Shown here in pieces: positions 1-64,000 of a DNA stretch of 64,000 nt. Position 1 is the stretch's first letter; each line of letters opens with the position of its first letter. Made by a program: the position numbers and the translations under genes. Origin of the DNA: an uncultured virus (IMG/VR IMGVR_UViG_3300046665_000306) (Duplodnaviria; Heunggongvirae; Uroviricota; Caudoviricetes); the IMG/VR virus record IMGVR_UViG_3300046665_000306, positions 1-64,000 of that record; one strand, 5' to 3'. The notes below the pieces were generated by a model that was not told the DNA's origin, did not search any database, and saw only the letters and a list, made by a program, of their open reading frames with translations.

Positions 1-12
1 GTGATGAAATAA

Positions 13-444
13 TTAGTCGAGGACAATGGCGCGCTCATATGGGAAAATTCCGTCAGTAGGGAGAGGGCGGGGCTGATAAGGAGTAAAGCCGGGAGGTGTC
101 TGACCCGGAGGGTAGTACCATTCCTGCGTCGTTACTTCTGGTGGAGCAGGTTCGAAAATTTCGTTAAATTGCGCTTCACTCATAACATCATAATCGTTGT
201 CACCGAATACGACATAATCACCTTCCTTAATCGTGTCAATAGTGTATTCGTTTACTTCAAATGAAATGACTAAATGGGGGAAGTTGTCAGTTGGGACACT
301 GACCTCGAATGTATCCCGCCTCGCATAAGGCTCTAACTTAATCAAAAGTTCGCCTAAAGTCTCTTTAGTAAGTTTGAGCGCTTCGACTTCCGTTGATTTC
401 TTCGGTACAAATTTATTGCCTACCATAAATGAAAAACTCTCCAT
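13..444 (-). CDS. hypothetical protein, Pro-rich C-terminus
   Basis: 143-aa ORF with own promoter at 463-491. Confidence 0.75.
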   Translation of the reverse strand: MESFSFMVGNKFVPKKSTEVEALKLTKETLGELLIKLEPYARRDTFEVSVPTDNFPHLVISFEVNEYTIDTIKEGDYVVFGDNDYDVMSEAQFNEIFEPAPPEVTTQEWYYPPGQTPPGFTPYQPRPLPTDGIFPYERAIVLD

Positions 445-462
445 AAATTTAATTATGAAGAG

Positions 463-491
463 CTTTTAACATAACGATTTTAGAAAGTCAA
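463..491 (-). promoter_or_regulatory. sigma70-like promoter
   Basis: TTGACT-17-TAAAAG with TG extension. Confidence 0.6.
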
Positions 492-499
492 TAGGAAAT

Positions 500-826
500 T
501 TAAAGTTTTGATGCCCTTTTCCATAATTCGTCTAAATCGGCTCCCGTCATGCCTTGAATAGCGCCAAACACGCTGACGAACTTATTGCCTCGATTAAATG
601 TTGTCGCGCCGCAGAGTTGCATCTTAGCGTCGAATTGATCCGCCTCGGGCAGAGCACTAATGAAACTAAGGAATTGCGTCGGCAAGGTGCCAGTCATGAC
701 AGCGCCAAGTGCTTCTTCTTTAGAGATAAGTCCCATAATCGCCAACTCCTGAAAGAACTGGCGATCACTGATTTCTGATGGAACGTAATCTTCTGTTACG
801 GCATTGCCCCAAAGTCTAGGTGCCAT
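500..826 (-). CDS. putative tail fibre-associated/assembly protein
   Basis: 108 aa directly after tail fibre; ISDRQF..GAT.F.R..DELW pattern typical of such small proteins. Confidence 0.55.
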   Translation of the reverse strand: MAPRLWGNAVTEDYVPSEISDRQFFQELAIMGLISKEEALGAVMTGTLPTQFLSFISALPEADQFDAKMQLCGATTFNRGNKFVSVFGAIQGMTGADLDELWKRASKL

Positions 827-832
827 TATGGT

Positions 833-3007
833 TTAACTCCACTGCTGAACCGCACCTGAAATAAGGGCGTTCTTGTCGTTTAGGATTTGCACTCTGTATT
901 TCATAGAAGTGCCTGAAGGTTGAGACGTAATGCTAGCCGTGCCTTCGAACTGACGAATCCCATTATAGTTCTCGGTCAGAGCCAATGTGACGCTGGTCCA
1001 CGTCGTGCCGCCGTCGCGAGAAACTTGACCAATAATATCAGTGTTTGGCGTTAATGTGGCACTGCCTGTGACTTGAATCGAGAGACGCGAAGATGTAGGA
1101 ACGCTGAGCGCAGTGACTGGTACGGATTCTAAGGTGAGATCGGCGTAGTTGATATTGTTATTGCGGACTTCCAGTTCCGTTACAAAGTACCTTGTATTAG
1201 CCGTCGCTGCGGTATAACCGGTTACGACAGGCGTGCCAGCTTCCGTGACACTTGCTTTGAAGTAACTGGCGTAAGATGCTCCAATATCAGAAATAGATGG
1301 TAGATAATTAGAAACAGGCGTGTCAAAAGCTATGACGTGATCCGCGCCCATGCTAAATGTTATCCAATCACTCCACACCGAAGAGCTAGCTGGAATTGTA
1401 ACGTTATTCGCGCCGCCATTGAATGTCACACGTACCGGCGTAGAGCTAACTGTATCCATGTCCCAAACGTTGCCAGTAGCAGCTTTACGTCCGAAGAAAA
1501 CATTGTCTATGACGCCAGCACCGGCAGGGCCAGTGGTTAATTTTACTCTAAAAGCTGTTCCAATACTTAAAATACCGGTTCCATCTATAATAGTTCTAAG
1601 TGAGTATCTGGTAGATGCTGCGTTTGATATACCAGCAGCTACTGATAATACTTTAGTTCCAGCGCTTTTTGGAAAATAATAATCATTAGCGCTGTCGTAG
1701 ATTTGATTCGCAGTGGTAGTCCCGGTATATACTGCGTACGGAGCAGCGGGTGGGGTGAAATTGGAGGTCCAACGTGCAACCCTGCTGATTCTAAACTCAT
1801 CCAAGAACATCTGTGAACCAGTAGCATTATAATTTCTGCCAATCAGCGGTCTATTAGCTACTGCAATAACATTCATGTTATCCGTAAAGGTAGAACCCTC
1901 TTGCACACCATTGAGGTACATCTTAGTCACGTTGCCACTTCTAACAACGGCCATGTGATACCAAGTATTGGCTGTGATAAGGGTTGTGCCTGCAATGCTT
2001 GTCGAAGCATTGGTGCTGTAACTCAAGAAGTTAGCATTACTTACATACCAAGCAAAATTAGGATTCGGGGTGCCGGAACCGATTCGAGATTCATAAATAG
2101 TATCTTGAACACCAACAGCGGCGCGACGGAACCAACAATCGATAGTGAAATCACCAGTGCCAAACGCAAACCATGAATTTCCATCAGCTGCGTATGGTCC
2201 TCCATTGCCGCCAACACTTAGGCAAGAGCCTCCAAACTTGGATTGAGCAGTGGTAATCGTTGCAGTGCCCCAACATTCCCATGTAGGTATATTTATGCCA
2301 TGGTTGATGCCAAAACCGCTATCGATGATGGATTTTTTACCATTAACTCCATCGAAGTGAAGGCAAGTGATAGTATCAAAATCAATCCCGTTATTAACCG
2401 TTCCTAAATTAATACCATCTTCGGAATCATAAGGATCAGCAATGCCGCCAGCCATGCCGTTGCGGATACCTTTGATATCAGCCATGTCAAGAGCGAGAAT
2501 TGAAATATTACGATGCGCCATATCGACAGACGCTGCATTCACGGTGGCAAGATTTCCATTCGTGGTAATATTGCCTTCGATAGTCACTAGTGAAGATTCT
2601 AACGTGCCAGCGCCACGAGTGACAGTTGTTGTGGTATAATCACCAGAGACTGGAACAACGTTGCCCGATCTACCATTAAACGAAGCGACACCAGCAACAG
2701 CACCCGTTGCAACACCGGCCCAATATTTCGCACTGCGTTGTCCCGGAACAATTTCATTCGGGCTCTCGGCCCATAGCGAGGCTAAAGTGCTATAACCGCT
2801 GGCAGATGTTGCAGCGGCTTGTGCTTGCGTGACATAACCGCCAGCTGTGGTGCCAATCGTGGCATAGAATTTTGCAAGGCTAGGAACAACACCAGAATCA
2901 ATCGCAATGTCGAGAGTAGATGCGCCGTTAACAATATTGTTAAGGCGGTCCATATTGATTTCTAGTTTGTCAAGCTTGGCTTGAATCTCAGCGGAAGTTG
3001 CAGCCAT
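833..3007 (-). CDS. tail fibre / receptor-binding protein with LamG (ConA-like) domain
   Basis: 724 aa; VASFNGRSGNV fibre motif; GDFTIDCW..WYHMAVVR..MYLNG..DEFRIS LamG signature. Confidence 0.8.
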   Translation of the reverse strand: MAATSAEIQAKLDKLEINMDRLNNIVNGASTLDIAIDSGVVPSLAKFYATIGTTAGGYVTQAQAAATSASGYSTLASLWAESPNEIVPGQRSAKYWAGVATGAVAGVASFNGRSGNVVPVSGDYTTTTVTRGAGTLESSLVTIEGNITTNGNLATVNAASVDMAHRNISILALDMADIKGIRNGMAGGIADPYDSEDGINLGTVNNGIDFDTITCLHFDGVNGKKSIIDSGFGINHGINIPTWECWGTATITTAQSKFGGSCLSVGGNGGPYAADGNSWFAFGTGDFTIDCWFRRAAVGVQDTIYESRIGSGTPNPNFAWYVSNANFLSYSTNASTSIAGTTLITANTWYHMAVVRSGNVTKMYLNGVQEGSTFTDNMNVIAVANRPLIGRNYNATGSQMFLDEFRISRVARWTSNFTPPAAPYAVYTGTTTANQIYDSANDYYFPKSAGTKVLSVAAGISNAASTRYSLRTIIDGTGILSIGTAFRVKLTTGPAGAGVIDNVFFGRKAATGNVWDMDTVSSTPVRVTFNGGANNVTIPASSSVWSDWITFSMGADHVIAFDTPVSNYLPSISDIGASYASYFKASVTEAGTPVVTGYTAATANTRYFVTELEVRNNNINYADLTLESVPVTALSVPTSSRLSIQVTGSATLTPNTDIIGQVSRDGGTTWTSVTLALTENYNGIRQFEGTASITSQPSGTSMKYRVQILNDKNALISGAVQQWS

Positions 3008-3045
3008 TAAAAGTACCTTAAATAAAAATAGTGGTATAGCTTTGA

Positions 3046-3074
3046 ACTATACCACTATTTTTTAAAAAAGTCAA
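3046..3074 (-). promoter_or_regulatory. sigma70-like promoter
   Basis: TTGACT-17-TATAGT with extended -10 TG. Confidence 0.75.
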
Positions 3075-3097
3075 GTTTAAAGTTTATGATCCAAATT

Positions 3098-3364
3098 TTA
3101 GTAAGCACTCACTGCTGCTTTGCCACCGCCGCCAGTATTACCGGAACGGATATAGACATTGTTAGAGCCGAGTGATACTAATTTAATAGTGCAACGACTT
3201 GGAAGTTCGTGACCCACAACACTGGCTAGATCGGAAGGTGCAGCTGCCACGCCCCAAAACAGAGGGATGGTGGAAGGGTTATAGATAATGACTGTACCTT
3301 TTGCCGCCGAAACTGCGGTCCAAGCCGAGTCTGCCAAGGTGTAATCAGTTGTTAAAGCTGCCAT
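3098..3364 (-). CDS. small beta-rich virion protein (paralog of 8675-8935)
   Basis: 88 aa; YT....W..V N-terminus and (Y/F)IR near C-terminus shared with 8675-8935. Confidence 0.6.
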   Translation of the reverse strand: MAALTTDYTLADSAWTAVSAAKGTVIIYNPSTIPLFWGVAAAPSDLASVVGHELPSRCTIKLVSLGSNNVYIRSGNTGGGGKAAVSAY

Positions 3365-3387
3365 GATATTTTCTCACTTTTTAAAGA

Positions 3388-4596
3388 TTAAACAAATTTG
3401 TAATAAGGATCGAGGTATGGGACCATGTTAGCCGCTATCACAGCTGCCATGTTTGCATGATCTGTTGGGCCGGGGTGAATCTGATCAGAAGGATACGTGG
3501 TGAAATCGCCAGCCGCAGTATTAGTGTCGTGATACTGATCAACAAGACCATCAGCGCCAGCCGCGAGCCAAGCATTATAATCACTTCTGACCGTGTTCTT
3601 AGACGCGTCATAAGTGCCGCGAGGAATAATTGCTGTGGCATGAATTCTGAGACGGAAACCGTATGGTCCAACTATTCCGCGAGCATAACTAGCCAGATCG
3701 GTAAATCTGGTTTTCATCGTTGCGAGCGAAGCACTGTTGGCAATGTCGTTAGTACCTAATTGAATAAGTAGATCGGTACAATAAGGCCATAACTGTCTCT
3801 GTAACGGAGCGACGGCTAATTGCTGATTTCCTAATGTATTGGCATCAATAGTTTGTTTATGCCAAGGAAAAACAACGCCATTGACGTTTTGCATAGCGCG
3901 GGCCAAGAAGCCCTGAGTCGTTGAGGTGTTTGTATCGTTCAAGTAAGTCGCAATGCTATCACCAACGATACAAACTGCTGGCATAGGAACATCAGGAATA
4001 CCAAGAATAAGGGCGGGCCAAATCGCAGGACCGCCACCCGTACCACTAGTGTTCATAGAGCCGTTGCTCATCAACTGATTGCCAGAGGAAGATCTAAAGC
4101 CTTGGCTAGATGGCCCGTTTAGAGTAATGACGCTAAAGCTATCTGTATCTCCCGGAACTGTTCTATAGAAACGAGTATAATATCTGGTATTTTTGGCCCA
4201 CGTTACGTTGATTTCATCACTAATAATCATTCCGCCAGCGGGTGTGTCCGCCGTTGTTGAAGCAAGCCATGTGGCACGCGAAGTGATGGTTCCGGTTTCA
4301 ACCGATCTTTGCCACGTACATGTCGCCGCCGGTGAAGAAAGTTCTTGGCCAGAGCCGGGATTGATTCTAAACTGTACATCAACAATTTTAATGCGTGAGC
4401 AATTAGCATTGCCTATGTCGTGCCCGTTGCGGCCTTGATTGGCAATATAAGAGCTTGTTTTCTGAACCACCGCTCCATTGGGAACGGCGGTAAAGCTTGC
4501 AATAAGTTGGTGGTTTACCGGGGCGGGGCGAACCGCTCCCGAAGTTGATACATTGGCGGGAGCAATGTTTCTTTTTTTAAATTTTGAAATAGGCAT
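3388..4596 (-). CDS. SGNH/GDSL hydrolase, probably virion-associated
   Basis: blocks IVGDSI, GTND, DQIHP. Confidence 0.85.
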   Translation of the reverse strand: MPISKFKKRNIAPANVSTSGAVRPAPVNHQLIASFTAVPNGAVVQKTSSYIANQGRNGHDIGNANCSRIKIVDVQFRINPGSGQELSSPAATCTWQRSVETGTITSRATWLASTTADTPAGGMIISDEINVTWAKNTRYYTRFYRTVPGDTDSFSVITLNGPSSQGFRSSSGNQLMSNGSMNTSGTGGGPAIWPALILGIPDVPMPAVCIVGDSIATYLNDTNTSTTQGFLARAMQNVNGVVFPWHKQTIDANTLGNQQLAVAPLQRQLWPYCTDLLIQLGTNDIANSASLATMKTRFTDLASYARGIVGPYGFRLRIHATAIIPRGTYDASKNTVRSDYNAWLAAGADGLVDQYHDTNTAAGDFTTYPSDQIHPGPTDHANMAAVIAANMVPYLDPYYKFV

Positions 4597-7500
4597 TATG
4601 CTGTTACCGTAATTGCTAAGAAATAATCTTTAATGTCGATGCCGCGCGTTTGACGCAAGATGCATACAACGGTTGAACCATTAGTTAGTGTCGCAGTGCT
4701 ACGAGCAATATCTCCATCTGCGTTGATATAAATCGCTGCCCCGGTATAAGCCGTTGGAGCAGTTGCAGAATTCAACAGAGTGCGGGTTTCATTGTTTAAC
4801 AGAGGAGGTAGATTAACTACGACAGCGTCTAAAGCAGTACCAGCAATAGAAATAGTTCCTGTTGTTGTGAGAACTGGCATTGGAGTTGCTAGTTCGCCGG
4901 TACGCGCAATTGGAGTCGATGTGGCATACGTTGCGTCATAGGCCAAGTTAGTGACTGTACCATCCGTTACAACGATATGGATACGATCAACACGGCTGAC
5001 CAAGCAACCCATATCTTCGGTCTGAATCGTGTAACTCGGACCAGTTGCACCATCGATCCAGCGGCAGTCATAGCCCAAATGCTCGGTCCAATTAGCTAGC
5101 TGAACAACGGGACGGTGACGACGCCATTGATACGAGCGCGTAATCGTTGCACCCGGAAACTGAGCCAAGATTACTGAAGTGTCAAAGTCAGTATCGGTTC
5201 CGTCTAGGGTTTGACCCACGGCACGCGTTCCCGTAATTACGGCACGAGTAAGAATCGGAGGAGGAGCAACAACAACACCCTTATAGATGAAGTGATCGGA
5301 CCAAGTGAAACTCTTCATAGTTCCAACTTGCGGAACAGTAGTATCGGTACGACGCAGCGTAGTAGTTACGTTGTGGAACACGATGCCACGGAAAATACCA
5401 GAAGTAGGTCTGTCAATGCTGATGCCGTTGGCGCACTTCCAAATCAATTCATCATGAACCGCAATATCGGCACGATATGGCTTGATCGTATTACCAGAAA
5501 CAGAAATACCAGAATAAGAATGGGCTCTGTTAATGTTGTACCAAGTATTATCGTAAACTTCGTGCTGTAACGAACCGCCTTGGTTATCATAACCACCAAT
5601 GCCGTAGCCAAACGAATAGCTATTCATAAGGGCGTGGGTGCAAGCGTTGCGGCAGAATACTTGGAAGTCGCCTTCATCCGTACCCTTAACGAAGTTATTT
5701 CCATCCATTTTATTATCATGGCTATAGACGTAGCTCGCCATGTTCGTAACGAGGCAACCCTTGCCCGAACTGGTCTTAACGCTGGCCATGTCGAGGAAGC
5801 AACCACGTGCGATAAAGCCACGGTTCTTAGTCGTGAAACGGTCTTCGCGAAGCTGAACCGCGTCACCTTCAGCCGCAAATACTGGCTTAGTGTTTACGTT
5901 TTCAAGAATTACACGATCAGTGTTGTCGAGGTAGATACCATCGGACCAAACTCGGTCCAACGTGACACGACGCAGCGTAATGTCGTTACAGTTCTGGAAG
6001 AACAGGCCTTGCGAGTTTTCGTTTTTCGCGACATAACCGCAAGGATCAAATAGGCAATCTTCTACGAGCCAGTTGCTGCCTTGGCGTTGCTGAAGTCCGC
6101 GTTGGTTGCCAGCAATGTTTAGATTTTTAATCGTTACATTGCTTAGGCCCTGAGTACCGTCAGTGTATTGATCAATACCAAATGTCACGCCAGTTCCGAT
6201 GGTCGGATATCCGCCTGTGCCAAATGCATCATAGGTACGGCTCGCGCCAACGACTAGCTGCGTGGACCAAGAAGAACCACGCTTAAGCAGGGCTGATCCG
6301 CTTGAAGTGATTGAGCCTGTTCCGGTTAAGGTCTGCTTCGCCGTGTCAGGAGTTTGACCATCAAAACCATCGTTACCGCCAGCTAGATCGTAATACGTTG
6401 CTGGACCTAGAACAGTAAGTGGATCAGAATAAGCCGTGGTTGAACCAATGCCGTTTGTAGCCGTTACGGCGACACGAATTCTCTTACCCACGTCACCTGT
6501 GACAGGGATGTAAGTTGAAGTGGTTGCACCAGAAACGTTGGCCCAATCGCCCGCATTCAATGTAGCTTCAAGCTGAACCTGCATCGCAAAAGTGGTTGGC
6601 TGATGATTCCACGAACCAAGCGTGATGTTGTGTGCCACGTTGACGCGAGTTTCGGTCGCTGTAATCGCTGGAATGATTAGATTAGCGGGAGCAAGAGTTT
6701 GCGCCCCGCTTGCTTCTAACGTAATGCCAGCCGTTGTTACATTGTGAGTGAAACTTGAATTAGAATATGTAACCTTAGCAGCAATCGACTTACCGGCATG
6801 CTCGGAGCGTGACGTGAATTTATTCTTACCTAGTGCGAGTCCGGTATAAGCACCCCAAGGAACGTCGATATAACTTGCGCCACTGATGGGGTCAATGTTA
6901 TAGTTGTTTGAGCCAGAACCGGTATTTTTCTGCTGCAACTTAACTCTGAGAAAATCACCAGAGTTCCACGCACCGAAATCATTAGTGACTGTAACGGTGT
7001 ACGGGCTATTGCCGACAGATGGAATAAATCCAGTGCCCAATGTGCCATGGATCATCTGAACTTCAGAGCCAACTACTGTGCCGGTAGAATCGACACGAGC
7101 TAGAAAGACTTTCGCACTGGTTTGAGAATTAGTCGTACCTTGTTTGAACGTGACGGAATATAATTGAGCCCCGTCGTTCTGACCGCCCGCAGCCGTAGCA
7201 GCTAAGTAGTAATAATCGTTTTCTGTTGCAAAAGCGGCTAGTGATGCTGCGTTTGTATTGCTGCCGTTATAAGCACTTGTGCCATAAGCTCTGGTGTAGT
7301 TATCGCCCTGTGGGAAAGTCCCATTTGATGCAACGGTTTGAGCGTAATATCTCTTAGATGATCTCGTATCGTTAATTTTAACACCATCGGCTTGCCATTC
7401 GAAAGCCGTCTCTTTTGCAAAATTAGTATAGACACCCGGAACGATGGCAATTTCAGAGCCGATCAGACTAGTTCCAGATAGTGAAGGGGCTGTTGTTACA

Positions 7501-8171
7501 GCTGTATCGAGATAAGCAATAGGTCCAATGGCATTAGCACTTACCCAAGCCGATGTACCAGCAGTATTAACCGCTGCAACTTGTGCCGTGATATTGTCAA
7601 AGTCATCGTCTTCTTGAAGAACGTAAGTGCTTGCATTAGCGCCGGGGATGAGATACGAACCACGGAGCCAACGATATAGGAAAGTCGTTGGATTATTGGC
7701 CCACGTTCCGGGATTGACTGATAAAGTGCTGCCAACAAGTGCTGAGCCGGTTGTGACAGGGGCAACAGTATTAGCCGCGAGCAAGTCCCAATGCCAGCCA
7801 GTGATGTTTTTAATTAAGAAAGACGAAGCCGTTACTTTAAGGGTGTGATCTAATCCGCGAGTACCATAAGGCGTAAAGTCATAGGTGAAGTCGCCATTCG
7901 CATCAGTCACAGCAGTTTTAGCCGCAGCGCCGTCTAGGGAGAGCGTAACGTTCAATCCTTCAACAAGATTGCCGGGAGACAGGAGTCGGCCCGTTACAAC
8001 TGGAGTCGTATCTGTTCTAACAAGCAAACTAGCGCCGGTTCCGCCTCCACTATTAATGTCGGAGATTGCAACCTTATAAGGTACGCCGTTATCATCTACT
8101 AGAAGTAATGAACCAGTTGCGATAGCGTCAACCGGGGCTGATGGTAAAGTTTCTACTGAAACGCGTGCCAT
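4596..8171 (-). CDS. large virion spike/fibre with Ig-like repeats and right-handed beta-helix (depolymerase-like)
   Basis: 1191 aa; repeated P..TG...VG.TL....GTW...YRW.R Ig-type repeats; central parallel beta-helix repeats. Confidence 0.75.
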   Translation of the reverse strand: MARVSVETLPSAPVDAIATGSLLLVDDNGVPYKVAISDINSGGGTGASLLVRTDTTPVVTGRLLSPGNLVEGLNVTLSLDGAAAKTAVTDANGDFTYDFTPYGTRGLDHTLKVTASSFLIKNITGWHWDLLAANTVAPVTTGSALVGSTLSVNPGTWANNPTTFLYRWLRGSYLIPGANASTYVLQEDDDFDNITAQVAAVNTAGTSAWVSANAIGPIAYLDTAVTTAPSLSGTSLIGSEIAIVPGVYTNFAKETAFEWQADGVKINDTRSSKRYYAQTVASNGTFPQGDNYTRAYGTSAYNGSNTNAASLAAFATENDYYYLAATAAGGQNDGAQLYSVTFKQGTTNSQTSAKVFLARVDSTGTVVGSEVQMIHGTLGTGFIPSVGNSPYTVTVTNDFGAWNSGDFLRVKLQQKNTGSGSNNYNIDPISGASYIDVPWGAYTGLALGKNKFTSRSEHAGKSIAAKVTYSNSSFTHNVTTAGITLEASGAQTLAPANLIIPAITATETRVNVAHNITLGSWNHQPTTFAMQVQLEATLNAGDWANVSGATTSTYIPVTGDVGKRIRVAVTATNGIGSTTAYSDPLTVLGPATYYDLAGGNDGFDGQTPDTAKQTLTGTGSITSSGSALLKRGSSWSTQLVVGASRTYDAFGTGGYPTIGTGVTFGIDQYTDGTQGLSNVTIKNLNIAGNQRGLQQRQGSNWLVEDCLFDPCGYVAKNENSQGLFFQNCNDITLRRVTLDRVWSDGIYLDNTDRVILENVNTKPVFAAEGDAVQLREDRFTTKNRGFIARGCFLDMASVKTSSGKGCLVTNMASYVYSHDNKMDGNNFVKGTDEGDFQVFCRNACTHALMNSYSFGYGIGGYDNQGGSLQHEVYDNTWYNINRAHSYSGISVSGNTIKPYRADIAVHDELIWKCANGISIDRPTSGIFRGIVFHNVTTTLRRTDTTVPQVGTMKSFTWSDHFIYKGVVVAPPPILTRAVITGTRAVGQTLDGTDTDFDTSVILAQFPGATITRSYQWRRHRPVVQLANWTEHLGYDCRWIDGATGPSYTIQTEDMGCLVSRVDRIHIVVTDGTVTNLAYDATYATSTPIARTGELATPMPVLTTTGTISIAGTALDAVVVNLPPLLNNETRTLLNSATAPTAYTGAAIYINADGDIARSTATLTNGSTVVCILRQTRGIDIKDYFLAITVTA

Positions 8172-8176
8172 AAATA

Positions 8177-8668
8177 TTATTGCTCCAAAAGGTCTACTAG
8201 TGTGGCAAGGGTAACTTTTCTAGAACCGCTAGCCGTTGCGATGAAAGTGTAGCCAACAAGCGTGGCTGTGGTATTTAATTCATTTAAAAATTTATCTTGT
8301 AGGGTATGAATCCCTACGTCATCGGCTGATCTATCGCCGGAATATGCTACGTTGCTCAGCGCTTCATCGAGCAGGAGGAGGGAAAATTCTTCAGTCGGTG
8401 AAGGTGTAGTTCCGCCGCCGCCGGGACCGCCATTATTGCCACCATCCCCATTATCGCCATCATCGGTATGACCGCCGCCACCGTTGCCATCGCCTGTGCC
8501 GCCACCGGGATTTTGGGCAGGATTTTGCTTCTTCGCTTCATCTTCGATATCGGGATTGCCGATGTAGAAGTGAACCTTCCCGATTGACCAACGAATTTTA
8601 CGCCCGCTCTTCTTAATGAAAAACGAACGTCGCAATCTGTTATTTAGGGAAGAGCCGCGAATCGACAT
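8177..8668 (-). CDS. hypothetical protein, Gly/Asp-rich linker
   Basis: 163-aa ORF in operon. Confidence 0.7.
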   Translation of the reverse strand: MSIRGSSLNNRLRRSFFIKKSGRKIRWSIGKVHFYIGNPDIEDEAKKQNPAQNPGGGTGDGNGGGGHTDDGDNGDGGNNGGPGGGGTTPSPTEEFSLLLLDEALSNVAYSGDRSADDVGIHTLQDKFLNELNTTATLVGYTFIATASGSRKVTLATLVDLLEQ

Positions 8669-8674
8669 AATTTT

Positions 8675-8935
8675 TTAAACCGTCAATACTTTGACAATAA
8701 CTTCTTGCGCGGGGCAGCGAATAAAAATCTTATCGGTATTGGCAGTGAGACTTGACGCACTGAAATTGTCATCCGCATCGATCTGCACAAAGTCCAGTGT
8801 GTTATCGGCTGGGGTGTCAGGTCCGATAAAAAGTTCAAGGTCGAATTGCTTATTGGCAAAAAGAAAAACTTCAGTGGTATTGAAAGCCACTAGAACCCAT
8901 GACGAAGAAACGGTGTAAGCCTTGGAAGCGGCCAT
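8675..8935 (-). CDS. small beta-rich virion protein (paralog of 3098-3364)
   Basis: 86 aa, first gene after promoter 8972-9000. Confidence 0.65.
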   Translation of the reverse strand: MAASKAYTVSSSWVLVAFNTTEVFLFANKQFDLELFIGPDTPADNTLDFVQIDADDNFSASSLTANTDKIFIRCPAQEVIVKVLTV

Positions 8936-8971
8936 AATAATAATCCCTAAATAAATATTTATTTTGGGATT

Positions 8972-9000
8972 AATATAACATTAAATTTTTAAAAAGTCAA
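8972..9000 (-). promoter_or_regulatory. sigma70-like promoter
   Basis: TTGACT-17-TATATT with extended -10 TG. Confidence 0.75.
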
Positions 9001-9027
9001 GAATTTATTACTTGGTCCAAAAGTTAA

Positions 9028-10206
9028 CTAAACGGCCCATTTCTTGATCGTAGAGCCGAGGAAATTTCCTAGATCGGTATAGAGTAATTCTGTGGGGTGA
9101 TTGGCGTTAAACATCCAGCCCTTACTGTTTAACGTGACCCAATCTGTGTATTTCCCGAACTGATCCACCATCGGTAGATTGTTGGAAGCCGCCAGTTTGC
9201 GTAACGCTTCTCTGAACTGTTGTTGCACCGTGTCGGTAATTGTATCGATGCGCGACGGATTACCAGTCATCAGCATTACATCGGCTCCACCAGCTTTCGC
9301 GGCGTTGATAATGGATTGCATTTGAGTGGGATATGTCGTGTTATAAGTCGTAGGAGCGAGGAGGCCGTTATTAATTGTTAAATCAATAATAACTAGATCG
9401 GCATCGGAACAATAAGTAGTAACCGCGTTTAGCGAGGTCCAAGGGTTTGCCGTGCCGATCCAATCCGAGGTTTGCGAGACGCAGTTTCCAAGGTTCCAAA
9501 TATCAATGGCTTTGGACGTATCGTCCCACGCCCTAACCCCTGCTACGAAAGCATTACCTGAATCTCGTTTGACATTAAGGGTATGAGTGCCGAGCGAGCC
9601 GCAATCAATAATGGTGCTTCTGAGAGTATTGGTTCCGTTTTGAGAAACGATTGTGTCACTTCCGCCATCAACGTTATAAGCAATGGCTCCACCAGTGCTA
9701 ATAATAATATCAATCAATTCAAATTTCGAAACAGCAATTGTGGGAGTGTAGCTCAAAACACTAGTCGTGTCGGCAGTGTTGGTGAACAAACAACCACCAG
9801 CCGTGGTAGAAGAAGATAATACCCAACCAGCTGACGCAGGGTTAAAGCCCGACTTAACAGAATTTCTGTTTTCTGTAATAGTGACAACTGTTGTGGTTAG
9901 GCCAGAACTTCCAATTTTATTTTCATTGACAGCCGGGACGCCGAGCGTGGTGAGGGATGCAGCGAGTTTGGCGGGCCAAGCTTTTGACATGCATCCACCT
10001 CTACCAGTGCCGCCTGTTCCAGACCCTTCACCAAAAGTGGTGCTGTCTCCGATGCAAATGATTTTACCACGACCTGTACCGCTCGTGACGCGAGCCAATG
10101 CATCGCGCGTTTTACGAAACTGCGTCGAAGAAAAATTATAAAGCCCCGGCACAATTGTCGCGCCAGAGCCTACAATTGCTCTTTTTTGATTTTTTCCCAA
10201 TGCCAT
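9028..10206 (-). CDS. SGNH/GDSL hydrolase, probably virion-associated
   Basis: IGDSTT, LTINN, ANHP blocks; start placed at ATG 10206 downstream of promoter. Confidence 0.85.
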   Translation of the reverse strand: MALGKNQKRAIVGSGATIVPGLYNFSSTQFRKTRDALARVTSGTGRGKIICIGDSTTFGEGSGTGGTGRGGCMSKAWPAKLAASLTTLGVPAVNENKIGSSGLTTTVVTITENRNSVKSGFNPASAGWVLSSSTTAGGCLFTNTADTTSVLSYTPTIAVSKFELIDIIISTGGAIAYNVDGGSDTIVSQNGTNTLRSTIIDCGSLGTHTLNVKRDSGNAFVAGVRAWDDTSKAIDIWNLGNCVSQTSDWIGTANPWTSLNAVTTYCSDADLVIIDLTINNGLLAPTTYNTTYPTQMQSIINAAKAGGADVMLMTGNPSRIDTITDTVQQQFREALRKLAASNNLPMVDQFGKYTDWVTLNSKGWMFNANHPTELLYTDLGNFLGSTIKKWAV

Positions 10207-10244
10207 AGTAACAAAAATACCCCCAAAATCCCAATTTTGAGGGT

Positions 10245-10273
10245 ATATTAGCACTTAATTTTTAAAAAGTCAA
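10245..10273 (-). promoter_or_regulatory. sigma70-like promoter
   Basis: TTGACT-17-TAATAT with extended -10 TG. Confidence 0.75.
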
Positions 10274-11001
10274 GAAATATCGAGTTTTGCCATTTCTTCA
10301 CAAATATCATCGCCGGGGATGAGCATTGAGATTCCGGTATATGAAGACATTTTTCTTGGCTCTACGCCTTTGCTAGGGTCATCTGGATCATTGGGGGCTA
10401 GCGCAATACCGGCTGGTCCGGTAAGGATCGCGTCATTGAGGCCAATCACTTCGCCTTTGACATTAAAGGTAGGTCCGCCGCTCATGCCGGGGGCTACGAC
10501 TAGATCAGTAGGGATAATGTTAAATTCGGTAACACTATTTGAAACTTTGTGTCCCGCAACCTTGCCAAACGTTGTGATAAACTCTAGGAAGGTTGGGTTG
10601 CCCATCGAGATAATGTCATCACCCAATTTAGGACTGGTGCAGCTGAGTTTTGATTTCTTTAACGCTTTACCAGCTTTGATTGGCTCAAGGAACGCTATGT
10701 CCTTTTCGGGGATTAATTTAACGATTTTTAGGTCAAAAATCGTTCCGTCAGGCATTTTTGCGATGAATTTAGCTATTTTTGAGCCTTTTTCGCCCGCAAA
10801 AACGTGATTTACCGACAAAATCAGGCCATTTTCGATATAAACGCCACTCCCATGGCCCATTTCTTCGTTTTTATCGTCAATTGCTTCAATTTTAACCACT
10901 GAAGCCATCATTTTGTCGTAATCCGGAGCTTTATTATCAAAATACGCAAAACTCGAAAGTCCTGCAACTGCGACCGCAGCAATAAATGCAATTTTAATCA
11001 T
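10270..11001 (-). CDS. trypsin-like serine protease (S1C-like, no PDZ) with N-terminal signal/TM
   Basis: GHGSGV, SVNHV, KDIA, PGMSGGP catalytic triad motifs. Confidence 0.9.
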   Translation of the reverse strand: MIKIAFIAAVAVAGLSSFAYFDNKAPDYDKMMASVVKIEAIDDKNEEMGHGSGVYIENGLILSVNHVFAGEKGSKIAKFIAKMPDGTIFDLKIVKLIPEKDIAFLEPIKAGKALKKSKLSCTSPKLGDDIISMGNPTFLEFITTFGKVAGHKVSNSVTEFNIIPTDLVVAPGMSGGPTFNVKGEVIGLNDAILTGPAGIALAPNDPDDPSKGVEPRKMSSYTGISMLIPGDDICEEMAKLDIS

Positions 11002-11297
11002 TAGTCTGTTCCCATTTATTTCGTTTATCATCTCATATAATTAACGAAATGTCAAGATTTAAATTAATGGTCCAAAAATTAAAATGGTAAGTTACTGAAA
11101 TTTTTGAGCACTAACTTGCGGTGAAAAATTTTTTTGAGGGTAAGGGTCTGGAACATGGGGGGGGGTGTGTTGGCGTACAAGTTGGGTTGTGTATTTTTTA
11201 CAGTAGTAAGGCCGGAAATCGAGGGGGAGGGGTATACCGGCCTTGGGTCCCTCTCGATTTTAAATCAATAATAGATTAGAGTCAACAACAATCGACA

Positions 11298-11492
11298 CTA
11301 GTCATCGCATCTCGTCTCGACTAGCTCAAGTTTAAATTGTTTTAATGATTTATTTAATTCTGAATCTATTTTATTTATTTCATCTTCTTTCATTCTGCAT
11401 TCTTCATACGTGTATTGACCATACACGTGCAACGAATCAATATCCGTTGCAGTGTTATGCACTAGCACAAAGAGAGTCAGCAACTTAATCAT
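11298..11492 (-). CDS. hypothetical protein with hydrophobic N-terminus
   Basis: 64 aa, SD-like AAGGG. Confidence 0.55.
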   Translation of the reverse strand: MIKLLTLFVLVHNTATDIDSLHVYGQYTYEECRMKEDEINKIDSELNKSLKQFKLELVETRCDD

Positions 11493-11805
11493 ATCGTTTC
11501 CCCTTCTATCCCTAGCCTGCTAGGCGCATGGCCTATGCATGCACCATGTATTAGAACATATTAATGATTGCAGTATATGCGGCATGCGCTGCGAGCTTGA
11601 ACAATTCGCGTATGATGTAAGGCGCGACATGATCGGTAGTCATCATGTATGCCAGCCCACAAGCCATAGCAGTGGCAAAGCAGTTGCTGATATCGGAGAA
11701 GAAATAACCAATCTGTTTACGCATGCGCCTTACTCCTTATGTGTTGTGTATGAATAGACTATATCGAACAATGTAAGACAATGCAATCATTATCTTACAT
11801 CTATT

Positions 11806-11876
11806 CAATCTATTATATATTCATATATGATACATAGTGCATACACTATATGCACATATGAATATATAATAGATTG
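11806..11876. repeat. 21-bp perfect inverted repeat
   Basis: CAATCTATTATATATTCATAT ... ATATGAATATATAATAGATTG. Confidence 0.9.
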
Positions 11877-11966
11877 TGCATGTATGCACTGCCATGCATG
11901 GCCATGCTACTAGGTAGGCTGCTACGCCATGGCCCATATAGAGGCATGGCGTAGCAGGAAGGCGTT

Positions 11967-12212
11967 CTAGTAAGTCGTTATTCCATCCTTTGGAGATGCG
12001 TCTATGTGGGCTTGTAGGGCGGCAATAGCGCCTTGATAATCCCTTGCCTTGAATTTCTTGCCAGTGATTTCACTAGCCTTTGCCATCATGGCCTTTGGCG
12101 TCCACATACGATTCGGCTTCATTCCGGTCTTAGCGTAAAGGCTCAAACCGTGTTTCAGCGAAACCGCAACAAAAAGATTCACGCCCGTTCCAGTAGCAAC
12201 GATTCCAGTCAT
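11967..12212 (-). CDS. hypothetical early protein
   Basis: SD AAAGGAG before ATG 12212. Confidence 0.75.
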   Translation of the reverse strand: MTGIVATGTGVNLFVAVSLKHGLSLYAKTGMKPNRMWTPKAMMAKASEITGKKFKARDYQGAIAALQAHIDASPKDGITTY

Positions 12213-12238
12213 GTCATTTTCTCCTTTGGTTTGACATG

Positions 12239-12290
12239 TAAGCATTTCGAAATAAAGCGCCATTCGCGGCGCTCCTAATCGAAAGGCTTA
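12239..12290 (-). other. intergenic RNA hairpin, RNase III-like site
   Basis: TAAGCC-TTT..AAA-TGCTTA lower stem plus GC upper stem; 4 copies in region. Confidence 0.55.
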
Positions 12291-12569
12291 ATCTATATCG
12301 GCAAACAGATTTTCCAAAGGCGGCAAGCCATTCTGTTTGCGGAAAACGTTGCGCATTTGAAGGCCGGTATCCAAGCAATGGGCGCAACGGTCTTTTGCAT
12401 CAACCTTTGCGAATTCAAGACGCCCGACAATCTCAGAAGCCATGAAACGGTATGTGTCGCGACCATTGTTTTTGATCTTACCATTTGAACCGATTTGGCT
12501 TGCACAAACAGCGCGTGGGCGAGTCGTTTCGTCAACAAGCTTGTTTGCGCGGAGGTGAATTTTAGCCAT
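12288..12569 (-). CDS. hypothetical early protein (CxxC)
   Basis: leader GGAATACGGAAATG shared with other early genes. Confidence 0.75.
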   Translation of the reverse strand: MAKIHLRANKLVDETTRPRAVCASQIGSNGKIKNNGRDTYRFMASEIVGRLEFAKVDAKDRCAHCLDTGLQMRNVFRKQNGLPPLENLFADID

Positions 12570-12853
12570 TTCCGTATTCCTCTTGTTTCGATATCTACAC
12601 AATAACATTTCCTTACATCTTGGCAAGCGGAATTTTTAAAAATCTCAAAAATAATCGAGCGTCCTGCAAAGCCTTTTAGAGCTTCACAGAACGCGATTCA
12701 GTGATTTGGCTAGGGCAATACCATCTAAGCCCTAAAAGCCGTTCCTTGGGCTTGCCTATGGCCTAGTGATGCAGTCCGATTAGGACATAGAGCAGTAGGC
12801 AAGAGCCGCAAAATCCATAGAATTGAAACAATCGATAGTGCTCCTTTCTGCGA

Positions 12854-13450
12854 TCAAATCGCCTGAATAACTTTATAGCCAATGGCCTTAAGGTAGTTCA
12901 AACCAGATTCGCGGAAACATGAGCTATAGCCCGTTTCGCAATCGTCCGACATTTCCCATTCCCGTTGCAGCTTGAAAGCCGTTTCTTTGACTTCATTCCA
13001 CCTTGCGTTTTTCGTGTCAGCGTCGGAGTCGGCAATGCCTAGCGCGGCATAGGCCTTTTCATACCAATCATTAGCGTAAACCATTCTACCGGTCGCCTTG
13101 CTGATACTGGTATAGTTGGCAAGACTGTAACCCTTTTTGGGCGTGTAGTCACGCGGGAAGGTCTTACGACCTTTTGGCGGTTTTGGCGCTCCTACACTCT
13201 CAGCGTGATTCGTCATTTCATGACCGTCAATCGTCATTCCAGAAAGAGCCGCAGTGAATTTGTCGTAGCCATAGCCACCCGCCGTGGCATGCTGAAACTC
13301 GCCATGGAAATCATGCACGTTAACAAGGCATGTTCCGCCGTCGCTGAAATGCGCCTTAACCGTGGCGACATGCTCGCCTTTCTTGTTCAAGACGACATAG
13401 GCGGAAATGCTCTTTCCAGCCTTGGTATCGTGTACATATTTGGTCGCCAT
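12854..13450 (-). CDS. phage early protein (AGGYGYDK motif)
   Basis: SD AAAGGAG; 198 aa. Confidence 0.8.
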   Translation of the reverse strand: MATKYVHDTKAGKSISAYVVLNKKGEHVATVKAHFSDGGTCLVNVHDFHGEFQHATAGGYGYDKFTAALSGMTIDGHEMTNHAESVGAPKPPKGRKTFPRDYTPKKGYSLANYTSISKATGRMVYANDWYEKAYAALGIADSDADTKNARWNEVKETAFKLQREWEMSDDCETGYSSCFRESGLNYLKAIGYKVIQAI

Positions 13451-13467
13451 GCTCAAAACTCCTTTGT

Positions 13468-13516
13468 TAAGCATTTATTAAACGCCTTGCTGGCAAGGCG
13501 TTGATATAAAGGCTTA
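13468..13516 (-). other. intergenic RNA hairpin, RNase III-like site
   Basis: same lower stem as 12239-12290. Confidence 0.55.
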
Positions 13517-13735
13517 GCAAGCCGTCATATAATCAAAGCTGCAATCCATGTTGAAAACATGCTGAATCAGCCTATCAGGATTGCGCTTTGTGGCGCTAAG
13601 GAACGTGACAATGATTTTCATCTCGTCTTTGTAGATTACTGACGAATATTCGCGAGTGTCTACTTCCAAGCGATTTTCTTGTACAAAACGCTTGAGGGCG
13701 TGGCGAGCGGCGGCGCGTGTTTCGGTGCGAGTCAT
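13514..13735 (-). CDS. hypothetical early protein
   Basis: follows palindromic promoter and shared leader. Confidence 0.75.
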   Translation of the reverse strand: MTRTETRAAARHALKRFVQENRLEVDTREYSSVIYKDEMKIIVTFLSATKRNPDRLIQHVFNMDCSFDYMTAC

Positions 13736-13751
13736 TTCCGTATTCCCTTTG

Positions 13752-13794
13752 TTGACCATGTAAGGAATTTAGAACCTTTTCCTTACATGGTCAA
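13752..13794 (-). promoter_or_regulatory. 43-bp palindromic sigma70 promoter
   Basis: TTGACCATGTAAGGAA-11-TTCCTTACATGGTCAA; TTGACC-17-TAAATT. Confidence 0.85.
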
Positions 13795-13809
13795 GCGGTT
13801 TTTTAAAGA

Positions 13810-14565
13810 TTACAACGCCTTTGGGCGATTAACGACCGTAGTCTTGACGCCTTTATAATCGTTATGCTGCTTAACCGTCGCCTTGAAAGCGATTGTTTCG
13901 CCAACTTTGCCCATTTCGTTATTGAAGAAAGAAACGATATCGTTTCCGATTCTAACCTTAGTGATAGTGTAACCAGCTTGATAGTCCGTTTCTTCCTTCT
14001 TGATGAAAGCGAAAATTTCGCCTTTGAATTCGCGGCGCTCGCCAATCGTGCCGATGAAAGAAGAAAGGGAGTCAACCGCGAAGCGTTCGGCGCGGATTGC
14101 CTCACGCTTGGCAATCAAACCCTTTTCCAGTGCAACGCCTTGACAAGCCGCAATCAAAGCATTCGAAACCATGTTTGATTCGCTAAGGGCTTGATCGGCA
14201 AAATACAGGACATAGGAGTCGGGCGCGTCAACAATCTTAACGCCTTTGTGCTTACCAAAAGGAAACACACCATTTTCAATTTCTTCAATGTTGCGAGTGT
14301 CATAGATGGAAAGCTTGCCGCGTCTCTTGTCAGCTTCAAACTCAGGCATATCATTGAAAAGGATTTCAAGCGTTGCATCGTGGGAAACGCGGCTTTTAAG
14401 GCGTTCAACATAATCCGTTGCCTTCTCTACTGCCTTTTCTTCCGTAGCAGCAAGATTGCAGATGTAGTTATCAATGAAAAACTTGCCTACTACATTAACG
14501 CGAAGAGTGTACATTGCGTTTTTAGCGCCGGTCGAAATGTAGTAAATGCGAGTCTGCTTTTCCAT
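13810..14565 (-). CDS. protein with DUF3820-like (FPFGKHKG) domain and C-terminal OB-fold-like domain
   Basis: FPFGKHKG...PDSYVLYF; FIGTIGER...FKATVKQH.DYKG. Confidence 0.65.
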   Translation of the reverse strand: MEKQTRIYYISTGAKNAMYTLRVNVVGKFFIDNYICNLAATEEKAVEKATDYVERLKSRVSHDATLEILFNDMPEFEADKRRGKLSIYDTRNIEEIENGVFPFGKHKGVKIVDAPDSYVLYFADQALSESNMVSNALIAACQGVALEKGLIAKREAIRAERFAVDSLSSFIGTIGERREFKGEIFAFIKKEETDYQAGYTITKVRIGNDIVSFFNNEMGKVGETIAFKATVKQHNDYKGVKTTVVNRPKAL

Positions 14566-14587
14566 TTCCGTATTCCCTTTAATGCAG

Positions 14588-14630
14588 TTGACCATGTAAG
14601 GAAGATACGACTCTTTCCTTACATGGTCAA
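14588..14630 (-). promoter_or_regulatory. 43-bp palindromic sigma70 promoter
   Basis: perfect 16-bp arms; TTGACC-17-TATCTT. Confidence 0.85.
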
Positions 14631-14649
14631 TAGGCAAATCCGAGAATTT

Positions 14650-14775
14650 TTAATAAAAACGCTTTTCGACTCCATCCCTCTTATCAGCCGCGACAAAGGC
14701 GAAAACGTTGCGTCTTGCCTGCTTATCACGGCGCGCGTTCTGGATTGCCTTCTTGTTCATTTTGTTCTGCGACAT
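14650..14775 (-). CDS. small basic hypothetical protein (41 aa)
   Basis: SD AAGGAG; MSQNKMNKKAIQNARRDK. Confidence 0.6.
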   Translation of the reverse strand: MSQNKMNKKAIQNARRDKQARRNVFAFVAADKRDGVEKRFY

Positions 14776-14837
14776 GCTCTTAATCTCCTTTGTTGTAGAG
14801 CTATACCGTTCCACCATTGGAGCGGTATTGTTGCGGT

Positions 14838-15158
14838 TTAATCGTTTTGTTGTTCCAGATATTCCCGCCGCGTTGCCACGGAAACATGAATTGCGGAATG
14901 TTTGTTATCCCTTGTGCCATAGGGCAAAACATCGGGATAATAAGAAGGTTTGGCCTTCTTTGCTTCGCGCCACATATGAGCGGCAAGCGCAGCAACGCCT
15001 TTCTTGTTTGCGCCAATGAAGCCTGCATCGCGAATGTCGCGCGCTTCCCATTCAATCGCGTTTTTCAATTCGCGCCTTGTGTCACATTTGATCACATAGG
15101 CGCTATCTGGCATGTAACAGCCACGCAAGCCTTGCATGATATTGAAGTATTTCGCCAT
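14838..15158 (-). CDS. hypothetical early protein
   Basis: leader AGGAGCTAGGGCAATG. Confidence 0.75.
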   Translation of the reverse strand: MAKYFNIMQGLRGCYMPDSAYVIKCDTRRELKNAIEWEARDIRDAGFIGANKKGVAALAAHMWREAKKAKPSYYPDVLPYGTRDNKHSAIHVSVATRREYLEQQND

Positions 15159-15170
15159 TGCCCTAGCTCC

Positions 15171-15392
15171 TTAAGCCTTTTGGAACAATTTAATTTCCGC
15201 TGCATAGTAGAAAATGTCGTCGTTTTCGTAGTTCTCAGAAACGACTGCATATTGAGTGATTCCATCCTTAACGAATTCGTTGTCAAGAATGCCCACAAAA
15301 CCTTCATTCATAGGCCAACCGTTTTCAACGCCTTTTACGATCATGACGAAATCGCCAATTTCGATTTTGTCGTTTTTAATCTTGCGGGCCAT
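15171..15392 (-). CDS. hypothetical protein, SH3/KOW-like
   Basis: IEIGDFVMIVKG; shared leader. Confidence 0.7.
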   Translation of the reverse strand: MARKIKNDKIEIGDFVMIVKGVENGWPMNEGFVGILDNEFVKDGITQYAVVSENYENDDIFYYAAEIKLFQKA

Positions 15393-15407
15393 TTCCGTGT
15401 TTCCTTG

Positions 15408-15450
15408 TTGACTATGTAAGGATATTAAAATCATTTCCTTACATAGTCAA
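15408..15450 (-). promoter_or_regulatory. 43-bp palindromic sigma70 promoter (compensated variant)
   Basis: TTGACTATGTAAGGA...TCCTTACATAGTCAA; TTGACT-17-TAATAT. Confidence 0.85.
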
Positions 15451-15454
15451 TAGC

Positions 15455-15688
15455 TTATTTCCAATTTTTTGCAGTTTCGCCATATGCCTTTTCGCCATAG
15501 GCAACGGCTTCATAACGACGCTTGAAAAGCTTTGCGCTGCATTCACCTTCTGCATAGCAGTAGGAATCAGAGTTTGGAGTCATCCAAGCCAAACGCCAAA
15601 GGTCTGTCATAGTGTCGCGCTTTACGTAAAGCTCCGCCGACATATCAGGCTGCAAACCGCGATTCTCAGTCATTTTGTAAGGACGCAT
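15455..15688 (-). CDS. hypothetical early protein
   Basis: shared leader GGGAATACGGAAATG. Confidence 0.75.
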   Translation of the reverse strand: MRPYKMTENRGLQPDMSAELYVKRDTMTDLWRLAWMTPNSDSYCYAEGECSAKLFKRRYEAVAYGEKAYGETAKNWK

Positions 15689-15704
15689 TTCCGTATTCCC
15701 TTTG

Positions 15705-15747
15705 TTGACCATGTAATAAACCTAAATGATTTTCCTTACATGGTCAA
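15705..15747 (-). promoter_or_regulatory. 43-bp palindromic sigma70 promoter
   Basis: TTGACC-17-TAGGTT; 12-bp perfect outer arms. Confidence 0.8.
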
Positions 15748-15750
15748 GTG

Positions 15751-15990
15751 CTATTCCAAATAAAAGTTGAAGCTTTGCCAGCAAACCCCGCTCGCCTGTT
15801 TTGTGTGCCGCGTTTCGGCATAGAAATCAGCGCAACCATTAGGAATGTAACCATCACTTTTGGCAATGGTCAAATCGTTCCATTTTGCCCATTTGTGGCA
15901 ATGATATGCAGGATCAATCGACTCGTTTGGCGCAAGGCGGCGCAATAGCAATTCCTCGCCTGTACTGTTTTCAACGATAGAGATAAACAT
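15751..15990 (-). CDS. hypothetical early protein
   Basis: leader AGGAGCTAGGGCAATG. Confidence 0.7.
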   Translation of the reverse strand: MFISIVENSTGEELLLRRLAPNESIDPAYHCHKWAKWNDLTIAKSDGYIPNGCADFYAETRHTKQASGVCWQSFNFYLE

Positions 15991-16001
15991 TGCCCTAGCT
16001 C

Positions 16002-16391
16002 CTAACCAATGAAATAAGGCTTAGGTTCTTTTGTCGTTAGCCAATAATGGCCACGATTTGAGACCTTACCATTGTCTGCATATTCTGACGGTTCAATCCC
16101 GTTGTTACCATAATAATCAGCGCGATTACTATGAGTCGAGTAGAATTTGCCTTCATAGAAACCGCCAAACATGAGCGAGTCGCGATAAAGAGCGTCAATC
16201 AACGCCTTTTCGTAACCATCAAAATAAGCAATAACCCAATGCGGGCATTTCGCCAATGTTGACCGGCGAATCTTCGCCTTGTCTTCATTCATCTGAGATG
16301 AAAGAGGGCCATAAAACTTTGCGGTTTCATACAATGAACGCAAGGATTGAATAGCAGTATTGCGACGATTCAACGCGGTTTCGATTCTCAT
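16002..16391 (-). CDS. hypothetical early protein
   Basis: leader AGGAGCTAAGGCAATG. Confidence 0.75.
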   Translation of the reverse strand: MRIETALNRRNTAIQSLRSLYETAKFYGPLSSQMNEDKAKIRRSTLAKCPHWVIAYFDGYEKALIDALYRDSLMFGGFYEGKFYSTHSNRADYYGNNGIEPSEYADNGKVSNRGHYWLTTKEPKPYFIG

Positions 16392-16395
16392 TGCC

Positions 16396-16617
16396 TTAGC
16401 TCCTTTGCGCCACGGCGCGGGATTGATTCATCATAGTGAAGAGGATGGAACGCGACAAGGTGAAACGTTCCTGATTCTTAGCCTTGTTAAGAAGGCCTAG
16501 CGCCTTGCGTAGCGCGGTTTCGCGAGTCATGTGGCATGCACTACCGTCGCGCGCCGCAAGCCATTTGAGACGGCTTATAATGTCGCGAATCTCGGCATGA
16601 ATTTGATTGTCTGTCAT
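16396..16617 (-). CDS. hypothetical early protein
   Basis: SD AGGAG. Confidence 0.7.
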   Translation of the reverse strand: MTDNQIHAEIRDIISRLKWLAARDGSACHMTRETALRKALGLLNKAKNQERFTLSRSILFTMMNQSRAVAQRS

Positions 16618-16629
16618 GGCACTATCTCC

Positions 16630-16678
16630 TAAGCGTTTAAGAATGGCGCTCCATTAGAGCGCCAAATTTAAAGGCTTA
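16630..16678 (-). other. intergenic RNA hairpin, RNase III-like site
   Basis: TAAGCCTTTAAA..TTAAACGCTTA with TGGCGCTC/GAGCGCCA upper stem. Confidence 0.55.
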
Positions 16679-16885
16679 CCAACTATCGGCATATAGCGGC
16701 ATAGGACCGCGCGCCGTTTGCCTGTAACCAATTACGCCCGCAAACTTTTCAGCCGCTTCATAGCTTTGCGATTCAAAGCATGGTTCAACTTCTTTGCCGC
16801 GATATAGAAGGGTCGTATTCCCTTCAAAGTAAACCGCATATTCGCAAACCCTGCCAATGCGCCCTGCAAACTTTCCTCTTTCCAT
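16676..16885 (-). CDS. hypothetical early protein
   Basis: shared leader after palindromic promoter. Confidence 0.7.
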   Translation of the reverse strand: MERGKFAGRIGRVCEYAVYFEGNTTLLYRGKEVEPCFESQSYEAAEKFAGVIGYRQTARGPMPLYADSW

Positions 16886-16900
16886 TTCCGTATTCCCTTG

Positions 16901-16943
16901 TTGACCATGTAAGGAACTTAAACGCTTTTCCTTACAACGTCAA
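16901..16943 (-). promoter_or_regulatory. 43-bp palindromic sigma70 promoter
   Basis: TTGACG-17-TAAGTT; 2 mismatches in arms. Confidence 0.8.
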
Positions 16944-16951
16944 TAGGCTTT

Positions 16952-17236
16952 TTAAAATTTATGTATCGCCAAGCGATGATCATATGTCGCCTTGATATCG
17001 GCTTGTATCGCTGCGATTGTTTCAGCGCTCAAACCGTCTTGCACCATGAACGGGCCAACTATCGTTTCGCCGCTAAGGTTCTGAATCGTAACAATGACTC
17101 CGCTTGCCATGTATTTATCTTTGTTAACTTTTTTCATGGCATGATAAGCCATGAAAAGAGTCATAACGTCCATTGCTTTATATTGCAGCAAGTCTTTGGC
17201 GAGTTGCGCAACGCGGGAAAGTTTCTTAGTCGTCAT
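16952..17236 (-). CDS. hypothetical early protein
   Basis: SD AAAGGAG. Confidence 0.75.
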   Translation of the reverse strand: MTTKKLSRVAQLAKDLLQYKAMDVMTLFMAYHAMKKVNKDKYMASGVIVTIQNLSGETIVGPFMVQDGLSAETIAAIQADIKATYDHRLAIHKF

Positions 17237-17240
17237 AGCT

Positions 17241-17429
17241 TTAAGCTCCTTTGCGCCGCTTGGCGACTTTCACCAAATCTTGAGTAGTTCGATAGACTTC
17301 TAGCTCGCTACCAGAAACGCGTTGCAATACCTTCATTGCAGCGATTGCATCACTCCTATCACGATAGCGATACGAAACGCGTTCCTTTGTCTCAGCGGCG
17401 CGCACTGCATAGACTGTTGTTTTGGCCAT
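17241..17429 (-). CDS. hypothetical early protein
   Basis: coupled to upstream gene. Confidence 0.65.
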   Translation of the reverse strand: MAKTTVYAVRAAETKERVSYRYRDRSDAIAAMKVLQRVSGSELEVYRTTQDLVKVAKRRKGA

Positions 17430-17671
17430 TAGCTCAAATCCTCTTTTGCGTAACGGACTCTGCCATCATAATCGACAAATAAGCCGGTTTCATGCTGATA
17501 ACCGTCTCTAACCCATTTGTGCGCCGTGGTACGATGAATGGCCTTGTAGAGCCAATAACCGTTACCATATTCATCCTCGCTAGCGGGAATTTCCCTGTTA
17601 GCCGCGTTGAAAGCCTTTTCAGACTTGAATTCAACTAGCATTTCGCGACGGCGATCAAAGGCGTAAATCAT
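17429..17671 (-). CDS. hypothetical early protein
   Basis: leader AGGAGCTAAGCCAATG. Confidence 0.75.
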   Translation of the reverse strand: MIYAFDRRREMLVEFKSEKAFNAANREIPASEDEYGNGYWLYKAIHRTTAHKWVRDGYQHETGLFVDYDGRVRYAKEDLS

Positions 17672-17685
17672 TGGCTTAGCTCCTA

Positions 17686-17733
17686 AAGCGTTAAAGAATC
17701 CTGCCCTTGATCGGGCAGGAAATTTTAAGGCTT
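17686..17733 (-). other. intergenic RNA hairpin, RNase III-like site
   Basis: AAGCCTTAAA..TTTAACGCTT with TCCTGCCC/GGGCAGGA upper stem. Confidence 0.55.
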
Positions 17734-17893
17734 ATTGATTGGCGGCGCAAAGCTTGCGAGCGATATTGATTTCAAACCTTTCGCTAACGCTTGTCATGCA
17801 TTCCGCCATAGGATGTTTATGAAGATATGCAACAAGCTTGCGCGCATTGGCAAGGCTGGAATCTGTCATAAACTTATCAAGTAGCTTTTGCAT
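17732..17893 (-). CDS. hypothetical early protein
   Basis: ARKLVAYLHKHPMAECM; follows palindromic promoter. Confidence 0.7.
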   Translation of the reverse strand: MQKLLDKFMTDSSLANARKLVAYLHKHPMAECMTSVSERFEINIARKLCAANQ

Positions 17894-17909
17894 TTGCTTA
17901 ATCCCTTTG

Positions 17910-17952
17910 TTGACCATGTAAGGAAGTTAAACGATTTTCCTTACATGGTCAA
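17910..17952 (-). promoter_or_regulatory. 43-bp palindromic sigma70 promoter
   Basis: perfect 16-bp arms; TTGACC-17-TAACTT. Confidence 0.85.
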
Positions 17953-17959
17953 GAGGTTT

Positions 17960-18502
17960 TTAAAACTTTATTTCGACATGCACGAAAGGCGCGTCACCAT
18001 ATGTTACATGGTCGCCAAACCAAACTTGCGCTTCTTTGTAGCGGCAAAGATTTGCGAGCTTGTCGCCAAGCGAAACAAGTTTGTTGCGTTCTGCTAGAGC
18101 TTCATCCCATGCCGGAGTCGCATGTCCCGCCGCAACCATGATATTTGTAAGGCGTTCATATTCTTCCTTCTCAGCGCCTTGCAAATCTAGTTCCGTTCTA
18201 TCCCAAAAGCCCACGCCGTGACCTTGTGAAGTGTACCACAAGTCATTTCCGAGTCGTTCGGAGTCGTATCCTTCACGGTCGCAAGCCTCATCAATAAGCG
18301 TTCCCGCCGCTTTTTCGAACGCTTCGCAGAATTCAATGATTTGCAGGAGTGAATCAGGATGCAGGTCAGCAAAGCCGCAATCGCTAGGGATTTCCTCGCT
18401 ATCGCCATCCGTGAAAAACATAGCTTCGATAAAGCCTTGCACAATGTAAGGCAAATCTTTGAAAGCCTTTTCATGCTTGCCGGTCATTTCGAATTTTGGC
18501 AT
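17960..18502 (-). CDS. phage early protein (GNDLWYTSQGHGVGFWDR motif)
   Basis: 180 aa; leader AGGAGCTAAGACAATG. Confidence 0.8.
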   Translation of the reverse strand: MPKFEMTGKHEKAFKDLPYIVQGFIEAMFFTDGDSEEIPSDCGFADLHPDSLLQIIEFCEAFEKAAGTLIDEACDREGYDSERLGNDLWYTSQGHGVGFWDRTELDLQGAEKEEYERLTNIMVAAGHATPAWDEALAERNKLVSLGDKLANLCRYKEAQVWFGDHVTYGDAPFVHVEIKF

Positions 18503-18514
18503 TGTCTTAGCTCC

Positions 18515-18688
18515 TCAAATCCCTAATGTTGCTTTGATTGCCTCTAACCTATAGCAAACGCAAAACAGGCTGGCAAGCGAAAAAATCAAAGTTATAAAAA
18601 TTAAACAATAAGCCGTCATTATCTCAGAGTTGCGCTTCGCAATGAATTCATAGGCGTCAAGATTGATTTCTTTGATTTCTCTTTTCAT
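18515..18688 (-). CDS. small membrane protein
   Basis: one hydrophobic segment; leader AGGAGCTAAGACCATG. Confidence 0.65.
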   Translation of the reverse strand: MKREIKEINLDAYEFIAKRNSEIMTAYCLIFITLIFSLASLFCVCYRLEAIKATLGI

Positions 18689-18753
18689 GGTCTTAGCTCC
18701 TAGCGGCTTGATTGCCGATAGGAGCAAGATAGCAGGAAGGTATGAAGGAAAGG

Positions 18754-19095
18754 TTAAGCCAACGTGAAAATGACATAGCCTTTATTTTTGAGCAATTCTA
18801 GCTCATCCTCAAACATATAGTTATCAAAAAACCAAAAATCACCTTGAACTGTCTGCGTTCCATCATCTTCGGTATCTATGCACTCAGCGATGCAAGGCGC
18901 GCTTGTAAGCCCTACAAACGGATTCCCGTCGCTGGCATCAAACGCTGTATAACTGCCATTTGAAGAGAAGGATTCAAGCAAATCAGCCCAAATAATCCAA
19001 CGAGAACGTTGCGACCATTCTTTAATGGCTTGTCTGTCTTCATTATTGGCAGTCACTTTAAGATTGCCATTTGCGAGTTTGACGACATTAACCAT
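18754..19095 (-). CDS. hypothetical early protein
   Basis: SD AAGGAG. Confidence 0.75.
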   Translation of the reverse strand: MVNVVKLANGNLKVTANNEDRQAIKEWSQRSRWIIWADLLESFSSNGSYTAFDASDGNPFVGLTSAPCIAECIDTEDDGTQTVQGDFWFFDNYMFEDELELLKNKGYVIFTLA

Positions 19096-19100
19096 GGTCT

Positions 19101-19340
19101 CTACTCCTTTGTGCCGCAAGCTTTAAGGAATCGGGCGCGATCGAAACGCGGATTTGTTTTCGCCAATTCATCCGCGAAATGATACGCAATTTCTTTGCGC
19201 CATTCGTCACCATCGCCTAAGTTGTCAAAGACTGTCATATCTTTGATGATAGCCGCTATCGTGGCGAAATGCCTATGCTGCATCTCAGAACCTGCGTTGC
19301 GCGCGTCTTTCGCCGTTGCGGCTTTGGTGGAAAGTGTCAT
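19101..19340 (-). CDS. phage protein (RHF..IA...NPRFDRARFLKAC motif)
   Basis: SD TAAGGAG. Confidence 0.75.
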   Translation of the reverse strand: MTLSTKAATAKDARNAGSEMQHRHFATIAAIIKDMTVFDNLGDGDEWRKEIAYHFADELAKTNPRFDRARFLKACGTKE

Positions 19341-19399
19341 GTCAGTTGCTCCTTAAAGCGTTTCATCTTTCCTTACATTGAACCTAAAAAAGATTCAAG

Positions 19400-19639
19400 T
19401 CAAGAGTTTTTATAAATTTTTTCTATCTCTTTGCAAGGGTCGTAAGTGTAACCATCGATAGGATTCCATGCATATGTCACAAACCGGCATGAATGTTCGC
19501 CCTCATATGCGCCCATTTCGCACAGGCCGAAACACTGCGAGTCGCGGCGGACTGCTCTTAGAGTCCATTCAATTGTTTCATTGGCAAACGTATATGCCAA
19601 GCCGTTTGTATCAATGCCGAAGAGTCGGAAATAGATCAT
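19400..19639 (-). CDS. hypothetical early protein
   Basis: ATGA overlap with upstream gene. Confidence 0.65.
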   Translation of the reverse strand: MIYFRLFGIDTNGLAYTFANETIEWTLRAVRRDSQCFGLCEMGAYEGEHSCRFVTYAWNPIDGYTYDPCKEIEKIYKNS

Positions 19640-19842
19640 TTGACAAAACCCCGATTGCGGATTTTCTTTGCGGTCATATCTTTGAGATAGTACCACAATG
19701 GATTCTTGCTCTGCGTCAATTCGACGCCTTCAAAGAGCGAATCCGCCGTTTCTTTGTCACAATACCAGCCATAACCATCTTGCCCGTAAACCTCGTGTAG
19801 AGTTGGGATATGGATATAGGTCTTTTCATTGTAACCGGGCAT
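19636..19842 (-). CDS. hypothetical early protein
   Basis: SD TAAGGAG. Confidence 0.7.
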   Translation of the reverse strand: MPGYNEKTYIHIPTLHEVYGQDGYGWYCDKETADSLFEGVELTQSKNPLWYYLKDMTAKKIRNRGFVK

Positions 19843-19846
19843 AGCC

Positions 19847-20065
19847 TTAACTCCTTAAAGCGTTGTCAATGAAGGCTTTGGCTTGATCGATTGCATCAAG
19901 CAAATCGGTTTGCTCACAAATGAAAAGAGGCGAATTGCTTGCGCCAAGATAAACCGCAAGCCATGGCAAACCGTTGCCAGTTGAAAGGCTGATTTCATAG
20001 CCTTTATATTCAAACTTAACGCAAGCTTCAATCGGCTTGGCAGTTGGGATTTGAAACACTCGCAT
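19847..20065 (-). CDS. hypothetical early protein
   Basis: SD TAAGGAG. Confidence 0.7.
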   Translation of the reverse strand: MRVFQIPTAKPIEACVKFEYKGYEISLSTGNGLPWLAVYLGASNSPLFICEQTDLLDAIDQAKAFIDNALRS

Positions 20066-20085
20066 TAACGTTGCTCCTTAAAGCG

Positions 20086-20128
20086 TTGAACGTGAGACAA
20101 ACTTAATCTTACATTTGTCTCACGTCAA
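20086..20128 (-). promoter_or_regulatory. 43-bp palindromic sigma70 promoter with different arm sequence
   Basis: TTGA(A)CGTGAGACAAA...TTTGTCTCACGTCAA; TTGACG-17-TAAGTT. Confidence 0.8.
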
Positions 20129-20145
20129 GCGGCTTTTTGAATTTT

Positions 20146-20298
20146 TTATTTGTTTTCTTCCTGCTCTTTCTTTTCCGCCTTGAAAGCCGCAACCGCTTCT
20201 TTCTTGGTATAGTCGAGATAGGAGCGGCGCATTAGATAGCCGTCAACTATCTCTGAAATGTTCCATGCTCCTGAAACTGGATTGCGTTCAACAATCAT
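20146..20298 (-). CDS. small hypothetical protein (50 aa)
   Basis: MIVERNPVSGAWNISEIVDGYL; ATGA coupling. Confidence 0.65.
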   Translation of the reverse strand: MIVERNPVSGAWNISEIVDGYLMRRSYLDYTKKEAVAAFKAEKKEQEENK

Positions 20299-20414
20299 CG
20301 CGTTGCGCCTTTGTAATAGAACCATCTGCCATTGCGTTGCTGGATTCGGAACAAGTCGGAATTCTTCAAACCGCCTAGCCTAACCCATTCTTCCTTGTCG
20401 ATTTTGATTCTCAT
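20295..20414 (-). CDS. small hypothetical protein (39 aa)
   Basis: TAATG coupling to upstream gene. Confidence 0.55.
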   Translation of the reverse strand: MRIKIDKEEWVRLGGLKNSDLFRIQQRNGRWFYYKGATR

Positions 20415-21007
20415 TATCCAAACCTTTCACCGTTTGCGGTAAACGTATATTCGTTGATACGAATATTTTCATCAACGTTTTCGTTGCTCATGTAATCGTT
20501 GTAAGCCTTTTCAAGCTCGCGATATATCCAACGCATGAAATCGCGCATGTATTCCTTGATACTCGTTTCAAGCGTCTCATTGATAAAATGCCCGTTCTTG
20601 TGTTCAACGTCAATATCGGCGGAATGTTCGTGATAGTATCGCCCGCTATGCCGAACCGTAGCAGTTAGGCAATATAGCGCCTTCTTTTGGATATCCTGCA
20701 ATTCCTTTGCCAGCGTCACAAGCGTATCGCAACCGCCAGTATGTGCCGCAATAGCAGCGCCAGCGCCTTTGCGATACTGGTATGAACCTTCAAAGCAAGC
20801 CCCGTCGCCTTGGGACCAAAAACCGCTGAAATAGATTTTATCAACGGTTATTCCTAGCAGCGCGCCGCATTCCGTAACGTCTTCAAAAGTGTATTCAAAC
20901 CAATCATCATTGCGCGCCAACTCTTTCCACCAATTGCGCGCCGTGTCTTTCGCGGATTCGTTCAATTCGTCAAACTTGAAAACCGTGGTTTCGATGATTG
21001 AAGGCAT
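20414..21007 (-). CDS. mobile-element/phage early protein (YFSGFWSQGDGACF family)
   Basis: FKFDEL.E.AK..AR.W and YFSGFWSQGDGACFEG motifs. Confidence 0.7.
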   Translation of the reverse strand: MPSIIETTVFKFDELNESAKDTARNWWKELARNDDWFEYTFEDVTECGALLGITVDKIYFSGFWSQGDGACFEGSYQYRKGAGAAIAAHTGGCDTLVTLAKELQDIQKKALYCLTATVRHSGRYYHEHSADIDVEHKNGHFINETLETSIKEYMRDFMRWIYRELEKAYNDYMSNENVDENIRINEYTFTANGERFG

Positions 21008-21099
21008 TGCCTTAGCTCCTATGTGAAAGGCGTTTCGATATGCACAACTTAGATGTAAGGAAAAATCGTGTCAACACAAAAATTAAATTATTTTTCCTA

Positions 21100-21128
21100 T
21101 TGACTTCGATAGCGGAATCGCTTAAATT
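21100..21128 (+). promoter_or_regulatory. sigma70-like promoter facing non-coding DNA
   Basis: TTGACT-17-TAAATT, GAATC in spacer. Confidence 0.65.
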
Positions 21129-21205
21129 AAAAGTACATCAAGGATGCAGCGCTGCGAAGCGGGGCGGAGGTGGGGAGAATGAGGGATGGGATTTTTTTTA
21201 AAACG

Positions 21206-21220
21206 GAACAAAACAAGAAC
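21206..21220. promoter_or_regulatory. alphaproteobacterial LexA box
   Basis: GAAC-AAAACAA-GAAC. Confidence 0.7.
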
Positions 21221-21368
21221 AAGCCGCGCCTAATATAGACGCGGCTAATTGATTATCGTGGCATATGCAAGCAATCGCCAGCCTTGCCGATTTGATTCAG
21301 CCGGTAGAACCTGCCATTTAGATAAAGGCAAATCCACCAATAGCCGTCAATTAGATGATACTTAAACA

Positions 21369-21584
21369 TCATTCCACCTTCTTAATCAGCCCGTTTTCCA
21401 TCGTGATCTTTGCGAAGAATTCGCGACCGGCAAGGCCTGTAACGGCGGGGCGATGAGCCGCAACAAACGTTCCATTGGCTTTGAACTCAGCGCCGAATAT
21501 GGACGTTTCGCGATACTTCAAAGGCTTGCCAATCGCGGTTTCCTTCATTTCCTTCTTGCTCTTATAACCGGTAAGTAGCATCAT
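21369..21584 (-). CDS. small phage protein (YKSKKEMKE..RETSIFG.EF motif)
   Basis: SD TAAGGAG; own promoter. Confidence 0.75.
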   Translation of the reverse strand: MMLLTGYKSKKEMKETAIGKPLKYRETSIFGAEFKANGTFVAAHRPAVTGLAGREFFAKITMENGLIKKVE

Positions 21585-21694
21585 TTCCGTTACTCCTTAG
21601 TTGCGTTGTTTCGTTATGTCCAATGTAAGGAAAAGGTGGAACGTGTCAACAAAAATCTTTTATAAAAATAATTTTATTTCGTGCCGATTTTCTA

Positions 21695-21723
21695 TTGACT
21701 TCAAATCGGGAATCGAATAATCT
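21695..21723 (+). promoter_or_regulatory. sigma70-like promoter facing LexA-box array
   Basis: TTGACT-17-TAATCT, GAATC in spacer. Confidence 0.65.
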
Positions 21724-21804
21724 AAATTCAATTCAAAGACAGGCGAGAGGCGCGGAGCGCTGGCCCGAGGATGGGAACGGCGAACCTGCCCGCTTTTTAA
21801 ATCG

Positions 21805-21947
21805 GAACAAACAGGGAACAAACCATGAACAGGAACAAAACGTGAACAAAGATATAACATAAGGAGAACAAAACTGTAACATACAGAGAACGGCGGAACA
21901 AACCGTGAACAAACCAAGAACACCGCAATGTTCACGGTTTGTTCCGC
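21805..21947. repeat. array of 11-bp-phased GAAC half-sites (tandem alphaproteobacterial LexA boxes)
   Basis: 14 half-sites; six perfect GAAC-N7-GAAC/GTTC-N7-GTTC pairs and four with TAAC. Confidence 0.8.
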
Positions 21948-22025
21948 TTGATTTTTAAAAAATTTTGAAATATTTTTAAATAAAATTGAAACGCTCGCGC
22001 GCCAGATTTCGCCACAGCGCGCCAG

Positions 22026-22100
22026 AAAAAACGGACTCTTGTGATGAATGAAAAATGAGAGTTCGTGATAAATAAAAATTGGACTCTTGTGATGAAAGAA
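22026..22100. repeat. three 24-bp direct repeats (iteron-like)
   Basis: GTGAT(G/A) at 22041, 22065, 22089; units 1 and 3 share GGACTCTTGTGATGAA. Confidence 0.7.
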
Positions 22101-22492
22101 AAACCGGCTGTCTCGATCCTTCAAAATTGTGATAAGGAGGGTCACAATCCTGCGGGAGAGACGAGCCGGTTCGAGCAACGTTTGGAAAGAGGTTGAACCA
22201 AACGTTGTTTCTGCGATGTGTTAGAACTGGTGCCACGTTCTAGGTGTATGAGAGGATATTTGTCAACAACTCCATCATAGCAGGGCTTTAACCCACGCAC
22301 CAGTCATGATCGATTACTCACTTAGGTTCTCCACCAACGAGCCGCTTGTTGCAGTTCGCGACTTTTCGGAAATTGAACCATATCATCCTAATACGCGGAT
22401 GCCTCTCGGCTGGCGGGCCACTAATGCTGCAAACATTAGCTAGAGGTTTTCATCAACCATGTGCTACTGTCTAAACGACTAAAACGATTCTG

Positions 22493-22708
22493 TCAAGCCG
22501 TTTGTTTCGAAACACGTCTCACACCGAAATCAGGATCGTTTACCGTTTCGCCATTGAATTTAACAGCGACTCGCCTGATGGTGCAAACATCAGCGCTGGG
22601 ATACTCCCTGAAGAATTCGTTGCTGGCGCGGCGCATATCGGCAAAGGGTCGTGTTACTCTGATTGCGCCGCTTGCAATACCAAATGCGACATATTTGTTG
22701 TAGTTCAT
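22493..22708 (-). CDS. hypothetical protein
   Basis: SD AAAGGAG. Confidence 0.65.
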   Translation of the reverse strand: MNYNKYVAFGIASGAIRVTRPFADMRRASNEFFREYPSADVCTIRRVAVKFNGETVNDPDFGVRRVSKQTA

Positions 22709-22736
22709 GACATGTTCTCCTTTATATTAGTGATTT

Positions 22737-22949
22737 CTAAATCGTGATTTTGCTGGCATGGAAGTGAGGCACCTCCAAATTTCTTGAGGGTCCCTGACCT
22801 ATGTCAAATTCTAAAAGGGTCCCGGCCTCATCTAAAACCTTGTGGAACCTTCCGCGTGCCAGCGAGCAGGCCAATACGACAAGCTCGGCTAGGTCAAGAT
22901 CGTTGGTCTTGATTATGGTTTGGTTATCACTGTCACGTACCGTATACAT
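22737..22949 (-). CDS. hypothetical protein
   Basis: 70-aa ORF, SD GGGGAG. Confidence 0.6.
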   Translation of the reverse strand: MYTVRDSDNQTIIKTNDLDLAELVVLACSLARGRFHKVLDEAGTLLEFDIGQGPSRNLEVPHFHASKITI

Positions 22950-23022
22950 CTCATGTCAACTCCCCGAATCTAACTATATACAGAACTTAACATATGTTAA
23001 ATGTAAGGTAAAGTGGAATCAT

Positions 23023-23057
23023 AAAAATAGTCCGGTGGATTACTCTACCGGACTATT
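23023..23057 (-). terminator. intrinsic terminator
   Basis: AATAGTCCGGTAGA/TCCACCGGACTATT then T-run. Confidence 0.7.
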
Positions 23058-23091
23058 GACTTTAAGTAATGGTTAATAAAGCGAGACGTAA

Positions 23092-23367
23092 TCAAGCCGC
23101 CGTCTTAGCCTTCCAAGACTTGCTCAGGTTCAGCAGAGCCTTGCCGCGAGCCGTGGGACCGTAGACGATCTTCTTGCGGCCCCGGCCCTGATCCTTGACA
23201 GCCTGAGTCGTGACGCGGCCCGCTTCAGCGACATAACCCATGTCGATAAGCTCGCGAACCACAGCATATTTCAGCGTGCCGCCTTCCTTTTCCCACGTGT
23301 CGCCATTAACGATAGCCTTCAGCTGAGCCACGACGCCGACCTTGCTCTTAAGTTCCTTACGTGCCAT
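23092..23367 (-). CDS. small basic DNA-binding protein, winged-helix-like
   Basis: ELIDMGYV...GRGRKKIVYGPTARG; SD AAGGAG. Confidence 0.6.
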   Translation of the reverse strand: MARKELKSKVGVVAQLKAIVNGDTWEKEGGTLKYAVVRELIDMGYVAEAGRVTTQAVKDQGRGRKKIVYGPTARGKALLNLSKSWKAKTAA

Positions 23368-23476
23368 TTTGAAATCTCCTTCTGTTGGATTTGGTTGGTT
23401 TACATTTCGTCTTTCAATGACCTTAATCTAGTATTCTTTTCTTACTTCGTCAAGGCCTTATTTTAAGTTTTGTAGA

Positions 23477-23665
23477 TTATTTTTCATCCCTATCCAAAAC
23501 ATTATCTTCGTGGTGCCACCATTGGCTCTTGGCTTCATTGTACTGAAGCACTTGATAGAGCGTGGAACCATGGCCACCAGTGGCAGTGATGTGGCCGTTG
23601 TTGAAACGCTCTTCAAAGCCGTTCCAGACTCGAACCTTGTCACCGATTTCTCTAAACTGTTTCAT
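23477..23665 (-). CDS. small SH3/KOW-like protein (paralog of next)
   Basis: MKQFREIGDKVRV...VLDRDE. Confidence 0.7.
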   Translation of the reverse strand: MKQFREIGDKVRVWNGFEERFNNGHITATGGHGSTLYQVLQYNEAKSQWWHHEDNVLDRDEK

Positions 23666-23856
23666 TCCTCATCCTCCCGATCCAAAACTTCGCCAGCGCT
23701 GTACCAAGCCTTGCTGTGAGGATAGGCGTCTTGCTGCACATAGTAAGACGTTTCGCCAAAGCTCTTCTTGATATGCAAGACAGTGCCATTCTTGTACCGC
23801 TCTTCGCTGAGGTTCAAGACTCTAACTCCATCACCTATCTTTCTGAACTGTCTCAT
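23662..23856 (-). CDS. small SH3/KOW-like protein (paralog of previous)
   Basis: MRQFRKIGDGVRV...VLDRED; SD AAGGAG. Confidence 0.7.
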   Translation of the reverse strand: MRQFRKIGDGVRVLNLSEERYKNGTVLHIKKSFGETSYYVQQDAYPHSKAWYSAGEVLDREDEE

Positions 23857-24147
23857 CGCTGTCTCCTTCGTGGTTTGAAACTTTAATAAATTCACAATAG
23901 GCCGAACGTTCTCCCCTGTCAAGGGGAAATGTCATAGAAGAAGCATTATCTTACATGTTTTTTCCTTACTAGTAAGAAAAGATAAGTGACTGATTTTTAT
24001 ATCGAATCATTGGTCAGTGAGAGATTTCTAAAATACGTATTCTTACGATAGGAATATTTTCAGGGCTCACTTGTCAGAAAAAGTCATGGTTTGTGATGAT
24101 GGATTTTTCCTTACATCGGTGTCCTAGGTCCTAGGACAGCGGACATG

Positions 24148-24175
24148 AAAAAGGGCCGGTACGATCCGGCCCTGT
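24148..24175 (-). terminator. intrinsic terminator
   Basis: AGGGCCGG/CCGGCCCT then TTTT. Confidence 0.7.
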
Positions 24176-24183
24176 TCAAATTT

Positions 24184-24399
24184 TTAGAGGGTCCCTTTGG
24201 AGGTGGGTGAAAGCTTGATTACGATTTCCTTCCATCCATCGAAGCGCGAGTGAATAAAATGCATATCTATGACTCGGCCTACCTTACCGGGGATGGCTAC
24301 TGATGATCCAACGGGTGGGATCACAGATGATTGCATGGTGAATTCTTGTTCAGCGTTAACTTCCAAGTCCCACCATTTGAATTTGATGTGCTGATCCAT
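24184..24399 (-). CDS. hypothetical protein
   Basis: SD AAGGAG. Confidence 0.65.
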   Translation of the reverse strand: MDQHIKFKWWDLEVNAEQEFTMQSSVIPPVGSSVAIPGKVGRVIDMHFIHSRFDGWKEIVIKLSPTSKGTL

Positions 24400-24453
24400 T
24401 TTGTCTCCTTCGTGATGCATATTAGAGAGATGTGAAGTGCGAAGCTTACAGTT

Positions 24454-24666
24454 TTAAAGACTGTTGTACTGCTGGATCGCTTCATCGAGCGTAGCGAATC
24501 CACCAGTGTAGGAGCCGTGCGCATCGGTCTTCTCGACACGATACATAAAGTCATTATCGTATGGAGAAAAGATGAGTGTGAGAGTCTTATTATCCGCTGT
24601 AGAGGCGGCAAGTTGATGCTTCACCAAGTGCATGACGTAATTGTTGATGTGAACCGTGTGAGACAT
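24454..24666 (-). CDS. hypothetical protein
   Basis: SD AAAGGAG; promoter TTGACA-17-TACATT upstream. Confidence 0.7.
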   Translation of the reverse strand: MSHTVHINNYVMHLVKHQLAASTADNKTLTLIFSPYDNDFMYRVEKTDAHGSYTGGFATLDEAIQQYNSL

Positions 24667-25003
24667 TTAAATTCTCCTTTTCGAGTAAGAAATCAGTTGT
24701 TTAAACTTTATAACCTGAATGTAAGAAAATGTAAAAGCCTTGTCAAGCCCTTGTTGCGCCATTTTTTCAATTTAATTTTTTAAAAATTCACATTTCTACG
24801 ACATATAGCTGGTCAGCTATGAATTGTGATCCGCTAAGTTGTTAAAAAATAAGGATTTTAAATTTTGAGCCTAAGAATCAGAGATAAAATTTCAATTTAT
24901 TTTATAAAAATTAATATTTAACTTTTAAAAAATTTAAAATCCGGCAGTTAAATGAACCATATTGATATTTATACCAGTTTCAATTTGCAATCAGTTTTAG
25001 TGT

Positions 25004-25032
25004 TTGACACGTATATTATAATGAGTTAGATT
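25004..25032 (+). promoter_or_regulatory. sigma70-like promoter
   Basis: TTGACA-17-TAGATT. Confidence 0.65.
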
Positions 25033-25060
25033 GCAGGAAATGAGCAATAAGGAGGTTTTG

Positions 25061-25228
25061 ATGCGTGTTCCCAAGGTCAGAAAGCGCCGGTATTATGATT
25101 TGACTACCTATGGTAAAAATTATATGGAAAGCGATAATGACTTCATTGAAAATAATCTGGACGCTTGTGTCTGGTTTCTGGAACATCGAGACGAAATCAA
25201 TAAGCTGTTGAAGGAGAAGCAATCGTGA
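25061..25228 (+). CDS. hypothetical protein
   Basis: SD TAAGGAGG. Confidence 0.7.
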   Translation: MRVPKVRKRRYYDLTTYGKNYMESDNDFIENNLDACVWFLEHRDEINKLLKEKQS

Positions 25229-25527
25229 AACTGTTTCATTGGAACATGAGCGAAGCATTGAGCCGAGTCGGTTGGGGTCATATCATTGTCATGGCGCATG
25301 ATTTAGAATTCGCGCGGCTTATTGCGGAAAGAAATTTCGTTCTTTATCTGATGGAGGATGAAAGTGCTCCGCGACATTGGGTAGTTGATCTATACGGCCC
25401 TGATGTTGACAAATGGGACGAAGATGATCGGCAGGAATATTTTGATTTGATCAAAAGATTTAAAGCCGATATCGCTAAGGAACCTATTGACAACAAAATC
25501 GCTTTGTTTATACAGGGAAGTGAATGA
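25225..25527 (+). CDS. hypothetical protein
   Basis: GTGA coupling, SD AAGGAG. Confidence 0.7.
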   Translation: MKLFHWNMSEALSRVGWGHIIVMAHDLEFARLIAERNFVLYLMEDESAPRHWVVDLYGPDVDKWDEDDRQEYFDLIKRFKADIAKEPIDNKIALFIQGSE

Positions 25528-25733
25528 TGCGAATCTTAAAAGAAGTTGGAGGCTCAGCCGGGACGCGTTTCGCGGCTGACGTTGGCTATTTCAGGATTGA
25601 ATTTGCATCTAATTCGATTTGGTATTTTTTCGAAGGTGCGATAATTCAAAACGGCGCATTGACTTTGGATGAGGTTTGCAAGATGAATGGTGTGACGCTG
25701 GTCTATCAAGAGGAGACACAAAATGCTTATTGA
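25524..25733 (+). CDS. hypothetical protein
   Basis: ATGA coupling. Confidence 0.6.
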   Translation: MMRILKEVGGSAGTRFAADVGYFRIEFASNSIWYFFEGAIIQNGALTLDEVCKMNGVTLVYQEETQNAY

Positions 25734-25911
25734 GTATCCGGAAGAAAGAGAATTGCCAGATGATTACCCGATTTACGGTGGGTATTTTTATGTCGCGGAT
25801 GGTAAGGTTATCGTCAGTGATTGGCACGGTATCACGGCGAGGGAGTTTAAGAACCGAGAGGGTGTCGAGGTTCTGAAGAACTGTGACATGGGTGGAAGGA
25901 ATTTGTTTTAA
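25723..25911 (+). CDS. hypothetical protein
   Basis: SD GAGGAG. Confidence 0.7.
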   Translation: MLIEYPEERELPDDYPIYGGYFYVADGKVIVSDWHGITAREFKNREGVEVLKNCDMGGRNLF

Positions 25912-25922
25912 AGGAGAAATTA

Positions 25923-26219
25923 ATGTCTGGTGAATATATGGATGAATCCTATCAAGAAGCTGATAATGTTATTGAGATGATGAAAACGCACCTTGATAAA
26001 GATTATACAGCGGGGCGCGAGGAAATCGCTCGTGTCTTCGATGAAGACATTTGGAACGGTAATTGGGAGTCCGTCACGGATTTTGGCATTGAAGGTCTTG
26101 AAGACCTACGTTTCATTCAGGAAGATGAATACGATCAGCATATGGATGATGATCCTGACAAGCCGACGTGGGAAGATATGATTCTTTCTGGCAGTGGTTA
26201 TTACGTTTGGTACGCGTGA
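25923..26219 (+). CDS. very acidic hypothetical protein
   Basis: SD AAAGGAG; D/E-rich. Confidence 0.7.
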   Translation: MSGEYMDESYQEADNVIEMMKTHLDKDYTAGREEIARVFDEDIWNGNWESVTDFGIEGLEDLRFIQEDEYDQHMDDDPDKPTWEDMILSGSGYYVWYA

Positions 26220-26440
26220 TTTAATAAAATAGCTGTTGACACAACGATCTAAATCTTCTAAAACTTAATCATCGAAGAGGTAAAGAGGAGAAGAGAATTA
26301 TGACATTCGCTGCATGGGAAAAGAAGATTAGATTGCTTGATGAATTTATTCTCATCTTCACTACTATGGCAAGCGATGGCACAGTGACAAGTGCGTTTAC
26401 TGTAAACGGTAATACTTGGAAACTTTAAGGAGGATATGAC

Positions 26441-26641
26441 ATGGCTACGGATCGCACCACCTACACCAACGGCAACGGTCGTCACGCTTACGAAGTCTAT
26501 GCCTACGAAGATAAGCAGTGCCGCGTGACTAAAAATTTCAAAGAGAAAATCTTTGAGGTTCATGCTTCAAATCGTAACCAAGCAGCGCGGCGTGTCGAGC
26601 GGGATGGTTACGAGGTTAGCTCAGTAAATATGATTGGTTGA
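26441..26641 (+). CDS. hypothetical protein
   Basis: SD AAGGAGG. Confidence 0.7.
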   Translation: MATDRTTYTNGNGRHAYEVYAYEDKQCRVTKNFKEKIFEVHASNRNQAARRVERDGYEVSSVNMIG

Positions 26642-26653
26642 GAGGAGGGTAAA

Positions 26654-26836
26654 ATGTCTTTCAAAATCGTTGCAGGTGCCCATCAAACAGTCATGGAATT
26701 TGGTGGTGATAATTCAACACTGGAAGAAATGATCGAAAAGGCGAAGAGTATCGCGAAGAAATACGAAATCGATGAAGTGCTTGTTCTGGAAACGAAAGAG
26801 GTTTTTTCTACAAAAAGAAATAAAAAATCTTCTTGA
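26654..26836 (+). CDS. hypothetical protein
   Basis: SD AGGAGG. Confidence 0.7.
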   Translation: MSFKIVAGAHQTVMEFGGDNSTLEEMIEKAKSIAKKYEIDEVLVLETKEVFSTKRNKKSS

Positions 26837-26861
26837 CATTTCAGATAGTTGGTGTTAAGTT
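26833..26861 (+). promoter_or_regulatory. promoter of tRNA/ncRNA operon
   Basis: TTGACA-17-TAAGTT with TG extension. Confidence 0.75.
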
Positions 26862-26893
26862 AGAATCATCAAAGAGTTGTTAAGGAGAATTAA

Positions 26894-26976
26894 GCGCCCT
26901 TGGTGGAACTGGTAGACACAAGGGACTTAAAATCCCTCGCGAAAGCATACCGGTTCGAGTCCGGTAGGGCGTACCA
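26894..26976 (+). tRNA. tRNA-Leu(TAA)
   Basis: cloverleaf, loop CTTAAAA, long variable arm, encoded CCA. Confidence 0.95.
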
Positions 26977-26986
26977 CTTTATTATG

Positions 26987-27138
26987 AAACTGTTTAGGTG
27001 GGGAATGCTGGTTATGCTGATGACCTTGTTCCTTCAAGGTCTAATGAGGAAAGAAGTAGTTTCGAAGGCGGTTGCGACTGGCAGAGAAACATAAGGATAC
27101 TTGGTTCGATTCCCCTCAGTTCCCTTCCTAAACAGTTT
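26987..27138 (+). ncRNA. unknown structured RNA with pseudoknot and T-loop-like motif
   Basis: 12-bp closing stem AAACTGTTTAGG/CCTAAACAGTTT; GACCTTG/CAAGGTC; GGTTCGATTCC. Confidence 0.65.
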
Positions 27139-27251
27139 GCAGGGACCGGTTTATGGAGAATGGCGTATCCAGCCTTATGATAAAGGTTCCGGCTTCTTTG
27201 AGGTTGTTATCTCAGGGAACGAAGATGGTTTGATTCCATCCTGCAAGTCCA
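27136..27251 (+). ncRNA. tRNA-like RNA with expanded D-domain and long anticodon-position arm
   Basis: TTTGCAG/CTGCAAG-T-CCA; T arm GATGG-TTTGATT-CCATC. Confidence 0.7.
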
Positions 27252-27270
27252 GTTTTGAATGTTAAAGTTT

Positions 27271-27419
27271 GGCTCAACCTGAATTAACAGGTACTGAACC
27301 GCTGGAACAGAGGCACGAAGCCTTGATCGAGCGGAATGGATAAAGTAAATGAAACTCACGTAGAACGCCTATATGGCAAAGTGACGCAGAGATAACATTG
27401 CTTCGGTCCAGCCTTTTTT
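27271..27419 (+). ncRNA. candidate structured RNA
   Basis: several hairpins, GGCT/AGCC closing, ends in T6; non-coding gap between RNA genes. Confidence 0.45.
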
Positions 27420-27422
27420 CTT

Positions 27423-27496
27423 GGGCCTATAGCTTAATGGTAAAGCAATCGGCTTTTAACCGATTGACCTGAGTTCAATTCTCAGTGGGCCTACCA
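27423..27496 (+). tRNA. tRNA-Lys(TTT)
   Basis: cloverleaf, loop CTTTTAA, encoded CCA. Confidence 0.95.
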
Positions 27497-27524
27497 CATT
27501 TAATTTAGAAACTTTGATTATATA

Positions 27525-28082
27525 ATGACTAAAGAAAAATTAAGAAAATTAAATGGTTATGTTCTGAGATACGAACCAGATTATCCTAAATCTTTTACTA
27601 GTGGAGAAGCCGGTAGAAACGGGCATGAAGGATATGTTTATGAACATATTTATGTTATGGAAAAAGAGTTGGGGCGCGTTTTAGTAAGTGATGAAGAGGT
27701 ACATCATCTCGATTTTAACAGGTCCAATAACACTCCTTCAAATTTAATTGTATTAAGTTCTTCACATCATAGTAGATTACATAGATATTTAGAATCTATT
27801 GGTTTACAGGAAGAAAGTGCAGAACATAAGGATAGAATTTATACTTATATACCACGATGTGTTGTTTGTCTATACCCATTGCAAGATAAACAAAAACAAA
27901 CGTGCAGTTTGATTTGCCGGTCAGAAAGCTCCAACTTAAACAAGCCAGATAAGATAACTTTGGAAGAGGAATTAAAATACAATTCCATGGTTGCTTTATC
28001 CAAGAAATATGGTATGAGTGATAATGGGTTGAAGAAATACGCGAAGAGGATGGGCATTCAATTTCCTCTCAAGCGGAACTAA
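27525..28082 (+). CDS. HNH homing-type endonuclease with Zn-finger and C-terminal HTH
   Basis: YVYEH...EEVHHLDFNRSNNTPSNL; CxxC..CSxxC; AT-rich. Confidence 0.85.
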   Translation: MTKEKLRKLNGYVLRYEPDYPKSFTSGEAGRNGHEGYVYEHIYVMEKELGRVLVSDEEVHHLDFNRSNNTPSNLIVLSSSHHSRLHRYLESIGLQEESAEHKDRIYTYIPRCVVCLYPLQDKQKQTCSLICRSESSNLNKPDKITLEEELKYNSMVALSKKYGMSDNGLKKYAKRMGIQFPLKRN

Positions 28083-28090
28083 TTAAAAGT

Positions 28091-28210
28091 TTGCGTAGAT
28101 CGAAAGCGTTACCGATTCTTGGTTGTTGTTTTATAGAACCGGTAATTAATTCAGGAAGACTGCCTTAGCGGGTAGGAGGACTCAAGAGTAACAACCTGAG
28201 AGTCGCGCAA
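28091..28210 (+). ncRNA. unknown multibranched RNA with loop-loop pseudoknot
   Basis: TTGCGT/GCGCAA closing; GGTTGTTGTT complementary to AGTAACAACC. Confidence 0.6.
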
Positions 28211-28217
28211 TTCATAC

Positions 28218-28387
28218 GTGCTGTCTAATCAACAGCTAGTCGGAGGGTGGCACTTCGATGAATAGAAGTCGCTGTGATGGTGACAACCAAATCGCTCCTG
28301 TATCCGGGTAGGATCGTGGTGTGCCCGCGTAGGCTAAACATCGTGGAGGAGCTTGTAAAGTTCTGTTGAAGCGGGATTAGCCAGCAC
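28218..28387 (+). ncRNA. unknown multibranched RNA
   Basis: GTGCTG.CTAATC/GATTAG.CAGCAC closing stem; several internal hairpins. Confidence 0.6.
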
Positions 28388-28409
28388 TTAAATTTAAGAG
28401 GGTCTTGGT

Positions 28410-28670
28410 ATGATTATTAAACTGCTTGAAGAAAATTGGGATAAAATACTGCAAATCGGTGTAGAAGCAGAGCAGAGGATGAAGGCTTATATGGCTGGTA
28501 ATGTCATCTTTGAAGGGGTAACTCTTAAAGGCAAGAACCGAATCAACGAACACGGCGCGTGCTGGAAAGTTGTTGACACGCGAGACGGAAAAGTGCTATT
28601 CGAGGCTCTTAATACTGGATACCTGAAGTGGGGTCCAGAGCCAGATTTTAGGATCGTAGAGAGGGATTAG
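28410..28670 (+). CDS. hypothetical protein
   Basis: 86-aa ORF; LKGKNRINEHG. Confidence 0.7.
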   Translation: MIIKLLEENWDKILQIGVEAEQRMKAYMAGNVIFEGVTLKGKNRINEHGACWKVVDTRDGKVLFEALNTGYLKWGPEPDFRIVERD

Positions 28671-28674
28671 CATC

Positions 28675-28875
28675 ATGGGTGAGACCATTCTTATATATGA
28701 TGAGCGTTACGAAAGCGGGCCAAGATTTATTGGTTCGTTCAGGAACGTGCCAGAGGATTGGACCGCGAAAGAAACGCTGGTCCGTTACGGGATAGGTGAG
28801 CATCTGTGCGTGTATCGCGACAACTTCGTACCTAAGAATTGTATTCATCACGGAAAAAGATTTAGATCGGATTAA
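28675..28875 (+). CDS. hypothetical protein
   Basis: 66-aa ORF in operon. Confidence 0.6.
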   Translation: MGETILIYDERYESGPRFIGSFRNVPEDWTAKETLVRYGIGEHLCVYRDNFVPKNCIHHGKRFRSD

Positions 28876-28876
28876 T

Positions 28877-29086
28877 ATGAAAGATCAGTTTGGTTATACT
28901 CCCAATACGGGAGAAAGTTATCCACCATATTTTAATATTACTAAAGTTGATGGTGGGTATCGTGTGATAGTCAGGCGTAAAGCCGTTTGGGATGGTGATC
29001 TTTGTCTTCCCATGGGTGGTAATATTGTGGAAGAAACCTTCCCTGAAGATTTCATTGAGAAACTGAAAGAGTTTGTCAATGGCTAA
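28877..29086 (+). CDS. hypothetical protein
   Basis: ATG right after upstream stop. Confidence 0.65.
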   Translation: MKDQFGYTPNTGESYPPYFNITKVDGGYRVIVRRKAVWDGDLCLPMGGNIVEETFPEDFIEKLKEFVNG

Positions 29087-29405
29087 AAAGGTTGGAAATT
29101 ATAAAATTCCGTTTGATGAAATTGGGAATCAGTTACACTATCCCGGTTGGCATTGGTTTGACGGCAAGCGTTTCGAATGTGAGATGCGTGATAATCACGC
29201 CTTTGAAGATACAATAATCTTTGATTCTATGGAGCGTGGTCGGAGCGCTGCATATTTCTATTTTAAGCGATCCACAGGTGAAAGACTTGTTGTCTTCATG
29301 AAAGATTTATGCGATATGATGCCTCACGTTGTCAATGGCACAGTGACTGGCACGTTCACTTTCGTTAAGCGTGGTGCTAATTTTGGCACGGCATTAATCA
29401 GTTAA
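29079..29405 (+). CDS. hypothetical phage protein
   Basis: RGRSAAYFYF..FTFVKRGANFG motif. Confidence 0.75.
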   Translation: MAKKVGNYKIPFDEIGNQLHYPGWHWFDGKRFECEMRDNHAFEDTIIFDSMERGRSAAYFYFKRSTGERLVVFMKDLCDMMPHVVNGTVTGTFTFVKRGANFGTALIS

Positions 29406-29412
29406 AAGTTAA

Positions 29413-29487
29413 GGCTCCTTAGCTCAGTGGAAGAGCAGCGGTCTTCTAAACCGCAGGTCGCTGGTTTGAATCCAGCAGGAGTCGCCA
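29413..29487 (+). tRNA. tRNA-Arg(TCT)
   Basis: cloverleaf, loop CTTCTAA, T-loop variant TTTGAAT, CCA. Confidence 0.9.
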
Positions 29488-29492
29488 AATTC

Positions 29493-29569
29493 AGCCGTGT
29501 AGCTTAGCGGTCCAAAGCCGTCGGCTCATAACCGATTGATCCTGTGTTCGAATCACAGCATGGCTACCA
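29493..29569 (+). tRNA. tRNA with CAT anticodon (Met or Ile2)
   Basis: cloverleaf, loop CTCATAA, CCA; paired 1:72 argues against initiator. Confidence 0.9.
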
Positions 29570-29586
29570 AATTCAAAGGAGATGTA

Positions 29587-29787
29587 ATGATTAAGATGTT
29601 GAAAGATATTTACCATTGCGCTATCATTGGTAAGTGGAATGGAAATCTTATTGATTGTGAGAGTGGGAAAATCCATGAAACGGTTAGGAATTCCATTAGC
29701 ACTCTAGCAACTATTGTCTGTGCTCCTAACGCTTCTAAAGAACATAAGCAGTGGGCCAAAGATAAGATCGAGGAGCTTCTGTCATGA
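29587..29787 (+). CDS. hypothetical protein
   Basis: SD AAAGGAG. Confidence 0.65.
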   Translation: MIKMLKDIYHCAIIGKWNGNLIDCESGKIHETVRNSISTLATIVCAPNASKEHKQWAKDKIEELLS

Positions 29788-29999
29788 ATTTATTCACGAA
29801 TACACAGGTTGCTGAAATTATCGGTTGGGACGATGCAGATATGGAACTGGATGATTCTTTTACACGTATTGCTGTGGGAGATTCAGCTGGGAATTTCCTC
29901 TTGTCTAATGCTGATGAGATTCAAGTCTGCGCCGGTACGTGGGTCAGATTGAATGCTGATTTGTGGTACTTTCAAAATGATCCTGAGTGGGATGCATGA
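29784..29999 (+). CDS. hypothetical protein
   Basis: SD GAGGAG, ATGA coupling. Confidence 0.65.
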   Translation: MNLFTNTQVAEIIGWDDADMELDDSFTRIAVGDSAGNFLLSNADEIQVCAGTWVRLNADLWYFQNDPEWDA

Positions 30000-30193
30000 G
30001 TAAATCTTGCTATAGTTGTCGGCATTGGTATCCGGTTGTCGGGTACGCCCTTGGTCATTGTGAGAAGTCAGGCCTGAAGCTCTGGATCGATAATGATTAT
30101 AAAATGCTTCGCCGCGAGGCTTGTTCAAGATCGAATGAGACATGCGAAGAATTTGTTAAATCGACGCGAAAAAGGTTTGACACGGATTATTAA
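29996..30193 (+). CDS. small Cys-rich protein
   Basis: CxxC..C..C; ATGA coupling. Confidence 0.6.
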   Translation: MSKSCYSCRHWYPVVGYALGHCEKSGLKLWIDNDYKMLRREACSRSNETCEEFVKSTRKRFDTDY

Positions 30194-30237
30194 TTCGTTT
30201 ATCTAGGTCAGCATTGTAATAAAAGGAGATAGATTAC

Positions 30238-32238
30238 ATGACAACAGATTTCAGACCATTCGCAAAGGCTATTCGTGCCAATTTCGATGAGCTTTCGAAG
30301 CGTGAGCTTTACACCGTCAATATTTCAGGTGACGAACTGTGGGATTTTTATCTCGATTCATTTCCGGCTGGTACGAACGAAATGTTTCGCCAGCGCCGCG
30401 AGTATGACTGCTCGTGCTGCAAAAATTTCATGCGCAACGTGGCTAACGTTGTTGCTATCGTTGACAATCAGCTTGTCTCGGTTTGGGACATTGCTGATGC
30501 GGGTCATCCGTTCAACGTGGTATGCGAAGCTCTTTCTGAGAAGGTTAAGAGCCTCGGTGTTTCTAACGTTTTCCGCACCAAGGAGAATTCTTTTGGTGCC
30601 GAAATGACGCGGGAATTTGGTGACGGAACAAACATCAACTGGAACCATTTCAACACTAAGATTGCTTCCAAGCATATCTGCGCCGAAGTGGCAACGATCA
30701 AGGGCAAGAAGGCTACGGCGGCTCAGGTCTTCCGTCGCGCTCTGGAAGAGCTTGATAATCGTGCCGTGACAACGGTGCAGGAATTGATCAAGGATGATCT
30801 GCTGTATCGAGGAATGGAGCACAAGGCGGCTGTGGATGCATTCGCTAAGGTTCAGCGTGAGTACAACAAGCTCAATTCTGATGAGGCGCGCAGCATCTTC
30901 ATTTGGGCTAATATCGATAGCTTTGTTGCTGGTTTCCGCAACACGGTAATCGGAACATTGGTGCAGGACTTGACCGAAGGCAAGGATTTGGAAAAGGCTG
31001 TTAGCTCTTTCGAGACAAAGATGGCGGGTGACAATTACAAGCGATCCAAGACTCTCATCACGCCAAGCATGATTAAGGACGCGATGAAGACAATCGAGGC
31101 TCTTAACCTTGAAACGGCCTTGGAACGTCGATTTGCTCGAATTGGTGACGTTACTGTAAATAATGTTCTTTGGGTCGATAACTCTGTCAAGGGAAAGATG
31201 AAGGGTGGTATCGAATCGCTTCTCATGGAAGCTGCTGTGACAAAGGCTCCGAACGTTGATAGGGCTGAGAACATCGGTATCGAAGCATTTATGGCTGACG
31301 TGGTGCCGAAGGCAAAGTCGATTGAAGCTCTGGTCAAGAATGCTTTTGCCGGTAATTTCATGAGCCTTACCGCTCCGGTTCACGATGATGTGGAGCAGCT
31401 TTTCAAGTGGAATAACAACTTCGGTTGGAGCTATGACGGCGATATTGCTGACTCTGATATCAAGATGCGGGTATCTAAGGCTGGTGGTAACGTCACTAAC
31501 GCTGTGCTTCGTATCAGCTTGGCTTGGTTCAACTTTGACGATCTGGATATCCATGTCTTTGAGCCTAGTGGAAGACAGATTTCTTTCCGTAACAAGGATG
31601 GAAAACTTGACGTTGATATGAATGCTGGAGGCTCTAATACGCGCCAGCCGGTTGAGAACGTTAGCTACACAAAAGCTAATATTCAAAATGGTGTTTACAC
31701 TGTCAAGATCAATCAGTTTCGTGTTCGCGAAGACAAAGATTTTGGTTTTGATCTTGAAGTTGAAAACAATGGTTCGATCCATAATTTCAACTATACCAAG
31801 CGTGTCACTGGTACGGTTAATGCGTTGAGGATCACGGTCAAGGATGGCGTTGTCGTAAATATTGAGGCTGGTGCTGGTATTACTGGTGGTATGACGCCGC
31901 AGGAAAAGTGGGGTGTTAAGACTGAAACTTTGGTGCCTGTCGATACTATCATTCTCAGCCCTAACTATTGGGATGATAATGCAACAGGTAACAAGCATTG
32001 GTTCTTTATTCTGAAGAACTGCTTGAATCCTGAACCGACTCGTGGTATTTATAATGAATTCCTACGGTCAGGTCTGGAACAACATCGGAAGGTGTTCGAA
32101 GTGCTCGGATCAAAGACCAAGTGCGAATCATCTGATGATCAGCTGAGTGGTATTGGTTTCAGTTCCACGAAGCGCGCCGAACTGCCTGTACTGGTCAAGG
32201 CTTCTACGGGTCAGAAACTTTACAACATTAACTTTTAA
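30238..32238 (+). CDS. large phage protein with CSCC motif and YfaP/DUF2135-like domain
   Basis: YDCSCCKNF; LRISLAW..DDLDIHV.EP..LDVDMNAGG..PVENV. Confidence 0.75.
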   Translation: MTTDFRPFAKAIRANFDELSKRELYTVNISGDELWDFYLDSFPAGTNEMFRQRREYDCSCCKNFMRNVANVVAIVDNQLVSVWDIADAGHPFNVVCEALSEKVKSLGVSNVFRTKENSFGAEMTREFGDGTNINWNHFNTKIASKHICAEVATIKGKKATAAQVFRRALEELDNRAVTTVQELIKDDLLYRGMEHKAAVDAFAKVQREYNKLNSDEARSIFIWANIDSFVAGFRNTVIGTLVQDLTEGKDLEKAVSSFETKMAGDNYKRSKTLITPSMIKDAMKTIEALNLETALERRFARIGDVTVNNVLWVDNSVKGKMKGGIESLLMEAAVTKAPNVDRAENIGIEAFMADVVPKAKSIEALVKNAFAGNFMSLTAPVHDDVEQLFKWNNNFGWSYDGDIADSDIKMRVSKAGGNVTNAVLRISLAWFNFDDLDIHVFEPSGRQISFRNKDGKLDVDMNAGGSNTRQPVENVSYTKANIQNGVYTVKINQFRVREDKDFGFDLEVENNGSIHNFNYTKRVTGTVNALRITVKDGVVVNIEAGAGITGGMTPQEKWGVKTETLVPVDTIILSPNYWDDNATGNKHWFFILKNCLNPEPTRGIYNEFLRSGLEQHRKVFEVLGSKTKCESSDDQLSGIGFSSTKRAELPVLVKASTGQKLYNINF

Positions 32239-32281
32239 CACTCGTTCTCAACTAAGATTGAAATCACAAAGGAGAAAATAT

Positions 32282-32689
32282 ATGACTGACATTAACATTT
32301 TTGAATTCGCTACACGTGAAAAGCTTCGTTTCGACTCTTCCGTTGGTTCGCTCACGGTGGAGCAGCTTTGGGACTTGCCGCTGACTTCGATCGGTTCTAA
32401 GGCTAATCTGAATGCCGTTGGTATTCAGTTCGTCAAGGCTCTGAAGTCTGTCAATGAAGACTCTCTGGTCAATCCGGCTCCGACTGGTGCACAGAAGGTG
32501 TTCCAGATTCAGCTTGATATCGTGAAGCACATCATTGCTGTGAAGCAGGAAGAAGAGGCGGCAAAGAAGGAAGCTGCTGAGAAGAAGGTCCGGAAGGCTA
32601 AGTTGCAGGAAGCCTTGGCTCGTAAGGAAGATTCTGCGCTGGAAGAAATGACTCCGGCTGAACTTAAGAAGATGATCGCAGAGCTTTGA
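32282..32689 (+). CDS. coiled-coil protein, probable partner of upstream gene
   Basis: IFEFATREKLRF...VEQLWDLPL; SD AAAGGAG. Confidence 0.75.
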   Translation: MTDINIFEFATREKLRFDSSVGSLTVEQLWDLPLTSIGSKANLNAVGIQFVKALKSVNEDSLVNPAPTGAQKVFQIQLDIVKHIIAVKQEEEAAKKEAAEKKVRKAKLQEALARKEDSALEEMTPAELKKMIAEL

Positions 32690-33021
32690 TTACCAGTTCA
32701 GAGATAGCGGTTTACATGGTTTCCGGGGGCGCTGTAGCCCTCGGATTTCTTGCATGTGTGTGGCAAAGGTTTTGGCCAGAAAGGATTAACATGGCAGAAG
32801 AAAGTCGATACTACTGCTACGAAGTTCGGATAAGCGTGCAGTCACCGGATGATAAATTAGAACGCTTAATTCTGACGTTCTTGGTAGACGATTTCCAAGA
32901 GATTGAGGCTTTGGAAGAGCAGTCACAGAAATCCCAAGCGAAATTCTTAGTGGAGGGATATACGCTGAAGGCTATTCGCACCTCAGATGATATTCTTGCT
33001 TTGGTAGGCGAACTACATTGA
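32686..33021 (+). CDS. hypothetical protein with N-terminal TM (start uncertain)
   Basis: TTGA coupling. Confidence 0.55.
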   Translation: MITSSEIAVYMVSGGAVALGFLACVWQRFWPERINMAEESRYYCYEVRISVQSPDDKLERLILTFLVDDFQEIEALEEQSQKSQAKFLVEGYTLKAIRTSDDILALVGELH

Positions 33022-33176
33022 ATAACAAAAAGGCCTTCAGGATTTGGTTTCTGAAGGCCTTTTCTATTATAGTTCTTTTTAGATTTTAGGATTTTAATCC
33101 TAAATTGTGGTTGCTCTAACTCGCGCGCCATAGGGCTTCGCTTAGCTGGTAGCTCTTTCTGCTTGGGCTTGCTCAT
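32817..33176 (-). CDS. ArfA-like small basic protein, ORF cut by internal terminator
   Basis: SPMARELEQPQFRIKILKSKKNYNRKG resembles ArfA P.FR....K.KK..Y.RKG; SD AGAGG. Confidence 0.55.
   Translation of the reverse strand: MSKPKQKELPAKRSPMARELEQPQFRIKILKSKKNYNRKGLQKPNPEGLFVIQCSSPTKARISSEVRIAFSVYPSTKNFAWDFCDCSSKASISWKSSTKNVRIKRSNLSSGDCTLIRTS
33027..33063. terminator. bidirectional intrinsic terminator
   Basis: AAAAAGGCCTTCAG...CTGAAGGCCTTTT between convergent blocks. Confidence 0.85.
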
Positions 33177-34884
33177 CTTTCATCCTCTTCTCTCTTATCT
33201 TTCTCTTCTCTTCCATTTCCTTTTCGATGGCACGTTCTACCATACCTTGTTTGACTTCGCTAGAGGGTGAAGAGCCAGAACCATGAAGTTTTTTAGTTCC
33301 AACTTTTCTGGTTCGGCCTCTGGCCCACTCTAAATATTGACTGGTACTATCGACCATGTCGTCATTCTTGCCATATGGAAACGCCATTAGTTCGCGTTCA
33401 TACTCGGCCAGCCACGTAGCTGATTCGGGGAGATAAACCAAGCCAGCTTCGAAGGATGGAGCGACGGCATCGAACCTGAATTCTTTAGAGTTATTGTTTG
33501 TGCTAATTGGGATGATCGGGATGTTAGTTTTACCGGCTCTGGTTTGCACGTACTGAGTGCCCGAACCTTTATCTTCGATCAGAATGCACGAAACGTTCCA
33601 ACGTTCCGCAGTCTCATCAATGAGTTTGCACATCTCGGGGAATTCAACTTTTGCTCTAACACAATCTAAGAGATAATGCAAGCCAAATTCTGTTTCCATC
33701 CAAACAGTGAGTGCGGTAAAGTCGTGACGTTCTTGAGCCTTCTGCGCCGTATCGACTGAGAGAGTGATGCGTCGAATTTTGATTTCAGGGTTTTTCCTTA
33801 CATCGCCTTTATAACGTTGGAACCAATCTGATTTAAGTAGAACGCCTTCAGCGTCAACCGGGACGCCTTGCATCATAGAGCCCCACATTGCTCCTGTGAG
33901 TGTGGCGCGCTTATTTAGGTAATCCTGATGGTAAAAGTCCCACAACGGCATGTCAGGCTCTGTGCGGCCCATAGGATCGTCTTCATCACCAAGCTCGGAT
34001 AAAGCTTTTAGATTGATAATCTCGTAAGGGATAATGCTTCCCTTTTTACCTTCAACTTCTAGCCTGCCAATCATGTCGTCAGAGTTATAACGAGTGTTGA
34101 CGAGAACAATAGGAGCGCGGGGCAAGAGTCGGGTCTGGAAGTCAGATAGGAACCACGAATAAGCGTCGTCTCTGACTTTAGGATTTTGAGCTTCTAAGTA
34201 ACTTGCATAAAGGTCATCGATGCAACCCATGTTGGCGCGGATACCCATGATACCAGCGCCGACGCCTTTAGCGACATATTCGGATTTATTGGTCAGAGCC
34301 CAACGATCACCGGCTCTCATGTCGGCTTGGAGCGCTACGTCGCCAAACACGTCTTTGAAAGCATCACTGTTGACATAGGCTTTAGTTTTCTTGCCTAGTT
34401 CATTCGTGGCGAACGCAGCGGCATAGCTAGCCTGAAGCCATTTAGTCTTTCTACGACCCATGCACCAAACGGCAAAGCGGCGGGAAGAGTATTCACTCTT
34501 TCCACCACCGGCAGGAACGCTAAGTGCTAATCGAGGGATGTTCCCGTTCTCAACATTTTCCAGCTTTTCGCAGATGAAATGATGGTGAGGAGCGGGTGGC
34601 TCATCCATGTTCAAGTATTCAGCAAAACATGAATAACTACTAAACGCTGCGCCGCGAAGCTTTTCTTTGTATTCGTCTTCGTAATGCTCAAGAACTTGTT
34701 GTACACCTTGAAGCTGATTTTCAGGAACTGCTGTCTTCGTCAGGTTCACTATTGCTGATGACAAGTGTGTCGGAATCGGGGATTTCAATCGCAAATGGTC
34801 TTGGAGAGCTTCTTCCATCGTGCGAAGATTCTTTATTGATGACCTGTATATTAATCTGTCGTTCCAACTGAGGTAGTTTGTCAT
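33142..34884 (-). CDS. terL: terminase large subunit (start uncertain)
   Basis: Walker A PAGGGKSE, Walker B GCIDD, nuclease LSVDTA..DFTA..NDDMVD. Confidence 0.92.
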   Translation of the reverse strand: MTNYLSWNDRLIYRSSIKNLRTMEEALQDHLRLKSPIPTHLSSAIVNLTKTAVPENQLQGVQQVLEHYEDEYKEKLRGAAFSSYSCFAEYLNMDEPPAPHHHFICEKLENVENGNIPRLALSVPAGGGKSEYSSRRFAVWCMGRRKTKWLQASYAAAFATNELGKKTKAYVNSDAFKDVFGDVALQADMRAGDRWALTNKSEYVAKGVGAGIMGIRANMGCIDDLYASYLEAQNPKVRDDAYSWFLSDFQTRLLPRAPIVLVNTRYNSDDMIGRLEVEGKKGSIIPYEIINLKALSELGDEDDPMGRTEPDMPLWDFYHQDYLNKRATLTGAMWGSMMQGVPVDAEGVLLKSDWFQRYKGDVRKNPEIKIRRITLSVDTAQKAQERHDFTALTVWMETEFGLHYLLDCVRAKVEFPEMCKLIDETAERWNVSCILIEDKGSGTQYVQTRAGKTNIPIIPISTNNNSKEFRFDAVAPSFEAGLVYLPESATWLAEYERELMAFPYGKNDDMVDSTSQYLEWARGRTRKVGTKKLHGSGSSPSSEVKQGMVERAIEKEMEEKRKIREKRMKDEQAQAERATS

Positions 34885-35299
34885 TTGATGGTAGCATCTT
34901 ATTGTTGTTATTATTATGTGCTGGTTCACGACCTACGCGGTTAAGCTCTGCCATGTCTCTGAGAATGATTGCTCCATTCTTCAGATCGTCAATCTCGATA
35001 GCCTTGTTCAAAAGTCTGACGTATTCTTTATTGATCCAGTCCAGATCAATTTCTTCGTGGTCTGTTTTACGCAGCGGGAGAGGAGGTGCGACGGATAGCA
35101 TTTCTTTTTCCGCAGTTTTCATTTTTAATTCTTGAATTCTTGCCGCGACTTCGGGAGTGCTGGCAAGCTTCGAAGCATTAGCAGCAGCTGTGGTGTTCTT
35201 GCAAGTAAAACCTGCTTCTTTGTAAGCCGCGATTTGAGTATAACCATTCACCAAGTAGTTAGCGAACTTTTCTCTTTTGTCGGATGAAAGTCTAGCCAT
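34721..35299 (-). CDS. terS: terminase small subunit
   Basis: KREKFA....G.TQIAAYKEAGF...ANASKL...V.ARIQEL HTH pattern; upstream of terL. Confidence 0.8.
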   Translation of the reverse strand: MARLSSDKREKFANYLVNGYTQIAAYKEAGFTCKNTTAAANASKLASTPEVAARIQELKMKTAEKEMLSVAPPLPLRKTDHEEIDLDWINKEYVRLLNKAIEIDDLKNGAIILRDMAELNRVGREPAHNNNNNKMLPSNDKLPQLERQINIQVINKESSHDGRSSPRPFAIEIPDSDTLVISNSEPDEDSSS

Positions 35300-35561
35300 G
35301 TTTGAGATACTTAATCAAATCGTTTGCTACTAGGTAATTGCTGTAAGCGTTCACGCAATCAAGTATAGCGCGATATAGTTCAACTACTTTGAAGGTTTGG
35401 TCATCCATATTTTTACTTAGTTCTGGATGCATTACGTGAAAACTGAGTAGTTCTTGATATGCCTCGTCATGCATACGACAAGCTTCTGCCGCGTCATGTA
35501 CCATATCTTTTAGTTTGGTATGGTGTTCCCTAGGAAATACGGTTAGATCATAGATGTACAT
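35292..35561 (-). CDS. hypothetical protein
   Basis: coupled between ruvC-like and terS. Confidence 0.7.
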   Translation of the reverse strand: MYIYDLTVFPREHHTKLKDMVHDAAEACRMHDEAYQELLSFHVMHPELSKNMDDQTFKVVELYRAILDCVNAYSNYLVANDLIKYLKHG

Positions 35562-36085
35562 TATTCAGATAGCTCGCCAATCAGAGTAAAGGGCTTTTCG
35601 ATCTTGTATCCCATGGCGCACATGCCGTAAAATGCGATGAGCGCAGATTCGGCTCTGCCATCGTCCATTTTCCTTTTCCAAGCCGTCGAGCATTTAGGAA
35701 AATACTGATTAGCTCGATAGCGAGCAGCATCTTTTTCAGCAGGTACTTTGAGTTGTGCTTTCCAGACCGCAGGCCTTACCTGAGAAACAGGAACCTTAAG
35801 TCCGCCGCAGACACCTAGGATCGTGCCAAAGTTTCTACCAAAGGTGAAGCTACTTACGACGCCTTCACCGGGGCGAGCATTTACTTCCTCAATATAAAGA
35901 TGAATGATTCTATCATCATCTAGGATATCACCAATACCGACATGGTCGATAACGGTTTTGGCCTTAGCTCCCGGCTTGATCGTGAACGTAGGCATATCAA
36001 ATAGCTCGATAGTGTGTGCCACTGGATCAAGCTTGGTGAATGCGCCTTTGCTACCGGGGTCAGCGCCAATGATTATTCCTGCCAT
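35561..36085 (-). CDS. RuvC-like Holliday junction resolvase
   Basis: IGADPG, YIEEV, FTFGRNFG, DGRAESALIA. Confidence 0.88.
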   Translation of the reverse strand: MAGIIIGADPGSKGAFTKLDPVAHTIELFDMPTFTIKPGAKAKTVIDHVGIGDILDDDRIIHLYIEEVNARPGEGVVSSFTFGRNFGTILGVCGGLKVPVSQVRPAVWKAQLKVPAEKDAARYRANQYFPKCSTAWKRKMDDGRAESALIAFYGMCAMGYKIEKPFTLIGELSE

Positions 36086-36774
36086 ATTTCATCTACTTCT
36101 TTTTGGCCTCTGAGTTGAGCCTCAATGGCGTCTTCAATATTTTTTTCATATGAATAATGGTTGAAAGTACCATTTAGTCTAACTTTGACCATGTACAGAT
36201 TACGTGGCTTGTGATAATATACGCCAAGTACAGGTGTCTCTTTAATTTCATCCAAACCTGTGTCGGCAGAAGCTTCTGTCACGTTGGCATATAGATTATA
36301 AAGCCTTAACTGTTCCTTGGCCCACTTCTCAGCCGTGAGATGATGCTTGAACGTAGAGCCGCGATAGAAATATGGGTGATGCCAAACCTTGACTTGGAAC
36401 GTGCCAGCGGTATAAGGCTTGATCAGGTAGTTACCCAATTCCTTTTTGACAGAGGAAAGTAGGACTAGGTTGTCGCGATGCGTGTTGTACAAATCGCCGT
36501 CTACCGCAACAATAGGTTCCTTGGGCCAATCTCCGTGGAGCAAGAGCCAAGCAATGTGAGGTATCTCTACCAGAACTTTCTTGACGTGACAGACATATCG
36601 CCCTGCATAATGCATGTTGACACGTTTCGTTACTTTCCACGTGTCTCGGTAGAGGCGATAAATTCTGCCAGTATCTTCATCGTACTTGAATATTTGCTTC
36701 ACGTACTTTTTGTCTAATCCGGGATACAGATCGAAATACTTATCCATGTCTCGGATGATTTTCTTAGCCGCCAT
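36073..36774 (-). CDS. HNH/AP2-type protein with degenerate HNH site
   Basis: FKYDEDTG, HIAWLL.HGDWP, DGD..N...NL, GVYYHK AP2-like end. Confidence 0.7.
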   Translation of the reverse strand: MAAKKIIRDMDKYFDLYPGLDKKYVKQIFKYDEDTGRIYRLYRDTWKVTKRVNMHYAGRYVCHVKKVLVEIPHIAWLLLHGDWPKEPIVAVDGDLYNTHRDNLVLLSSVKKELGNYLIKPYTAGTFQVKVWHHPYFYRGSTFKHHLTAEKWAKEQLRLYNLYANVTEASADTGLDEIKETPVLGVYYHKPRNLYMVKVRLNGTFNHYSYEKNIEDAIEAQLRGQKEVDEIWQE

Positions 36775-36936
36775 TATTCTTAACTCTTTTATTCTTCTTA
36801 GCCGCTAGATCAGAAATTGATTTTTCTAAAAATTCAACTTTTAGGTAAAGCTCTTCGACGCACTGTTTCAGCGTGAGGAGATTTTTTTGATCCACCCGAA
36901 TTTTATTTTCTAAATTTTCAATTTCTTCTTGGTAGT

Positions 36937-37332
36937 TCAATTGTAGTTCCTGTATCCATTGGTGTAAGGCTCGAAAAGGTCATCGATCTTGTTAAGCAAT
37001 TCGTCGGACCAAAGATCGCTGGATGGCTGTTGTAATGACATGCCTGTCTCAGTTACGATCCATTCAAACTTACTAGATGCGATGGCTTGGTAAACCAAAT
37101 CCATCATACCGTTAATAATTTTATCTCTATCTTCATAATGTAAAAGTTTAGAATATAATTTTTCTTTATCTCTATAATGCTCGTTTAGTAATTTTGCACG
37201 TTCAGTCTTTTGCTGGTCTTCTAGTTCACTAATTCGATTTAATAGTTTCAAGTGTGCATCTTCATATTCTTTAAGATCACTTACTAATTCAATGATTTGC
37301 TTGTTTAAATAGTTTGCTAGTTCCTTGCTCAT
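36937..37332 (-). CDS. coiled-coil hypothetical protein
   Basis: 131 aa heptad pattern. Confidence 0.7.
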   Translation of the reverse strand: MSKELANYLNKQIIELVSDLKEYEDAHLKLLNRISELEDQQKTERAKLLNEHYRDKEKLYSKLLHYEDRDKIINGMMDLVYQAIASSKFEWIVTETGMSLQQPSSDLWSDELLNKIDDLFEPYTNGYRNYN

Positions 37333-37335
37333 TAC

Positions 37336-37566
37336 TTATACTTTCATTATTTCGAACATATCGCGATGATATCGATCTAAAATATTGTCTTGTTTACTAA
37401 TTTCTTCTTTTAGTTCTCTAATTCTAAGTTGATCTATTTCAATACTTGCATGCATACTATTTACTTGGTGACGTAGTTCAACGTTCTCAATTACTAAGTC
37501 TCTAACTTTCTCGCGTAAAGTTTCTAATTCTAATTCTAAATTACTATTTCCAACTTTATCGTTCAT
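37336..37566 (-). CDS. coiled-coil hypothetical protein
   Basis: heptad pattern; start uncertain. Confidence 0.65.
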   Translation of the reverse strand: MNDKVGNSNLELELETLREKVRDLVIENVELRHQVNSMHASIEIDQLRIRELKEEISKQDNILDRYHRDMFEIMKV

Positions 37567-37712
37567 ACTTTGTTCCATCACACCGACTGTTCGGGACCGC
37601 CGCATCACTTAGATGGACGAGATTTTTAAGTGCATACTTCATAATTTAAAGACCATAATAACACAGCTTTTTTCATTTGTCAAGCTTTTTGTTTTGCTGA
37701 TCCAAAAGATAA

Positions 37713-37898
37713 TTATTTCGGTTTGTATTCTTCGCAAATATAATCTAGATCGACGCCGATGGTTTTGTTATTATCTCGGGCATAGCCTTCAGCGAAATCC
37801 AAGCACTCTGACATGGTTGCGAACTGAGACAGAGAGGCGTCGTGATGTGGATCGATCTGACCATTGACGAGCCAAATGAGGGTGAGGTAAACTATCAA
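37713..37898 (-). CDS. small protein with hydrophobic N-terminus
   Basis: F.TMSEC...Y.C motif; SD GGGAG. Confidence 0.55.
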   Translation of the reverse strand: MIVYLTLIWLVNGQIDPHHDASLSQFATMSECLDFAEGYARDNNKTIGVDLDYICEEYKPK

Positions 37899-38209
37899 TA
37901 TGTTTCTCCCTTGACATAGCAGTCCATTTGAATAATGACTGCGGCTGGATTGTCGTAATTTCTTTTTATATTATTTTCTTGGCGTTGGCACTGATCCAAC
38001 GTGTCAGTGGTGTAGGTGTGGAGCTTGGGAGGTTCGCCAGTCATGCTAGCGATAATAACTAATAGAACGTACATTTCATGTCTCCTTTAAATTGTTGAGG
38101 TGTTAACGATCATTCCAAACGTAGTTACCAATTTCTTCCGCATAATAAGTGCTGCCGATGTAAACCGTAGCACCTACTAGAACCACAATGATAATAAAAA
38201 TTTTAAACA

Positions 38210-38755
38210 TCACTTCTTTTTCCTTTTCTTTTTAGCAGCTGCCACCAGCGTTTCATATTCATCGATCCACACATACCTTGATTCGTCCCATCTCGGCAAC
38301 TTGTTCTTTCTATATACGACACGAAGATACTCTAATTTAATCCCTGCTTCAAACATAATCTGAGCCGGGGATTTACCTTCAGCCACTAATTTGAGAATGA
38401 GTTTCAATTTTGTATCAGCATAAGGTTTTAGATTTCCTTGCTGTGTCAAGATGAGGCGAACATAAGATTCTCTATAACCTGTCTCAGCAATAATCTCTGC
38501 CGGGGATTTACCTTCAGCGGCAAGTTTGAGAATGACAGCCTTTTTAATTGGCTCCGTCGTACCAGTCACTTTTCTGGTACGTTCCTTACGTTCCGCCTTG
38601 TAGGAATCAGGATCATCCATATTCTTATATTTTGAGATAAGCTGAGAAATGTTCTGCTTTGAAACGTTGAAAGACCTAGCAATGTCAGTCACCTTTTCGC
38701 CAGCCTTGAAGCGGCGGATAACTTCATTGCGGGATATCTTTCGTGGCGCGTTCAT
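38210..38755 (-). CDS. multi-HTH DNA-binding protein
   Basis: three HTH repeats (GEKVTDIARSFNVSKQNISQ; two LKL.AEGKSPA.I repeats). Confidence 0.8.
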   Translation of the reverse strand: MNAPRKISRNEVIRRFKAGEKVTDIARSFNVSKQNISQLISKYKNMDDPDSYKAERKERTRKVTGTTEPIKKAVILKLAAEGKSPAEIIAETGYRESYVRLILTQQGNLKPYADTKLKLILKLVAEGKSPAQIMFEAGIKLEYLRVVYRKNKLPRWDESRYVWIDEYETLVAAAKKKRKKK

Positions 38756-39102
38756 ACCATTTTGCTCCATTCAGTTTCCATGACCCTAATCTGATTCAGC
38801 AATTCGTCTACCTTCAGCTGAGCATCGAGATAAGCTTCGCGCTTGACCAGAATTTTCTTCTGAAAATAATGGCGGGCCTCGACCTCGGTAGCTATGGTGC
38901 ACTCATTCATGATAGTAGGCATAGCTACGGTGTTTTCCTTCATATCATCGAAACCTAGCACAGTCACCTTATGATGGCCGTTGTACTCGTCATCCACAAA
39001 CACCTTCACAATCCTACCATGGATATCCCATCCACCCATGTAGCGATCCGCGACCCAACGAACATAAGCCCCTGCCACAACTTCTTCCTGCTTCATAGTC
39101 AT
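38752..39102 (-). CDS. hypothetical protein
   Basis: SD GGGGAG. Confidence 0.7.
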   Translation of the reverse strand: MTMKQEEVVAGAYVRWVADRYMGGWDIHGRIVKVFVDDEYNGHHKVTVLGFDDMKENTVAMPTIMNECTIATEVEARHYFQKKILVKREAYLDAQLKVDELLNQIRVMETEWSKMV

Positions 39103-39222
39103 TAAACCGGCTCCCCTTAAATCTAAGTGACTCACTTTATCTCCCGCTGTTATAACCTAAATCATTTCCCGATGCAACCCCCCCCCCCTTGACAGGGGAG
39201 AACCGCGACATTGGACATTTGA

Positions 39223-39393
39223 CTTTCTTCAGGGAAGTACCGCGATCCATGACTGTTGAACGTTACGTGGATCGAACCGGTAAGCATTACAGGTCGTACC
39301 GAACACACTCCGTACAACAGACTCGCGACATTTTCTCGCTGTGTTGGACGTGATGAAGACCCCTTGGTCCAGTACCTTAAACCTTGAGGAAAG
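39223..39393 (+). ncRNA. candidate multibranched RNA
   Basis: CTTTCTTCA/TGAGGAAAG closing stem, four inner hairpins, TTGACA 34 nt upstream. Confidence 0.45.
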
Positions 39394-39801
39394 GCCTGCT
39401 TCGTTTTTCTAAAATTAACTACCAAAAGTTATAGAAAAATCGTTTGTGTTTACTCGATCTTAAAAGTATATTATATAATAAAATCAATAGAATAATAAAA
39501 ATAAGAGAGTCTCAAGTTAGCTAGATTGGTGAAAAGACAAGGAAAATAAGGTAAAAACAATGTAAGGAATTTTCACAGCCCTGTTTCGCTGCTTCACGAT
39601 ATACTCCACATTGACACGACCATTAAAAAACTAACACATTGAAATCACTACACAATAGTATCTTAACATCGAGTAAATTCAAACAAAACATATAGAATTC
39701 TATTTGCCCATTTTTGGCTATTATCTCGTAAATAAGACTTGACACGGCGGAATTTTTGTGCTACAACAGCCTCTTAGATTCACGTAGAGTAAACCATAAC
39801 G

Positions 39802-40722
39802 ATGACCAGATTAAAGTACGAATTGACATGTCAAGCCCCGGATTGCGGTAAGAAATTTCTCGCCACGAAAGCTAGTAAAGAGACGTGTAGCACGACGTGC
39901 CACATGCGCCTGATGAGGAAGAGATTTAAACCACGCCTCATAGCTCAACCTACATGCCTACTCCCAAGCTGTCAAGAGATTGTCACTTCGGCCAAGGTTA
40001 AACTTGGCCGCCCCAAATTATATTGCTGCGACGAACATATGAAGCGACACCACTATCTCAATAATTTCGGCCTGACCGAGAAAGAGCGTGACGCGACCTG
40101 TCCCAACCCATTGTGCCACAACCCTTCCTTCGTCAAACATCACGGTAGGCAAATTTATTGTAGCAAGGCATGTGGTACAGAGCATAGAAGGGTCAAAAAC
40201 TATCCCGTTGTGGAAGATGTTAAACCAGTCAATTTTCACCACCTCTGCAATTATTGCGGCACAGAGTACGGCGCGGCTCGCTCCTCGGCCCAATTTTGTT
40301 CCACGTCTTGCCGCGTCATGTTCAATAAACAAGACAGGATGGCGGAATGGGTCAATAAGCGTATGACATTCAATGCCGATGATCATCTCTATGACGAGTT
40401 GGATGGAGAAATTTTTATCGAGTGCGAATTCAATAATTTCGATTTCAGCGGCAAGTCCCTGACCAAGGCAAAATTCATTAACTGCGTCATTAATAATTGC
40501 TGCTTCGACAAAACTTTCTTCGACGGGGTAGAATTAATTGATACAGATTTTGAAGGCTATAACACCTTTAGAGGAGCACTTGTAAGATTTACCAAATTTC
40601 CACTCGTGTCTGAAACGGTGCTTGACCTGAGCGGTATTATTGAGTCAAAGGTGAAGCGAAGCGTGTTGCTCAAAGTTCAACGCGAAAAGTTAGAAAATAA
40701 GAGAATCAGTTTCTATGAATAA
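39802..40722 (+). CDS. four tandem Cys4-type zinc fingers fused to pentapeptide repeats
   Basis: four C..C...C(S/C)..(C/H) units; C-terminal FSGKS LTKAK FINCV INNCC FDKTF repeats. Confidence 0.75.
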   Translation: MTRLKYELTCQAPDCGKKFLATKASKETCSTTCHMRLMRKRFKPRLIAQPTCLLPSCQEIVTSAKVKLGRPKLYCCDEHMKRHHYLNNFGLTEKERDATCPNPLCHNPSFVKHHGRQIYCSKACGTEHRRVKNYPVVEDVKPVNFHHLCNYCGTEYGAARSSAQFCSTSCRVMFNKQDRMAEWVNKRMTFNADDHLYDELDGEIFIECEFNNFDFSGKSLTKAKFINCVINNCCFDKTFFDGVELIDTDFEGYNTFRGALVRFTKFPLVSETVLDLSGIIESKVKRSVLLKVQREKLENKRISFYE

Positions 40723-41299
40723 TCAAAAATATCAAGTCCTCTGCGGTAATGAGTATCTTAAAACATCTCAAGTCGTTATCCCGTTCAACGTGACACAGCG
40801 TGGCGCGTATATCGAAGATTGCGATGAGGTTGTTACGATGCGTCATCTCAGGCCGTTAGCTCCGGGACAGGGCTTATATTCTGTCTACGAGTGTTTGTCA
40901 AAATTCTATGCCAAGTGGAACATTGACAAACTTCTCAGCCCTACGATTAAATATGTCACGACAGATGGAGAAGACTTAACGTCGAAGAAGTATCACGACG
41001 TTCGATTCAACCACATCATTTTCAATAATTGTAAATTGAATAACGTCGCGTTTCACAGCTGCGTCTTGACCAATGTTGTCTTCCTCAACTGTGACATTGA
41101 CATTCTCGATCTCAGGCATGCCGAATTAAACAACGTCATGTTCCTGCACTGCGACAAGACCTATGCCATCAAGCTAGATAACGCCAAGCTACGAGAAGTG
41201 CGATTCAAAAAGACTTCGATCCCTAAAGATTTAAAAGAATTGGGGATCGAAGCTGTGAGGACGGAGCAAGACATTATCATGTTGAGGAATCGGCCTTAA
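40715..41299 (+). CDS. pentapeptide-repeat protein
   Basis: FNHII FNNCK LNNVA FHSCV LTNVV FLNCD. Confidence 0.8.
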   Translation: MNNQKYQVLCGNEYLKTSQVVIPFNVTQRGAYIEDCDEVVTMRHLRPLAPGQGLYSVYECLSKFYAKWNIDKLLSPTIKYVTTDGEDLTSKKYHDVRFNHIIFNNCKLNNVAFHSCVLTNVVFLNCDIDILDLRHAELNNVMFLHCDKTYAIKLDNAKLREVRFKKTSIPKDLKELGIEAVRTEQDIIMLRNRP

Positions 41300-41501
41300 A
41301 GACTATCCCGTTATCCTCCATCTCAGATCGTGGAACGTGGGCCAGCATCTTATCCGTTTCGATCCACGCCTCGGCGTATTCGCGAGTCGCGAAATAAATC
41401 GGCGTGTCGTTATAATTCTTTACCATACGCCAGATCAAGACCTTCCGCCGCATCACGACAAAATCACCTGTTAGGGTGGTGCAAATTTTGTAACTCGCCA
41501 T
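41277..41501 (-). CDS. hypothetical protein
   Basis: SD GAGGAGG. Confidence 0.65.
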   Translation of the reverse strand: MASYKICTTLTGDFVVMRRKVLIWRMVKNYNDTPIYFATREYAEAWIETDKMLAHVPRSEMEDNGIVFKADSST

Positions 41502-41504
41502 GAT

Positions 41505-41885
41505 TTAATCCCTCCTCATCTTGTTATCTGGATCGATCACTGCGCCGTCCCATGCATCATAAGCCGCGTCTCGATCCTCCATGGCCCAATCTTCCCAAGT
41601 ATTCCATTCCGCCGAGACGCGGTACACGTTGAGGATTTCTTGAACAGACATGCCTTCCCATAGATCAGAGGCTTGGCAGTCGCACCAAGCGCTCAAGTTA
41701 CCCATTTCTTCCATCGTCATATCCATGACGTGAACCGCTTTGACGGCGCAGTGTTCCAGAACTTTGTCACTCACTTCGATTGTCTTCGACTGACGCAAAA
41801 TCTCGCCCGTTGCGCCAGCGACAAGCACGTCATTCTTACTACCGAGATGGGCCAAAGCGTCAGCATATGAAATTTTCTTGCGCAT
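41505..41885 (-). CDS. hypothetical protein
   Basis: SD GGAGG; own promoter. Confidence 0.7.
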   Translation of the reverse strand: MRKKISYADALAHLGSKNDVLVAGATGEILRQSKTIEVSDKVLEHCAVKAVHVMDMTMEEMGNLSAWCDCQASDLWEGMSVQEILNVYRVSAEWNTWEDWAMEDRDAAYDAWDGAVIDPDNKMRRD

Positions 41886-41946
41886 CTAAAACCTCCAAGT
41901 AATTTCTGATAAACCAAATCTCCTCCAATTCATTGGAAGAGACTTA

Positions 41947-41975
41947 TTCTTACATCCGACTCGAAACGAAGTCAA
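41947..41975 (-). promoter_or_regulatory. TGTAA-class promoter
   Basis: TTGACT-17-TAAGAA. Confidence 0.65.
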
Positions 41976-41984
41976 GCTTTAACC

Positions 41985-42221
41985 TCACAAAAACTTTTCA
42001 TGTTCCGAAAGTTTCTTTAACCACGCAGAAAAAATCCGTTCCATATCCTTATGAGGAGCGTAAGTTGTGGCTATATCCACGATTTCTAAACCATGAGCCA
42101 CGATGTATAACGACCAAGTCACACCGTCACTATTTACCCGCATCATGGCATGAAAATTTCGATACCCACCAAGATTTTCAAAATATTCCGTCACATTGAA
42201 AGTTCTAACTGATTGATCCAA
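41985..42221 (-). CDS. hypothetical protein
   Basis: SD AGGAGG, TTG start. Confidence 0.6.
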   Translation of the reverse strand: MDQSVRTFNVTEYFENLGGYRNFHAMMRVNSDGVTWSLYIVAHGLEIVDIATTYAPHKDMERIFSAWLKKLSEHEKFL

Positions 42222-42233
42222 TACAACACCCTC

Positions 42234-42455
42234 CTACCATTCAAAATAAACATCAGTTTTAAGCACTAAGCTAGGCGCATCGATGTTTTTAAAACCTCGC
42301 TTCATAAGCTCTGACACGATATTGAATCTGAAACTGTCATCGTGATAGATTCTCATATAAGCACCATTGCCTTGGCGAAAGTTCTTGACCGCGTAAGCGA
42401 TTCGCTCATCAAGATCGTCGTCATTACCCTTGCGGGCCATATCAGCTGTGAACAT
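42234..42455 (-). CDS. hypothetical protein
   Basis: TGATG coupling. Confidence 0.65.
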   Translation of the reverse strand: MFTADMARKGNDDDLDERIAYAVKNFRQGNGAYMRIYHDDSFRFNIVSELMKRGFKNIDAPSLVLKTDVYFEW

Positions 42456-42874
42456 CAAACCTTCTCCTTCGTCTGTGTCACATACACGGTCCACCACAGC
42501 GGCTTGTCAAACGATCCTGTGCCTGTCAAGCGAAGATCAATGTTCCTACCAACGTCATCCGCCGTGCTGCCTGTGACGCGACCAAAATCACGTGTCGTGT
42601 AGCGGTTCACGCCTGCCTCGTCTTCCATTGTCTCATAGCTCGTACCCTCGCCATGAATCTTGACGAAACGAGCCGTTTCACCATTCAGAAGGAGATAGGT
42701 TTGATTTAAGTGAAACGGTGACGCCCTGAGATAGACGTTGAGAAAGCTGGTCAGCTTATCCCGAGCCTCAATCACGGCCCAATGATTAAGATCAAATGTG
42801 GAAAGCAACTGGCCATAATCATGGCAAAGAATTGAGTAACGCACCTTCTGTTCCGTCACGGTAAGATCAGTCAT
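42455..42874 (-). CDS. hypothetical protein
   Basis: SD GGGGAG. Confidence 0.7.
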   Translation of the reverse strand: MTDLTVTEQKVRYSILCHDYGQLLSTFDLNHWAVIEARDKLTSFLNVYLRASPFHLNQTYLLLNGETARFVKIHGEGTSYETMEDEAGVNRYTTRDFGRVTGSTADDVGRNIDLRLTGTGSFDKPLWWTVYVTQTKEKV

Positions 42875-42891
42875 ATCTCAAACTCCCCCTT

Positions 42892-43125
42892 TTAAATAAC
42901 TTTAACCACTGGTTCAGCCGTCTCGACCCGATAAGATTCGACCCTGACATGAACCTCTTGAGAAACGTTGAACAGATCGAACATAAAATAACCCGCCCCA
43001 CTGAGTTGCTTAACGACGCGAACCGATTCTTCCTTCGCCATGTCTTCAGTTTTTTCGAAGATGGCGTGACGAATGCTAGGCGTGACGGCTGAGCCATGAG
43101 CGCTAAGAATGTATTCAATGTTCAT
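42892..43125 (-). CDS. hypothetical protein
   Basis: SD TAAGGAG after leader hairpin. Confidence 0.7.
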   Translation of the reverse strand: MNIEYILSAHGSAVTPSIRHAIFEKTEDMAKEESVRVVKQLSGAGYFMFDLFNVSQEVHVRVESYRVETAEPVVKVI

Positions 43126-43140
43126 TACGATCTCCTTATT

Positions 43141-43164
43141 TTTCTCCCGCTGGCGGGAGGGAAA
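43141..43164 (-). promoter_or_regulatory. conserved 5'-UTR hairpin
   Basis: CTCCCGC/GCGGGAG just before SD; 5 copies. Confidence 0.65.
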
Positions 43165-43213
43165 TGTGTCACTCGCTTCAGCGAAGGGCGATTGAATTTC
43201 TCTGATAAACATA

Positions 43214-43242
43214 TCCTTACATCACACCTGAAACGGTGTCAA
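43214..43242 (-). promoter_or_regulatory. TGTAA-class promoter
   Basis: TTGACA-17-TAAGGA. Confidence 0.65.
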
Positions 43243-43274
43243 GAACTTAAATGTTCCTGACACCGTTTTTAATT

Positions 43275-43943
43275 TTAATTTACCTCCTTCACCAGATAAT
43301 CCCCATAGAAACACTTAATCGTTTCGATATCGTTCTCTTGATACGTATTTTCCAGCAGGTTTTCCCAACTCCTGCCTCGCATCCCGCCGCGTTCAAACAC
43401 CAGTCCGGTTTTATTGAGAATCACTTCCGGCCCATCAATGACGAGCTTAAGGATTCTTGCAGCTGCGCCTTCCGGGGTGTTGTCAATTTCGTACCAATTT
43501 CCACTAAAAACGAAGTCCCAAAGCTCGCCTTCAAAATTGAGGCCATAATTCTTCTCAGAATATTGTTCCCAAGTCATGGATCGAGTCATCTTCCCTATGC
43601 CGTGCCACGCCGCTGTACCTAGGGCACAGCAAGACGTGCCACAGATATTCTCTTCCCCTTTCAGTCGTGTCACAACTGCTGGTTTTTGTACATTCCCGAC
43701 CCATTCCACATTTTCATGCACATAGGCAGGAATTCCTGTAATATGCCTGTAATCCGGGATGAAGGCGTAGGACGACATATCAAATGCCGGGGGCGGAGCG
43801 CTCCTTAACGCGTCAACCATGTCAAGCAGGTTACGAATCCTCAACAATGTTGGATGATAAATCTTTTCACCATACTCAACATCCTTCTGAATCTTAGGAA
43901 CGGTAAAACTAATGCCTCGGTAGGTGTGAACTTCCTTCGTCAT
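43275..43943 (-). CDS. CGTSCCALG-motif protein (paralog of next)
   Basis: shared HTYRGI.FTVP, NICGTSCCALGTAAWHGIG, TPEGAAARILK. Confidence 0.8.
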   Translation of the reverse strand: MTKEVHTYRGISFTVPKIQKDVEYGEKIYHPTLLRIRNLLDMVDALRSAPPPAFDMSSYAFIPDYRHITGIPAYVHENVEWVGNVQKPAVVTRLKGEENICGTSCCALGTAAWHGIGKMTRSMTWEQYSEKNYGLNFEGELWDFVFSGNWYEIDNTPEGAAARILKLVIDGPEVILNKTGLVFERGGMRGRSWENLLENTYQENDIETIKCFYGDYLVKEVN

Positions 43944-44597
43944 TTACTTAACCTCCACGTCTAGATAATCTTTATAGAAATCACTTAGCCTAGCCAAGTC
44001 ATCAGCTTCGTAGCGGTACGTCCTGCCGAGTAGGTCTGACCAATCCCAATCACTTTTACGACCAATGACAATGCCATTCTTTACGATACGTGTCGTGCCC
44101 TCTGTAACGAACTTGAGAATTCTGGCCGCAGCACCTTCAGGCGTGTCATCCGCGTAACGCCAATCCCCGCCGAAGAGGAAGGTCCACAACTCGGAGCCAA
44201 ATTTCATACCATAATTCTTTGCCGAGTATTCTTCCCAATTCATGTCACGTGTCATACTACCAATGCCGTGCCACGCCGCAGTGCCTAGGGCACAACATGA
44301 AGTGCCGCAGATATTCTTTTCTTCGCGAATCTTGGACAAGTGGATAGGATTTGAAACCGATCCGTGATAACCCAAAAATTCTTTAACCGTGTCGGGAAGT
44401 TGGTTATCATACCCATAATTTTCAAGAGGAACGATGGCATAGTTTGCCATACCAAATGCTGGTGGTGGTGAATTCCTGAGCGCAACAACCATGTCGAGCA
44501 AGTTTTCGATCCGCTTCAGCGAAGGACTAAAGCCGTCGTACTTGGAAGGTACGGTAAAAGTTATGCCACGATAGGTGTGAAGCTTTTTCTTCGTCAT
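43944..44597 (-). CDS. CGTSCCALG-motif protein (paralog of previous)
   Basis: same motifs. Confidence 0.8.
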   Translation of the reverse strand: MTKKKLHTYRGITFTVPSKYDGFSPSLKRIENLLDMVVALRNSPPPAFGMANYAIVPLENYGYDNQLPDTVKEFLGYHGSVSNPIHLSKIREEKNICGTSCCALGTAAWHGIGSMTRDMNWEEYSAKNYGMKFGSELWTFLFGGDWRYADDTPEGAAARILKFVTEGTTRIVKNGIVIGRKSDWDWSDLLGRTYRYEADDLARLSDFYKDYLDVEVK

Positions 44598-44662
44598 TCA
44601 AATCTCCTCTTAACAAATCATTACAGACGTTATAGCTTTATCTCTGGCCAGCGTCAATCACT

Positions 44663-44869
44663 TTAACAGAGCGCGTCATGAATTTCTTTGTGACCCGCCA
44701 GATAACCACCAATGTAACACGCCCTGTATTTATTAAAAATAACTTTAGCGTCTTCCGGCCCGCAACTCATGACAAGCTGTGAAAACAAATCTCCCCTGCT
44801 TAGCAGAGCGTTCATCTTTGGAACAAACACTTCGTCAAATTCTTTACCGATCTCGTCAACTGTTTTCAT
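44663..44869 (-). CDS. hypothetical protein
   Basis: 68-aa ORF in operon. Confidence 0.6.
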   Translation of the reverse strand: MKTVDEIGKEFDEVFVPKMNALLSRGDLFSQLVMSCGPEDAKVIFNKYRACYIGGYLAGHKEIHDALC

Positions 44870-45251
44870 GACGGTTCCCCTTCTCCACGTTACAGATGAA
44901 GCACATGGTTTGATAATTGTCGAGCCGGTTCGGCCCTCCCTTTGATTTCGGAACGATATGATCCTTGGTGATCATAACTTCTTCACCATCAGCGTTTTTG
45001 CCGTAAAGATTAAAGTGAAACCCTTGCGACATGGGCGTGACAGTGCCATCGGGACGGCGCTTAACGGTGCGCTCCATGGCGTAATACAAACCCTCTGTCC
45101 CACATGTGACGCAATACCGATTCTTGGCAAAGAGCTTGTACCGATCACTTCCGGTCTTAACCATCTCTCCGTCGAGCAGAACCTTTTCGTCATCACTTCT
45201 GATTAACGAAGTGATATGCTCGACGCTATACGTCCCGCGCCGTTCATACAT
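44856..45251 (-). CDS. HNH endonuclease
   Basis: CVTC..TKDHIVPKSKGG..NYQTMCFICNVEKG. Confidence 0.88.
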   Translation of the reverse strand: MYERRGTYSVEHITSLIRSDDEKVLLDGEMVKTGSDRYKLFAKNRYCVTCGTEGLYYAMERTVKRRPDGTVTPMSQGFHFNLYGKNADGEEVMITKDHIVPKSKGGPNRLDNYQTMCFICNVEKGNRHENS

Positions 45252-45540
45252 TCTCAGTAACTTCCTTATTATTCAAGAGCTTAGAAAACATCTCGGTACG
45301 AATTTCATCAAGCGGTTTGAAACATTTATGACTATAACCTGTTTTCACACCCTCATAATAAGTCCCAATTTCTTCAAACGTCAGAAATATTGCCTTTAAA
45401 TTTTGAGGCATTACACCGTATCTTATTGAATTTATGGTGTAAATTTTATTTAAAATAGGCACACTAACATCAAAAGATTCTTCAGGCGGAATCCCTTTGA
45501 CACATACAACTTTCTGCCCAATTGTGAATCGACATTCCAT
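45244..45540 (-). CDS. hypothetical protein
   Basis: FTIGQKVVCV; SD AAGGAG. Confidence 0.7.
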   Translation of the reverse strand: MECRFTIGQKVVCVKGIPPEESFDVSVPILNKIYTINSIRYGVMPQNLKAIFLTFEEIGTYYEGVKTGYSHKCFKPLDEIRTEMFSKLLNNKEVTENV

Positions 45541-45541
45541 G

Positions 45542-45754
45542 TTACCAATTAACTCCTTCCACCTCATCCCTGACCCACGCCTTGACATAAGCATTACTGT
45601 TCTGCAACGAGCATTCATCGAAAGCTGTGGCAGGATCATCGGTACGTAACGCGGGATACGGTCCAGATACGCCAGTTGCGCTCATTCGATCCACAATTTC
45701 AATGTACACGGTGTAGCGCTTGATGTGTTTCTCACCCGGTTTAAGCATCTGCAC
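45542..45754 (-). CDS. hypothetical protein
   Basis: ORF in operon. Confidence 0.55.
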   Translation of the reverse strand: MQMLKPGEKHIKRYTVYIEIVDRMSATGVSGPYPALRTDDPATAFDECSLQNSNAYVKAWVRDEVEGVNW

Positions 45755-45986
45755 CTCCTACAATATTTATAATTTTATCCGCCGCCATTTTTAATTCCGC
45801 CGTGGCCCGTCGCAGTCTTTCAAACCTCCAAGCCTCGCCTCTTGCGCTCCATATCATTGTCTTGATAATGTTAGGATCATTTTGCTTGATGCGCTTCGCA
45901 TAAGAAGTGGCTATGCTCTTATCGGCCCATGACCCGACATACACGATACCATTATCTAGTGTTACTTTCTCAACGATATAGGACAT
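45741..45986 (-). CDS. hypothetical protein
   Basis: SD GAGGAG. Confidence 0.65.
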   Translation of the reverse strand: MSYIVEKVTLDNGIVYVGSWADKSIATSYAKRIKQNDPNIIKTMIWSARGEAWRFERLRRATAELKMAADKIINIVGGADA

Positions 45987-46038
45987 GCCAAATCTCCTCT
46001 AAGTGATTTATTATGATCACTTTATATCAAGAAATGAC

Positions 46039-46497
46039 TTAGGTGTCAATCACGACATGCATAGTTTCTCGTTTTGAGGCTAACACGACACGCGTCTCAA
46101 TCTTCCCTCTATACCCATTTTCCCACGGCATCCCATGCTCATATCCGGCCATCAATTCGCACTGTTCCGCAATAAAGCGGGCGACTCGGAACGCATCATC
46201 AGGATTTTTAAACATCATTGTTTCAGTGGTATATCCGGTATACTGACCAGTCTGAGTCACGGTGTAATCCCTGAAAATCTCACGATGAGTCCAAATCACC
46301 ATGTCACGCTGATACGCTCTACGCTTTTCGCGGATACAACTAGCGGCAGTGTCTTTATGAATGAAAGCATAAGCTGCGATGGAACTAAACTTAATTCCAT
46401 CTTCAGGCTTGTTAAGCTCACTCGGATAGGTGGTTTGAACCAGAAAGGTGGTGAAAGAATCATCTTTAAGTTTCTCTGTGACACGCGGCTTAGCCAT
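46039..46497 (-). CDS. hypothetical protein
   Basis: SD GAGGAGG. Confidence 0.7.
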   Translation of the reverse strand: MAKPRVTEKLKDDSFTTFLVQTTYPSELNKPEDGIKFSSIAAYAFIHKDTAASCIREKRRAYQRDMVIWTHREIFRDYTVTQTGQYTGYTTETMMFKNPDDAFRVARFIAEQCELMAGYEHGMPWENGYRGKIETRVVLASKRETMHVVIDT

Positions 46498-46617
46498 AAT
46501 CCACCTCCTCTTCCTAGTAATACATGGCAACGGATATCACGCCAAGCCAAAACACAATATTAGCCACAATCACAATTGCTGCCGCAACTGGCGGCGGATT
46601 ATCTGTCATATTCATTA

Positions 46618-46896
46618 TTACTTTTCTCCCGTATCGGGTTTGAGTAGGATGGACAATATGTTGCCCATATTGGCTTGATGGTTGGCCAATTCCTCGTCTT
46701 GCGCCTCGCCAAATGTAGCTCTGACCCGCTCAGCCGCTGCAACGATTTCGTCGCAAATGCTATCCAACTCATGTGCAACTTTGACATTGCCTGTCATGTG
46801 AAAAGCGCTGGACAAACGATCTAGCCTTTCCGCGATGTGTTGCATATGATTGACATTGTCAAACACAGCGTCGAGATGTTGCTTAGATGCGGTCAT
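46618..46896 (-). CDS. hypothetical protein
   Basis: SD TAGGAG after leader hairpin 46915-46938. Confidence 0.7.
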   Translation of the reverse strand: MTASKQHLDAVFDNVNHMQHIAERLDRLSSAFHMTGNVKVAHELDSICDEIVAAAERVRATFGEAQDEELANHQANMGNILSILLKPDTGEK

Positions 46897-46991
46897 TTAA
46901 ATGTCTCCTATATTTTTTCTCGCACGTGCGAGAGGAAATGTTCCATTCCGTTAAATAACTTTTATTACATCTAAATCACTGTGTCAAATCT

Positions 46992-47333
46992 TTATTCACC
47001 CATCACGGTATTTTTTCTCACCTCGGAACAGCTGATAGTCACTTCGACATAGCGTTCCGTGTCTTTATCAAAATCACTACCATCCGGCAGATCGTCGGCG
47101 TAAAGTATTCTACCAATAAAGAGATTTGGTGTTTCAAAATCACCTTCTAACGGTCCTAGGATATTGACAGGAATGTGCTCATGAGTTTCAACCGCATGGG
47201 TCAAGGCCCTTTTCGCTCCTTCAATATTTTCAGGCATAGGCACTCTATCACCGAAATGGTATTCATATCCATTGACAGAGATAAAATATTGGTATTGCCA
47301 CTTCATAGGTGGAGTGTAATATATTGGTTCCAT
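46992..47333 (-). CDS. hypothetical protein
   Basis: SD GGGAGG. Confidence 0.7.
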   Translation of the reverse strand: MEPIYYTPPMKWQYQYFISVNGYEYHFGDRVPMPENIEGAKRALTHAVETHEHIPVNILGPLEGDFETPNLFIGRILYADDLPDGSDFDKDTERYVEVTISCSEVRKNTVMGE

Positions 47334-47338
47334 TTGTT

Positions 47339-47869
47339 TTACTTCCCTCCCTTGACCTGAAAGAATCCGCCATTGTCATCTTCCTGCACCACGATAATGC
47401 TCATATCGTTATTCACAACCGTTTCAGGGGCGTAGATCGCGTCTTCATTTGTTTCAGTGATTGTTACTGACACGGTTTGATCGTGAAGTCGGTAAAGCTT
47501 GGCGGGCTCGAACCAATCACTACTGCGGCCATCATCAGGCATAACACCTACTTGAAATTGTGACTTGCTCCAACCGATAGGATCACAGAAGAAACGCCCA
47601 ACGCCAAGAACAATAACTTCCCCAACTTCTGGACGCGAGGGATAAATACCTCGGGACAAGTCACCGACATGAGCACTACAGCGTGCCTCAATGATTTCGA
47701 CCACGATCTTGACACGGCGGAACGCCATCGCGTTCATACTACCTTCCCATGCCGCTTCGGGATAGGTGCCGTTACCGCTGTAGCCTGTCTTATCGAGCGT
47801 GAAACTACCATAGCGGTCGCTTCTCCGTTCCATTCCGTCCCAAGCGAAAATCCCTTTACCTGTAATCAT
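47339..47869 (-). CDS. hypothetical phage protein
   Basis: W..MERRSDRYG, S.HVGDL.RGI.P, LYRLHDQTV; SD AAAGGAG. Confidence 0.75.
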   Translation of the reverse strand: MITGKGIFAWDGMERRSDRYGSFTLDKTGYSGNGTYPEAAWEGSMNAMAFRRVKIVVEIIEARCSAHVGDLSRGIYPSRPEVGEVIVLGVGRFFCDPIGWSKSQFQVGVMPDDGRSSDWFEPAKLYRLHDQTVSVTITETNEDAIYAPETVVNNDMSIIVVQEDDNGGFFQVKGGK

Positions 47870-47932
47870 TTTAAATCTCCTTTATTGTCACTCTCTTCAG
47901 AGAGGGGCGATGTTAAATGCTTCTATGACCTT

Positions 47933-47961
47933 TTATTACAAATGTTTCAGACCGAAGTCAA
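47933..47961 (-). promoter_or_regulatory. TGTAA-class promoter
   Basis: TTGACT-17-TAATAA. Confidence 0.65.
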
Positions 47962-48021
47962 CCACATTTAAGCACATGTCAAAATCAATTAATTGATTTT
48001 AACATACCGTAGGATGATCAT

Positions 48022-48342
48022 TTAAATGATCATCATACACCAAGGGAAATAATTATTCACAATGACATAACCGCGCCGCTCATAATATTCTTTAAGTCTT
48101 GTTTCAAATACATTTTCGAGATAGAAAATGTGTTCCGGTTCGTATCGGTCCAGAAATTTTGTCAATGCCCCGCTACCGGGAACGTCAGCCGTTACGTTGG
48201 CCAGATCAACGGTATGGGTAACGCCGTCCCTTAGCCTAAACGTCTTCCTGACATAGATATTCAGTCCCGGCTCCCTGATCCACGCATTGGTGGGCCAAGT
48301 CATGGCGAGGAAATCTTCGAAACTTGGATATGCCTTAGTCAT
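48022..48342 (-). CDS. GNAT-like protein
   Basis: DLANV....PGSG.LT.FL...YLENV...L..YYERRGY. Confidence 0.55.
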   Translation of the reverse strand: MTKAYPSFEDFLAMTWPTNAWIREPGLNIYVRKTFRLRDGVTHTVDLANVTADVPGSGALTKFLDRYEPEHIFYLENVFETRLKEYYERRGYVIVNNYFPWCMMII

Positions 48343-48345
48343 GTC

Positions 48346-48588
48346 CTACCTACGAACCGTTTCAACAGTTTCGGAACTGTCGCACCACGACCCTCCACTA
48401 GTCCTCAATATGTCGATCAGATTCTCTTTCGTCACCTCGACCGTGACGCACTTATCAATGCTGACCATATCGAGCCAGTCCACTTCTTTCAAAGTATTCC
48501 GAGCCATGACACGTGCTTCACTTAGCGTGGTGGCGTAATCAGTTCCGTCCGCCGTTTCGATGGTGTAAATCGTAAAACCTTTAGCCAT
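48346..48588 (-). CDS. hypothetical protein
   Basis: SD AGGAGG after leader hairpin 48606-48630. Confidence 0.7.
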   Translation of the reverse strand: MAKGFTIYTIETADGTDYATTLSEARVMARNTLKEVDWLDMVSIDKCVTVEVTKENLIDILRTSGGSWCDSSETVETVRR

Positions 48589-48649
48589 TACGTGAGCCCT
48601 CCTATTTTCATCCCGCTCGCGGGAGGGAAATTATTGTTTCGATGACTTT

Positions 48650-48678
48650 TTATTACATCACGCCTGAAGCAGTGTCAA
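48650..48678 (-). promoter_or_regulatory. TGTAA-class promoter
   Basis: TTGACA-17-TAATAA. Confidence 0.65.
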
Positions 48679-48971
48679 TACCTTCGAATATGGCGATACA
48701 GACCCTTGATAAAAGGATCGACCTGAAGATTATCATCACGCCAATCGGTATATTTTCGACCATATTGCCTCGTCAGCACGCCATCGGCAAATATGTAGGA
48801 ACAGTCGCTCACGATTACTGCTCGCTCCCTACGGGGCCGCTTGTTGTGATACGGCTCGTTGTGAGGATTGGCGCGCTGATCCACACCCATTTCGTAACTG
48901 ATAGTGCCATCATCGATATTTGCTTTCGTGGCCCATTCATTTCTGAGCCGTTCAAAATCGTTTTCAATCAT
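48675..48971 (-). CDS. hypothetical protein
   Basis: SD AAGGAGG. Confidence 0.7.
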   Translation of the reverse strand: MIENDFERLRNEWATKANIDDGTISYEMGVDQRANPHNEPYHNKRPRRERAVIVSDCSYIFADGVLTRQYGRKYTDWRDDNLQVDPFIKGLYRHIRRY

Positions 48972-48972
48972 G

Positions 48973-49230
48973 TCAAACCTCCTTCACGAATGCTGGAACT
49001 ATCGTAATCTCGACAAAGTCTGCCAGTTCTGAATTGTATAACGAGACTACCGTGCCATTTTTTAGCACCGCGACAGGCTCAGAGCCGACCGTTCCCGGCT
49101 CAACGTAATTCGTTTTGACACCCGCAACCCTTAATGTCATGCTATAATCGAACGGGCTGCGCCAATAAAAGGAAGGAAGGTCTTTCCGCTTCACCCTTGC
49201 CCTGAAAAGTTCAATTTCTGGATCAGTCAT
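48973..49230 (-). CDS. hypothetical protein
   Basis: SD GGGAG. Confidence 0.65.
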   Translation of the reverse strand: MTDPEIELFRARVKRKDLPSFYWRSPFDYSMTLRVAGVKTNYVEPGTVGSEPVAVLKNGTVVSLYNSELADFVEITIVPAFVKEV

Positions 49231-49468
49231 TGTTAATCTCCCTCTTCCTCTTCGCGGATTGCAACTTTATAATAGCTCCTATCATTCTGATATTCTCGTT
49301 CAAAGTTTCAGGAACAGCGCCATATGTGAAATTGGCATACTCATTCAAATGGAACGCTGTTCCATCTTCATAGACCACACCATCACATATCCCATTTTCG
49401 AGACAATGAAGTCTGAAGGCTTGGATCTTTAATTCTTCGCCAAACTTGACGTGAAGTTCGTTACTCAT
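49223..49468 (-). CDS. hypothetical protein
   Basis: SD GGAGGAG. Confidence 0.65.
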   Translation of the reverse strand: MSNELHVKFGEELKIQAFRLHCLENGICDGVVYEDGTAFHLNEYANFTYGAVPETLNENIRMIGAIIKLQSAKRKREINND

Positions 49469-49779
49469 TGAATCTCCTCCAACTCTCTCACTCTGGCGAA
49501 CATTATTGTCCCTCGAAAAGTATCGAAAGCCTCACCGGTACGAATCAATATCCCGGTATCGGTGTCAAGATATGCCACCAATTCACCGTTTCTCTCACCA
49601 AACGAATCGATGATGAAGGATGAAGCCTTAGCGCCCCACGTCACCCGATCCCCTATCTTGAACACCTGAGACGCGGCATAGGCGGCATAGAGAGTGAGCG
49701 CTTCTTCCGGCGTGAGACGAATGTCTTCCTTATCCATCACGCCGAGATAGAGCTTATCGAGAATTTTATCAAGAGTCAT
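49465..49779 (-). CDS. hypothetical protein
   Basis: SD GGAGG; FKIGDRVTW. Confidence 0.7.
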   Translation of the reverse strand: MTLDKILDKLYLGVMDKEDIRLTPEEALTLYAAYAASQVFKIGDRVTWGAKASSFIIDSFGERNGELVAYLDTDTGILIRTGEAFDTFRGTIMFARVRELEEIQ

Positions 49780-49954
49780 GTCGTACCTCCACCCTGAACC
49801 AAGACCAACGCGAAACAGCTAGAACATGTTTCCCTGTACCACTGGTGATATAATAGGATACTTGCCTGCCATCTACAATATCCCTGAAACCATCTCTGAC
49901 ATAGGTCATGGGAAAGTATAAGTCTCTGACGTGGTCGATCATTTCTTTTCCTTT

Positions 49955-50260
49955 TTAAAAAATCTTGATCCAGCAAACCTTCTTGCCGTTGAACCGATTG
50001 TCGAGACTTGTATCACCCCATTCATAAAGCTCGTTCCAGACCAAATCGAAATCGTCAAAATCGGAGGTAGAGTCTTCCGACATGGACTCGAATTGATCCA
50101 CCAGTTCAAGCTTTTCGTTCTCAACGATGTGATCAGCGAAAGGCTTAAGGCGCTTAAGCCTTGTCGCAACCATACCGGCAAATGCAGGAACGGAAATTTC
50201 CCCATCGCTGACTTGGTCCCACACATCCGATACATCCAAAGTTCTCTGCCAATCAGTCAT
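49955..50260 (-). CDS. acidic hypothetical protein
   Basis: DFDLVWNELYEWGD; SD AAGGAG. Confidence 0.75.
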   Translation of the reverse strand: MTDWQRTLDVSDVWDQVSDGEISVPAFAGMVATRLKRLKPFADHIVENEKLELVDQFESMSEDSTSDFDDFDLVWNELYEWGDTSLDNRFNGKKVCWIKIF

Positions 50261-50302
50261 GACATAATCTCCTTGTGTTATTGTTTAATCTCTTATGACT
50301 TA

Positions 50303-50331
50303 TTCTTACAACTAAGCCATGACGGTGTCAA
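50303..50331 (-). promoter_or_regulatory. TGTAA-class promoter
   Basis: TTGACA-17-TAAGAA. Confidence 0.65.
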
Positions 50332-50344
50332 CAACTAAATTTAT

Positions 50345-50533
50345 TTAATCTTCAACAGGATCAGTTGCGCCCATTCTAGGAGGTATGATCCAGCAGCAAA
50401 ATGAAGGGCTATGGCCCATCGGATCATAACCTTCTTCATTATCAATGCTGATTCGATCCACTTTGGGATGGTATCTGACATAGAGAGTTTGATCAAGCTT
50501 GACCCAATACATGATGGAAACTTCAGTTGTCAT
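50345..50533 (-). CDS. hypothetical protein
   Basis: ATGA coupling. Confidence 0.6.
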   Translation of the reverse strand: MTTEVSIMYWVKLDQTLYVRYHPKVDRISIDNEEGYDPMGHSPSFCCWIIPPRMGATDPVED

Positions 50534-50736
50534 TTAACCTGTCTCCTAATCATGTTAAAATACTGTTCCGCCAGTTCTGGATCGAGAAACACTTTGGTTT
50601 CTGTTCCGGGTTTGACAACGACCCAAACCCGATCACCATTCAGTGTCGCATTATATAGATTGGTCATAACCCCAGCTGTATCTATCCCACAACTCCCGCC
50701 ATAATAATGCTGTTCCAATCTATGTTTCATCTGCAC
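50530..50736 (-). CDS. hypothetical protein
   Basis: ORF in operon; start may be 50730. Confidence 0.6.
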   Translation of the reverse strand: MQMKHRLEQHYYGGSCGIDTAGVMTNLYNATLNGDRVWVVVKPGTETKVFLDPELAEQYFNMIRRQVK

Positions 50737-50939
50737 GTCGCCGCTAGTGCCATTCTCAGGACTCGGTCGGTCCAGTCCTTACCTTCTTTGAATTCGAAGG
50801 CGTTAAGACTTTTATCAGCATCGTTGTAGAACGCTATCAGACTCCTGCGTCGGAGATGTATCACCGCGCGACGGCCATGACCTTTGGTAACGCCTGTGAC
50901 TGAGACTATGGCGTGATGTTCAACTGGTTCCGAATTCAT
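50727..50939 (-). CDS. hypothetical protein
   Basis: SD AAAGGAGG. Confidence 0.65.
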   Translation of the reverse strand: MNSEPVEHHAIVSVTGVTKGHGRRAVIHLRRRSLIAFYNDADKSLNAFEFKEGKDWTDRVLRMALAATCR

Positions 50940-50975
50940 GACTGGCCTCCTTTATAAAATCATTTGATGTATATT

Positions 50976-51004
50976 TTATTACATCTTATCTAAGGTAGAG
51001 TCAA
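50976..51004 (-). promoter_or_regulatory. TGTAA-class promoter
   Basis: TTGACT-17-TAATAA. Confidence 0.65.
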
Positions 51005-51179
51005 GAGATTTCACCAATCCCCGTCATTAAAATTCACCGTCACTTCGTCGCTAGTAATAGTCTCATCGTCCAGTAAAATCTCTACCCCGATGAGGCAATA
51101 ATCTTTACCGCTACCTTCCCTATTTATCTTAATCTTTAGGTTTTTGCGAAGATAATCTTCTATGATTCGCTGAACTAGT

Positions 51180-51398
51180 TTATTGTCCATGTCTAGCCCT
51201 TCCCTCCCTCGGTCTATCCAAACGCCTCGCCTTAACTACCACACCCTCAGCATTGCTTTTCTCCCAGCCCCACCAAAGGTTCTTGCTCAAGTCGATCCTC
51301 GAATCGCCTACAGTATTTTTAACTTGAACTATGGCGTGGTCAGGAAATGGTTGCCACTTCTGATACGGCATAACACTGTCAAATCTATTTAAAAACAT
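51180..51398 (-). CDS. hypothetical protein
   Basis: SD AAGGA. Confidence 0.6.
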   Translation of the reverse strand: MFLNRFDSVMPYQKWQPFPDHAIVQVKNTVGDSRIDLSKNLWWGWEKSNAEGVVVKARRLDRPREGRARHGQ

Positions 51399-51399
51399 G

Positions 51400-52098
51400 T
51401 TATTCCTTGTCCTCCTTAATTTGCAACGGTGTTGCACTATTTTCAGGCCCTTGCAGCGTATTGATTCCGGCCCTCGTAATGACATTCATCATATAGCCGT
51501 GAATCTCTTGCTTCCCCTTTTCGATGGTGTCTTCGACGTATTCACCGAACTGCTTCGCCGCGAATGGAATGTGATCATCGAGTCTCTTCCGAGCCGACCT
51601 GATCTTTGATGAAACTTCATCTGCCTTTTTCTTGGACAGACCAAGCCCATCCACAGCAGCCAGAGCTTCATCAAGGAAGCGAACCGTTTCGGCCAAGTCT
51701 TCGTCAACTTCCATCTTGACAAGCTTGGAGCGCTCCAACGAAGGAATGCCGGGAATTCTTTTCCCGCCATGTTGAGTCAAGGTGCAAGGCGTACCGTCGC
51801 CAATGTTAGGAGCGGAGACGAATGTGGCCCATTGAGACTCAGTCATTGCGACTTCGATATAGCTCTCACGGCCCATGTGCCAGTCTCGGTTCAAGCTGCG
51901 ATGAAATTCCGCTCCCTTGATCCGCACCACCATATAGTTATTGTGATGAAAGTCACTGCCGAATAGATTTGTATGACCAGAGACGCGACTAGCGCCGATC
52001 ATGGCGAATGCGGGATGAGACGTGATAGTTTCATCCGGGTTCCACGAGCTTTCACGAGTCTCAGGCATTGCTTCGTTCGCTCTAGGCTTGGCGTACAT
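51400..52098 (-). CDS. hypothetical phage protein
   Basis: HPAFAMIGASRVSG, LFGSD, SQWATFVS, GTPCTL; SD AAAGGAGG after hairpin 52116-52138. Confidence 0.8.
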   Translation of the reverse strand: MYAKPRANEAMPETRESSWNPDETITSHPAFAMIGASRVSGHTNLFGSDFHHNNYMVVRIKGAEFHRSLNRDWHMGRESYIEVAMTESQWATFVSAPNIGDGTPCTLTQHGGKRIPGIPSLERSKLVKMEVDEDLAETVRFLDEALAAVDGLGLSKKKADEVSSKIRSARKRLDDHIPFAAKQFGEYVEDTIEKGKQEIHGYMMNVITRAGINTLQGPENSATPLQIKEDKE

Positions 52099-52158
52099 CG
52101 TAACCTCCTTTATTGTCACTCGCACGTGCGAGGGGCGATTGTTTGTTTCTATGACTTT

Positions 52159-52187
52159 TTATTACAATCATTTTATATCCAAGTCAA
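52159..52187 (-). promoter_or_regulatory. TGTAA-class promoter
   Basis: TTGACT-17-TAATAA. Confidence 0.65.
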
Positions 52188-52543
52188 TCGCTTTCTTTAA
52201 CAGGCTTCAGAATAATTCTGTACTGCTGCAAATAACCTCTACCGTCGCGCATTTCTTCATACGACTCGATCCTATCACCGTACATCTCTGTGATTTTATC
52301 AGCGTCGATATAGCTCGTTTCGGTATAATTGTGATACACCACAGTTCCGCCTTCAGGCGTTTCGAGAAGATCGCTCAGACTGCGAGCCACGTCCCGGCTA
52401 ATCGCTGCGATATGAGCGTCATCGAAGCTGCCCCTATCTTTCCACTGCTTCAGGATTCGATAAACATCAGCTGGACTAATCTTCGCAACTTCGAATTCTT
52501 TCCATCGGGAAAGATCGCGATTCGGTTCTACCACTTCCATCAT
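52184..52543 (-). CDS. hypothetical protein
   Basis: SD AAAGGAG. Confidence 0.7.
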   Translation of the reverse strand: MMEVVEPNRDLSRWKEFEVAKISPADVYRILKQWKDRGSFDDAHIAAISRDVARSLSDLLETPEGGTVVYHNYTETSYIDADKITEMYGDRIESYEEMRDGRGYLQQYRIILKPVKESD

Positions 52544-52589
52544 GTCAAATCTCCTTTATGTAGGGCAATTACTACGTTTCGTTGACTTA

Positions 52590-52618
52590 TCCTTACATCG
52601 CCAAAGTTTTAGAGTCAA
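52590..52618 (-). promoter_or_regulatory. TGTAA-class promoter
   Basis: TTGACT-17-TAAGGA. Confidence 0.65.
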
Positions 52619-52632
52619 CAAATTAAATTAAC

Positions 52633-52821
52633 TTAGACCAATCTATTGTCATACGCCCCGCGCCATCCGTTCCACATCGATTCAAGGTATGGATTAAGAT
52701 ATACCATCCTCTTCCCGGTATAATCCGTGGTTGTTTCTAGATCGTATCCGATACGCCTGACCCATGCCTCAAACCTTTCCCTAACCAAAGCTTCTTGTTC
52801 GTGGTCAACCTTTTTTCGCAT
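52633..52821 (-). CDS. hypothetical protein
   Basis: RERFEAW...W.GW motif. Confidence 0.65.
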   Translation of the reverse strand: MRKKVDHEQEALVRERFEAWVRRIGYDLETTTDYTGKRMVYLNPYLESMWNGWRGAYDNRLV

Positions 52822-52959
52822 CTCGAACCCTCTCCTTCTTCACCCTGACATACCTGTTGAATTCCACGTTATGGCAAAAGAACCATAACGTGTTAGAGCC
52901 GTAGATTTCAAAAGGCTTGACGACCCAATTCGAACCGTCCCAAAGTTCTAACTGGACAA

Positions 52960-53433
52960 TCAATACGCAAACACCGTAACGCCGAACGTGATATCGTAAT
53001 CAACGTTATGACTGTCAAGCAGTGGCAGAAGATTTACTGCTTTCTCCCGCAACTCAGTGATAGCATTCTCTTTCACTTGATCAACATCAACGAATAGAAG
53101 TGTTTTACCCACATCTTCCCTATCGATATGCCTATTGTATGACGAATCATAATTAGGAATAACTAATTCATCTCCATAAGGAAATGTTGTAAACTTCTCG
53201 TCATCTTCGTAGCAGTCGTAACCGACATGATCCAAGATTGTGTCAACATCAGTCACTTTAAACGCCTTCGTCTTGAAATTTGACACAATCTCTGCTCCAC
53301 ACGTGGCGCAGAACTTAGTGTTACGCTCCGCGTTACAACCGGGGCAAATCTTCCGTTCCGTCGTCTTCATCATCTCTACCGGCTTATTGAATTTAATAAA
53401 AGCTCCGACATAGAATACAACATCAATGCTCAT
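52960..53433 (-). CDS. hypothetical protein with zinc ribbon
   Basis: CPGC......KFCATCG. Confidence 0.75.
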   Translation of the reverse strand: MSIDVVFYVGAFIKFNKPVEMMKTTERKICPGCNAERNTKFCATCGAEIVSNFKTKAFKVTDVDTILDHVGYDCYEDDEKFTTFPYGDELVIPNYDSSYNRHIDREDVGKTLLFVDVDQVKENAITELREKAVNLLPLLDSHNVDYDITFGVTVFAY

Positions 53434-53599
53434 TACTCGTCTCCTGTTCCAATCTTACCATCTCCCGCTGCCATCTCAAGATATAATAGCACAACGCGTC
53501 CCGGTTTTGACGAAACGTGAAGTCATCACCGCTAAACATGGCGGCATCAATTTGTTCCGCCGCGTCATTGAGATACGACATGTCAAACAGTTCACTCAT
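53423..53599 (-). CDS. hypothetical protein
   Basis: IDAAMFSGD motif. Confidence 0.6.
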   Translation of the reverse strand: MSELFDMSYLNDAAEQIDAAMFSGDDFTFRQNRDALCYYILRWQREMVRLEQETSNEH

Positions 53600-53601
53600 C
53601 T

Positions 53602-54234
53602 TCAGTCCCACCTTTCCCACATAGCAAAATTTAAGACACCCTGTTCCAACTCTTCCAACTCAGTGCTCATATTAACTCTAGCCGGTCCTTCCCATTCCGG
53701 GTGATTCCAATATATCCGTGGACTATCAAGCATCTTTTTCAAAAACTTGATCCTCCCTGTCGTGAATTCAGTAACGGAATAAAAAGACCAATATTCGTGC
53801 CAAATCTTAACCCCGTTACAACGATACGTCTCCGTGTCGCGGGCCAGCCCTCTTAGATCATAATCGAGAAAGTCTTTGGCCCAAGACGGCAAGTCCTCAT
53901 TAGCAGGACTGGTATGATCTTTTGACGCTCTGATAGACTCTTCAATTTGAACCTGCTCCGCATTCTCGAAACCTGTCTTATGGCTCCAATAAATATCAGC
54001 GCTCAATGCTTCGTTATAGGCACAGCAAGGGTAATAGACAATGTCGTGATACAATATCGTCGCCATTATAGGATCGCCATAGTCATAGCCAGCGTCATAT
54101 GCCATCCCAATCAAATCAATGATATGATCAAGGTTATGATACTTGCGATGCGGCTCGGAATAGAGCGCGACAAGCATGTCAACGGCGTGTGACGTGCCAT
54201 GCTCAACAGCTATTTTCTTAATCAGTTTTGACAT
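53602..54234 (-). CDS. HD-superfamily metal-dependent phosphohydrolase
   Basis: YSEPHRKYHNLDHI, LYHDIVY, NEALSA, FLDYDL. Confidence 0.88.
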   Translation of the reverse strand: MSKLIKKIAVEHGTSHAVDMLVALYSEPHRKYHNLDHIIDLIGMAYDAGYDYGDPIMATILYHDIVYYPCCAYNEALSADIYWSHKTGFENAEQVQIEESIRASKDHTSPANEDLPSWAKDFLDYDLRGLARDTETYRCNGVKIWHEYWSFYSVTEFTTGRIKFLKKMLDSPRIYWNHPEWEGPARVNMSTELEELEQGVLNFAMWERWD

Positions 54235-54650
54235 CAAAACCCCTCTCTTTCCAAAACTCGTTAACCGTTTCTACCCACGTCTTGCGCGATGTTTCAGGCT
54301 CTTTTTCCCATTCCCTGAACCGCTTCACCGTAGCTTCTCGAAATGCTTGTCGCTCTTCCTCAGACATTTATCCCTCCTTAAGCGGCGCACCTCGTTTCGC
54401 TCTTATAATTAATCATCAAGAATCGCATCTCGGTCCTGACCTTCATCACCGTGCCATAAAATCTCATACCACCAGCGGGCCAAGTGATGTACCAATACCC
54501 TTTACCCAAAGGTTCTGCTTGAAAAATATTACCATCTTCATCAATCATTTCAATCACGTAAAGGTCTCTTTCTATTCACAATTTAACTTAAGACCTTTTA
54601 TGACAAAAGAGCCAGCTAGTCAATGACTAACTGGCCCAATTTAAGTGATT

Positions 54651-54905
54651 TTATCTACGTCGAACCGGTTTCAACTCATATCCCAACATTCGATACGCCA
54701 TCTGGATCGTGACGCCCATCGGCCTTCGAGTCGTGCCGTCTTGGATGTTCTTGATCGTGGCGGGTGCGAGACCTGACGTATTGGCCTTGGCGTAGAAAGA
54801 CCGACGATCTAACACGAGTTCGGCACGTAGCTTGGTCAGGAGTGGATCGATATCTGGTTTAACCGGCCTATTGGCGGACCACTTCACCTTGCGTGGTTTC
54901 GCCAT
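54651..54905 (-). CDS. XRE/Cro-like HTH protein
   Basis: A..SGLAPATIKNI.DG.TRRP. Confidence 0.7.
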   Translation of the reverse strand: MAKPRKVKWSANRPVKPDIDPLLTKLRAELVLDRRSFYAKANTSGLAPATIKNIQDGTTRRPMGVTIQMAYRMLGYELKPVRRR

Positions 54906-55274
54906 CTATTCGTCTCCCACTTGGTGGCCAAGGATCACGACCACGTTCTGCAACGACTTGATCTTGGTATAAGCGTCTTCCAGCTTGCCCATCAAGTCTT
55001 CCCTGACCGTAACAAGTGACATGATCTCTTGCCTAGCCATGCCTAACTCGTCATGAGTGACGGCGGTTGAACCAGCCCTATCACCCTGAGCCGCTGTGAC
55101 CCTTTTTCTCTTCGTTCCACCGCCATGCTTGTCGTGGTACTGCTTCACCCAATACGCTATAGTGCTAGGCGGTAGGTTAACACTGGCGGCATATTTCTCT
55201 TGACTAACTCCTGATTCGAGTTGCGCCTTGGCATGGCGCATCCTTTCCTCTGTAGGTAGGACTGATCTTCCCAT
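54906..55274 (-). CDS. HTH plus coiled-coil protein
   Basis: SGVSQEKYAASVNLPPSTIAYWVK. Confidence 0.7.
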   Translation of the reverse strand: MGRSVLPTEERMRHAKAQLESGVSQEKYAASVNLPPSTIAYWVKQYHDKHGGGTKRKRVTAAQGDRAGSTAVTHDELGMARQEIMSLVTVREDLMGKLEDAYTKIKSLQNVVVILGHQVGDE

Positions 55275-55348
55275 TGCGTCTAACTCCTAAGACTGTTACG
55301 CGACTCTAGGAGTACAGCAAGAGTTAAGGCAATGCAACTGGCGCGAGC

Positions 55349-56347
55349 CTATTTTCTATCCGTGACTTCATAGCTTTTAGAGACGTAGCCTAGGCCTGCA
55401 TCACCTCTGTAATGCGACTCCTTAAACACTCTTCTCCCGCCACAGTGTTTGCATCCCCAACGCGCTATGTCGTGTCCCGCCCTATCCATGTCTCTCTTAG
55501 ACTGCGTCTCGTTTTTGTACGTCAGCCATTCATGGTCGCAAGACGTGGACACGTCGTAATGGACAAAGTGCCCCCTCACTTCATGGCGGCGCATATGAAT
55601 CTCTGTGCCGCGAGCCAAACGGCGCAACGTGATGGGATCGTTGCTGATATCTATCGATACGACAGAGTGAGCGCCATAAGTCCTCATGCGACCACCTACG
55701 ATTTTTCGCCTCGGCCCAACATCTGTAAGCCTAACTTCTTTTCGTTGGTTCAAGAGAAGGACAGAAGCAAGGGCGCGCTTCAGCGTCCCGGCACACTCAT
55801 AGACCATTTTTTCAAACATTTCGCGTGGTATATCTTTGATCAGTGAGAAATCCCAAATGTCAGTGATCCGGGTCGAAAATCGATCCACGTCCACTTTCAA
55901 ATCGTCAGAGACTTGACCCACGAGCAAATGCTTTTTGAGTACGTCGTAATCGGCGGGAAGACCTTCGATATTATCTTTTACATGATGATATACGAAAGGC
56001 GTGAACATTGCGTTCTTTTCGTCGCCCGAGATACAATAAATATCCCCTGTCTCAACGAACCAAAATCCCAAACGCTTAGCCGCATCGGTATAAGGTGTTT
56101 GGAATTGATTGATGGAAGAGATATTGTCAATCTCGATATAGGTATTAGGGTATGGAGTGATGGCGAATTGAGACTGCTGACACACAATGTCGGCACATGT
56201 GACAGAGAAATTGCCATGACATGCAGAAGCTGCCGCGTCGAATACGAATCGTTTCGTAACATGGCGAAGCTGAGACAGGATTTGATTAGTTGTTTTGGTC
56301 AACATCAAATCACTGGATTTGCCGAACATGGCTGTCTCAAGAATCAT
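55349..56347 (-). CDS. hypothetical protein (RRHEVRGHF motif, C-terminal Zn ribbon)
   Basis: 332 aa; SD AGGAGG. Confidence 0.75.
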   Translation of the reverse strand: MILETAMFGKSSDLMLTKTTNQILSQLRHVTKRFVFDAAASACHGNFSVTCADIVCQQSQFAITPYPNTYIEIDNISSINQFQTPYTDAAKRLGFWFVETGDIYCISGDEKNAMFTPFVYHHVKDNIEGLPADYDVLKKHLLVGQVSDDLKVDVDRFSTRITDIWDFSLIKDIPREMFEKMVYECAGTLKRALASVLLLNQRKEVRLTDVGPRRKIVGGRMRTYGAHSVVSIDISNDPITLRRLARGTEIHMRRHEVRGHFVHYDVSTSCDHEWLTYKNETQSKRDMDRAGHDIARWGCKHCGGRRVFKESHYRGDAGLGYVSKSYEVTDRK

Positions 56348-56357
56348 AGCGGCCTCC

Positions 56358-56744
56358 TTATTTCCTAACCCTACCTAACATTCTCAACCCACGCTCACCA
56401 AAATTTTGCCTCACGATTTTTTTCACCAACTTCTTGTCGCCCTTAACATTCTTGACGATCTTCGCTATGGCATGAACCACGTATCTATTGGTTGTCTTCA
56501 ACCAAGCCGTCTCTACCGGACCGAATCGTCTGCTATATCTTTTAAAAGTTTCAGCTTCGATAATGCTACCTTTTTCTTGGTTACATGTGACACAACATGG
56601 GACAAGGTTGGCTATACCATCCCCTCCACCTTGCCTCCTAGGCTTCTTGTGATCCGAAGATTCATTAGGACGTGTGTCACAGTAAAAGCAAAGCTTATAC
56701 CGTTTCCTTATAAGGCTTTTATTCCTATCAAATTGTCCGCTCAA
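56358..56744 (-). CDS. HNH endonuclease
   Basis: CFYC..SDHKKPRRQGG..NLVPCCVTCNQEKG. Confidence 0.85.
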   Translation of the reverse strand: MSGQFDRNKSLIRKRYKLCFYCDTRPNESSDHKKPRRQGGGDGIANLVPCCVTCNQEKGSIIEAETFKRYSRRFGPVETAWLKTTNRYVVHAIAKIVKNVKGDKKLVKKIVRQNFGERGLRMLGRVRK

Positions 56745-56752
56745 GATTTATC

Positions 56753-56944
56753 TCACCACTCATAGTCAGAAAGGTAGGGTGCGGTACGGCCCGCCACGCC
56801 TTGGACCGGCTCATCACCCTCTAGATAAACATCACAGCCCGCCGCTTTCTTCTGATCCATGAAACGTGATGCGAGACTCTTGTAATGAAAATCTGCCGTC
56901 CTAACCGGATCGCCCTTGTGTTTGTAATGAACTTTGTACCCCAT
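56753..56944 (-). CDS. hypothetical protein
   Basis: SD AGGAGG. Confidence 0.65.
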   Translation of the reverse strand: MGYKVHYKHKGDPVRTADFHYKSLASRFMDQKKAAGCDVYLEGDEPVQGVAGRTAPYLSDYEW

Positions 56945-56955
56945 GACACACCCTC

Positions 56956-57159
56956 CTATCTCTTCGCCATCAGACCTTCATCAAGAAAATCGTCATCGAT
57001 TTCTGCCCCGATATCGGTTAGCACATCAACCATTTCGAGAATCAGCAAGCGGCGCGCGTTATGCTCCTCAGCGCCGAGACTGTCGTCATGAATTGATTCG
57101 CAAGCCTCGCGAAAATCCTTCAACGTGTTACGAAACTTGCAATAAGACATGTTGGACAT
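56956..57159 (-). CDS. small phage protein (MSNMSYCKFRNTLKDF motif)
   Basis: SD GAGGAG; own promoter. Confidence 0.75.
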   Translation of the reverse strand: MSNMSYCKFRNTLKDFREACESIHDDSLGAEEHNARRLLILEMVDVLTDIGAEIDDDFLDEGLMAKR

Positions 57160-57192
57160 TCAATTTCTCCTCTTAAAATGTTTGACAACTTT

Positions 57193-57221
57193 TTATTACA
57201 TCATCATCGAAGCCATGTCAA
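57193..57221 (-). promoter_or_regulatory. TGTAA-class promoter
   Basis: TTGACA-17-TAATAA. Confidence 0.65.
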
Positions 57222-57550
57222 TACGTTCCTCTGAAGTAATTTCAGAGACCTAATGTGCGTTGCCCTTTGGCAAGTTTGACATAATAATGATCCATCCAAT
57301 ATGCTGTGAACATCAAGCCATCATCGCAAATATACATTTGCATGTTACGCCATGTGAATTGATTCAACACGTTCATTATTCAGAAATCTCAGCCGTGACG
57401 TTGTAAATACCCGTCAGGTTATCCCTGTAGTCATACATCGGACTAGACTTCAGCGAAACAGTTTTCATCTCAGGATATTTCACCTTCATCGCGGCGAGCA
57501 GTGCTTCCTTGATCTCTGTTTCGTTCAATTCAATTTTTAGTTTAGCCATT

Positions 57551-57742
57551 TTATTCCTTCACCTTATTCATCTCATCCATCACATCAGCGAGACGATACA
57601 ACTCCTCCCTCGCCATGGCTTTACCTTCATTCGTACCGTTTTCCAATGCGGCGATGATGTAGTACATAGATTTGCGCCACGAAGGAGTGAAATCGATAGT
57701 ACCTACCTGAACCACCTTTTTATTTTCCACTTCTTTTTTCAT
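57551..57742 (-). CDS. hypothetical protein
   Basis: TIDFTPSW..AREELYRLA..MD; SD AAGGAGG. Confidence 0.7.
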   Translation of the reverse strand: MKKEVENKKVVQVGTIDFTPSWRKSMYYIIAALENGTNEGKAMAREELYRLADVMDEMNKVKE

Positions 57743-57960
57743 AACTCACACCCTCCTTTTAATAATCTGTCTTCATTTTCTTAAATGTATCACATAAGAC
57801 TTCAGCGATCAAGACAAAACAATGGTCATGAAGACCATCTTCCTTATCATCACCCTCGATGATTTCCTGCCTCACCCGTTCCGCTTCTTCCAGCGTGTCG
57901 CAGAGATGGATCGAAGGATAATAAGGGCGCTGGAACGCTACGACAAATTTCTTCATTATC

Positions 57961-58194
57961 TTACTTCCCCGCCGAGGCCAAACGTTCGTCCCACGACTCG
58001 AACTTAGCCTGAACAAAATCTTGGGACACGTTGTGGCCATTCTCTTCGAAAACGAAATCGCCGGTATCGAAATCAACGGTGCAGGAAATGACATTCTTCT
58101 TGTCAAACGGAGAATGAACTTCCGAATAACCATCTTCTTCAGCATTTGCGCTGCAAATCAGATCGACGGCTTTAAAGCTTTTGACGTACCGCAT
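57961..58194 (-). CDS. hypothetical protein
   Basis: SD GAGGAG. Confidence 0.65.
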   Translation of the reverse strand: MRYVKSFKAVDLICSANAEEDGYSEVHSPFDKKNVISCTVDFDTGDFVFEENGHNVSQDFVQAKFESWDERLASAGK

Positions 58195-58450
58195 CTTCGA
58201 TTCTCCTCTTCATACTCGGATGAGCATATATTGCACCGCCAGCTTGTAAAATGCAAGCCTCCATAACGAATTCAGAGCCATATCTCTTTATTAATTTTTT
58301 AAAAATCCGTTTACTGCGATGTTTCGAATATGGAAAATTCCTTGCCTCAGTCGGCTGCACCGCTGCTGCGGTATAATAAATTTTTAAACCGTTAAATTTG
58401 TCCGCCACGCTACCGGGATAATAGCCATAATCGTTATAAGGTAGATACAC
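58172..58450 (-). CDS. hypothetical protein
   Basis: RSKRIFKKLIKRYG motif. Confidence 0.65.
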   Translation of the reverse strand: MYLPYNDYGYYPGSVADKFNGLKIYYTAAAVQPTEARNFPYSKHRSKRIFKKLIKRYGSEFVMEACILQAGGAIYAHPSMKRRIEDAVRQKL

Positions 58451-58608
58451 GACGTGCTTCCTTTATCAACCAGACCAGATAAGCCATGGCGGGCCAGTTG
58501 CAACTAAGGAATACTAAGACCCACTCCTTGTTAACCGAGAACACCAATAAAGGCATAAAGATGGTGAAATAAAACAACAGAAGAGTAATTAGAATTCCCA
58601 ATACTATC

Positions 58609-58902
58609 TTATTCATTCGCGGCGCACTCCGCAACAACTTCATCAAACAGTGGCCCGCCGATGAGATGGACTATATCACCACCATGAGCGAAACTAGGGC
58701 TCGTGGCTTCTGATTCGACATAGGAATAGCCTATACCGGGAACAACGTCGAAAGTTTCTGCTTCTTTTTTAACTTTCAGAGCGATTTCGAGTTGGAGACA
58801 GTAGCTCCATGTCGCGCTGCGTCCATCTATGTCAGAGGTATAAAGTCCCGGAAAGATAAAACGATTACCCTTCTGATCCACGAATACTGGAAATTTATAC
58901 AC
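58609..58902 (-). CDS. hypothetical protein
   Basis: SD GGAGG, GTG start. Confidence 0.65.
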   Translation of the reverse strand: MYKFPVFVDQKGNRFIFPGLYTSDIDGRSATWSYCLQLEIALKVKKEAETFDVVPGIGYSYVESEATSPSFAHGGDIVHLIGGPLFDEVVAECAANE

Positions 58903-59314
58903 CGCGATCCTCCAATTCTTTATAATCTACCATAGCTCTGTAGGCATAGCCCCACGATCCACCGCCTGCTTCATATTCTTCTGTAGGCGAGACAGACATT
59001 ATATCGCTTTGCTTCTGCCAATACGCAAGACTCATAGCGTTAAGCATTCTCTGAGAAGGTTCGAGCGGAACAATGGCATAGCCCATCTCGTTAAGAATAT
59101 GGCGCAAATTATTAATATCTTTGATTTGATTCTCGTCAAACAGCCTGATGGGTTTGCGATGTTCCGGCAATGTGCTCCAATGTGTGGCAAAACTATCAGC
59201 CGTGATATCTCCGACTATATATTCGGCGTAATAAGCTTTGACCACCATCCCCATGTAACGCTCCCCGTTCATGGCGCGACCGTCTTCTGTTAAGTTTGTG
59301 GCAAACATTTCCAT
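58895..59314 (-). CDS. hypothetical protein
   Basis: GYAIVPLEPSQRML..YRAMV; SD GGGAG. Confidence 0.7.
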   Translation of the reverse strand: MEMFATNLTEDGRAMNGERYMGMVVKAYYAEYIVGDITADSFATHWSTLPEHRKPIRLFDENQIKDINNLRHILNEMGYAIVPLEPSQRMLNAMSLAYWQKQSDIMSVSPTEEYEAGGGSWGYAYRAMVDYKELEDRGV

Positions 59315-59316
59315 AG

Positions 59317-59634
59317 TTACGGATACTCCCTAGGCACAGCGTTGATGCGAATCTGCTCCTTAAGCCACCACTGATATGACCTAACCAAATTATAACGAAT
59401 ATATTCTTCACACACTTCTTCTGTCATATCCGCTTCAAGTCTGCTATAGCAGATGGAATAATCATCGGGCCTGTCCCACGCCCTGCACCAAACCCTGAAG
59501 CCACCGGGACGCCCTGTAACTCTGATTTGATACCTGTCGCGAACCTGTTCAAATTCTACTGGAAATTCAGGTAGAACGGTGAGCATAGGCTCAGTCTGTT
59601 GTTGAACTATTTTCTTTTTAAAAGGCCAAAACAT
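59317..59634 (-). CDS. hypothetical protein
   Basis: MFWPFKKK start; TAATG coupling. Confidence 0.65.
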   Translation of the reverse strand: MFWPFKKKIVQQQTEPMLTVLPEFPVEFEQVRDRYQIRVTGRPGGFRVWCRAWDRPDDYSICYSRLEADMTEEVCEEYIRYNLVRSYQWWLKEQIRINAVPREYP

Positions 59635-59843
59635 TACGCCGCAATCCCCGTCATGAAAAGCATAGCACTGATCCACGTAGCGGTAAGACCGAGAAAAATA
59701 GCAATGAAGACAAACTTAGCTCCGAGGGTCATATCGGTGCCGCGAGCTAATAGATCATCGCGGAGCACCGTGACGCGATGAAACATGTAGAACTTAGTTA
59801 TGACACAGGTTAGGCCGATGAGTTGGAGAAATAAAATCTTCAT
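59634..59843 (-). CDS. small membrane protein
   Basis: two hydrophobic segments. Confidence 0.6.
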   Translation of the reverse strand: MKILFLQLIGLTCVITKFYMFHRVTVLRDDLLARGTDMTLGAKFVFIAIFLGLTATWISAMLFMTGIAA

Positions 59844-60058
59844 GCATTTTCCTCCACATATGATTCAAGCTCTGCCTCGGCCCAAAGACATGCCGCGCCA
59901 TCGTCACAGGAGAATGTCTTATATGGAAATAGATATTGATCCGCCACATATTCTTCGACCGTCATCACGCCATAACCCTTTAGGTCTGGATCATAGCTGT
60001 GTGTATCGATGTAGCGTTGACTGACAATGACCTTGTCGCCTGTTTTGAACTTGCTCAT
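59840..60058 (-). CDS. hypothetical SH3/KOW-like protein
   Basis: MSKFKTGDKVIV. Confidence 0.65.
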   Translation of the reverse strand: MSKFKTGDKVIVSQRYIDTHSYDPDLKGYGVMTVEEYVADQYLFPYKTFSCDDGAACLWAEAELESYVEENA

Positions 60059-60304
60059 TTTATTAAAACCTTTCAAACGAATTTCTGATACTGAAAATTA
60101 GAGCAGTCACTGCCACAAAATCAAACACGTCCCGGCTTGGATTTATCTCATTGATAAAGCTGAACCATACCATAAGAACAACAGTGGCGATGACAGCTAT
60201 AACAGACAGCCCAATTTCCTTAAGCATTTATTAAAACCCCTCTAAAACTAAATGAACTCTAAATCACCTTATTATGATTTAGAGTCCAAGTCAATCACTT
60301 TCTG

Positions 60305-60553
60305 TTATGATTTGCTGATCGCGTCTCGCACAGCTTCGACCAATGTGTCACCTATGCCAAGCGTGTTCAAGTGCTTCGCCGTAACAACGTATTGATCCAT
60401 TTCTTCCCATATCACGAATGAACCGTGATCCTCGGCCAACTCAATGATGCAACCATTGACTACATCTATCTTGACATAAGAGCCGAATTCTGTATCCCGG
60501 CCCTCTTCGTAGACCGATTCGACCATCTCTGGTACGGTAACATATTCATCCAT
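60305..60553 (-). CDS. hypothetical protein
   Basis: SD AAGGAG. Confidence 0.65.
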   Translation of the reverse strand: MDEYVTVPEMVESVYEEGRDTEFGSYVKIDVVNGCIIELAEDHGSFVIWEEMDQYVVTAKHLNTLGIGDTLVEAVRDAISKS

Positions 60554-60569
60554 GGCATGACTCCTTCTG

Positions 60570-60800
60570 CTACTCCAAGCTCATGTGACCGTTACACCCA
60601 ACCAACGTTCCTATCCGACCAAGGTTCCATTCATAGTTGCCTATCCCTGTCACGACTGGTTTGCCTAGGTCGGCCATCTCTAGCCCTGCCGCTCTCAGAT
60701 CAATGCTGAATTGGAGATTTGAATGTAGCCTCGCCTTGTTGCGAATCGCGATGAATTTCCTGATATTCTTGGTGTTAAGCATCACTAATCCTTGTCCCAT
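60570..60800 (-). CDS. hypothetical protein (start uncertain)
   Basis: ORF in operon. Confidence 0.55.
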   Translation of the reverse strand: MGQGLVMLNTKNIRKFIAIRNKARLHSNLQFSIDLRAAGLEMADLGKPVVTGIGNYEWNLGRIGTLVGCNGHMSLE

Positions 60801-61248
60801 CCGGCTTCAGCCTAACACCCTCGCCCGTTCCATCGCATGGATGATGACCGTGCACCGCGAAATATTTATCTCGCTTAATGATTTTCCCCTTGACAAGGAA
60901 TCCCCAACGAAACATTGGTGCGCCAGTGATGAGAAAGGTCCACGTATTACGTTTGACGTTTTGAACTGAATGCATATGATCCGCAGCACGATAGCGAATC
61001 ATTCCGGCCCTCATCCGCTCCACGTCTTTGACGAGAACTGCGCCCTCAATGGTTTCATAGGTCACATCGTCATAGCCGCCACGCAGCACGACAGTAACGA
61101 ACCAATAAGGATGATTGTGAGGGTGACGGTGATCGTCATCCCCGAGCCATTGGTGAAGCCTCACGCTCCACTTCTTGAACAGAACAGCCCATAGCCGGAA
61201 ATATGGACATTCGGGAAGACCACCGGCACGGTTCCAGATGATTTTCAT
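60775..61248 (-). CDS. cupin-like protein
   Basis: RLH....DDD..PHNHPYWF...VLRGGY...HSV. Confidence 0.8.
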   Translation of the reverse strand: MKIIWNRAGGLPECPYFRLWAVLFKKWSVRLHQWLGDDDHRHPHNHPYWFVTVVLRGGYDDVTYETIEGAVLVKDVERMRAGMIRYRAADHMHSVQNVKRNTWTFLITGAPMFRWGFLVKGKIIKRDKYFAVHGHHPCDGTGEGVRLKPDGTRISDA

Positions 61249-61386
61249 CTCAGCGTTCCAGATAGTCGCGAGCCTCGCCAAAGCTCATCTCGAAATCGAA
61301 GACAAGGGCTTGCATCGCCTCTGTCATGAAAATATCGCCATTCTTGTAGCTGGCTTTGACTTGACGCTTTGTCACATTGATCTCCT

Positions 61387-61974
61387 TTAAATTTTGTCCC
61401 AAACAGCGATAACCGCTTCGATGTAGCTATTATCTATCACAAACGTTTCACGAGGTAAATGATAAAACCTTACATCATGGAGAATCTTACAAATTTCGTC
61501 ACGGTATGCGGCATGGAGCAGAGCGACAAGTCTTCCACCCTCTGCAAGCTGAGACGCGGCATGACTGACATGCGTGACGCAATTACGATGGGGTGGATTC
61601 ATAACGACTCGGTCGAACAGATTGTCAAACTTTTGACATAGGAAATTGGTGTTCAAACATTCCACCGATGGATGTGAATCTATCAAATCAGCAAACATCT
61701 TCTTATTAAGTTCTATCGCCGTGATGTAGCGAGCGTGAACCTCAAGAGCTTCCACGATAGCACCAATTCCGGCACTAGGTTCAAGCACTCTGTCATGAAT
61801 TGTGATATCCGCAAGCGCGGCCATATCGGCGGCGAGCCACGACGGCGTCATGGTCGCAAGCAATTTGGTCCGGGGTGATGGGCTCGAACCACCGACACCT
61901 GTAGTTTCGTCCCTTATCCCCTTCAAATCATCTCCAACACTACTAGGGCCGGTTCTTGAGTTAATTACGCTCAT
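61387..61974 (-). CDS. class I SAM-dependent (amino-type) methyltransferase; ORF begins inside tRNA-like RNA
   Basis: VLEPSAGIGAI, AIELN, FDRVVMNPPH; alternative start ATG 61851 has no SD. Confidence 0.8.
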   Translation of the reverse strand: MSVINSRTGPSSVGDDLKGIRDETTGVGGSSPSPRTKLLATMTPSWLAADMAALADITIHDRVLEPSAGIGAIVEALEVHARYITAIELNKKMFADLIDSHPSVECLNTNFLCQKFDNLFDRVVMNPPHRNCVTHVSHAASQLAEGGRLVALLHAAYRDEICKILHDVRFYHLPRETFVIDNSYIEAVIAVWDKI

Positions 61975-62089
61975 TACTACATTCCTTTCATATCATTGAT
62001 TCATTTAAGGTTCAATTCATTCCTGTCGGTGATCAAGCCGGTCGAAATGAATCAGGCTAACAGTGCTCTACCAACTGAGCTAACCCCAG
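61866..62089 (-). ncRNA. tRNA-scaffolded RNA 1 with 152-nt insert replacing anticodon loop
   Basis: CTGGGGT/ACCCCGG-A-CCA; D arm GCTC-AGTTGGTA-GAGC; T arm GGTGG-TTCGAGC-CCATC. Confidence 0.85.
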
Positions 62090-62129
62090 AAATCTTCTTC
62101 AACCGTGGTTGAGGAAGCTTTATGTAATT

Positions 62130-62377
62130 TGGTCCAAGAGAATGGATTCGAACCACCAACCCCACGTTTTCTACCAATCCTTTTCAATTCCATTGTCGCG
62201 GTACTAAGTCTCTTTCATGAGTTGATCTGACTCACTACTTAATCCTTTTCAACGGCAATGTCCTATCCAATTCCATCTAATGCTGTAACACGATTTGTCA
62301 CATCGTTGCACTAAATAAGGCCGTGGTGCTCTACCTGCTACCTTTTGACACAAGGCATACTTTGGAGCTACCCTTGG
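62130..62377 (-). ncRNA. tRNA-scaffolded RNA 2 with D-loop hairpin and 155-nt insert replacing anticodon loop
   Basis: CCAAGGG/CTCTTGG-A-CCA; GCTC/GAGC; CCACG/CGTGG; T arm GGTGG-TTCGAAT-CCATT. Confidence 0.85.
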
Positions 62378-62412
62378 TTGAAACAAAAAGACTTTCGTCC
62401 TCTTGTTATTCC

Positions 62413-62441
62413 TATGTAAGACATTCGTTTCGTTTTGTCAA
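62413..62441 (-). promoter_or_regulatory. promoter of the tRNA-like RNA pair
   Basis: TTGACA-17-TACATA followed by a GAAA-tetraloop leader hairpin. Confidence 0.65.
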
Positions 62442-62525
62442 ACAGTTTTTTCAGTCTCTTCGAAATTAATTTTTATAACTTCTTCAAACCTGTGAAGACT
62501 TGGTCAAAAATTTCTTGTTCGGTCA

Positions 62526-62912
62526 TTAGATATATTTCTCCACCTTAACGTAGTGTTCTTTCGCCGTCTCAATGAGACGTTGCTTCATATCTGCTGGACT
62601 TTTGGCAAAATCGTGAGCCCGCTGTAACTCGCGTAGGAACCAAATCAGGTTCTCAGAAAAATTATCCATAAAGTATCTCACGCCAGTAACAGCCATACTT
62701 TCAAATTCTTCCTTGTAATCCGCATCTGGCAAGATATGCCCTGCGGCGCAGCGGCAATCATTAGCACCGCGATACTTGCACTGAATATAACTTGGATCAA
62801 TATCCCACATCACACCTACCTGCTCAGGCACGACAGACTTGATAAAACCCTGCTTTTCAAGGGCGCTAAACACGACGTGAAAAAGTTCTTGCTCATTCGA
62901 AAATTGTGTCAT
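62526..62912 (-). CDS. phage protein, C.YR..RC.AG.(I/L)PD family (paralog of next)
   Basis: CKYRG..CRCAAGHILPD..LQRAHD. Confidence 0.75.
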   Translation of the reverse strand: MTQFSNEQELFHVVFSALEKQGFIKSVVPEQVGVMWDIDPSYIQCKYRGANDCRCAAGHILPDADYKEEFESMAVTGVRYFMDNFSENLIWFLRELQRAHDFAKSPADMKQRLIETAKEHYVKVEKYI

Positions 62913-63234
62913 CTGGTATCTCCAATTCGTGGCGCAGTCCTAGCTGTTGAAGCCTGTACCGCATCTCTTCAATCATCATTGATTCATCGTGAATTTCTTG
63001 AATTTCCTCGATAAAGTCAATATGTTCCATGTCTTTAAAGAAGTCAAGCTCTTTAATGAGGAAGCCTTCCATTTTACGAGCATTATAATCACTATCAGGA
63101 ATGAGCCAGCCAGCGGTACATCGGAGCTTTTTCCGTTTATTTCTATACCTGCACTCATATCCATCGGTGCATTGGCGGAAACCTTGAGACTTCATCCCGA
63201 GATAAATTTTATCGAAGATTTCTTGACGTGTCAT
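62893..63234 (-). CDS. phage protein, same family as previous
   Basis: CRYR..LRCTAGWLIPD..IQEIHD. Confidence 0.75.
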   Translation of the reverse strand: MTRQEIFDKIYLGMKSQGFRQCTDGYECRYRNKRKKLRCTAGWLIPDSDYNARKMEGFLIKELDFFKDMEHIDFIEEIQEIHDESMMIEEMRYRLQQLGLRHELEIPDDTIFE

Positions 63235-63568
63235 TTTATTTTCTTAAGAAATAGTTAAGATCATAAGTGTCGTGGTGACACAGACTAACTCGGTTCCAAT
63301 GATTGAAATCAATCTTCTCATAATTTTTATCGTCTAGAACATCTTCTAAATGATTTAAAAATTCAAGGACAGTTTCAAAATATTCTGTGAATTGTTCGTT
63401 AGTAATCTCAGCCATTAATCACAATATCCCATGTAATAGGCCCAAACAACGTTCTTGCCAAAGAGAATAGAATTGGATAAACCGCAATGGTAACTCGCCA
63501 CGGCCTTGGCATAGAGCCCGAGACCGGAGAGGATGATTAATATAGTGATTACAATAACGGGTAGGATG

Positions 63569-64000
63569 TTACGCATATGGTTTAATAATACCTTCAGCTA
63601 GAGCTTTTTTGAAACGCTCAACATAATTTTCGTTATACATTTCTAACACGGTGAAGTAATTCTCATAAGCGAAGGTCCGCCACCAGCCTGAGCTAATCGA
63701 GGTGCAAACTTTCTCTAACGCCATTTTAAATGACCTAAATGGGTCAGGCTCGAAATTATGCGGAATTTGTGATCGTTCCAAGGCTAACGTGTATGTCTCT
63801 TCTAATACAGTCGCTAGTTGTAATTCTTCCGTAAGACTAAAGAATCGTTCTTTGGAACAGAACACGTCAGCTTTATCCGCTTTGATTTTTTCAAACGCGG
63901 GCACATCAAAAAGCTTTACTGCTTCGTGAATTGTGTCATGATCATAAATGTAAGGGAAATTATCAGTAAAGAAATCTTGTTTTGATCTGTTCAACGCTGG
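63569..64000 (-). CDS. large-phage hypothetical protein, 5'-truncated by window edge
   Basis: YDHDTIHEAV, EETYTLALER, ALEKVCTSISSGWWR motifs. Confidence 0.7.
   Translation of the reverse strand, partial: PALNRSKQDFFTDNFPYIYDHDTIHEAVKLFDVPAFEKIKADKADVFCSKERFFSLTEELQLATVLEETYTLALERSQIPHNFEPDPFRSFKMALEKVCTSISSGWWRTFAYENYFTVLEMYNENYVERFKKALAEGIIKPYA

Follow-up and report, generated by a model that had tools for sequence, protein, structure and literature searches.

Structures that mimic tRNA and sit at the translation start of an enzyme gene serve as autoregulatory mRNA leaders, an example being the thrS operator of E. coli; yeast synthetase mRNAs are said to carry such leaders too. tmRNA (SsrA) has tRNA-like ends around a region with a reading frame; it bears a G3–U70 alanine identity pair, has no D stem, and its tag stops internally. 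It is found in some phages (PMC11915505). In intron-containing tRNA genes of bacteria and phages, the tRNA body is interrupted in the anticodon arm or the D loop. GOLLD, ROOL and OLE are structured RNAs of unknown function, the first two phage-borne near tRNAs. In a cryo-EM study of OLE and GOLLD, the loops L9.3 of OLE and L21a of GOLLD switch among the palindromes GGCC, GAUC and AGCU at intermolecular kissing bridges, and this switching was taken as evidence for intermolecular kissing loops (10.1101/2024.12.08.627333). On the enzyme side, NPP(Y/F/W) amino-methyltransferases such as M.TaqI, Erm/KsgA, Trm11 and METTL5 combine a class I fold with a SAM motif and NPP. The phage CcrColossus encodes gp358, which the genome description calls a putative rRNA methyltransferase with its function left open; the same paper reports no functional RNA besides tRNAs, by Rfam (PMC3556154).

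The window analyzed here, 64,000 nucleotides long, is the first 64 kb of the virus record IMGVR_UViG_3300046665_000306 (120,498 bases, estimated to be 66% complete). Its minus strand appears to carry a module composed of a promoter, one or more tRNA-like RNAs with C1–G72, A73, CCA and an aberrant anticodon arm, a minimal SAM methyltransferase and a cupin. The methyltransferase is a homologue of CcrColossus gp358 (40.6% identity), which is likewise followed by a cupin and preceded, in an unannotated gap, by two such RNAs, but which has its own Shine–Dalgarno (SD) sequence and ATG. An initial annotation of the window had proposed that both RNAs hold an SD with a conserved mini-ORF, and that one of them, RNA1, is read through into the methyltransferase. 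Of these two proposals, the mini-peptide fails; the read-through is upheld, as one element of a larger, undescribed RNA–enzyme module. No description of this module was found in the openly accessible main texts searched, nor in the accessible parts of PMC7824862, PMC5737381 and PMC11915505.

The region was present (at least half of its words) in five rhizosphere DNA runs, four of which may be its source, and no RNA runs carrying it were listed in the search of sequencing runs. Because one Logan contig of run X2 covers the whole RNA1/RNA2 region, and runs X4 and X5 show no alternative letters within the RNAs where these are covered, the sequence is not an assembly artefact, with the proviso that X2 and X4 may be the source sample. 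The host is likely alphaproteobacterial, since the nearest cultured methyltransferase matches belong to Rhizobium phage RHph_Y1_11 and the Caulobacter and Brevundimonas phages CcrColossus, CcrPW and Bajun.

RNA2 (248 nt, 62130..62377, minus strand; delimited by alignment with its orthologues L005_2 and L188) and RNA1 (224 nt, 61866..62089, minus strand; ARAGORN with introns, and alignment) both have a 7-bp acceptor stem, C1–G72, A73, CCA, a D arm and a T arm. The C1–G72/A73 combination presumably resembles the identity elements of tRNA-Pro. An insert of about 150 nt enlarges the anticodon arm of each RNA, and the D loop of RNA2 carries an additional hairpin (62337..62359, minus strand) whose loop is able to base-pair with that of the first insert hairpin (62295-62301); this complementarity is kept in all three RNA2 copies despite changed letters (−5.3, −4.7 and −1.7 kcal/mol). 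The first insert hairpin loop of RNA1, TTGATCA (62030..62036, minus strand), is self-complementary and also complementary to the second loop of RNA2, both in the window and in the related locus L005. Across seven aligned sequences, the acceptor, D and T helices are 100% paired, and five of the seven acceptor pairs are changed on both sides. Comparison of relatives thus marks the acceptor, T and D half of the tRNA as the constant part, and the anticodon arm as expanded or aberrant.

Narrow DNA patterns gave zero matches in viral contigs, blastn recovered nothing beyond the same phages and fragments of T or D arms, and Rfam returned a single match across seven related loci, a tRNA in L267. In the window, Rfam gave nothing besides a sub-threshold YrlA match (18.8 bits against a gathering threshold of 69, E 4.1), in which the T arm comes from RNA2 and the D arm from RNA1, whereas YrlA has both, in this order, within one RNA; YrlA identity was rejected. 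A relative in run X6 (record 11) has the D and T arms of RNA1 with another insert, at 162 nt. Between RNA2 and RNA1 lies a perfect hairpin (62094-62117), terminator-like on the plus strand, a near-identical copy of which is found upstream of RNA2 in L005. The spacer after RNA2 in L005 (2075-2229) and L188 (1544-1620) contains extra hairpins and T-loop-like GGTTCRA words, possibly tRNA fragments.

ARAGORN in its default mode, with no intron option, called neither RNA; with introns allowed, it read RNA1 as a tRNA-Phe(GAA) with an insert, the anticodon position being occupied by GAA (61908-61906). An intron-containing tRNA-Phe(GAA), in which removal of the insert between positions 31 and 33 and ligation of the two halves would give a working tRNA, could explain this reading, as well as the GAA that methyltransferase-linked members have at the anticodon distance; G72 is common in ordinary phage tRNA-Phe, and the genome encodes a T4-type RNA ligase. 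We nevertheless consider splicing improbable. The canonical 7-nt anticodon loop with U33 is absent, position 33 being C in RNA1 and A in RNA2, so that the joined loops would be without U33; Rfam gave no intron or ribozyme match, and the group I/II core motifs were not consistently found, although a very divergent ribozyme would be compatible with this. Further, the inserts of other clades have no blastn match to one another, and most members with the cupin as first gene are short (76–147 nt) and non-GAA, with loops often of 8–9 nt. The family differs from intron-containing tRNAs in the same respects: no group I/II match, clade-specific inserts of 0 to about 200 nt, and non-canonical joined loops. 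A hammerhead motif was likewise not supported.

Several observations concern ordinary tRNAs and the ligase. No ordinary tRNA-Phe was called in the record by ARAGORN; four ordinary tRNA genes (Leu-TAA, Lys-TTT, Arg-TCT and Met-CAT) lie at 26894-29569 of the window, on the plus strand. Many ordinary phage tRNA-Phe(GAA) genes (L181-L249) have G72 and G37, two positions at which the typical bacterial tRNA-Phe differs from them. The ligase, of T4 Rnl1 type (PF09511, E 1e-26), is encoded at about 110948-112129 of G000:C1 (L288 349-1530).

The proposed SD and mini-ORF sites lie where the initial annotation put them: in RNA2, AAGGA (62247-62243) stands 7 nt before GTG AGT CAG ATC AAC TCA TGA (62235-62215, minus strand), and in RNA1, AAGGA (61987-61983) stands 8 nt before ATG 61974 (minus strand). 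An insert-wide alignment was made of seven RNAs, all related, namely two each from the window and L005 and one each from L006, L188 and L002; L188 is the RNA2 orthologue of L006, sitting at the far end of the contig that starts with L006. The peptide M-S-x-I-N-S, earlier described as conserved, is complete in two of these seven RNAs, both of them window copies, and the peptides at the site read MSVINSR, MRVINSR, VSVASEP, VSQINS-stop, VGQINS-stop, LRYS-stop and LGVINPE. The SD, too, is lost in L188, which has AAGAA in place of AAGGA (−0.9 kcal/mol); its 10-nt loop has one extra base that breaks the frame and retains the TGAG/CTCA stem, the very type of homologue that had been named as refuting a coding frame. 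The Ser and Ile codon differences, previously read as synonymous, are swaps of the self-complementary loop tetramers AATT, GATC and AGCT within a covarying fold, the Ile change ATT/ATC being one half of a paired palindrome swap. In L002, the stem is TGGG/CCCG, changed on both sides. An SD-like 4-mer with a start and five sense codons is no rarity in itself: when the two inserts were shuffled with dinucleotides preserved, 876 of 2000 and 655 of 2000 shuffles, respectively, contained one. A conserved SD and mini-ORF in both RNAs, and with it a ribosome trap, is not supported.

The same site is better described as RNA structure. AAGGA is placed in an 8-nt irregular helix flanked by two AGUA/GAA motifs, which we take to be of the bulged-G type; this element is complete in five of the seven RNAs, partial in L006 and missing in L002. 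Together with the TGAG/CTCA hairpin and its GATC loop, it makes the RNA2 site (62215..62247, minus strand) what we read from its sequence as a structural arm, not a conserved coding frame, and the mini-ORF there would be a by-product of the duplicated fold. The second insert arm of RNA1 (61941..61989, minus strand) has its SD in the irregular helix and the start codon 61974 at the hairpin stem, and contains the palindromic loop TAATTA (61967-61962). This second-arm loop is self-complementary in all seven RNAs (TAATTA in three, GATC in two, TAGCTA in two). The consensus fold pairs 89.9% of cells, with 36 of 54 pairs changed on both sides, and beats all 500 shuffles and all slid controls, the consensus being derived from the same seven related sequences; sequences folded one at a time show nothing unusual (z 0.20 and −1.23), with the RNA1 SD left partly unpaired. 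Comparison supports the insert as a covarying fold with self-complementary loops. By sequence comparison, its switching among AATT, GATC and AGCT is similar to that of OLE and GOLLD, but the RNAs are far shorter than GOLLD, ROOL or OLE, lie inside a tRNA body, have no Rfam match and overlap coding sequence. The favoured RNA1–RNA2 loop pairing varies from phage to phage, and TAATTA self-pairing is weak (−2.0, computed).

These data also bear on a tmRNA-like model, in which each of the two RNAs would be a tRNA–mRNA hybrid recruiting or trapping ribosomes by means of a conserved SD and peptide. Both window copies do have an SD-like AAGGA and an NTG at the same site, and L005_2 retains AGGA and a six-codon frame. 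The NTG, however, follows from a stem that begins with TG, comparable patterns occur in 33–44% of shuffles, the peptide is complete in only two of seven copies, and L188 loses both SD and frame. The tRNA body argues against the model as well: it has a full D arm and an intact anticodon stem, G3–C70 in RNA1 and A3–U70 in RNA2 instead of G3–U70, and was not called as tmRNA by ARAGORN or Rfam; unlike the tmRNA tag, the RNA1 frame has its own SD and exits through the T arm and CCA. We regard this model as very unlikely.

The read-through from RNA1 into the methyltransferase is supported by a frame test and a protein census, and is more general than originally claimed. No stop interrupts the RNA1 frame across the T arm and CCA (61866); it continues to 61387 as a 195-aa ORF (61387..61974, minus strand), which encodes a class I SAM-dependent methyltransferase with an NPPH motif and has its first 36 codons within RNA1. 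Computed anti-SD pairing is −5.6 kcal/mol for ATG 61974 and +2.2 kcal/mol for ATG 61851. The initial annotation missed the in-frame TTG 61863 (−3.2) and TTG 61926 (−6.4), both possible alternative starts to ATG 61974 in the window. The database gene call for the window methyltransferase (P0001) starts at the LLATM position. In homologues, the residue at Met 61851, within a conserved L-x-A-T-x-T-P motif, is M, F, W, T, N, E, D or A, whereas the position of 61974 is occupied by Met exactly in P0003 and P0005 and by ATG or GTG in L005 and L006.

The frame test was applied on DNA to the T-arm frame (G-S-N-P) over the final 30 codons of the last RNA before the gene. This frame is stop-free in six of seven read-through copies (the window, L005, L006, L002, L251 and L180) and interrupted by at least one stop in all six upstream copies without a gene behind them (Fisher p 0.005), the read-through class being partly frame-defined and its members related. 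The seventh copy, L207, has a stop at codon 1, followed by an ATG. In L005, a 30-nt hairpin is inserted past CCA with the frame preserved. The cultured phage RHph_Y1_11 has an annotated 240-aa methyltransferase that begins at an ATG before the RNA, with a strong SD (−10.3), and crosses the entire RNA; ATG, GTG and TTG are absent there from CCA to the conserved TP-W-L-A helix. In L180 (IMGVR_UViG_3300000970_000008), an HNH-like endonuclease gene lies directly after CCA, between RNA and methyltransferase, in the read-through frame; this frame is preceded by GGAGGA, 7 nt and ATG inside the insert. The methyltransferase, displaced by the HNH gene, starts independently.

The protein census comprised 185 methyltransferase matches, 57 with a non-aromatic and 128 with an aromatic residue after NPP or CPP, and was biased in that query and profile included the T-arm peptide. 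A translated T arm was found in the window frame in 27 of the 57 non-aromatic proteins, as against one and four in the second and third frames. Inspection showed no Met after the T arm in 21 of the 27 (22 by script), and 25 to 43 codons separate the T arm from LEPSAG. The script matched the T-arm pattern in no member of the 128-protein aromatic group; by eye, P0010 and P0011 (NPPF) carry it. A test free of this query bias is given by the cupin homologues, in 7 of 50 of which the N-terminus is extended and includes a translated T arm, always in one shared frame; this was judged by eye, and two flags set by the script proved spurious. Nine loci have no methyltransferase and carry the cupin as the first or second gene after the RNA; five of them read through the RNA and have no ATG past CCA (L267, L268, L271, L273 and L274), and four have their own start. 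In L267, L268 and L273, the G-rich 5′ acceptor strand could provide the SD of a start codon located in the D loop (−6.0, −9.9 and −6.3).

Taken together, comparison indicates that in the window phage and many relatives, the first gene lacks a good start of its own past CCA and shares its frame with a probable start that lies within the last RNA or just upstream of it, and that the open frame from inside the RNA into this gene is apparently under selection. The overlap is nonetheless dispensable, since own starts are present in 7 of 14 methyltransferase-first loci with DNA (L001, L003, L004, L174, L245, L078 and L141) and in four of the nine cupin-first loci. In L078 (1735-1883) and L141 (1813-1963), the RNAs are tRNA-Phe(GAA)-like with D-loop inserts of about 75 nt; the methyltransferase ATG lies 6–7 nt past CCA, so the SD would be the 3′ strand of the acceptor stem (−7.1 and −6.5).

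The open frame shows translation, not regulation. The RNAs could be functional and non-coding, with the first gene merely borrowing a start inside or before them, and such a passive overlap, which we regard as possible but doubtful, explains the same frame data: the frame is kept since the protein must be made. It is in keeping with the start after CCA in about half of the loci with DNA, with start positions that vary by lineage (−238, −109, −82/−70 or in the D loop), and with an extension peptide that is not conserved and has a pLDDT under 50. Also, the 76-nt tRNA-Phe body closes the other two frames (by the D-arm UAG and by U33-G34-A35), which is sufficient alone to account for use of the G-S-N-P frame. 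Two points weigh against passive overlap: the arrangement persists across many protein clusters and three downstream genes, although 3′ processing costs protein, and in the window clade the SD and start lie within a conserved structural arm.

We therefore hypothesize, with moderate confidence, that the transcript has two exclusive fates and yields either enzyme or RNA. The operon would start at a strong promoter, followed by one or two tRNA-bodied RNAs, the methyltransferase and the cupin. In the first fate, ribosomes would initiate at 61974 on an unprocessed, unfolded leader and produce the methyltransferase with a disordered N-terminal tail. In the second, the RNA would fold, occluding SD and start, and host tRNA-processing nucleases would excise it, permanently removing the start. 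Folding and tRNA-type end processing being presumably incompatible with initiation at 61974, each transcript would give one product or the other, and the competition would limit enzyme output relative to RNA output. That tRNA 3′-end processing acts as an off-switch for the methyltransferase, as the initial annotation suggested, is a reasonable inference. Splicing to tRNA-Phe and the tmRNA-like trap fit the data worse than these two fates and passive overlap do. Compared with tRNA-mimic leaders, which are partial mimics, a whole tRNA body with CCA would here be translated as an N-terminus, and the genes concerned encode a methyltransferase, a cupin or an HNH nuclease. If true, translating a whole tRNA body as the N-terminal part of the gene behind it would be an uncommon way for bacteria and phages to control a gene; the arrangement recurs over many phage lineages and three downstream genes. 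Cultured phages carry both versions, RHph_Y1_11 with read-through and CcrColossus, CcrPW and Bajun with a separate start.

A sigma-70-like promoter (TTGACA, 17 nt, TACATA) was found by pattern scan at 62413..62441 on the minus strand; a stricter promoter scan missed it. For 15 of 24 first RNAs of the family, the pattern TTGAC-17-TA lies no more than 130 nt upstream, as against 220 of 4800 random windows. Upstream of the promoter, two tandem paralogous ORFs (62526-62912 and 62893-63234) both match phrog_17693. Methyltransferase-seeded locus scans yielded mostly ordinary relatives among the matches listed, which served as controls: a cupin is near every family methyltransferase locus of sufficient length and near none of these ordinary loci. 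L087 carries the methyltransferase and the cupin, and no RNA was seen upstream of the pair. In a scan seeded with the cupin only, a C1–G72 tRNA-like RNA was found upstream of the cupin in 22 of 26 loci, some of which are copies of one phage; L281 has a T-arm remnant only, L276 and L277 have none upstream, and L282 was left out. The RNAs at cupin loci span 76 to 276 nt and have GAA-bearing inserts, D-loop inserts or short aberrant loops. The annotations of JuJu, BcepNazgul and Tonenili leave no room for an RNA upstream of their distant cupins. The ordinary 75–79-nt tRNAs listed among 71 matches to a tRNA-Phe 3′ half with G72 have no methyltransferase behind them. In Paraglaciecola phage GD1, RNA ligase and phosphatase genes lie just upstream of the RNA–cupin pair.

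The AlphaFold model of the window methyltransferase shows a disordered tail (residues 1–31), with pLDDT under 50 across the N-terminal extension, whose peptide is not conserved, and, starting near residue 38, a class I core modelled with confidence; the extension is thus a passenger, not a domain. The predicted structure has the class I SAM-binding fold and motif I, and matches ErmE, aTrm11, M.TaqI and KsgA about equally (Z about 18, rmsd 1.8–2.4 over about 150 residues), a tie among DNA, rRNA and tRNA methyltransferases that singles out no substrate. PADLOC returned only generic methyltransferase matches. In contrast to the NPP(Y/F/W) enzymes, the family has a core of about 155 aa with no target-recognition domain (TRD), and the residue after NPP is H (NPPH in the window), K, R, I, M or others, with CPP in one clade; it is non-aromatic in the 32 script-counted T-arm-bearing proteins where the motif was read, the exceptions being P0011 (NPPF) and L141 (NPPW). 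The NLPK motif and GAA had suggested a Trm5- or wybutosine-like role at position 37 of tRNA-Phe, an idea weakened by the cupin-first members without GAA.

The cupin-fold protein (60775..61248, minus strand) is a constant partner of the RNA family, has invariant His44, His46 and His93 and belongs to PHROG 4786, labelled 'cysteine dioxygenase', an identity that Pfam does not support (no CDO_I hit). Its fold is that of a generic cupin (Z about 10), with tied matches that single out no substrate. The module links two functionally uncharacterized enzymes with an RNA family that has so far escaped annotation. Speculatively, methyltransferase and cupin might modify the RNA family or host tRNAs, the leader being both substrate and feedback control, and the released RNAs might be stable tRNA decoys against host tRNA-directed defence; that the enzymes perform RNA modification serving counter-defence is put forward with low confidence. 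Tentatively, the module may even represent an undescribed class of system, in which the tRNA body would be a processing scaffold for exchangeable, self-associating RNA cargo, a dedicated cupin and a TRD-less methyltransferase would work with it, the methyltransferase taking the RNA as substrate or specificity partner, and the RNA would control its partner enzyme as the translated 5′ end of that enzyme's mRNA. For annotation, the consequence is that tRNA finders overlook the RNA family and gene callers mis-start or over-extend the adjoining proteins. Between methyltransferase and cupin lies one further small ORF (61250..61375, minus strand), identified by sequence only, with its own SD-like AAGGAG.
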